Positions 1-64,000 of a DNA stretch of 64,000 nt are shown here, one piece after another (within the stretch, counting starts at the first letter, position 1; every line of letters begins with the position of its first letter). The translations under genes and the position numbers were made by a program. The notes under the pieces were generated by a model. It was not told where the DNA came from and did no database searches. It worked only from the letters and a program-made list of their open reading frames with translations. The stretch lies in assembly GCA_048013815.1 (NCBI GenBank), contig CM106585.1, positions 6,324,001-6,388,000 on the forward strand, in the 5' to 3' direction. Origin of the DNA: Setoptus koraiensis (taxonomy: Eukaryota > Animalia > Arthropoda).

Positions 1-1232
1 CGGCCAATTTGACCAGTGAAATCACCTTCGGGAATGAGTGTTCTGTCTCTGGCAATCAAAAAGCCGATCAGATGGTATCGCTGAAGGCTACATTCGATTG
101 GTCTCAAGATCAGCGAGACATGATTGTCCGTGCTATGGCAACAAGATCCGAGAGTAACGATATAGAGGCCGCTGAGAGTCTCATTAACAACAAATTCTCC
201 GATTTGTACAACAGGTGCGTCACCAACAGAAAACAATTTCAAACACCTATGGATGGAGCATGTTTGGCCTACCTGGCCAAAGTGTCCGAACTAACAAATG
301 TTCAGGCCACCTTTGATTACAAGAAAGTTCCAGCAAGGTGGACGAGTCTGTTGAAGAAGCTAGGATCACTGTACACGTTGGCGAGGGCAACTTACATTGA
401 AGAGGCCGAAGAGACGCCCGGCAAACAACAATCCGACACCACCGATAAGGCAGCCTCGCAAGAGAATCGCGCTTACCTGAGCGCAAATATGACCTCTTGC
501 TCTAAGGACAGGAGGTTGACATTTAAATTTGACACTCCAGGATATAGTGTAACATTCAATAGTCTACCGGTATCATTTATGCCACCGTCGTCATATCCGT
601 TGTTCGACCTGTCATATTTTCAAAGATTGAGTCATCGTCGTGGAGACACAAGATTTTGTTCAATTGGTGGCAATTCTGTGACCACATTCGACAATATGAC
701 TATGCCATTACCTAACATTGAGGATGATTGCTACAAGGTGTTGAGCAAAGATTGTTCGCCAGAAAAGAATTTCATGGTGCTCGGTGCCAAGAAGGGCAAG
801 GGTAAACAATTGTGCATTTATGTTGGCCAAAAGTTTAGAATTGATTTTATACCAAATGCCCAGGGCAACAAAATCGCCGATATCAAAGTCAATGACGCCT
901 CTATTACGGTGGAACAATCTAAGCCATACAAAAAGGATACCATGTTCGGTCAAAAGCCTGCCGAGGCCTTTGAAATTAGCTATAACGGCGCTTTCTATAG
1001 CTTGACGTCAAAGGCATACAGATTCTCTGCTATGACCGACGGTGCGTGGATTTTGGTTAACCAAGACAAATACTATGCAGGTAAATCTTGTGGTATTTGC
1101 GGTGACGCCAATGGTGAACAAACAACCGAACTGAGATCACCAAGTGGGTGCCTTTACAAAAATACCAACGATTTCATATGGTCTTACACAATACCATCAA
1201 CATGTAAATCGCGACCAACCAAGGCCTGCTAG
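1..1232 (+). CDS. Vg: Vitellogenin, C-terminal part (VWD domain); 5'-truncated by window edge
   Basis: Frame open from the window start to TAG at 1230-1232. VWD-type sequence with vitellogenin GICG motif (SCGICGDANGE) and C-terminal Cys. Confidence 0.85.
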   Translation, partial: ANLTSEITFGNECSVSGNQKADQMVSLKATFDWSQDQRDMIVRAMATRSESNDIEAAESLINNKFSDLYNRCVTNRKQFQTPMDGACLAYLAKVSELTNVQATFDYKKVPARWTSLLKKLGSLYTLARATYIEEAEETPGKQQSDTTDKAASQENRAYLSANMTSCSKDRRLTFKFDTPGYSVTFNSLPVSFMPPSSYPLFDLSYFQRLSHRRGDTRFCSIGGNSVTTFDNMTMPLPNIEDDCYKVLSKDCSPEKNFMVLGAKKGKGKQLCIYVGQKFRIDFIPNAQGNKIADIKVNDASITVEQSKPYKKDTMFGQKPAEAFEISYNGAFYSLTSKAYRFSAMTDGAWILVNQDKYYAGKSCGICGDANGEQTTELRSPSGCLYKNTNDFIWSYTIPSTCKSRPTKAC

Positions 1233-1553
1233 ATTCGGTGAGCCTGCCATTTTTACAACATGAACAAAATAAAGTACTTACACAATTGTTATTGATTGTG
1301 TAAGCGAAAAGTAATATCAAGCTTCTATACTGTCTCATGACGTTATCGTCTTCAGTAAGGATGTGTTGAATTTTGAAAAATTTTTGCAAACTGTGCTTCT
1401 TGTTGTGGATGTGACAGAGCACCTCGAGATGAGTATTTTCACTCATGTTTTACTTCCGGTTCATGCTCCCATCACTTCTATTTTCGGAATCATGGATTTT
1501 TTCCCTAATCGAGACCCCGGGGGTGCCCATAAAGGGAAGGCAATAATCGTACA

Positions 1554-1657
1554 ATCGCGAACATAAATTTGGAGACACAAGGGGGGTAGCAGCTCTTTTT
1601 TGCGCAGACAAACACACGCTACTGTCCCCCTCGTGTCTTCAAATTTATGTTCGCGAT
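1554..1657. other. Imperfect inverted repeat forming a ~104-nt hairpin (pre-miRNA-like or tiny MITE)
   Basis: Left arm ATCGCGAACATAAATTTGGAGACACAAGGGGGG pairs with right arm TCCCCCTCGTGTCTTCAAATTTATGTTCGCGAT; the first 18 bp are perfect. Confidence 0.8.
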
Positions 1658-1998
1658 CGTATTCTCGATCGATTTCTCCTTAGGAGTTCGGCGACGAACG
1701 AGCACTAGTACAATGGGAGTGTTAGCGCATTATTCAAAATGAATGGGAGACTCCCCTGCTGAGCTCTGACTTTGGCGCTGGCGCCACGTGGGAGATAAAC
1801 ACATGTCATAGGCTCCCTGCGGCACGTTTTTCGCTACACTCTCACAAATACGGTGTGCTGATATGCAGTCGTCCTCTGTTGTTTGCATTCTCTTTGTTAT
1901 TGCCTGTATACGTTTACAAATAACCAATTCTTTCGTTACTATTCATCTAATCACCACTTGATATCACATTTGTTTTATTAATATCATCTACACTGAAC

Positions 1999-2847
1999 AT
2001 GGCCAGCATAAAGGCGCTCAGACTCTACTCACAATTTATCCAGAGCAATAGAAGAACAGCGAGCTATAGTTGCTGTCTTACATATCTAAATAGAAAGCTA
2101 TGTGGTGATAGATTAGCTAGATTGTTAGCTACATCATCGGCAGTCAACTGTCCCACTAGTAACTTCAAGCCAAGTGAAGTGATGGCAAAGGAACGATACG
2201 ATCTGAGATCTGGGGAAGACACAGAAACAAAACGATCCCGACTATTGTATCAAAGCAGAAAACGTGGCATGCTCGAAAACGGACTCATACTCGCTTCCTT
2301 TGCCGACAAGTATCTCCATGGATTGGACGCCGAGCAACTAGATCAATATGATCGTCTCATAAATTTGCCCACCAACGATTGGGACATTTACTATTGGGCC
2401 ACCAAGACCAAACCTACACCCGAGGAGTTTGAAACACCTATTATGACAAAATTGCGCGATCATCTCAATCTAAAGGTGAGTGAAAGCCCAGAATTATTTC
2501 CTAGCTTTCATAAGAATGGAAGCTATCTTGATGATACGAACACAACAGAGATTGCAAACGACTATGTCGAACAAGATGACAATAGACTCGCCTATGTGGA
2601 TCCAAATCATCCTGTGGATTTAGATCTAGATCCGAGAACCATCGATATAACTAATCCGGAGACCATATTCTCAGATCACGTAATCAAATTACCTGGCAAT
2701 CAGACAATGGTAAAGATGACGAAGTGGAGGAAGGATTTTTTTCTAAAACGAATGCGTCGAACGATGCCAGCTCCTGTATCCTTGACTGGTCTCGGCGACG
2801 GAAGCAATCCAAGGTGTGAATCGAAAAATGAATTTGAGTTCACCTGA
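1999..2847 (+). CDS. SDHAF2: Succinate dehydrogenase assembly factor 2 (Sdh5 family) with ~110-aa C-terminal extension
   Basis: Basic N-terminal targeting-like peptide; [25 protein letters not shown] and [10 protein letters not shown] hallmark motifs. Confidence 0.93.
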
Positions 2848-2931
2848 CACTATTATTGGCTCATAGTTAAATAACATAGAGATTATATATTTCAACTACT
2901 AATACATCCTGATCTGTCTTGTTATCTTTAG

Positions 2932-5113
2932 GTTCTGGACGCAAAAAATTCGGGAGATAGTGGAAAGGGTTGGAACCCAAAATAATCGACGTAGCAACGA
3001 TCGTATAGATTCTGGTTTGGAGTTTTCATCTTCTCTTATTTGGATGATTGAAAATGAGCCAGAAATTGTAAAGAGAGACAATCCCGAGATCTACGAATTA
3101 TATCACAAAAAACAAGAGCTAGAAGAACTACAAAAAAACATCGATATTGAACGCAACACTAATCTGATAAATGAGATTTCTAGATTTCCTCACATTATCT
3201 CGGAAGTCATATTGGAAGAAAAAAACAAATTAATCGTGGACAGTAGTAGAAAAGCTAAACATTTAATTGGGTTGGAGAACGAAACTGAGACCACTAATAA
3301 CAGGCCATTTTTGTTGGAAGGGCAATGTCCAAGATTTGCAATCACTGGCGAGGTCGATGAAGACTTCGATAAATACTTAAAGCATCACAACATACTTCAA
3401 GAAATATCTATAAAGCAAACAACAGGAGATGCTGAGGAATATGACAGGGAAATAGAGGCCTGGGCCGATTCATTATGGCACAGAAACTACGGCTCCTCTG
3501 ACTTGTACATGCCACCAAGTAAAATTCCATGTGGAGGTTGTGGTGCGGTCCTGCATTGTAGCGACCCTGGAATCCCTGGTTTTCTACCGAAGGAACTTTA
3601 CACAAGTCATATGAATGACGGTTCAAACGAGGATGGTCTTTTAGGAAAAAAGTGTCAGCGATGTAAGTTCATGGATACTTACAATGTAGCTCTAGATGTA
3701 AATGTGTCGAGATTCGATTACGCTAACTTGATGAGTCACCTCAAGAAAGATCCTCATGCCGTGGTAGTGCTTCTGGTAGATATTTTAGATTTTCCATGTA
3801 GTGTGTGGCCTGGTATCTTGGACGTTATAGGACCCAATAGAAAAGTTTACGTAGTTGGCAACAAAGTCGACCTTCTCCCCAAAGATTCTGATGATTACTT
3901 GGAACGAGTCAAAGAATCATTAGAACTCAGCTTACGAACTCGTCTACGATGGGATGATCGTAATCTTCAATTGGCTGATGTATCTCTAATAAGTGCTAAG
4001 ACCGGCTTTGGAATAGAACATCTCATAACAAAACTTATAAATGCACATGTCACGCAACGAAATATCTATTTGGTAGGTTGCACCAATGTTGGGAAATCTA
4101 CTTTTTTCAACACACTACTGCAGTCAGATCTATGTGGAATACGTGAAAACGACATTATTACTCGCGCATCAACTAGTGTATGGCCGGGAACAACTTTGAA
4201 CATACTGAAGTTTCCAATCGCTAAATTTCAAGGTTGGCAATTGGAGTTGCGTAAGGCCCGCCTCATCAGACAACAGCGCAAAAAGAAAACTGAAATATTG
4301 AGGATGGCAAGCCTCTCTCAACGTCGACAAAAATCGACCCCTCATATGTCGATGTTGATCGAGAGAGTTGAACCTAGCTTTAAGAGTAAAATACCAGTGA
4401 GAATGGAGAGTGGTCATCCGATGTCGGACAAAGTTTTAGAGATAAGCAAATTAAGGCCTTTCGACGCGACAAGTGCAAGATTTTCCAATCATAGTTTTTT
4501 TCATGATACCCCTGGTACCTGTCATAGTGATCAGATCTTGGACCTACTCACCTCAGAAGAGTTGCTGAGGGCCATGCCACGAGAAACAATCATACCTCGA
4601 ACATTCACGATGAGACCATTACATTCATTATTTATATCTGGATTGGCGAGGATAGATGTGCTGACATCAACGTCTAGCATCTGGCTGACTGTATTTGCTT
4701 CTAATTATCTTCCCATACACATTGTCGAAACTAAGGAGGCTGAGCGTTTCTATTACACCTATCTAGGAACATCGTACCTGGGAGTGCCCTTAGGTAACAA
4801 AAAACGTTTTGAATCTTGGCCAGAGTTACAAAGTTTACCACATGAGCATACCTACGAAATTCGTGGAACGATAAAAGGTTGGAAAGAAGGTATATGCGAC
4901 ATAGTACTATCGAATGCAGGGTGGATACTCGTAACGACAGGTCCCGATCAAGATTGTATAATAAAGGCGTTCACTCCCGAGGGTCGAGGAATACACCGAC
5001 GAGATCGGCCTCTTCTCCCCGAAGCGTGCCACTTGAAAGGAAAACGCATAAGGGATACACCGTGTTACAACAATTCCTTCTACAGTGTGGATCAGATGCA
5101 AGTGCCTAGATAA
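2932..5113 (+). CDS. NOA1: Nitric oxide-associated 1 / mitochondrial circularly permuted GTPase; exon starts at acceptor 2931
   Basis: Zinc-binding CGGCG..C and CQRC; G4 NKVD, G5 SAK, G1 GCTNVGKS, G3 DTPG in permuted order. Branch-like TACTAAT and CTTTAG acceptor at 2896-2931. Confidence 0.93.
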
Positions 5114-5122
5114 CTCAATATG

Positions 5123-5168
5123 TAACTGTAATAAATTTAGTCCACTAAACTGTAATACACTAGTCCAC
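5123..5168 (+). repeat. Imperfect 23-nt tandem duplication just after NOA1 stop
   Basis: TAACTGTAATAAATTTAGTCCAC followed by TAAACTGTAATACACTAGTCCAC. Confidence 0.7.
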
Positions 5169-7322
5169 AGTCACTAAAATGGGTAGTGAACGTATTTAAA
5201 TATCCGGTGAAAGTCTCGAACATTTTGGAAAGACTTGTTTGGTTAGATGATGCTTCGCCAGGGCTCCAGTTACCACCCTCCCATCATCGCGGTTTCATGT
5301 CGGTCTTCGGGGTTCCCGTTGTGGTCCATCAACCACACTTCCGGTGCATATCAGCCTCATCACGAGGAACAATGAAGAGTTCAAAAAAGCAGGTGGCAGG
5401 ACTGGCTCCAGAATTGGACACTATTGGAAGAGGCCTTTTTCACTCATTGTCGGTTTTGCTAACTATGCGGAGTATGTAGGCCCAGGGTATGAGTCAAAGC
5501 ACGCTCACTCGAACAAGTCACTTGTGATTTCTTGAGATTTTTCAATAGACAAACAAAACACAAATAAGTCTACTACAACAAAGCTAGCACAGGCGCCTCT
5601 TACATGTTGTTGGACGTCCAGTGCCTTAGTGCAGCAGAGTTTATCCACTATTAACTCTGATAGGTTTTCTCTTGAAAAAAAATTAATTTACAAGTATTCA
5701 CAGTAAAACTGTACTGGATTACGCCGATTTTCGCTATCAGCATATTTTTATCGTGTAACCTTCATTAAACAACACAATGGCTGTTGATCGTGCAAAACTG
5801 TGTAAAAGTTGTTTATTCCAAGATTCGTTCTCCCATATACAATGGCGCCAGGAGGCAAGTGATGCTAGAGCTCCCTCTCGCGTCTCCCTGTTTGACCAAC
5901 ATTTTTACGAATCTCCCCGGTCCCATACAGTTTGCGCTCGTTTTTATGGCAGCTCATAGGGGAAAGGCATCATGTGTTCCACCTTGCGCATAACCGATAA
6001 GCTTTGGATTTGTGTACAACTACACGCAGGGCAAAGCGTCTGAAGCTTTCCCCCAATATCGAGTGGTTGTGCATTTATCAACAAACAGAAAAAATCTCCG
6101 TTTTGGGATAAAGCATTACAGAAATTCCCGCTTTATGGTGCTTTGTCTGAGAAAGACGTTTGCATTATCGGATTTGAACAACAAGTCAGTTCAATGGTGT
6201 TACATTCTAAAATATATTTTGAACGCTGCGCCGCTTGTTTAGGTGCACTCTGTACAATGAAGGCTGTCTGACGATACGTTAGCACAGATCGTACTGGCGT
6301 AGCATTCATGGACAGAGAATGAATCACTAGACAGGCTGCACGCAATAAACAACAGCGAAACCCAGGCACAACTCATTTGTGAACGTTCTGTGCCTTGAGC
6401 AGCACAGTGCGTTCTGTGGAAAACACTTTAGAGAAAAGACTTGCCTGTACAGAGTTGCCTGAGACACCCTATAGTGTTTGTCCGTGTATCTGAATGTGTG
6501 TGTGTTGTTGTGAGCGCCTCGAAGGCGCATGGCTCCGGCATTCTGTTACTGGTACACCCTGTACTTGTACCATTATAAATACAGCTCGCACACTTACAAT
6601 AAACCTGAGCTGTGAAGAAGACTAGTGTATAACACAGCAGTGTGTGTGAGTTTTGTTGGACCACCAAACACATAAAGTACAGTACGGTATAGTAGTGCGC
6701 AAAGTGGCTAAAGCAACACACATTCACACACAGAGCACACTGAAGCGTAGTATCATAATACTAACGCTATGAGCCAGTCAGGCAGGCTCAGAAGCAGCTC
6801 TAAACTATAGGGTGACCACATACTTTTGACAACTGCGCGGCAATGACAATGCACTGAATGTACTACGGCGTGCAGCGAGCCTAAAATTAATTCTCTATGA
6901 GCACATGTGCACTTAAACGTATGTGTTTTAGTTACAGTGAAAGTCGCTGAACGAGCACAAAGCTCACGCAGGGGGTATAATCATCGGGGCTATACTGGCT
7001 CGCCTGCGTTTGTATCCCCCTTCATCTGTGGATATCATACTACTATTCACAGTATTAATAGTGCATTTTTCAAATTCTCGCGGTATGCGCATAAGTGCAA
7101 CTATACAGTAGAATTAACTGAAATACAAACTTGTGTTCATGTTAGACTAATAATGCGCGCACTGAATCACCTTTTTCGTGCCGAAAAATGGTTATCGCTG
7201 CGCAAAACTCAAAACTATGCGCTCACCCTATATTGGTGATTGGTGCAAGTACGCGACGACGAAAAACTGCTGCTATTACTGCTGCAAACTGCAGTGTTAA
7301 TATAAATGTATATGTATAGGTT

Positions 7323-7339
7323 TATATATATATATATAT
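7323..7339. repeat. (TA)n microsatellite upstream of Bre1
   Basis: TATATATATATATATAT read directly. Confidence 0.9.
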
Positions 7340-7506
7340 TCATATATATTTATCACTAGAAGCAACTATACCTTTCCTAATGCTATGTACACCATTATTA
7401 GTATTAAGACGACGACGACGACAATGACTATATTTACAGATTAACATGAATTTAACGATATTACAACAACTGTGGTTGTTTACGTTAACATTACTATTAT
7501 AATATT

Positions 7507-9927
7507 ATGTCAATCATGTTGTCTCCATCATCAAAAAAAATCAGATTAGATCATCCACCATTACCTGTATCCTCTGGTGAGGAATTAAATTTAGTTATAC
7601 TTGAGGAGCAAAACAAAAGATTGCGTAGTAATCATACGCACAGATTGAGGATTGAAGCCGATCTCAAGAATAGGATCCAACAATTAGAGGAGACACTCAA
7701 ATTATGTGAGAACAAGGAACCCCAAGAACAATTAAGTATAGTTAATGAAGATCTTAGAAATAGATGTGATGAACTTGAGTGTGAGCTCAATAAATCTAGA
7801 CTCAATGAGAGGAGGTTGGAGGAATATATAAATGATGTTAAGGACACCTTATCTAACGCTAAAAGATTATCTGCCTCACATCCAGCAAACGTTGTCGATA
7901 GTATTAGAAACTCATCTACAGTCAATTGCCATACTGACCTTAACAAAATCAATCAAAACTCCTTATCGAACAACGCTGGCGGCTCTAGCGGAGATAAATG
8001 TTCCTCCAACAATTGTTTACAATCATCTCAAAACGAAAACAATGACGGATTAGTTTTGAACCATACCAAATATGACGAGTTACACAGCGAACTAGACGAC
8101 CAGAGAGAACTAGCAACCAAAAGATTATTGGAACTAGAGAAACTCAATGAGTCTCACGCAGAGGCATTGATTCTGATTGAAAAACTTAAATTAGAGGCCA
8201 GATGTATACCAGCGTCTGTCATTTTTGAAAGCGCTGAGTATAAGACCTTGCAAAGTCATTTCAGTGTTTTATATAATGAAGCCACAGTATTGAGAACACA
8301 GCTTGAAGAGGCTAAAACTCAAATTTTAGACATGAAAAATTCTCATCTCAAACAAATTGAAATGATGGAAACAGAGGAGATGTCTATTCAAAAGAAATTA
8401 CGCGCGGAATTGATTCAGCTCGAAGAAAGTCTAGCTCAACTTAGGCGAGAGTACGATATGCTTAGGTTAGAGTTTGAGTCTGCTCTACAGGCTAATGACC
8501 AATTGGGACCAATGAATAATGAATTTAAACAACAAAATGATTCCCTGAAAGCCCTTAATGAGCAACTCAAAGGCGAAATTCATCGATTCAAAAGGAAATA
8601 CGCAGAGACAAGGTCAGCTTTAGAAAAAGCACATCGTCAGATTGAATCGCTTTCTCAGAGCAGTGCAACAAACAAACCCCATTTACCACCGCCATCAAAT
8701 AATAGTCATCTACCCTCTGCAAATTCTGGGACCCCTTCAGCATCAGCTGAAAATTCCCTGACAAATTCATCTACAAACTCTCACAATGCTAACGTTTTTA
8801 CCTCGAAGCCTTTGAAGACGGAAATCAAACTAGAACATGCCTCCAACAACAATAATCACACCGTCAAACAAGATATCAAATCTGAGTTAGTCGAGCAACA
8901 TAATGTCAAGACAGAGCCTCAGTCACCGTTTCATGGTCAGACCCACCAAATCTCAACTGTCGCGTCGACAAAGAACCCAGGTTCAACAACAAACTCAAAC
9001 GCGTCTAAGGTTCCCAATCACTCAACAAGTCTGTCCGTTAATCATACTGGTTCTTCTCAAATATCAAATCATAGTAACAACAGCAATCAATCCTCTTCCA
9101 CCCGAAAGATCAATGAACTCAAGGAGATGGTTCACAGTCTTCAGAAACAACTAACTGCTACAAAGCAAGAGGAAGATGCCTTAATGCACGAGATAGATGT
9201 CACAGGTCAAGCTTATGAGGAGATGCAAGAGCAAAACCAAAGGCTACTGCAGCAACTTACGGAAAAAGATGATGCCAACTTCAAGCTCATGTCAGAGCGA
9301 TTGAAGGCCAACGCCATACAAAAACTCCTCAACGACGAAAAGGTAGGCTTGACCGATGCCAATCACGTATTACTATCTAGAGTGCAAGCTCTGGAAACTG
9401 TCGTTAAAGGCCTACAAGAAAAAGAGCGCTTACTTCAGGAGAATCTTTCAACTCTTGAAAAAGAGCTAGCTCTACGAGAATCAATCTCGATCAAACATCG
9501 CCAGGCGACTGCAGAGTCACAACAAAGTCTATCCGAACTCAGACTAGATAGAGATAAATATTCGAAACAACTGGAGGAGATACAAACTACCCTTTCAGAA
9601 AAAACTTCGCAATTACAGCATGAATTGTTTAAAACTAGAAGGCTCACTGAAGAATTGGACTCATGGCGAAGGAAGTATGAACGTGCCAAAAAGTTCGAAT
9701 CAGCTTCATCTGCGGATGAAGTCTTATTAGAGGAGATCCGAGGGTACAAAGAACAATTAACTTGCCCGTCATGTAAGACCGCACCAAAAGATGCAGTTCT
9801 AACAAAATGTTTTCACGTATTCTGCTTCGAATGCTTAAAGACTCGTGTTGAAACGCGTCAAAGGAAGTGTCCAAAGTGCAACGCTCAATTCGGTGTAAAT
9901 GATTTTCATAGATTGTATCTAGCGTGA
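7507..9927 (+). CDS. Bre1: E3 ubiquitin ligase Bre1 (RNF20/40), intronless
   Basis: Long coiled coils, EIDVTGQAYEEMQEQNQRLLQQLTEKDDANFKLMSER and C-terminal RING CPSCKTAPKDAVLTKCFHVFCFECL..CPKC. Confidence 0.97.
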   Translation: MSIMLSPSSKKIRLDHPPLPVSSGEELNLVILEEQNKRLRSNHTHRLRIEADLKNRIQQLEETLKLCENKEPQEQLSIVNEDLRNRCDELECELNKSRLNERRLEEYINDVKDTLSNAKRLSASHPANVVDSIRNSSTVNCHTDLNKINQNSLSNNAGGSSGDKCSSNNCLQSSQNENNDGLVLNHTKYDELHSELDDQRELATKRLLELEKLNESHAEALILIEKLKLEARCIPASVIFESAEYKTLQSHFSVLYNEATVLRTQLEEAKTQILDMKNSHLKQIEMMETEEMSIQKKLRAELIQLEESLAQLRREYDMLRLEFESALQANDQLGPMNNEFKQQNDSLKALNEQLKGEIHRFKRKYAETRSALEKAHRQIESLSQSSATNKPHLPPPSNNSHLPSANSGTPSASAENSLTNSSTNSHNANVFTSKPLKTEIKLEHASNNNNHTVKQDIKSELVEQHNVKTEPQSPFHGQTHQISTVASTKNPGSTTNSNASKVPNHSTSLSVNHTGSSQISNHSNNSNQSSSTRKINELKEMVHSLQKQLTATKQEEDALMHEIDVTGQAYEEMQEQNQRLLQQLTEKDDANFKLMSERLKANAIQKLLNDEKVGLTDANHVLLSRVQALETVVKGLQEKERLLQENLSTLEKELALRESISIKHRQATAESQQSLSELRLDRDKYSKQLEEIQTTLSEKTSQLQHELFKTRRLTEELDSWRRKYERAKKFESASSADEVLLEEIRGYKEQLTCPSCKTAPKDAVLTKCFHVFCFECLKTRVETRQRKCPKCNAQFGVNDFHRLYLA

Positions 9928-10546
9928 TTTTATATTCGGTGATAATAGTAAAAATTTATAGCGGTGTTCTATTTATTATATGATTACAACCCAACTAAAC
10001 CCTAGGAAGCTGCGATTCTCACGTTGGTACCGTTAGAAGCATCCTCAATTCACTCCTCCGATTCGTACTGTGGTACCATTAATTTTGTGTTAAATAGTTA
10101 TTGTGAAATTATCGAGTAATTTCATCCATGTGTATAGATCAATTATTGCATAATACGAACGATATCATCTTGAATTGTTGAAATCAATATCCCTCCGGCA
10201 TTTATTCTTTGTCTCATTACGTAAAAAGCTTTGTTTTGTTTTCGCGATATGCACCCTAAACTGCCCTATACACTGTACTGTATGGGCCTCGCAATGCGAA
10301 TGTAAACATTAGCTCTTACTACGCGTGCGCAAACGATTTTTTTTTCAAATCTCCCGCAATGGTCGACATGCGAGAGTGTGCAGCTTTCTCTGCTAACTTG
10401 TGACTTTCGCAGTAACTCATCGTGAAAATCTGCGATTTATCCACCGATATTTTGAACCACCTGCATGATCTGATCATCAGCATTTTTACACTGAAACAAA
10501 TATCGTTTTTTATTAATTATATTAAGTCTATTTCTGTTAACTCGAC

Positions 10547-20217: not shown

Positions 20218-22583
20218 GGGTGATGCGAAACTTGACGACTCACGTGTCTACATCTAGACTTAATTGTTATACAAGATCCATAACACAATCAGCAAAATAT
20301 GTCGCACTTTCGATTAATCAACATTGAACCATCTACGCCTGGACCTTTTTCCAAAATTAACCCATTCATTGGATCAATAAAACACTAATTCTGATTCAAT
20401 AACTCCGTCTCAAATTTTCTATCCTTATTTATCGTACTATCGAATTCTTACGTATTCATTTGTTTGTCAGTGTTGTGCCGGGCCAGCTGATGCTGACAGC
20501 GGTCACAATGCGAGGCTCGCCCGAGATTGAGATTGGCAGCGCCACTGAAAGCGCATACAAGTGCAGGTAATTGATTAGCGAAATTGATGGCACTAAAACT
20601 TTATTTTTATTTAGGGACATTGTAAAACGTTTGGCGGTGGCGCGCCACCGAAGGCCATAAAACGACTACTCTCGAGCGCCATTGTTGTCTCACAATGCCT
20701 GTCAATTGTATCATGGGCTCTAACTAGACCGGCGCGCAAGCCGGGCTAATTCGGGCAAGTGGCGAGCGTGCGCTCCTCAGACGAGACTGCCGCAGTGCGA
20801 CTGCGAGCGAGATTGCGGCTGCCGGATGCGACGGGCGACCCGAGCGGTTATTGTTGCGCGCAGCGGCAGGAATGCGCCCGTTCGGCGCCACTAGCGTCTC
20901 GCTGGAATCTCCGACGAGCTGAGGCGAGCACCGATGGGCTGAGAAGAGCTGAGAAGAGCTGAGACGAGTAAAACGGGCCGGTCGGGCTCGCATGCAGCAA
21001 GACAACAAGTGCGAGTTATAGCAACATTGTGAAGCCATAATAAAAATAATAATAAATAATACACATATCCATGCATAATTTAATATCGCTGCCTATAATT
21101 CTTGCGAGTCGCTTGTTTATAATTCTTTCTAATAATTCCATTTGATTAGCGCTTATTTGCATGAGCAAATGGCTGCGATGAAACTGGCCCGGCCGGCTCG
21201 TTCTATCCGCCATTCGGGCGGCTGTTGTTGTTGATGAGACCCTTGGTAGACCCTTGAGAATGCGCAAGTTTCACACAGATCTTGGAGGTCACAAAGGACG
21301 TGTAACAACCAGAAGGCATTTTTGATATCGGGTTGAGACCACCTTATATGGCTACAGTATCAAGAGTTGGTCACCTGGCACAACCTAACCCACTCCTGTT
21401 GAAATATTGTACATTTGTCATTTTCCAAACTTTCGGGCTACCTGACTCTCTCTAGCTATCTCGCGGCACCTGGATCAGTCGGTTGAAAAAGGAAGCCCGA
21501 GAGAACAGCATCTAAATAAAGTCTATGATAAAAAATCTCATATTGATAATCTCACACATGTATTCACATGCATCGGTATAACGGTTATAATGTGCCAGTT
21601 ATATAATCATGGCAGTAAGGGGTTCGTCAAACAGATGATCAGACGGAGAGATGATGAGAATTGAGAAATGGATATAGACTCAAACAGTGACGATGAGGTG
21701 TCCGAATTTCTCACGGCATTAACAATGTTCTACAAATTTGCGGCACTCACAAGTCTATCATTTATGTTTGAACAATCATTATTATTGTGCACGGCTTGAC
21801 TATAATCTTGTCCCAAATTTTTATATGTCGGCGACTGACGACTCATCAGATTACTCGAATTAATGGCAGTAGCGTCGGTTTACTGGTATTCGTATATTTG
21901 CGAATGTTGCTGCTAAGAATGTATAGTAAGAGGTTTATGTTCTGCCTGACCAGAATAAGTTGAATCAAGAGGAGAATCTTGAATAATGTGATTTAGAATT
22001 ATAGCACATGTTTGATTTTGGTTGACCCCTTGCAAGATACATTGTACCGGATATAAGGAAACAGCATCATACTCATTACAAGTTCACCGAACAAATCTTG
22101 AAGGATCTATAGGCTATGATGTCAGATTCTTGTGCCTGTGTATTGTTGAGTTCTTTATCACAAGCGAGTTGATAGAATGGCCATGAGCACAACCAGTACA
22201 CTATTTCATGACTTTCATTCCGCTTACTCTCGAACATACTCAAGAATGCGCGAGTTTCACACCGAAAAATCTGAGAAATCACGAATTAAGTGATTTTAAT
22301 TTATTGCAACAACATAAAAGATTGCATCCGGAAATGAGAGATCGCTCTTCGAACACAGTGAAGTTTCGAATGATTTGAAGTTTCAAATGGCGCGCTCGAT
22401 TAGTCAGACTGCGGGCATGCGTTGAAAATCGAGAATGAAATAGTTCGCCATGCTATCTTTCATTGATACACGTGCTTCTCGCCAGAATTGCTGAAACTTA
22501 ATTGAAGCCTCCTTCACTTATCCTTTATTTATTAGGTCTGAATTTATCCGTATTTTCAGAAATCAACTTCAAAATAGTTCAAC

Positions 22584-25214
22584 ATGGCGCAAAAACCCAG
22601 CAGAAATGTCGACAAAACCATCATGCATAACTTCTACATGCTAGTACATCCCCATCAAAATGTACGACTTACCGCGGCAAGATCCACCTTCAAAATTCTT
22701 CAATCTAGTAGCAATCAGGAAAAGACCAATGAGAATCTCAATTACTGTATCGAGCGGCTGGTTTCTGGTTTGGCTTCGGCCAGAGAAAATGCTCGCAACG
22801 GATTTGGTGTATTATTATTGGAGATTCTGGAAAACATGCAGGTCTCATTCGACCGGTTGTTCAATATTGCGGAACAAAAGTTTGGAAACATAAACAAAGA
22901 TCTACATAGAGACAATATTTTAGGATGGTATTTATTGATGAATATTATCCTGAAAAGTGGCTTGATAAAGAGTAAAAAGAAAAACGAGTCTAAATACAGT
23001 TCGAAAATATTCAAGACACTTCAGCAGTTGAGAAAGGTCAAAACTTACATGGAAGTTCCAATATGCAACATGATCCAGGAATATATCGAGTTTTTTGTCG
23101 ATTACATACCCGATGACCTGCCGCGATCAGTGCTTGCATCAGATACTAAACTGTCAACTTACTCATGGTTCCTAGCACTCATTTACAACCAGCACAAAAC
23201 TCTACCAGAGCTAGATTCTCTAGATAAGTCGGAATTTCCGTTGTTTGCTGGCCTTATAATGGATGCAACGGCATATAAACCACATATGCACCCCTTAATC
23301 TCTTTGGCCTGCGAACTTATATTGAAAAATAGAAATGAACTGTTCGATAGATTCTTCAAGGATGTGGTACAACCTGCCCTTTTCGTCAAAGATCACTCAG
23401 ATTTGGCAGAATTGGGGTTTCAGTTGATCAGTAAGTTGATAAGATCCGACTTCTCTAATTCCCACAACATTGGTACTTTGATGGACGAAAACACAGTGAG
23501 AACCTGTATCACCAATAGTAAGACCTCTCGCCTGTCTACAACAGTATCGGAATTCTTCCGTAGTTTAGTGGATTACTTCAAAGAGAACTCAGAAAATGAT
23601 GATAAATCAACTGCCAGTAAGTTGAGTGCAATTCTTGACGGTTTCACAGAGTCTCCCGGTTCTATAGACTTCGATCATGATAGCCGCTCCACAGTAGTGC
23701 AACAACTGTTGATACATAGCCCTGTTAAAGTTCTCAAAAAGTATATTGTTAAGTTGCAAAATGTCCTCTTGGGTTCGAAATTTAAGGACAATCAAACAGA
23801 TCAAAGAATCAAAGTTTCTAGCATTCGACAAATAGCTTTCATCGTGAAACGACCACAGTTCGCAAAGGAGTTCAGTGTCGTCGAAAATATTTCACAATTC
23901 CTTCTACTGCATTCTTTCTTTGTAGTTAATGAAGGCGCTTCTCAACTCAAGTCGAAACATTTGGAGTCTACATATGCAGAGACCTTGACAAAACCTATCC
24001 GACCATTCGACAGTGAATTGCGACAATCATTCAAAAAAGCTTTGTATATTGTGATCGATCACATCATCTCACGCAGTACTCCGCAAGAGCGCTATGAAAG
24101 GATTAATTCATTGATAACACGAGCAAACACTCTTATACGTATGACTAACGGGGAAGTTGAGTATATTTGCCCCAAACAGGAAGAAGGTGAAGACACATTA
24201 AAAAGATGGAGAAAATATATTCGCAAGACAAAATCTTCCCGTGAGTTGTTGGAACGTGGAGAAAATATGAGAGAATTGTATGCAATATTGCTCCTCTACC
24301 ACTTCTATGGTTTGCAAATATTGGAGCACGGCATAAATGTTTCCAATGAACTAGCTGACCTTGTCACTTGCTTGACAAAGGCTGCCGATGCTGATGTAAC
24401 AGAACCTTGCTGGGCCGATGTTATCACTGACTTACTTTTGGGCATATTATCATCGACGGAATTCCTGCCTGCATTTCGTAAAATTGCTGAGACAGTTTTT
24501 TCTGGTATAATACCACATCTTACTTCCAACTCATTGGATTCTATCTGCTTAGCAATTGGCGGAAGCGAGCCTTGCGAAGATGAGGATAGCGAAGGACCAT
24601 ACCCATCCGATGACGAGGATGGTGAAGGAGTGCCAGACAACAATGAGTCAATGGATGTTGATCATCAAAACTCCAAGATTACAAGAGAGAATACCGAAGC
24701 GAATCAAGTAAATTCCCACAACTCAAACGACTTAGACATGGATGTTGATCACAGAGGCGATAGTGATGATGAGGAGGTTCTAGATGATGAACAAATGATG
24801 AAATTTGATGATGCATTATCAGAACTTTTCAAAATCAATCGAGTAGCCAATTCATCTAAAGATGAAAAATCAAAGCACCAGTTTGAGCTCAGGCTGCGAT
24901 GCTTGGACTTAGCGAGAAAATTTTTGTTTAAGAAAGACGTTGACGCGCAACTCGTTGATATCCTGGTCAAACATCTCATTCCACTTGCTAAATCCAGTAG
25001 GAAAGACGCCTCCAACCGACCGCTAGCTGATAAAATCCTACTGTTGTTTAGCAAATCACCACACAAGTCTAAAAACGAGAGGATAAAGAAGTTGCTCGTA
25101 AAGTCGAAAAAATCTAAGAAGCCTCACAACAAGTCAAAGAAGCCTGATTCAAATGGTGCAACCAAAAAGGAAAAATCTAAGAAGGTTGAGAAAAAAAAAT
25201 CAAGAAGACATTAG
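22584..25214 (+). CDS. MYBBP1A: Myb-binding protein 1A / Pol5 family nucleolar protein, intronless
   Basis: YCIERLVSGLASARENARNGF, acidic region with DDEQMMKFDDALSELFK, and Lys-rich tail. Confidence 0.9.
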   Translation: MAQKPSRNVDKTIMHNFYMLVHPHQNVRLTAARSTFKILQSSSNQEKTNENLNYCIERLVSGLASARENARNGFGVLLLEILENMQVSFDRLFNIAEQKFGNINKDLHRDNILGWYLLMNIILKSGLIKSKKKNESKYSSKIFKTLQQLRKVKTYMEVPICNMIQEYIEFFVDYIPDDLPRSVLASDTKLSTYSWFLALIYNQHKTLPELDSLDKSEFPLFAGLIMDATAYKPHMHPLISLACELILKNRNELFDRFFKDVVQPALFVKDHSDLAELGFQLISKLIRSDFSNSHNIGTLMDENTVRTCITNSKTSRLSTTVSEFFRSLVDYFKENSENDDKSTASKLSAILDGFTESPGSIDFDHDSRSTVVQQLLIHSPVKVLKKYIVKLQNVLLGSKFKDNQTDQRIKVSSIRQIAFIVKRPQFAKEFSVVENISQFLLLHSFFVVNEGASQLKSKHLESTYAETLTKPIRPFDSELRQSFKKALYIVIDHIISRSTPQERYERINSLITRANTLIRMTNGEVEYICPKQEEGEDTLKRWRKYIRKTKSSRELLERGENMRELYAILLLYHFYGLQILEHGINVSNELADLVTCLTKAADADVTEPCWADVITDLLLGILSSTEFLPAFRKIAETVFSGIIPHLTSNSLDSICLAIGGSEPCEDEDSEGPYPSDDEDGEGVPDNNESMDVDHQNSKITRENTEANQVNSHNSNDLDMDVDHRGDSDDEEVLDDEQMMKFDDALSELFKINRVANSSKDEKSKHQFELRLRCLDLARKFLFKKDVDAQLVDILVKHLIPLAKSSRKDASNRPLADKILLLFSKSPHKSKNERIKKLLVKSKKSKKPHNKSKKPDSNGATKKEKSKKVEKKKSRRH

Positions 25215-25381
25215 AGTTCAATAAAAGATCTATCAAATTTCCCGCCATGAAGTATAAAACTCGTGTTGTATCCTTCGCCATGTGAATTATGTCAATCTTT
25301 AATTTTAGATTCTAGTTATCCTCCCTTCATCCATAATTCTTCTTTGCTGTCCACTTGATTTATCCCATCTTATATTGGAAG

Positions 25382-25972
25382 ATGAGTGCGGCCAAAAAGG
25401 TGAAAGCCTTCAAGAAGGCGGCCGAGAGAGTTATCCACACCACACCTTTGTTAGTATGGGTCGCGGCCGGCATGGCCGCTCCAGGACCACCATTAGGACC
25501 CCACTTAGGCCAGAGGGGCATTAATGTAGCTCAATTCTGTAAAGAATTCAACGAAAGAACAAGAGAAGTTAAGAAAGGGATACCTATCCCTTGTTGGATC
25601 ACAATGAATCCCGACAGGTCATATGGATTACATTTATCAACACCCCCAGTCAGTTACTTTCTAAAACAAGCTACGGGCGCGGAAAGAGGCGCTCAATCTT
25701 CAGCGTCTGGTGAGATTGCAGGCAAGCTGACACTAAAACATATCTATGAGATAGCCAAAGTTAAAAGTCAAGACGCTCTCAATGACTGCGTCCCACTAGA
25801 GACCATATGCCAGAAAATTATAGATGAGGCAATCTTCATGGGTTTTGAAGTTGTTCGAGATCTCAAAGAGGATGAATACAGAGAGTTTCTCAAGAATAGA
25901 GAAAGCGAAATCCAAGAGCAAATTCGAGAACTGGAGGCGAAGCGTCAAGCTAGGCTACAAAGAACCAGTTAA
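25382..25972 (+). CDS. mRpL11: Mitochondrial ribosomal protein L11
   Basis: [43 protein letters not shown]. Confidence 0.96.
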
Positions 25973-26219
25973 CAGAATAAGTGATCTTGCCATCTTGAAT
26001 ATACATGCAGAACATCAACTCTACTCGGTGCTCTAGATTGATGGATTGAAAAGATTACAAACTCACCAATTCAGATAAGTCTCGACAACGCTCGGGGTTT
26101 GACATGTTAGAAGCTGCTTTTGTTTGTATTAAAATTTATAGATATAGCAACTATTATACAAATAATTACAGTAGAGTGTTCTTTAATTTTTTTGTCTCGA
26201 ATACGTAACACAGATTGAG

Positions 26220-27799
<1,580 letters not shown>

Positions 27800-29138
27800 T
27801 TCGGTGTTTTTTTCCTCAATAACTAGTGAGAGTAAATCATTGATGGCTGTTCATCATGTTTTGAACAAACCATGTGCTGTGTTTTTTATATAAAAATATA
27901 TATAAATACTATTGATATATAGACGGGTACTAAATGGATTCCTGTTTATCTTGATATTTTGCTACTCCTGGTGATGAAAGCTGACAATAATAGACAGTCA
28001 TAGAAGTTCTATATCATGGTTTGTTTGTGCCTCATTAATAAAAGACTGATTGAAAGTAGTTCATTGTGAACATGACAAGTAGTGAAGGAACAACATTCAC
28101 GTATTATCTATAACAGCCAGCCGTTGTAATGTGGTTGGAGATTAGCCTTGAAATGAACGTTGACGGGTTTAAGAACATGAGATACTAATCGTGCCGCTGA
28201 CGGGATAGCAGTTAGTTATTACTGGTATTTTATACACTTGACTTGTGATTCTATAGCGTAGACGAGTCTCTATCGATTGTTGGCTGTTTAATGATGGCTG
28301 CTGATTTTACACAGCTGGGTTAGTTAGTTGATCACCTGACACAGGAACTGAGCGACATGCAACTATATCACCAAATGTGCGGTGTAGCATTTGTTGAAGA
28401 CACAGGCATTTTTTGCTGTCGCTCATTTAAAACAAAATTCGTAGTAGATACTTTGGGGTTCTAGTAAAAGTTTATTTTGTCATTGAACGCTTATCATGAG
28501 CTAATGGTAACAAACATTAATGATACTTGTTAGACCATATTGTATAGATTGATTGCAATAGATTAGACAAGAGCAAATGCTTCATTTATTCAAAAGTGGC
28601 GCTAGCAAGTATTTGCGAACTAAAGATGGCGCTGTTTTTTTTTGTTAGTTTACACAAAAGTTTTACCACTCATCTCATACGACTAACTTTTGATTATTTT
28701 CATCGTCGTCTCATTATTGTCCCTTGTTCATATGAATTCATCTTGGAGTATTTTTATCATAAATAAACGCTGGCCTCTAGAATAAATGGGCCCACTAAAT
28801 TGCAATATTATTTGTTTTAAATGAGTAAGAGAATATCCACCGACCGGAAGACAATGTTGACGAACACCATGCATTGAGAATCTGCAGAAGTTTAAACTTC
28901 GCGGTCTGAGTAAAACGCGCTGAAAGAAATTGAACGATTGCGCAGAAGTGAATCATAGACTAGTATAGTGCATCACTGAGGACTAACAAGAAAAAAAGTT
29001 AAAATGCTATGTTAACAAGTCTAATAAGGACTCAACGATTACACAATAAGCCTAGCAACTCAATGACAAACTACATTAATCAATTAATATCAACATAATT
29101 TACAAGTCACAGGTATTTCACTTTCCAATTGATATTAC

Positions 29139-31423
29139 ATGGATTCTATAGATCAAAAATGTCCGGTAGCTGGTTGTGATGGATCCGGACATATTACTGG
29201 AGTTTATGCACATCATCGCAGCTTATCCGGGTGCCCAAGGAGAGATCGCGCATCAATCGAGCTTTCTTTCCAACATGATATAGTACTTAGGTGAGTGATA
29301 AAACGATTATATTCCTATGATCAATTCAATCAGTTGACTTGATTGAGGCTCGTGATGATTTTGTTGGTGTTCCAACAATTCAGGCACTACAATTCCAATT
29401 ATCAATCTCCGCTATAACTCAGTTCTCAGATACGTGCATATAACAATTTACAACTGTTTTCGTCAAACTGTTTGAGTAGAGCTTCTAGAGTGAGCAAAAA
29501 ATTCTTACAACATTCTGGAATATCGAGTTTTCTAGTGGATAGTTCCAAGTATAAGATTTCATCTAAAACACTTGTAATTGATAATTCCTCTGCCGTTTCT
29601 TCAAAATTGGCACGTAATTTATTCAGACTTTAGTGTTTCTTGGCAAAAACTCCACACCCTCTCTCTAAACTCCATCCCTCAATAATTTCACCTTGTTTAC
29701 ATTTATCAACAGATGCCCAACTCCCGGATGTAATGGCTCAGGTCACATCAACAAGAATCGAAACTCTCATAGAAGCGTGTCTGGGTGTCCTTTGGCTTCA
29801 GCTAAGGCTAGATACCAAGCACGAAATAATAATCTTGAGGACAAAACTTACAGCAGCGAATCAGACGGGAGCTCCACTAACCCGACGCCTACTCCCACAA
29901 ATGGTGTGAATCATAATCTTGTAGATGATCACATGCTTAGACCCATGTGTTTTGTGAAGCATCTTGGGGAACCGGGTCACACCGGCCAGATCAACCTTGC
30001 CACACCCAGAACTAATCTCTCTAAAGAATTAGAGAAATATTCGAAACCTCAGATTAACTGCGATGCCAATTTAGCAACTGTTTTTAGCTCCACAAGGCCA
30101 TCGATATTAGGAAAGTCAAGATCACAACCGAGCACTAATACATTATCAGTTCAGCTAGCTGGAACAGCTAACAATTTTTCCTCTCACATCTCATCTCAAG
30201 ATAACTCCAACACATCTAACGTAAACAGCGACAATTCTTCACATCCATCGCCCTCAATTTCTCCTGGACCATCTGACAGACTATCGTTGCTTGCACCAAA
30301 AACCGAACACCAATTCAGACAATCTGCTAACAAGAGTCCTAGCAAGAGAAGAAAGTCTCGTCTGATACACAGAGAAGATATGACAAAGCATGATATTTTA
30401 TCCGGCAATGAATTTATATTAGATACAGATTTGAATAATCCATCATCTAACCAAAGTGATAGCACGCCGAAAAGATCGCATGAAACTAATGACTCTTCCT
30501 CGAAGCGAGCAAAGAGAATAAATTCATCAGCATCAGGAGGAAATCGCTTGAGTTCAGATCGTGCACGTTCACGACCTGTCATTAGTACGGACTCTGATGG
30601 CAACCTTAGTGATGCTGATTCATATTCCCCTTCAAATAAATTAGGTAGAGATGGTCGGGAACTTTTGAGATGCCCTCATCCTGATTGCAATGGTATGGGG
30701 CATGTGAGTGGTTACTATGCAACTCATAGGAGCCTATCTGGATGCCCGCTTGCAGATAGAGCTCAAGTTTTAGCAAATCATCAAGAACTTCGTTGCCCCA
30801 CAGAGAATTGCGATGGCTCAGGACACATAACAGGTGTATATTCCTCTCATCGGAGTCTATCTGGTTGTCCTAGGGCCAAACAGAATGCACGTTTGGCTTC
30901 ACCAAACAAAAAAACTAGCAGCGCCCCAATCTCACCAGTGGGAGGTAAATCTAAGCTCCATCTAACTAAGAGATTCGACGATCTCACCAACACTTTGGAC
31001 CCAAGATTTAGTTCGAGTCCAAATCATAGATATGATCCTGCAGATACCTCTGATACTGATGATCTAACCACTATTCTTCAGAGAAATAACAGACTCAGAA
31101 AAGATTTGAGTTTGTACGAATCTGAGGTGGAGAAGTTTGATGCTCTCATCATTCAACTAGATAATGAGCACCAAGTTCTCACAGAGAAGAGTATGCAAGC
31201 ACAGCAATTCTATAAAGAACTGAGAGACAAATTTCTCGAGGCCATTGATAAAATTGATCCCAAACTAGTATTAGAGCCACATATAAACAAGGAGGAACTT
31301 TTGGACATGAGTTTGAGTCGAATAAATGCTATTTGCTCAAACATCAAGGAATCAGAAGACAACGAAAAGATGTATCTGTCCCTCAAAAATGCTCTTAGTC
31401 AATTTAGCTTGCCTGAGTCCTGA
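29139..31423 (+). CDS. Myt1: Myt1/ST18-family C2HC zinc-finger transcription factor; exons 29139-29290 and 29713-31423
   Basis: Four CP..GC.GSGH....HRS.SGCP fingers, [19 protein letters not shown] motif, C-terminal coiled coil; phase-2 intron of 422 nt. Confidence 0.95.
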
Positions 31424-31474
31424 GTAATCTTTCGAACAGCTCATGCTACTTTATTTGTTCTTCTCCGTCACACG

Positions 31475-34400
31475 CTAATACACCAAAAATTTATCATCAA
31501 TAAGAGCTTTAGTTACAAGATTCTGCCTAGTCAAATTACAATAACAAAGCTTCATCAAACTATTCATCACCCAAGTAATGATAACAGCAGCTAATAGGTT
31601 GTTTAACCAAACATCGACAACTGTCACAAGCATTAGCTCAAATATTACCAAGTCTAGCTCCATTCCCAGCCAAATCAATGATATGAATGAAGTCCCATCT
31701 GGCCATATTGGTAGGAGAATGAAACATGATATTCTATGGATTATTCAGAGAATAAGATTTAAGGAAATGAGTTCGGTTTACGAATTTCCAACATACCATT
31801 ATAGAAGTGAGCACCGTCTTGATGCTCTTCAATTTCCATATCTAAGAGCACCTCTGATGTTTTCTTATCACGAATAGTGTAATCAAGGTCTTTGAAACCA
31901 TGATCTATGAAGTTAGTTAAAAATCTGTTGATAAGCCAGTGACGCGCAACAAGTCTATCAATGTCAGGTCTGTAGAACGAGAAAGAATTTGTCATGAAAC
32001 CACTCGATTTGGCTGTCGCACCTGATATACCAGTCGTAGCCAATAGCGGGGGACCTAAGTCGTCCTTATCTAGAAGTTTATGGTAATGCTTATTGATTGC
32101 AGTTGGAAGTAGCATCCTAAATGTCTGCTGGTCTGTGTTTGGTGCCAGGCCTCTCTTCGAGCATAGATCACGTTCCTCCCGTTCGAGGAATTCATTCAAC
32201 TCTTGCAAATTACATTCGGCCATACCATTAGCTGACCTCCCGTGGATGTAATATCCATACTTTGGGTACAACATCCCAAACAAACTGATCTGTAAATGTA
32301 GAATATATGTAAAATGAATTATTGGTTTACCATTAAGTTCGTCATCATTATTCTTTATCATATGCATTTGAATAGTATTATAAGCATTATGTTAAACATC
32401 GGAGAACCTTAATTTGGTGTCGGCTAAGTTCCTGAATATTACTTATGTAAAAAATTTGTTACTGCATGACAAACACGTATGAACGTGCTAACTATGTAAT
32501 GTGAAACCTTTTTAATAGGATACTAAAATAAAGCATGAACTAAAATCCATACTTACATTACAAATCGAGCAAAGATCTATGAATTCTCTGACGGTATCTT
32601 TAATCAACGGCTCATAAAGGATCATCTGGAACAATATCTGGCCTAAAGCAACTATGATGTAAACTGTTATAATGATGGCCATCCTACAAGTTAGACTAGT
32701 CGGTTCGTTGAGTTGTCTCGCTGCAGGGTCGATGTTGTTGCTGTAGGTAGCAAGTTTTATCAGGCCGATTAACTTTAGAGGTTCAACAGAATATATTTAA
32801 ACGACGTGGTTAGAATAGTATCTCAAATGTGGATTATGTGATACTTTCTCGAATAATGTCTTACCTCAAGAATAGATATGGAGACTAACAGTTGAAAAAT
32901 AATATTGATTCTTCTCTTTGTTTGCAAAAACAACCATCTATTGTATATGGAATAGCATCTCCATATACTTCTGCCACTATTGTCAAAATAATTTACTCTA
33001 GATGGTTTCTGCTCTTGTGTTACATTTGTGTCAACTTGGCGAGGTTTCTGCGTCTCATCATTGAGACTCTTTGCTGATATGTTATTGACATGTTGATGAT
33101 GGTTATTTAAACTCGTTTGCTTTGGCCTTTCCCAATCAAGAAAGAATATGTCCGAGTTTATGCGCCAATAGAAATCATTCATCAAACCTATAGTTTTCAA
33201 AATAAATGCTACAATGATATAAGTGATTAGACTAGATTCTTGCTGTCTAGTAGGAAGTATTGTAAAAGGTGCAGTTTGAAATTTGTAAACAATCAGGCAA
33301 TAGAAAGTTATCACATATATTGTTAATAATAGTAGATTGGCTAACATGTTGCCCATCATAATAAAATATTGGAAGATGGTCCATAAATCTATGGATGTCT
33401 TGCCGCATCTTTTGCACCAAGTGTAACTTTTTATGAGTGACCAAAAACCGCTTAAAAGACACAACAAACCCAACAGAGCTTCTCCATTCTTCTCCAAGTT
33501 TGAATTGCTCATAGAGTATGTGATCCTCAACTCTGTAGTGATTTCCATAGATTTCTTGGTTGGCGAAAAAAAAGTTTGGTTACTTGATTCACCGTATATA
33601 ATATCGGTGATATCGACAGACTCATAGTCTATTGTCAACAAAGGTGGGTATATAGATCCCGTACCCTCTCTTTTTCTCAGTCTAATATTCATATCTATAG
33701 ATCTAGGATATCTTAGGTAATGATGTGTCTTAGTGTTCGACGAGTTGCTCGGTTGCAGTTCAGCTGACGTTGAAGTTATGATATCGGTGAGAAAGAATCT
33801 TCTCACCAGTCGCCATCTAGATATATCATCATTCCTATTTATGTGCTGACCATTGAAAGCTAAGTTTTTGATCAATACAGGAACTGGTCTGATTTGAGTG
33901 ACATCATTTGTATGAATTACAAGGTAGAGATTATAGAAGATGCCTGTACCTTCGTTAACATCAGTATTTTCGACCAATTTACTGATCAGTGCATCTATTG
34001 GCGTGTCGCATACTTCATGAAAGTTTCGCCCAAACGGGAAGTCGTTTTTGAAGCCTTGTTTGTTCCTATCATTCTCTCTATGACGTGAGTTTATCTTCCT
34101 ATTCGATGGAACTTTACCTGAGCCTGCACTACAGATACGTAACTCATCTAATTTGAACTCTGAGGCACCAAGTAAGTGGCCTCGAGAGTTCCATCGGAAG
34201 GCTATAAATTGTACCTCTTGGTTAATCTTGTAAGTATTAGGTATGTTGACCTTGTATAATTCATCAATGGCTTCGTTCTCAATAAAAATGTTTGCTATGT
34301 CACTCTTGCGACCCAAAGGACTCTTTTTGAGATGCTCCTTCAAGTAATTACAAACGTTGCTTGTCTGTAGGGTCACTTTCCGATGAATGTTCGAGGCCCT

Positions 34401-35903
34401 ATGCAGGCCTGCTGTTTGCGTATTTTCCATGCTGCGGTGCGTATCGTGATGTGAATAAATGGTCATGACACACATATTGGACCACATCTGACACGCTGTA
34501 AGATTTCGATGATTTTTACATTGATCAATGGCAGATACAAGATTTTTAACAATAAATTCAGAAATGATTATCTTCGGCGTTTGTTTGATTCGATCCGACG
34601 AAAGCTCATTATTCAGATAGGCGGCATCGCCGTCTATATCATCAACTTGAGTTTCATCGTTGTCGAAGAATCTCACTCTGTTCAAAACATGTTGAGTTGT
34701 ATACTCTGATGTATCTATTGAACCACGATGGATTGTAGAGCCTATATCAATACCAGCCAAGATGTCACGACGATCTGTATACAAATCATTGGTGTCTAAG
34801 CCAACAACATTGTGAGACAGAGCCAAGAATTCATTCAATATTGCTTGGTGTGACTGATGAGTGAGACAAGTTCCAGCTAACAACGAGTATCCATCGCTCT
34901 CCTCGCATCGGCAACTCAACATGGGTCGACCGTTATCATTTTGCAACTCTCTCTGATTAGCTAAAAACGGATGATTGTTGCTATATTGATGCATCAATCT
35001 AGCAGAAAGCCTCTGCTGCTGAATGGGTGGTCTCAATATTATGCTTTCGTAACAAGGATCGCAGCGGAGCTCTAATTGGTTAGCTCTACTACCGTTCGGA
35101 CACTGATGACAATATTTTTCCAGTTGTCCATTTTCATTGAGCCGCTCATTGATAAATGCATTCTTCAAATGATCACAATTATCCAAACACGTCACCCTAG
35201 GTGCATATTCTTTATCCGGATCTATGGAATCCTTTACAGTTATATTTGTTGACGTTGGAATCTCGGTAACATTGGTCTCATTGGACGAGGTAGCAGTGGC
35301 AGGTCTTACAAGTGACATCCACAATGATGCAGGTTTTGGTGTTGTTAATGTTGTTGAACCTGTTAAGCTATTTTCTGTCAGATTTCTCGCTTCTTTCTGG
35401 TCGTGTTGATAAACATTATTTTGCAAACATTTGGCACATTCGTAACCACTTATTGATGTAACTGTATACTCAGGACACTTAAAACACCTGAAAAGATACC
35501 TGTTGTCTCCGCGTGTTTTGAAATAACCCTCTGGACATCTGCAGCTGAAGTGGTCGAGACTTGAGTGGAGAAAGTTTCCGGTTTCTTTAGCCTCACTTTT
35601 GAAAGAGCTATCAGTGGTGCCATCATCTGGTGACTCCGGTAACAAAGGACTGTCTCCATTAAAATTAATGAGAGTGTAATCATTTGAGTATCTTGAATCC
35701 TGTGCTGATCTGGTTTCTACAATGAGGATATTATCGGAACAATTGCTGCATATCATTTGTGTAGAATCATAATATTGATCTTTCAGACAATCCTCTGGTA
35801 AGACCAGTGTTTCAATAGAATCTGCTTCTACGCTGTTGATTGCTACTAAATCGAATAAGGCGAGCAGAACTAATAACGAAGCTTTCGTGTACGAGTTGAT
35901 CAT
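31475..35903 (-). CDS. TMEM67: Meckelin (TMEM67/MKS3); exons 35903-32865, 32772-32557, 32289-31797, 31698-31475
   Basis: Signal peptide, Cys-rich ectodomain, DIFFLDWERP, EFIDLCSICNIS, YGYYIHGRS, NLVTKALIDDKFL; introns 92, 267, 98 nt are frame-consistent. Confidence 0.93.
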
Positions 35904-38315
35904 TTTGTATGCACTATAACAAAAACGTCTCCTTAGCGAAGAACTGCAGAATTTAAAAACAAGATAACGACCTACTATAAGAACATGGCTAGTTACGTAA
36001 GTTAGATCCTGTCCCTGTAAACACTGTTCTGAAGAGGTAAAACATATTCAGAGGTATCTTGAGAGATAATCGCATGTGATAGATCTTTATCCATTCGTAT
36101 ATCTACAATATAGTTCTATCTATGAGTTTGCCTAGTGGTCATAGTTCACCTTGTGATGATGCTACTAGAAGCGTAAAAATGGTTGCCTAGTTACCAACGG
36201 CATTGCGCAGACAAAACCGCATAAAGTAGCCGAGTGATGCATGCTCGTGTATGTTAATTATATGACCAATGGTAGTCAGGTGCACCTGAGAGATGCGAAA
36301 TATATAATTGAAGTAGCAGCACAATAGATGGTAACCATTCCCTTCCAACGGGCCATGAATTTTTTTTTTTTTTTCGGTAAAAAACTGCAACCCGTGTTCT
36401 ACTACTGCGACACTACCGATGAATTGCCATGTTAATGAGTGTATCTGCATGATGAAGCGAAGTCTCTCATCGAGCAACCATACAATTTATGACGGGACAT
36501 TGGATATGATCTTTTGTGGCATGTCAGATAGTTGAGGACTTGACATTTATGGACCATTGTAATCATTAATCGAATGCAGATATGACTGTGTATCTTTATT
36601 TTATGTCTCTCGTTTCAGGGTCGTTTCATGATCCAAAGTGTGCCGTCTTTTACACAAGAGCTAGCATCATACAAAAACTAGACACAGCAGAGACCACTAT
36701 ATTTCCACAATGTTGTTCTCACAAGCTGATACTCTTTGATACTGATAATGAAACGACACTGGCATGACCTTGAGCATGGAACTCTCTCAACCGAAAATAA
36801 AAACACATCACAATGATGCTCATAAACTATGCATAAGCATAGTAAATTCACTTTGAAGTGCACTCCCTGAGTGCGCCATAACGATGACGCACCGAGTGAC
36901 ATCGCTGGCAAGCTCGCTTGCTTGCAGCTCACGGGCTCGGGCTTGAGATGTAGCCACAAACCCGTGGTCGGTGGTTTCGCTTCGGAGCGAGGGCAGGGAT
37001 CGCCTTTGAGCAAATTTTCCAATATCGGGGGTCGTAAATTTTCGTCAGACAATTTTATTATCGCTGGCAACCGTAGTTGTCACGTACTGTTTTCGCGTGC
37101 TACAGTCATTTCTTTTGCCCATGCAAACAAGTTTCAAACTGCTGCTGCTGGTTGTGCGAGTTTCGCTCAGTTCAGCCGACGAGATTTCACATTGTCAGGG
37201 CATCTTTGGCTTTGCCAGGCCGAGAGTCTGAGATTTTACTGGAGTTTCTTTGTCAGGTTTTTTCTCAAGAAAAACGGTGACACTCTGAGACGGAATCAGG
37301 GCCCGCGAGTCTAACAAGCTGGCCCCAATATTGCGCGAGTGCGCATGCTGCTGCAGTGTCACGTCCGAACGCAAGGGTATTCTTCTATGATATTAACAAG
37401 GGCATTTAGGGCTCGCTCTTCGGTATCCAGCAGTGGTAGCTAGCGAAAAGATCCAACTGGCGCTTCGAGACAGTAAATGAGGAATACCGTTCGAGAGCTG
37501 CAAGTCACTGAGATCCACCATTAACAATATAAATAACAATCACGGCCGTCGCAGAGTGTGCGATTCAATACCTCGCCGTCGAGGTATTGCGCATCAGAAA
37601 AGTCAACGCCCAAATTAACGCTGCTGTCATGACATAAACATGCCCAGACCGCCATTGTGTTATCGTGATGGTAGCAACCACTTTCCAGGTGAAGCTACCA
37701 TAAGTTACTATTACCTCGCTACTTGAACTATTACTGTGGCAACATTGTCATTATATTTACTGTAGTAACACCGATGCTCGATATCTATTATTATCTATTG
37801 TTGTTATTAACAAAATTGTAAAACATTAACATTATTATTATTGCTACATTGTTTTTGTTGTTGTCGCCATTTCAATCGATATAAAATATCGCCAATCAGA
37901 TGTTAAATCAATGTACTCATCGGCAAAGTGTAAAATCGAGTGATGGCAATCATATCGATCAGCAGCAATATCTCCCATCTGTTTGACAGGACATGATCAG
38001 TTTCTTAGGTGTGCATCATTATCACTGAAGAAGAGAGAAAAAAAAATACTCACATCATTTGACATCTCACATAATAATAATAATAATAAACTGACAAATT
38101 TTACAATATCCTCTCTACGGATCAACACATGTGTGTCTATAAACTGGCTATTCGACGGGCGTTGTTATTATTAACGGAAATTGAATTACAAACTGTCAAC
38201 AGCAATACCAGAGCAGTCAACAATATCATCATAATCTACAGCATAACATAGTATTATCCAGACTGTCAATCAATTCATTGACCATACAAAATTACTCGTT
38301 GCCAAGTATAACACA

Positions 38316-39095
38316 ATGTTATCCACCAACAGCAGCCCAAATGGCTCGGTCAGTGTTAATGAAGAAAGATTCAATTTAGTTTATTTGGCCATACTGAGTG
38401 AACAAGCGGAACGATACGATGAAATGGTAAATTACGTCAGAGATATTGCCTCAAAATACAAGGACCTCACCGTGGAGGAGCGCAATCTATTATCTGTCGC
38501 CTACAAGAATGTTGTTGGAGCTAGGCGGGCGTCATGGCGTGTCATTCACAGCATTGAATTAAAGACTTTAAACGACAGTCAACCAGACATAGTCACAAGC
38601 TACAGGCTTAAATTGGAAGAAGAACTGAGAAAATGCTGCAATGAAATATTGGATTTAGTCAATAACAATCTGATACCGGTGGCCACCAGTGGCGAATCCA
38701 AGGTGTTTTACTTCAAAATGAAAGGGGACTACTACAGATATCTGGCGGAATTTCTTACTGGCACGGAGAGGAAGGAAGCAGCAGATAATGCCCTCATGAC
38801 ATACAAAACTGCTTCTGACATTGCCCTCATTGAACTACCACCAACTCATCCGATCAGGTTAGGTTTGGCTTTGAATTTCTCAGTATTCTATTATGAAATT
38901 ATGGGGGCCCCGGAGCGTTCGTGCAGATTAGCCAAGCAAGCTTTTGATGATGCTATAGCTGAATTGGACACTCTTTCCGAGGAGAGCTACAAAGATTCAA
39001 CAATCATAATGCAACTGCTCAGAGACAATCTGAATCTTTGGATGGCCCAACAGAACAACGATAACGGCGATGCAAATGAGATGATGGAAAACTGA
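38316..39095 (+). CDS. 14-3-3epsilon: 14-3-3 protein, epsilon type, intronless
   Basis: [59 protein letters not shown]. Confidence 0.95.
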
Positions 39096-39804
39096 TCCAC
39101 CTACAACATTCCTTGTTTGCCCAATGCTTTTTTTTTACTTTCCATCTTATATGCTAATCAATGTATTATTGAGATGATTGTGATATTGGAAAACTTTATT
39201 ATGTAATAGTATTAGAATAGTGATTGTTACTATACTTGTTATAATTGTACGTATGCCAATATATATAATCCAACATGAAATGAGACATCAGCAATTGTAT
39301 TAACTGCATTTTACTCTGTCAATCGCCACCAATCAAGTCATTTTATACCTAACAACCAATAGTTATTATGGCAGTTTCCTCAAGTTTATAGAGAAATTGT
39401 AATAGATCTAAATACTAACTATAGCCGTGTTTGAATTTGTGACTCATAAACGCCCGTTACCTGTTTTTTTTTTCTTGGTTTTCTGTTTCTTACGATAAGT
39501 TGTTGTTGTACTTTTGTAAGATGTCGTATTCAGTGAGCAAATCAATGTATCGTTGGACTGACTGTAACATTGGAAAAGTTTATTATGTAAAGTGGAATCG
39601 GGATTGGTTATAATATACTTGGTACAATTATTCGTCGGCCGGTATATATTCTATTTTAAAGTGGGATTATGCGTTAGCGATCGTATCAACGTAGAAAATC
39701 TATCATCATTTCATTACAACAGACGAACAGTAATTACCACCAACCAAGCTGTTTCCTGTATCTATTAGTCTTTGTTTTTACATTATAGGAAATAACAACT
39801 GATC

Positions 39805-41386
39805 CTATGCCCCGAATATTATAACTTGATATAGAGTTTCGATAGAGTTTAGTCCATTGGCAACATTCAAAGCCGAGCAACGATAGATGCCATAATCGGC
39901 AAGACGCGGTTCGGTTATGGTCAGAGTAGATGTTGCTGGACCATTCTCTTGTTTGAATCTAAAATCCTTGGCCATATCGATCTCCTGCGTCCTACATTGG
40001 CTATTTGCACAGTTAAAAGGGGGCTTGACTTTTCCATTGGACACCTGAGTGGCGTTGTAAGATCCTACAAACTTGACCCACAATGGTCTCTGCAAATATT
40101 TCGTCGGTGAAAAGAGTCAGAGATTAGTGACAGATTTGCATTGTTACTCCGACGCATGAAAAGATATAAATTACTTACGTTTGTCAAGTCTATGGATTCA
40201 CCGAACGAACAACTCAGTTTGGCCTCGCGATTATTGACCGTTTGCACACTACCGAAGCCCACAAATCTGGGCTCTTGTAGTATAGTAAAACTTGAAGTAG
40301 ATGATAATTGTCGATTGTTGGTTTGATCTGCAATTTGTTTGAGAGATCCCTTAATGCCTTGCTTGGCCAATTGATGTGCTATCTTTGCGGGACTTTCAAC
40401 TAAGCCAGAGTACCAATCTGGGTAGCTGTATCCATACAATCTTTTGTTGTTGATTATGTCGAAACCACTAGTTGGGGATATATAGTTGGTCGATATTTGA
40501 GATGACGGTATACTAGGAAATTACATAGTTGAGGCAGTAAGTATTAGTTCGGTTGTTGTTTAATGAATGAAAAAGTCTAACGAATGCTCAAGCTATATAA
40601 AAATATTGAATAGTTTGGGCAATTCAATAGTCAAAAAGAAAACTAACAGCATTAGATTTGAAGCAGCATAGAGAACAAATGCAATAAAAGCAAAGGTAGG
40701 TTCAACCCTAAAGAGCCTATACATACTTTTTTGTCCCCCACTTGTTGATTCCACCGAATGGCTTATATGGATCGCCTCCAGCAATAGTTGTAGGTCGAGA
40801 CGAAACTGTCTTCTGTTCTATATACTCTTGTCCATCAACAGACAGAGGAACTGACCAGCCACCCGGAGGAGCGTAAGAAGACGGATTAGGATAAATGTTG
40901 GGATATCCAGAAATGGGGCTCATTTGAGGGGTGCCACCATAACCCAAACCAGGTCTGTAAAAGTTGTTGCCAAACTTCCAGTTCCAGCTCTTGCCGAACG
41001 ATGGTTTCTGATTCATCCATTTGGACCCAAATAGTGAACTTGACATTCGTTTTTTTTTTATAAGAATAAAGAAATCGGTTACCATAAAGAGCATCGCAAA
41101 TCAATAAATCCAATAGGTAGATTAGCTAATTGTAGTATGCTTACCTCATCGAAGTTGGCTGCTGACCCATGAAAGGATTCACAGGATACCAATTGCTCGG
41201 TCCGGGTCGTGCAAGAGTCTGAGTGGCCAACTGATTGGGATAGCCTTTCTTGCTCATGGACGACAAACAATTGAAGATAGCTTTGGTCTCTTTCACTAAT
41301 ATTACATGATTTGCGAACATTACAATACCAGTGAGTAAAATAAATTTTCTAGCAATTAACGATTCTTGCTGCTTATGTATTCTCAT
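39805..41386 (-). CDS. Secreted protein: Gly/Pro/Tyr-rich region plus C-terminal Ig domain; exons 41386-41145, 41038-40727, 40512-40179, 40089-39805
   Basis: Three GT-AG introns (106, 214, 89 nt) join four listed ORFs in frame; Ig core LSC..PLW..STLTI..DYGIYRC. Confidence 0.75.
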
Positions 41387-42500
41387 TTTGAATGACCGAC
41401 TGTTCTTATTGGAATCTTGATTAGTAGGCACGCTCTAGCTTTAGGATTTAATCAGTTAGTGGAAGTTAGTTAGATTTGTGTTCAATTTTAATTCACTCTT
41501 AAGATAGATATATAAATGAACGTATTTTTTCGTTGGTATTAATTCATGAATACGATTCATGCCACTTGATTTGAATAAGTCGAAAAAAGATTGTGATGGT
41601 AGATCAATTGAACTTTCCACCATAGTGCTAATGAAACTTTTCACTAAGATTATGCTTTGTTGATTTTGCTTGTCGATTGGATACACAGTTCTAGCAATGT
41701 TGAATATTTAACTTGATTCTTTACTTTCTACTGAGATTATATCCATCTCAGCCAGGTTGTAGGTGTATGACCAATGATCTTGGCAAATATAGAGAGAAAA
41801 GATATGTCGGTAAACATTACACAGTTTAATGACGTTTGTAAGTGTTCTGTGGATAAACCATGTTGTCGTTAATTTGACTGGATACTCTAGGATATAAAAT
41901 TTATTTTCTGATAAGATTTATATTTTTCCTCTATATGATGTTGTTAATAAATTATCATTTTGGAGAAAAAGTGTTGTTTGATTAGTTAGATACATATAAC
42001 AATTAACGCCCATTTTGTTTATTCTAGAATCAAGGTAGAAACAGACATCCCTTAATTTTATAGCCAGAGTAGTCTATATACAGAAAGAAGCTATCAGCAA
42101 CGAGGTAGGCATGTTCTATAACAGCTTTCCCCATCAGTCAAAATATCAATATCTACATTTCTATATATATAAATATATGTATATACAGCTAGTCTATGAA
42201 TACAGGTAGATATAGGCATGCACATGCTAGTGAACAGTATGAGTATAAGGGATACGGATAGTAGGAAAGGTCAAATTAACTTGTTGGTCAAACTATCGAT
42301 TGTTATAGGCCCTCTTGCTTGATGTCACCTAGTGCCATTAATCCAAATCAAACAAACAGTAAGGCAAGCAAGTGACAGTCGATTATGTATATAAATTAAG
42401 TTTCTCCAAGTTGAACGTTTAACTACATAACATGTAATTGTTAATTTGAAAAGACTTTTATGGTACATCAGAAAGTCTTTTCATTTCTCTTTCACACATA

Positions 42501-42678
42501 GCGCAAAGAATCTGGCAAACTTCTTTCGGTATAGACGTTAAAACTTCTAACTTCAAACAGCAAGGTTATTCCAACAACGTGATGCATGATCTCTGGGATG
42601 TCAAAGACGATGAACAGATGGAAGAAAGTTGGAAGAGGGAAAAAGAAACGATTGATAGACAACATAATAGAATCTAGC
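42501..42678 (+). CDS. Possible terminal exon of an unresolved small gene (AQRIWQTSFGIDVK...KETIDRQHNRI*)
   Basis: Pyrimidine-rich acceptor TTTCTCTTTCACACATAG followed by an open frame to TAG; upstream exons not resolved. Confidence 0.3.
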
Positions 42679-43932
42679 CTTCGCTTATTCTTCACTAAAC
42701 ACCTATCAATTTACAACAAATAGGTTATTCATTTGTCCAACTATTTGTTTGTTCACATTACTACATCAACCGATGTTGATAATTTATACCATAATAACAT
42801 TAACACGAACAACCTTATATCCGAACAATCCCTTTCTCTTGGTCAGTCACTTTGTCGATGAGTCTCCCCGCTTTTCTACGTGCTTTATTCTGATTCTAGT
42901 AACACAAACCAAGCTAGCCATTCCGTTGATACCTGTTGCGCTGTTGTTTGCACTTGCTGTATAGACTGGTCCAGTAGAATCCCACCGCCAACATCAGTTT
43001 TAGTTACAAATAGTAATCAACAAAAGGACATACAACCAGTTATGCGATCACCTCCACCAGCTAACTGGTCATGCATGCACAACGACACATCCGATACATC
43101 GGCCAGAAAGGTGGCCAAACGGTCAAATGTTTGCATCAATTGTTTGCATAAGTCCCATTCAAATGTCATAACAAGTGTCAACAAAACAGTTATGCAATGT
43201 TACCGGGTGAAAGTTTATAATTGTTTCACCCAGGTTGATCTTGTACTCAATTTCGGTAGTTGGACAGAAAATGAATGAACTATGTAGTCGTTTCATTTAC
43301 AGTTGTTACACCAAACATTAACAACAGTTTTATCATGCTAATAGAGATCTAACGATGAAGACTTTTTTTCTTCCATTCTGTCTCTCCCCCTGTGGCAACT
43401 GTTCGGGTCAAGCAAGTTTCAAGGTGTCGTGAATAGAATGATCTTGAAGTTGCCCTGGTGAACTCGGTCTTGAAACACATTAGATTGTTTTGTTGATGCC
43501 TTCGTCTTTCTTTGTCGTATTTTCTTTTCATTGATCCAATAAAGACGAGAAGCTGATATCAAACAAGGCTTGTATGTAATTAACATCTTGCTAGATAGGT
43601 ATTTGATATCGAACAAATCCCTACGACCCAAAATCATAGCCTATTAATCATGAGCGTCCATGGAGATACGTTGCGCAAGTTGGTGGAATGTGCTGCGCTT
43701 TTCTTTATTTCGAACATATGATTGCTAGAAACAAATAAATATGGTCCGATTGTAAACATTGAGCTTTCACTTTATATTGACAGTTTTTACATGAAACATA
43801 AATAAATCACATTTATTAATTAAATACAATTCACAGGATATTCTCATCTAGATTGAAGGGAAAAATCAAAAACTGAAAGCGGCATCACAATTTATACGGC
43901 ATACAGCCTAAAATATCTACAACGTTACCATC

Positions 43933-44712
43933 ATGTCCATGTCGAAGGGTGCTTGCACTTACAATCGACAAGTCTGGGAGGATTCTCAGTTTCCCATACT
44001 GTGTGAGACATGTCTGGGGGACAATTCATATATGAGAATGATGGTCGATAGATATGGCCGCGAGTGCAAAATATGTTCCAGACCATTCACCACTTATAGA
44101 TGGTGCCCAGGGCCCAGGATGCGGTATAAGAAAACTGAAATTTGTCAAACATGCTCTCGTGCTAAAAATGTCTGTCAAACGTGTTTACTTGATCTAGCAT
44201 ATAATTTACCTGTACAAGTCAGGGATCAGCTACTTGAGATCAAGGATGATATACCAAAATCAGATGTAAATCGTGAGTATTACTCGCAAAATCTTGAACG
44301 AGAAATGGAAAAGAAATCTGCGGACGCACTGGCCGAACCATTCGACCCAAGAATGGCTTGTACCTCTTCCTCTGCTGTAACCGTACCAGGCAAGGCACCA
44401 CCACCATCGGCTGCTCTGGCAAAGCTGGCTAGAAAAAATCCCTATTACCAGCGCAATCGACCTCATATATGTTCTTTCTGGGTGAAGGGAGAGTGCAAGA
44501 GAGGCGAAGAGTGCCCGTTTAGGCACGAGAAACCATCTGATCCAGACGACCCACTGAGTAACCAAAACATGAAGGATAGATACTATGGTCACAAGGATCC
44601 AGTCGCGGAGAGGATGTTGGGTCGTGCAGCAGAACAAGCCAAGAAACGTGCAGAAGAAAGAGAGGCTGCCAAACAGAGAGATTCGAGTGGGCCTTCGACG
44701 TCGAAGGGCTAG
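43933..44712 (+). CDS. RBM22: Pre-mRNA splicing factor RBM22 (Slt11/Cwc2-like), lacking RRM
   Basis: [27 protein letters not shown] finger [28 protein letters not shown]. Confidence 0.96.
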
Positions 44713-44821
44713 TTGACAATTTCATTCATTGTATATATTTGTACATTCGAGTAAATTAAAGATATCACTACGGTTTACATACATACTGTACCAAGTAGCC
44801 TCTTGTATTCATACTGTATGT

Positions 44822-45474
44822 TCATTCATTCATTTCGGCTGCTATTTTATTGAGATCATCCAAAAGCAAACTCAATCTGGCCTTGCTGGCCAATACTGAA
44901 AAGTCAGTCAGCGAGTCGTCTAACGCGGACTTTACTTTGAGGTCCATTTTGACGATGTCCTCTGTAACTGATGAACACTGAGCGTCCAAGATGGAGTCCA
45001 GTCTGAGGCATTGACTGACCAACGATTGTCGGATTGTTTCGAATTCGCTGGCATAAACTTTACAAAGAGCTTGGGCATGCTCTTTCGGTAGGCCCAATTG
45101 TTGGAGTTCATCGTTTAGTATTTCGACGCTTACATCGTGAGAGCAAGCACTTTTAGCTGTGAATAGAAGAGCTGAGAGGCAGAGCTCTAAATCATTTTGT
45201 TGATACTGGCCAGCGCTAGCCAATTGGTGGATAATCTCATTATTGACTCGTCCATTGTGTATACTGGAAAGTGCCTCTTTGAACAAAGCCCTAAATTTGA
45301 GCACTGTCATTTTAGAGGCGAAGGCAATCTGAGCCAGCACCCAATCAGGGCAGTCGAGCCCGCCACAAAAGAAGAACCTCTGCAATGTGGGACATTTCAG
45401 ACATAATATCAGTCTTGGGCTATGAGTGAATTGCGTATGATAGTTGTGGTTGCTGTTTGGTTTAAACTTACCAT
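44822..45474 (-). CDS. COMMD4: COMM domain-containing protein 4; exon 1 is ATG only (45474-45472), exon 2 is 45379-44822
   Basis: RFFFCGGLDCPDWVLAQI, ELQQLGLPKEH; ATG|GTAAGT donor and TTGCAG acceptor, 92-nt intron. Confidence 0.93.
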
Positions 45475-46947
45475 TTATGCAATACTATTTCTATGCTAAG
45501 ATGAATAACGACATATTGACTTGTTGGACTTTTAAATTCGCATTAAGAGATGATATTGCTAACGATAGAAATCAAGAATGTCTAACCCGGTGATGATAGC
45601 TGTAAAGTACACCAACCGCGGTAGCATTCTTGGTTTGGCTCGCGCTTTATTTTTCATGTGCACCATGTCGCAGTACTAACAAACACATGTTGAGCGAGGC
45701 GATACGAACTTGTTTACTGTATGTTGCTTTGTATTTGATTTTTAAGTTATTATTAATGGTCAGTATCATTTCAACTGATTGGATATAACTATATGGAGAT
45801 GGTACGACTGAGGAAAACCTTTTGAATGAGACAATCTGGTGAAAATGCATCCAATTTATATACTCTCGGACATCAGTGGTCATCGCATTGCGGCTAGCGT
45901 GCAACCACGTGCAAGAAGGAGGCACTCATTTCCACGAGACTAGGTCGGGACAGGCATTACCTTCGTCATAAGCCCCTCACACTCTGTTTGTCTGTCTGTC
46001 TGTCTATCTTCATTCTTTCATATCTCAACCATCTTCATCACAATAATCTTAGTCATCGTCGTCATTTCCTTGATGCAGCGCTTTTACTCTAGTCTCAAAG
46101 ATCTATGCAAACTCACTATCTGGTCTGGCGGTCCTGGTTACCAACGAGATTAATTCTCATTTTTGCTGCCCCTTCAACTCATTCAATCCAGGACACAAAT
46201 AAACATGAGGGAATGAAGACTCCAATTTTGGCTCTCTTTATTCGTATGATTATGTTCAGGTGTGTGTTGTCGGACGATCTGAGCAAACAGACACAATTTA
46301 ATGCCAAATCTAATGATTAATTGTAAACACTAACGCACAATCATTCTATAAAACGTGCGTCCCTTAATCCCTTTAAATTAATCCGTCGCTAATGAGACGT
46401 GTTCTTCGAGCGGGATCAAACAACAAAGGTTAGACGACTGCATGAGAATTCAATCATTGAATTCGTAACGTTTGTTACAATGCAGATAAATTTGAGATTG
46501 GGCTTGCTTGCTTGCCTAGAAAATAGCAACAAGTTCGCTCCAACTGATCGCGATCGACGATACTCTCTGATGTATGACTCCATAATGATTTATAAAAATT
46601 CATTGACTAATAACAGTTACAAAACTGTCGCCACAACTAATTATTCTTATGCTAAAAGAACCCGAGAAATAACCGGGACCAATTTCGGTGTGCGACAAAG
46701 CAAAGATATGATAAATCTAAAATTACAAGTTTAGATACGATGGAGCCAACCTCAAGACATCTTACTCATCTTGATTGGGCAATGTCCCATACTTGAATAT
46801 CGGCTTGAGAATTGAATCTATCAAGGTATAATTATTTATTTTATCAGTTCAGAATAAATGGCCAGAGATCGGGCATCGAAGCACAAGAGAATCTATTGTT
46901 TTTCTTAAAATACACGATCAAAGGGGAATAGAGTGATTTTATATAGA

Positions 46948-47856
46948 TTAATTTGTTTTTGCTCTGATTGCGGCACGTTTTGACGTGACAGCCTGGAAAC
47001 CACTCTTAATACTGGAAACTGAACGCCTTGATCCGCATTTTTCACATTGCAAGAAGAACAGTCTGGTCTCCTTTTGTAAAATTGTATTCGGAGATCTACA
47101 GGTTTGACATGCGACATACTCTTTGATATACCTCCTAAGCACATTTTCTATTTGTTTCTGTTGAAAGCGACCTTTGATGATAAGTTGATTATTTGCATCA
47201 ACTGATCCGCTTGTACCTAACTCGGCCAGAAGAAAAGCCTGCATATGCTTCGGTTGTCTATGGACCAGCTTGCAAATTTCTAGGAAGTTAGCAAAAGAAG
47301 TCTTTTTAGTACCAACACGAAGTACGGTTGGGGGTTTCATAACAAATCGTTTCTTCTCTCCAGCATTTAGTTCGGGGTTGTTGGCGCGGATTATATTGAA
47401 TACATGCTCTATCAATTCATCGTAGGTGTAGTCGCGATCAGTTCCCAACCAATTAGAACCCTCGATAGCTATACCGTCGTCCACTTCGCCTCTTTGTCCA
47501 CCTTCACCAAATTCGAGACCACCATCATTATTTTCATCGACAGGCTTTTCGTTTTCCTCGTCAAATATAACATTCTTCTTCTTCTTCTTTTTCTTTTTGG
47601 CAAAATCAAAATTTAGATCATCACCAAGATTATCATTTTCGTTTGTGTCCATTGCACCTTCTTGGGCAGCTCCGCTGCCTCCACTGGCTGCAGCTTCGGT
47701 ATTTGTAGCAGTATCAGCTGGGTTTGTGGCCTCGTTTAATGCCTTATCTAGATCTTCCATGTTAAATTGCTTCTTCTTCTTTTTCTTTTTCTTCTGGGCT
47801 AGAGCCTCGAATTCAGGAATGTCCTCGACCGGTTCAGGTGGTGCCGGCGTCGCCAT
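46948..47856 (-). CDS. eIF2beta: Translation initiation factor 2 subunit beta, intronless
   Basis: Poly-Lys boxes, [19 protein letters not shown], zinc ribbon CQTC..CEKC. Confidence 0.98.
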
Positions 47857-48404
47857 GTTTGATGGAGAGGAAAGTTAATTTCTAAGATAATGTTAGCCAA
47901 ATCAGAGTGTACCAATGTTCTGTCCAAATTTTAAAGGTTCTCCTGAGCCATATCCAATAAGAGAGATATAAGGATGTTCGTTATATTTAAATTAGTCAGC
48001 CAATAATAAATTGAAAACCTTTCGATAAGGAAAAGTTAAAAGACGCTTAACAGCCGTGGCCGGGCCGCTTTCTCGAAGCCAGAGGAAACGCACGGTTGAA
48101 AGAGTCGGCGCCATATTCAAACACCTTAAATCGTAGGGCGCCACCTACATCTCCTTTTGCATCATCAGTATATCGAGAGCCAGCAACGACCAGACCCAAC
48201 CTCGTTTCAGCCTATCAAGCCGCTTCAAGATTGATAAATCAGCTGATTTATTAGCACAATCTATCATCTATGATCGATTCATTTATAAAATATTGAAACA
48301 AGCTCTTATTGATAGTACTCCTGTCATTATTGTATCAAATTGTCATTTAGATTATCATCGCCTAACTGAAAATCTCTTTGTGACATCAAAATTATTCTGC
48401 GAAG

Positions 48405-49259
48405 ATGGCAATGGAAACGCTTCTGGGGCTTGGGCCAAACCCATCATTCGGAGAGGCCACGCACTCCAACATGACCAGCGGAGATTCAATTTTTGTCGAT
48501 GAGATGACAGACGATGGAAATGTTAAGATCGCTTTGCCAATGATTTCACGAGCGGAGAATCTTTCTTTGTCTGATGTAAGAGATGATTCTACAGGCAAAA
48601 AAATCAGTATCCATTTCGACAAAGGAACGACAACACTGGCATTCGTTTATAAAGGCGGAATTGTTGTATGTGCCGATTCAAGAGCTACCGGTGGTCAGTA
48701 TATCGGTTCTGGAACTGTAAAAAAGATTATTCCCATCAACAGTCACATGGTAGGAACAATGGCAGGTGGAGCAGCGGACTGTGTTTACTGGGAAAGAATA
48801 TTGTCAGAAAGGTGCCGTCTTCATGAGTTGCGAAACAGAGAGCCAATTTCTGTAGCAGCAGCTTCTAAGTTGTTGGCTAACATGCTGTACAATTACAAAG
48901 GTATGGGATTATCTCTTGGTGTGATGATTTGTGGTTGGGATCGTAAGAAGGGACCGAAGGTATACTTCGTAGACAATGATGCCCGAAGATTACCTGGAAA
49001 TCTTTTTTCGATTGGGTCTGGATCAGTTTACGCTTATGGAGTATTAGATAAAGGATATAAATTTGATATGTCAGATGAAGAAGCCTTCGATTTAGGTCGC
49101 CGGGCAATATTCCACGCAACACATCGAGATGCATACTCCGGTGGTACTGTTCGAGTCTTTTCTATCAAAGAGGATGGTTGGAAAATCATCAGCGAAGACG
49201 ACATGTCTATCCTGTATGATCGATACACTGCTGAGGGGTCTGTGTCGATGAACCATTAA
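48405..49259 (+). CDS. PSMB5: Proteasome subunit beta 5, intronless
   Basis: [40 protein letters not shown]. Confidence 0.97.
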
Positions 49260-49573
49260 TAAATAAAATCAACAGTTTATTTTGTGATTTACAGAAAATT
49301 GAGTTTATTTAGTCACTTCTATGTACTGACTTGTAACACTATTTGATTATATTAGCTATTTATATAAGAAAAAATTGGTGGTTGATAATGATGATCTACA
49401 TCACGACCATCTCCATGAGAAAAGGCACTTTCTTTGTTAGTCTAAGAAGGTTAACGTTGAGATCTTGAAGCCATTGGCATTCGCGTACCATTGAGAGATT
49501 TGCATTAACTGATCACTGAAATGTAGGTAATCAGCTTGTTGTCATAGTTTGGCGCACGTTAATGTAAAGATTC

Positions 49574-50288
49574 CTAGAGCATACCACAGTTAGCAATTGT
49601 AACAGGCAACCTAGGCTTATCATTAGGTCCCACTGGTACATTTTCAATCTTCCTCATGACCAGCATACCGTCTACGACTCGACCAAACACTACGTGTGAT
49701 CCATCTAGGAACTCACACTTATTACATGTAATGAAAAACTGGCAACCATTGGTGTCTCGTGCATTGCTGTTTGCCATCGATAATAGACCAGGGGCGTCAT
49801 GTTTCAGTTGAAATGTTTCATCGGCAAATTTGCATCCCCCATATATACTTGTCAATCCTGTGCCATCGTGATTCACAAAGTCACCGCCCTGGATCATGAA
49901 ATCTTTTATCACACGATGGAAAGGGGACCCTTTGTATCCTTGCGGAACTCCGTCCTTGCGACATTCACCCGTGCAAAATTGCCTGATTGGAATATAAGAT
50001 AGATGTGGGATTGTTGTGTTATGAGAAGTGTGAATTAGCACAGATTACAAGTGTGTATGCACATACTTGGTTACACAAGGATGAAAGATGGAAATAATAC
50101 CTGAAATTTTCCACTGTCTTTGGAGCGACATCTGCGAACAGTTCGAACGACATCCTACCAACGTCAGTGTTGCCAATCATAACATCGAAGAAACATATGG
50201 GATTGTTGGGATTCTTGAGTTTGTTGGCGAGATGATTATAACTGAGCGACACGACGCTTGTGACTGTTGATGTAGTAGTGGTTGACAT
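49574..50288 (-). CDS. PPIH: Cyclophilin H (U4/U6 snRNP PPIase); exons 50288-50101 and 49982-49574
   Basis: [15 protein letters not shown]|[33 protein letters not shown]; phase-2 intron of 118 nt. Confidence 0.95.
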
Positions 50289-50878
50289 AGCTGATTATTA
50301 TAATAGTAGTATGCTGTTGGTTTACAATGATGACTATGTGGCTTGCGAGATATGCGGCGGGGATCTATGGGGAAGGACAATAGTTTTAGTGGAGCGCAAT
50401 TGATGCTGTAAATATAAATAGAATTAAATTAATAATAGTTGATTTTTGTGAAATATATAAATTGGAATGCCATTAGATTGATGGATCACAGTGTTGGTAG
50501 TAATAGAAGCATGCAGCGAGAAATTCGTTCGATCTTATGCTGTCTCATGTCCCTTTAAACGGCTTGAACTTTAAATCGAACATAGAATCCATCGAACAAT
50601 TTATCAACTGATGAAACGTGTGTGCAATCCAGTTAAAGGGCCTGCACCACTTTTAAAATCTTCGGTAGGACTGGGCAGCGGCCACACGTTGATCCTCAAT
50701 AGGCGACTGTTTGCATTAACAGGCGTACTATCAGTTAGACCATCTTTTTCGATTTGATTTTATTTTCGTGTGAGTAAGTGTGTTGCGCATGCCGACTTAC
50801 AGTGCTTCTTGACTCATGTGAGCAAGCTGCGCTCATGAAAGCAGTTTTGTTCGACATTGTGCGCCTTTTCTAGCGTGA

Positions 50879-50898
50879 GTGTGTGTGTGTGTGTGTGT
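50879..50898. repeat. (GT)n microsatellite
   Basis: About 10 GT units read directly. Confidence 0.9.
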
Positions 50899-51476
50899 TC
50901 GATACTACACTGTGTAGACTATCATTGGTTGTGACTGCTGTGAAACAGCTGCCTGGTGATGAAGAATCTACGATTCTATTTTATTTGAGCCAATGTTCGC
51001 CATTTATACACCACACTACTTCTTACATTACTTGCATAGTGCGGGCACAGCAGGCCAGTACAGCACTGCTGAAAGCCCTCTAGTCAGAGGCGCATATAAA
51101 CGCGGCAATGTTACGTGCAACCAATCTACCCTAGCGACGACACTCCCCCTTGGGTATCACTTCAATGAGTACAACACTAGACAATTGATAATTTATTTGC
51201 ATCGTATTTGATTTTATAGGTCGCTTTGTCTAGATTATAGTCGAGATTGTTTTGTTTGGTCCCAATCTTATCTATAAGCTTGCTTACTATTTTTATCGGC
51301 GCCATCATTTTTACCCCCTCGAACCATTCGCTCAAGCAACCCTCTTGATACCCCGAAAATACCCTCACAATCGTCTGCTCATGGTCCACTCTCCCATACA
51401 ACAAACAACGTGCCTGGGCACAGTGTTGCGGCAGCAACCTACCTAAATTGCATTTTAGTTTCTGTCTGTCTGTATC

Positions 51477-51495
51477 GTGTGTGTGTGTGTGTGTG
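51477..51495. repeat. (GT)n microsatellite
   Basis: About 9 GT units read directly. Confidence 0.9.
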
Positions 51496-51895
51496 CTGCG
51501 ATTTTTGTTCTAAACAACTGATCTCATCATCCTTTTTTTCTTCATCATCTCAATCAACATCATTCACTTAAGCTACGCGAACTCATCATTTGCATTTGCA
51601 ATTTGATCTTCAACTTCATCATCCATCATTAAGCATCAACACAATTGTGTTAATTACTCCATTAGGACCTCACTGACAATCATTATTAATCAATATAAAT
51701 AGTAGGCAATATTGTTATTTATTTGAAATATCAGTGTAACTTTGTGTGTATTGTAAATATATTTCATCATTATCTACAGATATCACAAAATTAATTTATC
51801 ATAAATAAATATCCACATTATCTGAATAAGGCCTCTAAAGGCTTTAATCAACGACAATTACAATAACAACACGTTTTAACTCCTCCAATTAGAAC

Positions 51896-53593
51896 ATGTC
51901 TTCGGAAACTATCGGCCACGATGAGGCCATCGGACAATTTTGTGGAGTTACCGGAGCGAGCGAAGAAAGAGCTAGAGGCCTATTAGAGGCTTGCGATTGG
52001 AACTTGGAACTAGCAATCAATATGCATGTTGAAACTGATGATGAACGGCGACCTACAACTTCATCATCATCAGGGCTAAACTCAGTTCCAGATATAGCGA
52101 CTAGAAGCGGTCGGCCTACTCGTGCTAGATCACCAAATAACATAATGGGATCGTCTATCCACCCTTTTCAAGCTAGAAGCAATGAAAGCTCTCGCCAACC
52201 TAAGATTATCTCTATCGATGATGATGAAGTCCGACCACCTATCCCTCCAGTTCGTCAAGTTCTTGTCGATAGTCCAATACCTACTTCAAGCTACGGAGCC
52301 TCGGGATCAAGCTTTAATAGTAGATCCAATAACACAGTCTACGATGCGTTTCGAGACTTTCAAGCTGAGGCTCATTGGTTAGAAATGAATAGAGATGGCG
52401 ATCCATCAGCAACAGAGTCTACCTCAGCAGCAAATAAACGCAGAACTCTTGAGGAATTATTTCGACCGCCTCTCGATCTTATGTTCAGAGGTTCATTAAT
52501 CTCTGCGAGAGAAGTAGGACAACACCGAAACAAATGGCTCCTCATCAATGTCCAGAATGTTCGAGAGTTTGCTTGTCAGATCCTTAATAGAGATGTATGG
52601 AGCAATCAAACTGTGAAAGATATCATCAAAGAACACTTTGTCTTTTGGCAAGTCTATCACGATAGCGTTGAAGGAAGTAAATATATTCAGTTCTACAATG
52701 TTACAAATTTCCCATATGTTGCCATCGTGGACCCAAGAACTGGCGAACAATTGAAGTCGTGGTCAACCTCGATAGATCACAACACTTTCTGTGATTCCGT
52801 TATAGAGTTTCTTACTGAGCATCCATCTCCTGATGGTAGTGGAGATGCCAGTAGTATGAAAAAGTTGAGATTAAAAGAAGATGAATCATCCACCTTATAT
52901 GACCAGAGCGAAGAAGCACAACTAGAAGCAGCGATAAAAGCATCGCTTCAGGACGCGGAAAGCAGTAATTCCCTCAATCAAAATGCTGATTATGATGATT
53001 GCGAAATCGAAACTTTCGATTCAGACACTGAGACCTCTAGATCTTCTCTAGATATTTTGAGTCGATCAAAAATAAACCAGCCTGAAAATTTGTCATTGAA
53101 TAACGGTCAGCTCACATCAACAGGTTCAAATTCATCCCCTGAATTTGCGGGCATAGGAAGATCTTGTAGAGAAGTTGCAGAAACAAATGACTGCCCATCT
53201 AAGGCACCTGTAGAGATAACGGATGACTACACCAAGTACCTAGGTAAAGATTCAAAAAACTTGTCGAATCTCGTGTTAAGATTCCCAGATGGAACTCGGG
53301 ATAAGATTAGATTTCCTGCAGATTCACAACTGAAGGTAAGTTTTGCAAGCAAAAAGTTGAACATAATGTGAATCGATATTCGTCAACCTAATTCTTATTC
53401 TTGATACTTTGATCAATTTCAGGCATTGTTTCTGATGCTAGGCTCACGCGGCTACGACATGGAAGAGTTTAACTATGTTACCAATTTCCCAAGTAGGAAT
53501 CTTCAAGATTTATGCTACAGTGACAGCCTCCAAGATGTCCAGCTGGTCAATGATACTGTATACATACAACGCAAGGTGAAAGAAGAACCGTAA
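51896..53593 (+). CDS. UBXN7: UBX domain-containing protein 7; exons 51896-53335 and 53423-53593
   Basis: UBA-like N-terminus, LEELFRPPLDL, UAS domain (FACQILNRDVWS), UIM (SEEAQLEAAIKASL), UBX (LRFPDG..TNFP); 87-nt intron. Confidence 0.95.
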
Positions 53594-53687
53594 AAACATT
53601 TTTTTTTTCATAAGAAAGCAAAAATAAATATTATACTTCATTCAAATTTTAAGAACAGCCTTCGACAGTATTTTAAAATGTTGCATC

Positions 53688-54584
53688 TCATTGCTTGTAT
53701 TTAATATATGGTATTAATGTGTGATTATCCGCCATGCATCTATCGCATGCCCATTCAGCGGAACTTTCTCGTTTTAATAGGTCATAGGCCAGTTCAGTAA
53801 GCCCACTGCATTCCCTGTGATAAAGATTCTGGCATCCAGCTTCACACAATATACTGGGTTCCACTTCGGAGATATCTGCCTGACACTTGCCGCATCTATA
53901 TATCATATGCGGATTATGCATATGAATTTGCTGCCTGTGCAAGTGAGGGTCATGATGGGGTGACTGTACTGCATATGAATTTGGCGGTGGTAATGGAGAC
54001 TGCACCTGATGAGGCGGTATTGATCCTTGTTGCATATATTGAGTATTAGGGCCAACTGTCATGTGGTGCGGAGGCGACGGTCCAATCATTTGAGGATGGG
54101 GTGGACCAAGCATTTGTTGATTTGGAGGTGGTCCACCCATTTGCATCGGGGGCCCCCCTCCCATCTGCTGATTTCTGGGCATAGGGCTCATGTGTTGCGG
54201 CATCGGTGCTCCAGGAATATGCTGGGGTTGTGGAGGTCCCAACATAGGTTGATGGGGTGAGGGCACAGTGGCAATATTAGGTTGGATGTAGCTGGGAGTG
54301 GTTTGTTGTTGTACTATACTATGAGGGGGTTGCACAACCACCTGCTGTTGCATGCCCAACATGGTAGATGGGGGTGTTTGATCGTCATCGAATGGATTTG
54401 TGGCTACAATAGTGCCACCTCCGTAAATTTCATTACTAGCAGGAATACTATTGGTTGTTCTTCGCTTTTTGCCGCCTCGCGCGCCGCCGCCACCACCGCC
54501 ACGAGTCGGTCCAGAGCTGACTGGTGGACAACCTTCGGTGACTGCATTGTTTTTAGTTATTTTAGTTCCAGTTTTGCGTGGCAT
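53688..54584 (-). CDS. pygo: Pygopus, intronless
   Basis: Basic NLS plus NPF motif (TNPFDDD), Pro/Gln/Gly-rich linker, C-terminal PHD (CEAGC..HREC.GLTELAY.LL.E.AEWACD.C). Confidence 0.95.
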   Translation of the reverse strand: MPRKTGTKITKNNAVTEGCPPVSSGPTRGGGGGGARGGKKRRTTNSIPASNEIYGGGTIVATNPFDDDQTPPSTMLGMQQQVVVQPPHSIVQQQTTPSYIQPNIATVPSPHQPMLGPPQPQHIPGAPMPQHMSPMPRNQQMGGGPPMQMGGPPPNQQMLGPPHPQMIGPSPPHHMTVGPNTQYMQQGSIPPHQVQSPLPPPNSYAVQSPHHDPHLHRQQIHMHNPHMIYRCGKCQADISEVEPSILCEAGCQNLYHRECSGLTELAYDLLKRESSAEWACDRCMADNHTLIPYIKYKQ

Positions 54585-56416
54585 GTGAATAAGATTGATA
54601 TACTAAAAACAAATCCTAAAAATTTACCTCTAATAATAGTTTCGTTGTTGGTTCTGTCGTTAAATATTGATGCAATTGTTCAAATGATGATTGATGCGCT
54701 ATTACCTCTTGTAATAGAAGTCACTCATAATGTTGTAATACTGATTGCATTGTTGGCTATTTGGCTTGACGATCATAATAAAAGTATCCATTTCCAATCA
54801 TAGTAAATGTCGTCACCAAGACATGAATTCCACTATAGTTGATGTGTATAGAATATCGTTATAATTGTTGGTGTCAATCTGTTGGTTAACTGCCGATGCA
54901 TTTGCTGTATGCTGAATTATAGTTGGTGTTGAGAGTATATGGTCTGTGTTACAGAGTGTCACAATTGAACTGTGCCTGTAGAAGAATTAATGTAACCGAG
55001 CAAAATGATTAAATGAAACTGAATATATATGTACTAGGTGATCGTTTTCAAATGTCCAAAATATCAGTGCGAAAAAAATCCGCTAGGCGTGCGTACGACG
55101 TTTTGAAAGCACAGCTAACACCCAGAGTGTTTCGTTGTATGTTTCTTTTTGTTTGATTGCGAGCTGTTGTCTGAATCGAAGCAGATTAACGTTTGTCCGC
55201 TTGCGAACACGTCGAACGCATAGCTTATTCTGCAGATAATCATACCATCAGCGCTATCGTAGCTTCTCCTCTACTGCGTCGAGAAAGCACAGAAGCGCCA
55301 CTCTCGCTGATTTTTTTCGCATCGATGTTCTGGACATTCGAAGGCGATGATACAGTACAAGTGTCCAGTGATCGAACATTCCTGCTCGAGAGCATATCTG
55401 TGCATGTTCTGCAGTCGCATGAATTCGCTAGTGTGTCCGTGCCAAATATAGAGTATAACCCCGTGTTCTGCTGGCTCTTACAATACATTTTTAGAGCGTC
55501 AAAAGCACAAGAACACGCCTAATTCAAGGTTTTGTCTGAAGAGGGCGCATTGATATCAAGAATGTTTTGTCCGGTACACAAGTGGTTAAATTGTACTGTG
55601 AAGCTTTTATTGGGCATAATAAATTACAACAGGCATAATAATTAGCATTTGTTCAGATGTGAATTGGATTGCTCAAATTTTCTGAATAAACTACAGCAAT
55701 TATATAGTAGCGAGGACAAGTTTTACATAGTTGAGTAGAGAGCGCCTGTGCTCAAGGCTCGTCTTGAGATGGCATTGTGAGCGCCCCCTCCAGGAAAAAT
55801 AGCTTGCTACGTATGACACACAAGAGCAAGAAGGGAATACCGATTGCGTTCCTCAGGCTGTGTGCTGAAGTCTATCAGGTGCCTTCCATGGTGCATTTTG
55901 GCTACAACTTCCACTGCTGCCTCATGTATAGCTACAGATTCACAAGTTCAGTCATCTTTAAAAGATCTTTGCTCGTTAAAAGATGGACCATCAGAACTAC
56001 AAATACAAATTGTTGTCTAGATCTTGATTAACAAGTGATCGATTTGTCTAGATTCATGAATTAAGTCAAGATGCGGCGCATCGATCGTTAGAGAAATGAG
56101 CGTGCGCTATGTATATCGGGAAAAATCGATACACGGATAGCCCACGGACAATAGCTCCGTGGGCTATCTGTAAATCTTTCTCTGGCCTAACAGAATCGGG
56201 ACCTAATCAATTGCGATGGTTGCATGAGTTGTTAGTCTTTCAAGATGATCCAATCGAACGATCCCGTCGGAATGTCACATTGAAGTGCGACTTGATTTAA
56301 ATTTAGCGCTATGTCAAAGATTGAAAACAGTCGGGGCAAGATTTTTCATCATGATCAGATGAACTTTCCATGTTAGCCTACTATCTTTTTGAAAGGTGTT
56401 TTGTTATATCAGCAAG

Positions 56417-57038
56417 ATGAAAGGATCACACTTTCTTAGGCTTATCATATTTGATCTTGAAGGCACCCTATGGCCTTTCTCGGTTGGTTCCTCAAAATTC
56501 GCTGCCCCTTTCAAGATCTCGGAGGGCAGTGTTTACGATAAAGAAGGTGAGTCTATTTTTACACTTGTTTAAATGAACAGCAGCCATCAGAAGGCAAATA
56601 CTAGTATGGCATTCTCAAACTATCTTATAACGAACAATCAACTCTCCTCCTCTTCAAGGTACTAAGGTGGAGTTATATCCTGAAACGCTAGAAGTTCTGG
56701 ACACATGGTCAAAGAAGTGTACCCTAGCTGTCTCATCTGGTACACACTACCCTCAGGGGGCCGAAAGTTTGTTCAAATTATTCGGCATTGAAAAGTATAT
56801 AGATTTCAAGGAATTAGCTCCCGCAGTCAATAGGTCAAGTGACCATGTTAGTCGAATTTTGCAACGCACAGGATTCGCGCCCCATGACGTGCTCTACCTC
56901 GATGATGATCAGCGCAATCTAAAGGAATTGAAATTCATTGGGTTGAAGAGTGTTTTGGTGAACCCCGACGTAGGTGTAACAAAGAAACTTATTGAAAATA
57001 CAGTGATGGACAATTTTCTCGGCTCCAGAAGGGAGTAA
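56417..57038 (+). CDS. Magnesium-dependent phosphatase 1-like paralog A with degenerate HAD motifs; exons 56417-56546 and 56659-57038
   Basis: FDLEGTLWPF, LYPETLEVL, LDDDQRN; 112-nt phase-1 intron at the same position as in copy B. Confidence 0.88.
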
Positions 57039-57454
57039 TCATCTAAAGAGAAATAGATGATTCTTTTCATTTAATGTCAAACAGAATTGTAGTGTAGATG
57101 CAATAAATCAATTTCTGCTCGCTTGATGAAGAAGCGAAACCTTAGATTTATGGTAGGTTATGAAAAAAACTGTGTCTTCTCAGGTCATTTGATGTAATCG
57201 TTTCCTATAAAAACTTCAAATGGTTAGATTGGCTTACTACGGGTCGCAAGTCTGACCTTGGGTATGTTTGAACAACGCGCTCAATTTCTCGTTATATTTT
57301 CATGGCAGAAAATCTTAATTTTATTTATAAAATAGCCCTCATTGGATCATCACTTACGAACCAGTATGCTCATTACAGAAAGAAACAACCGTGCTTGTCA
57401 TCATATAAATTAGAATATCTCAATTAGGACATCCACCAAGCCCTATAGACTAAA

Positions 57455-58705
57455 ATGAGTAACGACGAAAATGTAGAGCTAGAGAGCCAATTCATATTGA
57501 GGCTGCCGCCAGTCCAGGCGGCTTCTCTAAGAGCAGCTGTCAAAAGTGGAGTTCTTAATCTCAAAGACAGATTAACTATACAACTTGATGACGACATGAG
57601 ACACGGGTTTGTGCGATTCGACGATTGGGTCATGCCATCCCGGTTGTTTGATCTACCCTCCATAATAGAGTCGTACAAGACACTTGACAAAAAGAATTTG
57701 TACAAGACTGCTGATATATCACAAATTATGGTATGCAAAGAATATGAGGGCGAAACAAACCATGATTCCAATGTATCTGAAGATAAAGAAGAGTCATCAC
57801 AACCCCAGAAACCCGACTATGATGCTTTATTTGCTTCTGTGGGAGGCGTTGGCAAAAGAGATGGTAAAGAGAAGAAATTTCTATTCCCTCATGGTATAAC
57901 TCCACCGCTCAAAAATGTCAGAAAGAAGAGATTCAGGAAGACACTGAAAAAGAAATTCGTTGATTATCCAGAGATTGAAAACGAAGTGAAACGTCTTTTC
58001 AAAGCCGATCATGAGGCCATAGCAGTCACATATGAGGTAGTTGGAATTGAAGATAACAATAAAAACAACGAGTCAAAATCAAGCAACAATCCACAGTTCC
58101 CATATGAAGGCACATCTGGGGCACATAGTGGCAATGCCTTAGTGGACCTATTCGGTGACGACGATCTCAGTAGCTCAGAAGATGGTGATGATGAGGATTC
58201 CAGACTGTTGTCCGACGATGGAAATAGTAGAATATCTCTGAATATGAACGCTCCTAAAGCATCGACGCACAAAAATGACGATGAGGATGATGATGAGGAT
58301 GATATGGAGGACGAATCTTATGGCAATTCTAAATACGGGGTTGGATCCACAAATGCACCTACTACTTTTGACAACATTATTCCTCAAAGCACTTCAACAG
58401 ATGATAGTGATAAGATATCCTCGAATAATGCTGAGTTAGACCTTGAGAACTTATCACAAGAAGCTGCCGCTGAAGAGGCGGCTGCCAGCAATCTCATCGC
58501 TCAAAATGAAGGTGTCGAAGAGAAGATATCAGAACTGGAACGAGAGATAAAATCATTGCAAACAAGGCGACAGGCTCAGGAGCTGGAGATCGTGGGCATA
58601 GACAATGCGGCTCTAAGACAAAGACTTCAAAGTTTTATTGATAATCTCAAGGAACTCGAGCAAGAGAAAGTCAGGCAATTTGAAGCATTAAAATTATTCT
58701 TATAG
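57455..58705 (+). CDS. TAF7: TFIID subunit TAF7, intronless
   Basis: ELESQFILRLPP, DLPSIIESYKT.DKK.LYKTADISQIMVC, PHGITPPLKNVRKKRFRKT. Confidence 0.97.
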   Translation: MSNDENVELESQFILRLPPVQAASLRAAVKSGVLNLKDRLTIQLDDDMRHGFVRFDDWVMPSRLFDLPSIIESYKTLDKKNLYKTADISQIMVCKEYEGETNHDSNVSEDKEESSQPQKPDYDALFASVGGVGKRDGKEKKFLFPHGITPPLKNVRKKRFRKTLKKKFVDYPEIENEVKRLFKADHEAIAVTYEVVGIEDNNKNNESKSSNNPQFPYEGTSGAHSGNALVDLFGDDDLSSSEDGDDEDSRLLSDDGNSRISLNMNAPKASTHKNDDEDDDEDDMEDESYGNSKYGVGSTNAPTTFDNIIPQSTSTDDSDKISSNNAELDLENLSQEAAAEEAAASNLIAQNEGVEEKISELEREIKSLQTRRQAQELEIVGIDNAALRQRLQSFIDNLKELEQEKVRQFEALKLFL

Positions 58706-59199
58706 TATTCATACTTTACCTTTCAGATAATTGAAACACAACTCACAAAAGCTTTATCAATTGTTAATCATCCGTGATCAGATTACCTTGTGAACATTTT
58801 TTATTATTTAAGTTTCCCCTGAAAGACATGCGCGTCTTATACCTCTTCTATGATAAAGAATGAGTTCGATTTTAAAAATTTTTCCATGTTTATTTCATTG
58901 CAAATCTGATCTGTCAAATGCAGCTTAGTCGAAATGGTAGACAAGCATTTTTTGGTATCTCGACGCAGCTCAGGGTTGGTCTTAAGTGATGTAGATATTT
59001 AGGAAAACGGTTATTCCTTACTACACGACTGGATTTGAGAATCAACAGGAAGAATTATACCCTTTCGGTAAGGGCTCTTTTGTGCTCATGAACACTAGAG
59101 GGCGAGCGGGATTCTCACTCAACCAGATCCACAAAATGTGTGATCCATGTGATCATTTTTCATTGCTGACATCCAGTTTTTGATAGATATTATAGCACA

Positions 59200-59544
59200 A
59201 TGGAATTGAATATGCTTTTCAGATTTACGAAACATCTACATATATCGAGGACACATCCTGTCATCAGAACTCAAATACAGTCTCTCAAAGAAAGTCAGAA
59301 ACCATTAGCAGAGGCTCTGTGGAAAAGAATAGCCAATGAACTCAAAGAGTCGAATATTGAAGTACTGCATCCAAGTTTAGCACCGGATGGTAAAGAATTG
59401 TTTAGTATCGTAATATGTGACAAAACTCTCGATTATGGTATTGTTTATTTGCAGCATATCAAACCAAAGATTAGGGAAGAAATTCATGTCTCGAGTTTGC
59501 GTGATAATATCTTAACGAAACTCGGCTCAATGAAGAATAATTGA
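59200..59544 (+). CDS. PolG2: Mitochondrial DNA polymerase gamma accessory subunit-like, C-terminal domain only (possible extra exon 58995-59067)
   Basis: IANELKESNIEV and LFSIVICDKTLDYGIVYLQH..IREEIHVSSL resemble the recalled POLG2 C-terminus (LFNELLENGISV; LFTVLVTETTLENGLIHL..EMMHISKL). Confidence 0.65.
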   Translation: MELNMLFRFTKHLHISRTHPVIRTQIQSLKESQKPLAEALWKRIANELKESNIEVLHPSLAPDGKELFSIVICDKTLDYGIVYLQHIKPKIREEIHVSSLRDNILTKLGSMKNN

Positions 59545-59580
59545 TAGTTGATATTCAATAAAACAAGAGATTGTGATCGT

Positions 59581-62025
59581 TCAGTAATCTTCAATTATTT
59601 TCTTTCTCCTTTTTCTCTGACTATACCGGATGGAGGATTGCCTTGTATTGTAAATACTGCTATTGGGTGATATTATATCAGTTTGGTCGCCATCATCTAT
59701 GTCGGTAGCCTCATCGTCTATCTCAGTAGCCTCATCATCTTCATCTTGAACTCTCCTTGATGGACCTGGCTCGTTTGCATGATGGCTCACGCGACTTGTA
59801 CGTCTTCTGGCAACAACCTTACGGCGACGTCGAGATCTGCGAGCTCTAGGAGGTAACACATAATCACTATCATCACTTTCAGATGAGGTAGAAGAATCAA
59901 AGGATTCATTATTTCTTTCTTCTGCCACATTCTGATTTCTACTAGGTAGAGGAGGATGATTTGAGCGCCGAGCGGTCTGCCTGGCAGGTCGTCTTGCTGG
60001 TCGTCTTCGACTCGCAAGGCGTGTGACTCTGGGTGGTAAATGGTATTCCGGTAATTTCTTGTGAGGCTGGTGTTTTCCCTCCTTATTCATTTCTCTAAGA
60101 TGAGTTTCGCTTTCAGCAATCCCGAAAGCTTGAATCAGCTTGTCTTGGTATTTTAAGTCATTTTCAGACATTGGTGGAATTACATCAAGTCGCTTTCCTT
60201 CACCGCGGAAATCCGGCACAAGCCGCTGGTATCTATCTTCGTGCGGATCACCATTCATGTCCACTAATGTAGGAGGTGGCATCAAATGCGGAGCTAAGTG
60301 AGTTTGCTCATCCATAACAAAACCATGCACGTCCCGTATCAGAGGTCGATAATCAGAGTGAAAGAATACTTGATCTGGCAAGGCGTCGTAAGGTTGAGCG
60401 CTGCCGAAACCATACAAGGACAGATGACCGTGGCTATCAGTGGCTGCAAACATGAGTCCATCTGGAGAAAATTTACAATCATAAACACAAGCGTGGCCTT
60501 GCCCTTCGATAGTATTTTGAAATGATTTTATGGGTACGCCTCTTACAACATCCCACAGAATGATACGTCCATCGTGGCCGGCGCTGAGAAAGATTCTGGG
60601 ATCTATTGGGTGACTTTCAATAATATAAGTCTCCTCCGTATGCTCTTTTAGTACATGAATCAGTTTTCCCGTGTAAGAGTTCCACACCTTGATACTATTA
60701 TCGCTGAGAGAAGTGATTACATAAGCATCATCTGAAGTCCATCCTATCATGCTAACTTTGACATTTCTACCTGCTTCGTTGTCCAAAGATTCTTGCTGTG
60801 CAGTGTTCTCGATTCCGTCATTCAGCTGAGTCCTCATGTCCAGTCGAATGGGATGCCATTCTCTGCAGGAATATGACCAAATGATAGCGAATCCGTCCTT
60901 GGATCCACTGACAAATCTGTAACCTTTGTTGCAAAATTGCAAACTATCGACTTGATCGGTATGCAATTCTATTTCAAGGTCCTTGTACGGTGAAGATATA
61001 CTATGATGCCATCCGTATACTCTAACAAAGAAGTCTGAACTTCCACAAGCCAAGAACGAACCACCCATACTAATAGATGAGCACACCATCTGACCACCTG
61101 GCTTGATTCTTTCGTTGAGTTTGATAGGTCTGCTGGGAAATTTAAGATCATCAGCATTATATTTCCAAAAACTTATACATCCATCATTTGAGGTAGAAAC
61201 TAGCCAACGTTCTTTTCCTTGTCTGTTGTATGGAGAAAATTTTACCGAGGTAATCATGGCTGTATGAGCGCTTAAGCACTCGATCATTTTGGTCGTTCTC
61301 AAGTCCCAAACCCTGATAAGTCTATCCACACTTCCAGAAGCGAGGAGACGATTTTCATAGTTGACAGATATGTCGGTTATTTCTCCGGAATGGCCGCGCA
61401 GTGTAGATAGAAGTCTGCCATCCTTGGCAGACCAAATCTTGATCAGATTGTCATCTGCGCCTGTGAAAATGAACTGACCAGTACGGTCAAAAGCTATACA
61501 ATAAACAGGTGATAGATGGCAGAGGACTCTTTTGTATCTGATAGGACGTTGATAGAATTCAGAAGGTATTGTATTCTGCAAGCCGAGAAACCCTTTGACT
61601 TTTGTGGCTCTGAGGGATTTGCAAATATTAATAGTATGCTTAGATGATGATAAATAGTGTCTACTTGCTAAAAGTGACTTGACTGCATGGCCGAGACTTT
61701 CCAAACGCAAACTTTCTTCGCTTCTAAGTAGACTCTGATGGCCATCCCCTAAGAAAGAGGTCTCATTGACTGAAGGTGGAATATGTTTATCTAAAGTCGT
61801 CTTCAGTTTCTCACAAATTTTGACCAATGTTTGACCGTTAATATGTGGAAATTTTTTCAGATGCTCATCTAATGTTATTTTGTGTGTGTTGCCTATAAAA
61901 TCATATCTATGTGGTAATAATTTTTCTAATTCTTTAGCGAGAACATTAGCCGTCTCTTGAAATGGTCCATCCTGGAGAGCTTTCAAAACAAGAGTGTAAA
62001 CCTCTAAATCAGTATTTGAGGCCAT
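59581..62025 (-). CDS. BRWD3: BRWD3/PHIP-family WD40 protein, no bromodomains, intronless
   Basis: HLSPVYCIAFDRTGQFIFTGADDNLIKIWS, LRGHSGEITD, FFHSDYRPLIRD, DEQTHLAPHLMPPP. Confidence 0.93.
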   Translation of the reverse strand: MASNTDLEVYTLVLKALQDGPFQETANVLAKELEKLLPHRYDFIGNTHKITLDEHLKKFPHINGQTLVKICEKLKTTLDKHIPPSVNETSFLGDGHQSLLRSEESLRLESLGHAVKSLLASRHYLSSSKHTINICKSLRATKVKGFLGLQNTIPSEFYQRPIRYKRVLCHLSPVYCIAFDRTGQFIFTGADDNLIKIWSAKDGRLLSTLRGHSGEITDISVNYENRLLASGSVDRLIRVWDLRTTKMIECLSAHTAMITSVKFSPYNRQGKERWLVSTSNDGCISFWKYNADDLKFPSRPIKLNERIKPGGQMVCSSISMGGSFLACGSSDFFVRVYGWHHSISSPYKDLEIELHTDQVDSLQFCNKGYRFVSGSKDGFAIIWSYSCREWHPIRLDMRTQLNDGIENTAQQESLDNEAGRNVKVSMIGWTSDDAYVITSLSDNSIKVWNSYTGKLIHVLKEHTEETYIIESHPIDPRIFLSAGHDGRIILWDVVRGVPIKSFQNTIEGQGHACVYDCKFSPDGLMFAATDSHGHLSLYGFGSAQPYDALPDQVFFHSDYRPLIRDVHGFVMDEQTHLAPHLMPPPTLVDMNGDPHEDRYQRLVPDFRGEGKRLDVIPPMSENDLKYQDKLIQAFGIAESETHLREMNKEGKHQPHKKLPEYHLPPRVTRLASRRRPARRPARQTARRSNHPPLPSRNQNVAEERNNESFDSSTSSESDDSDYVLPPRARRSRRRRKVVARRRTSRVSHHANEPGPSRRVQDEDDEATEIDDEATDIDDGDQTDIISPNSSIYNTRQSSIRYSQRKRRKKIIEDY

Positions 62026-64000: not shown

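Follow-up and report, generated by a model that had tools for sequence, protein, structure and literature searches.

A single conserved gene in the window (the whole stretch of 64,000 nucleotides from Setoptus koraiensis that was analysed) very probably has two protein outputs, either SDHAF2 alone or an SDHAF2-NOA1 fusion, as judged from sequence comparison with related mites. Transcription would start upstream of position 1999 and end past the AATAAA at 5130, and the first exon would provide a leader of mitochondrial type together with the whole SDHAF2 (Sdh5) domain. If the strong donor at 2476 remains unused, translation would proceed through an acidic spacer and a conserved NOA1 N-terminal block, and the weaker donor at 2814 would be joined to 2932 to give a 998-aa SDHAF2-NOA1 fusion. 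NOA1, which has no leader of its own, would then be imported into mitochondria on the SDHAF2 leader. With splicing from the 2476 donor, the NOA1 part would be skipped or read out of frame and a short stand-alone SDHAF2 would be made, most likely of 176 aa via the acceptor preceding 2932. Expression in this species and the ratio of the two isoforms are inferred.

Structure of the locus and predicted products

The coordinates of the features are given in Table 1. The ORF 1999-2847 encodes 282 aa, of which about 123 codons lie past the Sdh5 domain; direct reading and Pfam thus bear out the observation, made in a previous sequence-only reading, that the SDHAF2 frame does not stop after its domain. 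Exon 1 can end at 2813 (AAG/GTGTGA). The junction is then in phase 2 and creates an arginine codon (AG+G), beyond which FWTQKIREIV follows and the NOA1 frame runs on to its stop codon at 5111-5113. The predicted spliced CDS of 2997 nt (998 aa) contains no internal stop, while the intron that is removed carries an in-frame one at 2845-2847. This 118-nt intron and its in-frame junction with NOA1 had been proposed from the letters alone, and direct reading agrees. Two relatives show the same structure and intron phase and an uninterrupted spliced ORF, and the junction peptide matches unfused NOA1, so that the predicted splice is more than chance.

No in-frame Met occurs between residues 149 and 237, and the earlier statement that the NOA1 exon does not encode its own leader was right. 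Within 1500-5600, AATAAA or ATTAAA motifs are found only at 4960 and 5130, so that none lies between 1999 and 4960; a poly(A) signal after 2847, which the sequence-only reading had regarded as a sign of separate transcripts, was searched for in this way and is absent. The signal at 5130 is probably common to all isoforms.

Table 1. Features of the SDHAF2-NOA1 locus (positions in the window)
Feature	Position	Strand	Comment
Common 5' coding exon: putative basic leader at the N-terminus (aa 1-59) and SDHAF2/Sdh5 domain	1999..2475	+	Ends with Lys159, directly before donor 1
Alternative 5' splice donor 1, AAG/GTGAGT, phase 0	2476..2481	+	Val-Ser when unspliced
Variable acidic linker, aa 160-197	2476..2589	+	Open in frame, barely constrained
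Conserved linker half, aa 198-272	2590..2813	+	Ancestral N-terminal block of acariform NOA1
Intron, 118 nt	2814..2931	+	Donor 2 GTGTGA; branch-like TACTAAT 2897-2903; acceptor AG 2930-2931
NOA1 exon, circularly permuted YqeH-type GTPase	2932..5113	+	In frame with exon 1 via donor 2; stop TAA 5111-5113
Predicted short tail of the SDHAF2-only isoform (donor 1 to this acceptor)	2932..2985	+	17 codons, other frame; TAA 2983-2985
Site homologous to the eriophyid-type deep acceptor (F/Y-L-G, TAG/GA)	4765..4793	+	8-codon tail, stop 4791-4793
AATAAA poly(A) signal	5130..5135	+	17 nt past the NOA1 stop

Identity of the two modules

Sequence comparison identifies both modules as clear orthologues of the stand-alone SDHAF2 and NOA1. 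Sdh5 (PF03937) is found at aa 80-155 with 91.7 bits (cut-off 27), covering profile positions 1-75 of 76, and the SDHAF2 module has 1441 homologues at E<=1e-10, which are named SDHAF2. The first 60 aa of SDHAF2 are rich in S/T and include 9 K/R for 2 D/E. The NOA1 exon has 516 homologues, the named ones being NOA1; the best named matches are the NOA1 proteins of mites, ticks and insects, with E down to 1e-191. A Pfam match to MMR_HSR1 reaches 29.8 bits (cut-off 21.9), and YqeH-like_C (PF21516), a C-terminal domain carried by most NOA1 homologues according to precomputed Pfam annotation, scores 25.2 bits, just below its cut-off of 27.7. Read directly, the NOA1 translation displays in order CGGCG...CQRC, VGNKVDLL, GCTNVGKST and HDTPG, i.e., an N-terminal zinc-finger-like motif of Cys pairs and then the permuted order in which G4 (NKxD) precedes G1 (GxxxxGKS), followed by G3 (DxxG). 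Identity to the stand-alone orthologues of other arthropods amounts to 45-82% over the domain for SDHAF2 and to 40-51% for NOA1.

Distribution and origin of the fusion in mites

A search in related mites, which had been suggested as a check, shows that the fusion recurs both with the intron and as an uninterrupted ORF. In two loci, L001 and L002 (86% and 48% identical), the intron is retained at the same position and in the same phase, and the spliced ORFs are intact (1004 aa and 980 aa). At least 11 further mite proteins, including one from Aceria tosichella, carry both Sdh5 and NOA1 domains. All six of the intronless genomic loci that were checked consist of a single uninterrupted ORF, on contigs of up to 91 kb. 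The protein of about 1000 aa (SDHAF2, linker and NOA1) predicted by the sequence-only reading is thus supported by conservation across a whole mite clade.

In the NOA1 tree, all fused forms group in one clade (support 100), and the unfused NOA1 of Halotydeus, Oppia, Dinothrombium, ticks and insects lie outside it. The sequences compared indicate that the fusion has one origin. In Halotydeus, NOA1 comes with a leader itself, and SDHAF2 does not lie next to it. In Fragariocoptes, an unfused contrast case, SDHAF2 has its own stop and lacks GTGAGT. An ordinary SDHAF2 extends about 12-17 aa past ..NK, and this tail is replaced in the fusion gene.

The sequence-only reading knew of no such fusion. 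This holds for the literature, where the search retrieved only unrelated reviews and no paper describing an SDHAF2-NOA1 fusion, and where the eriophyoid genome papers make no mention of it; it does not hold for databases, since the fusion is already present, unremarked, in the automatic annotation of UniProt/JGI.

Selection on the linker and its origin

Compared with L001, both modules are strongly constrained, with a dN/dS of 0.05 for aa 60-159 (Sdh5) and of 0.07 for the GTPase and C-terminal part of NOA1. The two halves of the linker that joins them behave differently. The variable half (aa 160-197) is nearly neutral (pN 0.23 vs pS 0.27) and differs in sequence and length in all relatives; its indels relative to L001 are all in-frame, and the linker frame is kept open in 9 species despite large length changes. 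The other half (aa 198-272) is coding and under purifying selection, as indicated by a pN of 0.054 vs a pS of 0.368 (p=2.8e-07; dN/dS about 0.06). Constraint extends upstream of ATG 2707, with pN 0.105 vs pS 0.437 for aa 198-236 (p=3e-4), whereas pN falls to 0 for aa 237-272, where 36 of 36 residues are identical to those of L001 despite 7 synonymous changes. The adjoining intron (118 nt here, 126 nt in L001) shows 71% identity, with indels that are not multiples of three. The conserved half holds a basic stretch of 18 residues and VSLTGLGDG, and this basic stretch directly follows the acidic, unconstrained spacer.

The conserved half is homologous to the N-terminal regions of unfused mite NOA1, and the junction peptide matches unspliced, unfused NOA1 proteins of other mites, for instance over 19 residues in Oppia. 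In these unfused proteins, the same conserved block is preceded by leader-like N-termini of their own. The sequence comparison thus indicates that SDHAF2 has replaced NOA1's own leader in the fused gene.

A splice donor that doubles as coding sequence

The AAG/GTGAGT located straight after Sdh5 is identical at the nucleotide level in all 9 species, and its K-V-S codons represent three of the six codon-invariant columns among 181 columns of invariant residues. In the contig L012, this AAG is joined directly to the NOA1 C-terminal sequence; relative to the genomic locus L010, 1798 nt with GT..AG ends are skipped, and it is on the basis of this clean GT..AG deletion relative to genomic loci that L012 is read as a spliced transcript. 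Two Aceria database entries, P0122 (161 aa, ending in ..HLNSK followed by DLLT and a stop) and P0034 (the 879-aa fusion), have their first 157 residues in common. The sequences of relatives thus indicate that donor 1 yields SDHAF2 alone in these mites by skipping about 1.8 kb to an acceptor within NOA1. Two mRNAs with a shared first exon, of the sdh2-rps14 type, are found in relatives only, the window itself showing only the conserved donor.

In this species, donor 1 probably pairs with the acceptor preceding 2932, which would give the 176-aa SDHAF2. The equivalent tails count 17 codons in L001 and 7 in L002. Donor 2 is weak, being GTGTGA here and GTCCTT in L002, which counts against the two-output reading. 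Since L001 and L002 do not conserve the deep acceptor of eriophyid type, the pairing of donor 1 with 2932, and with it the choice of acceptor in this species, is a prediction only.

This deep acceptor was identified only via the transcript-derived tail DLLT-stop, and in L006 and L008-L011 it matches the observed tail of this type. The homologous AG is present here (4765-4766), but its absence at the same site in L001 and L002 makes its use in this lineage doubtful, and it was not retained as an acceptor for this species. The F-L-G acceptor is lacking in L003, for which a shifted TAG located 4 codons downstream is a candidate only. A polypyrimidine-filtered search at the position of the lost intron 2 in eriophyid-type loci revealed no convincing acceptor.

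Alternative explanations

The locus could instead consist of two overlapping separate genes, the fused frame never being made as a protein, although this seems improbable. SDHAF2 would then have a separate mRNA, encoding either the 282-aa ORF with its stop at 2847 or the spliced short form. An internal promoter in the linker would drive NOA1, whose translation would begin at Met237 or Met240 (MVKMTKWRK...) and whose mitochondrial leader would be that basic stretch. The first 26 residues of such a product, counted from Met237, are leader-like (8 K/R, 1 D/E), and the Met of MT.W is invariant in all sequences of the fused clade while unfused mites have L or I there. However, the purifying selection on residues 198-236 upstream of Met237 and their homology with the N-terminal block of unfused mite NOA1 concern codons that only the Mets of SDHAF2 could start. 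The open frame of the variable linker in 9 species, the existence of the 879-aa Aceria fusion entry and the absence of a poly(A) signal after 2847 also argue against separate genes. The start of NOA1 at ATG 2707, which the sequence-only reading had offered as an alternative, is disfavoured by the selection acting upstream of it. It may still give an extra product; the conserved Met of MT.W and the basic stretch that follows it leave room for an additional internal start. Still less credible is the idea that 2476-2813 is an intron or an untranslated sequence open by chance, the in-frame join being a coincidence or an artefact of ORF reading. The near neutrality of aa 160-197 would fit, but the idea is contradicted by the selection on the second half of the linker and by the frame kept in 9 species, and the adjoining real intron contains the frame-breaking indels and the stop that the linker lacks.

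A more serious possibility, to which we give somewhat less than an even chance, is that a tandem polyprotein is the sole functional NOA1 precursor. The SDHAF2 leader would bring this precursor into the matrix, where a peptidase would cut in or near the basic R.RR..P.S and release free SDHAF2 carrying the spacer and mature NOA1, the alternative donor only tuning an extra supply of SDHAF2. By analogy, the fungal Arg5,6 and the fission-yeast Rsm22-Cox11 could be parallels, and the position of the basic conserved stretch right after an acidic, unconstrained spacer is in keeping with such a cut. Another parallel may be the SDH2-RPS14 precursor of grasses, in which processing takes place between the two modules (PMC1543663). 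On the other hand, the block R.RR.LP.P[VI]SLTG is conserved about 100 residues inside unfused NOA1; as it is internal there, it may be part of the mature protein rather than a cleavage signal. Any cleavage between the SDHAF2 and NOA1 modules is putative, and one gene with two outputs chosen by splicing is the reading that we prefer.

Comparison with known systems

The closest known system is the sdh2-rps14 locus of rice, maize and wheat (Kubo et al. 1999, Figueroa et al. 1999), which produces two mitochondrial proteins by alternative splicing (summarised in PMC1543663). As proposed for the mite locus, there is one transcription unit whose first exon carries a targeting peptide common to both products, a pair made of a succinate-dehydrogenase-related and a mitoribosome-related protein, and a chimeric product that holds part of the first protein. 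In grasses, rps14 is located within an intron of sdh2, and sdh2 is completed by a separate exon further downstream (PMC1543663), whereas the mite SDHAF2 has no last exon of its own. Unlike that of grass sdh2, the tail of the mite SDHAF2 is a few codons long and is translated from the NOA1 CDS in a different frame. The segment spliced out in mites is, unlike in grasses, itself an open reading frame; it measures about 0.46 kb in this species and about 1.8-2.0 kb in relatives of eriophyid type. Furthermore, the grass locus pairs a subunit with a ribosomal protein, whereas both mite partners are assembly factors; the mite locus belongs to an animal and did not arise by gene transfer from an organelle to the nucleus.

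Tandem mitochondrial precursors for which cleavage after import was demonstrated include the fungal Arg5,6/arg-6 and the fission-yeast Rsm22-Cox11. Like the mite fusion, for which cleavage is putative, they combine two mitochondrial matrix proteins in one ORF behind one leader. To our knowledge, they have no conserved internal splice donor making the first protein alone, and the mite locus differs from them in this respect. Exitrons, which are protein-coding exonic introns, resemble the mite locus in that a stretch is translated in one isoform and is an intron in another, the donor doubling as codons. However, an exitron product is internally shortened, whereas the removable stretch of the mite gene comprises nearly the whole second protein in relatives, and its removal shifts the frame and ends the protein.

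Significance

The SDHAF2-NOA1 locus would be a clean animal case of a rare design, in which two unrelated mitochondrial proteins depend on one leader and one promoter and the choice between the products is set by a splice donor that doubles as coding sequence; the best-known parallel, sdh2-rps14, is found in grasses and arose via organelle gene transfer. In genome annotation, callers that work from ORFs break up the gene where the intron is present, and in intronless species the product of 850-1090 aa is named just "SDHAF2". The locus can be used as a clade marker and offers a natural system for studying how a strong distal 5' splice site competes with a weak proximal one.

On balance, we favour the view that a complete SDHAF2 gene replaced the NOA1 leader in a whole lineage of gall-type mites and that the dual-use codon/donor AAG/GTGAGT has long been kept as the switch between SDHAF2 alone and the fusion. 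In the intron-poor eriophyid branch, this switch would remove an ORF of about 1.8-2.0 kb and land on an acceptor inside the NOA1 CDS, past which four codons would be read in a different frame. The loss of an intron in one branch has apparently forced the recruitment of this new acceptor inside the CDS of the other protein, and the locus illustrates gene repackaging in streamlined genomes. It points to a possible connection of complex II assembly with the biogenesis of mitoribosomes: if the scenario is true, the supply of a complex II flavinylation factor and that of a mitoribosome assembly GTPase would be tied by one promoter and one splice decision. The locus may be one case of a genome-wide sharing of mitochondrial leaders in these minute genomes.

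Structure of the SDHAF2-NOA1 Gene

The SDHAF2 ORF contains a full Sdh5/SDHAF2 domain (aa 80-155; Pfam PF03937, 91.7 bits, cut-off 27) and, as the sequence-only reading had noticed, does not stop there; it reads on for about 123 further codons. The downstream ORF matches MMR_HSR1 (29.8 bits, cut-off 21.9) and, just below the cut-off, YqeH-like_C; among its 516 homologues, those with names are NOA1. The splice proposed to join both ORFs in one frame is borne out, with a donor, an AG and a branch-like TACTAAT (Table). The junction is in phase 2 and yields Arg then FWTQKIREIV, and the spliced CDS (2997 nt, 998 aa) has no internal stop. The removed segment includes the SDHAF2 stop codon and is 71% identical to its counterpart in L001, a locus from a related mite, from which it differs by indels of lengths not divisible by three; on these sequences, it looks like an intron. 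Separate transcripts with poly(A) after 2847 had been named as what would refute the fusion. No AATAAA or ATTAAA was found between 1999 and 4960, and an AATAAA lies 17 nt past the NOA1 stop, which speaks against SDHAF2 having its own 3' end near 2850.

Features of the SDHAF2-NOA1 locus (window positions, or residues of the fusion where marked aa)
Feature	Position	Strand	Basis or detail	Window versus L001
Vitellogenin-like gene, C-terminal part (VWD-type end)	9-1232	+	directly upstream	
Inverted repeat	1550-1661		53-nt arms, 81% complementary, 6 nt apart	
SDHAF2 ORF, 282 aa	1999-2847	+	translation and Pfam	
Sdh5 core				dN/dS 0.05
Donor 1	2476		AAG/GTGAGT	
Linker, variable acidic spacer	aa 160-197			pN 0.23, pS 0.27, near neutral; indels all in-frame
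Linker, conserved half	aa 198-272			pN 0.054, pS 0.368, p=2.8e-07
Linker upstream of ATG 2707	aa 198-236			pN 0.105, pS 0.437, p=3e-4
MT.W motif	2707-2718		Met237, Met240	
Donor 2	after 2813		AAG/GTGTGA	
Intron	2814-2931			
SDHAF2 ORF stop codon	2845-2847			
Branch-like site	2897-2903		TACTAAT	
Acceptor AG	2930-2931			
NOA1/YqeH-type GTPase ORF	frame 2933-5113	+	Pfam and homologues	
NOA1 GTPase part				dN/dS 0.07
Stop of donor 1-2932 product	2983-2985		predicted	
Deep-acceptor AG	4765-4766		8-codon tail	
Stop after deep acceptor	4791-4793			
AATAAA	5130			

The vitellogenin-like neighbour is also present in L001 (379-4605). In the eriophyid-type loci L003, L008 and probably L011, an LLGL-type WD40 gene on the opposite strand is found upstream instead. 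The intergenic inverted repeat, which follows the vitellogenin-like gene and precedes the start of SDHAF2, may be a hairpin or what is left of a small transposon close to the promoter.

Conservation and Origin of the Fusion

The search in related mites retrieved two genomic contigs with the same two-exon layout, L001 (NOA1 part 86% identical) and L002 (48%). Their introns (126 and 123 nt) share codon position and phase with that of the window, and their spliced ORFs are intact (1004 and 980 aa). Judged from these comparisons and from the substitution rates (Table), the SDHAF2-NOA1 gene is real and conserved. Among the best 120 NOA1 matches, precomputed Pfam assignments give 11 proteins of 766-1093 aa bearing both domains, one of them from the eriophyid Aceria tosichella (UniRef100_A0A6G1SF84). 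Each of the six single-ORF fusion loci fetched consists of one uninterrupted ORF, and they are considered genomic given contigs of up to 91 kb, some with neighbouring genes. In L010, the called 1093-aa product begins some 240 codons ahead of the probable start of SDHAF2 (629-1390) and is probably an over-extended ORF rather than a true N-terminal extension.

In a maximum-likelihood NOA1 tree, the window groups first with L001 and next with L002, and these join all single-ORF fusions in one clade (SH-aLRT 100). This points to a single origin of the fusion. Outside lie the unfused NOA1 of Halotydeus, Oppia, Dinothrombium/Leptotrombidium, ticks and insects; no SDHAF2 was found beside Halotydeus NOA1. 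In the basal eriophyoid Fragariocoptes setiger, SDHAF2 ends at its own stop codon with an opposite-strand gene behind.

Linker and Possible Internal Start

It had also been suggested that NOA1 could start at the internal ATG 2707. In the window translation, there is no in-frame Met between residues 149 and 237, so that the conserved linker block can be translated only as a continuation of SDHAF2. This block (..W[RQ]K..R.RR.LP.P[VI]SLTGLG..P.[FY]W..) runs directly across the splice junction. Its homologue in unfused mite NOA1 (Oppia, Halotydeus, Leptotrombidium and many unnamed proteins) is the N-terminal block, which a leader-like N-terminus of the protein's own precedes there. In the window lineage, SDHAF2 and the acidic spacer have taken the place of this leader. 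The basic N-terminus and the loss of NOA1's own leader suggest that NOA1 would be imported through the shared SDHAF2 leader. As to a possible cleavage between the two modules, the basic stretch past the acidic spacer resembles an internal leader, but unfused NOA1 carries this block internally as well. The Met of MT.W is invariant across the fused clade and is L/I in unfused mite NOA1, so an additional internal start is possible, perhaps as a reserve start codon that arose with the fusion.

A Conserved Internal Splice Donor

The fusion as initially described did not include a conserved internal donor that, from codon-level comparison, is located directly after Sdh5. The residues K-V-S are encoded there by AAG GTG AGT, a perfect donor, in all nine species examined. 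From each gene's own codon usage, this triplet is expected at a frequency of 0.016-0.033 per species. Across eight lineages with synonymous sites saturated by divergence, 181 columns have an invariant residue with degenerate codons; the codon is invariant too in only 6 of them, and K-V-S makes up three of these six. The unfused Fragariocoptes gene has neither KVS nor GT at this position.

Searching with the SDHAF2 part alone retrieved short proteins that track the fusion to ..HLNSK and then end in DLLT and a stop. The one from A. tosichella (UniRef100_A0A6G1SJG9, 161 aa) shares its first 157 residues with the 879-aa fusion entry. Another is encoded by the 924-nt Logan contig L012, which reads AAG/GATCTCCTTACTTAG and then carries the last ~115 NOA1 codons, in a different frame, as its 3' UTR. 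L012 aligns with genomic L010 as two segments (L012 230-566 with L010 1430-1766, L012 564-914 with L010 3562-3912), skipping 1798 nt whose edges are exactly the GTGAGT donor and an AG; this clean GT..AG deletion suggests that the Aceria and L012 records derive from RNA. This deep acceptor lies within the NOA1 coding sequence at F-L/I-G (TTYYTAG/GA) in five of the six eriophyid-type loci, with tails [DE]LL[TS] and a stop. In these mites, the unspliced message would therefore encode the fusion and the spliced one, lacking an ORF segment of ~1.8-2.0 kb, SDHAF2 alone. The eriophyid-type L003 (5190-5240) is without this F-L-G acceptor and has CTC GGC in place of YTA GGA; its acceptor may have shifted to a pyrimidine-rich TAG four codons further on, which would give a different SDHAF2 tail. 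A JGI protein fragment of 157 aa keeps to the fusion sequence over KVS and linker and diverges after ..DLTNYKA into unrelated residues, which may reflect a further splice variant or a contig end.

Comparison with Known Systems

No paper on an SDHAF2-NOA1 fusion was found, in agreement with the sequence-only reading, and there is no mention of one in the genome papers of Aculops and Aceria; the fusion is nevertheless known from automatically named database entries, and only from these. Cleaved tandem precursors such as Arg5,6 and Rsm22-Cox11 are a looser parallel. By analogy, the nearest known design is grass sdh2-rps14, where alternative splicing of one transcript gives either SDH2 or, with subsequent processing, an SDH2-leader-RPS14 chimera (PMC1543663). 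Four features set the mite gene apart: it belongs to an animal, it has no separate last exon for SDHAF2, the segment that can be removed is coding sequence and, in one mite branch, the acceptor falls within the reading frame of the second protein.

Isoforms Expected in Setoptus koraiensis

Among runs X4-X24, the DNA runs labelled 'organism C' contain 40-63% of the words of the window, and DNA runs X4-X6 only part of it; four RNA runs under this label gave 0 matching reads. The label probably denotes a host or mixed sample, not the mite.

The window has an AG at the deep-acceptor site, which is absent from L001 and L002, whereas intron 2 with a good acceptor is kept in all three species of this branch. 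From this we infer that donor 1 joins the 2932 acceptor, with a predicted product of 159 + 17 residues (the corresponding tail has 17 codons for L001, 7 for L002). As donor 2 is weaker than donor 1, it is plausible that S. koraiensis would make both products, SDHAF2 alone and the fusion.
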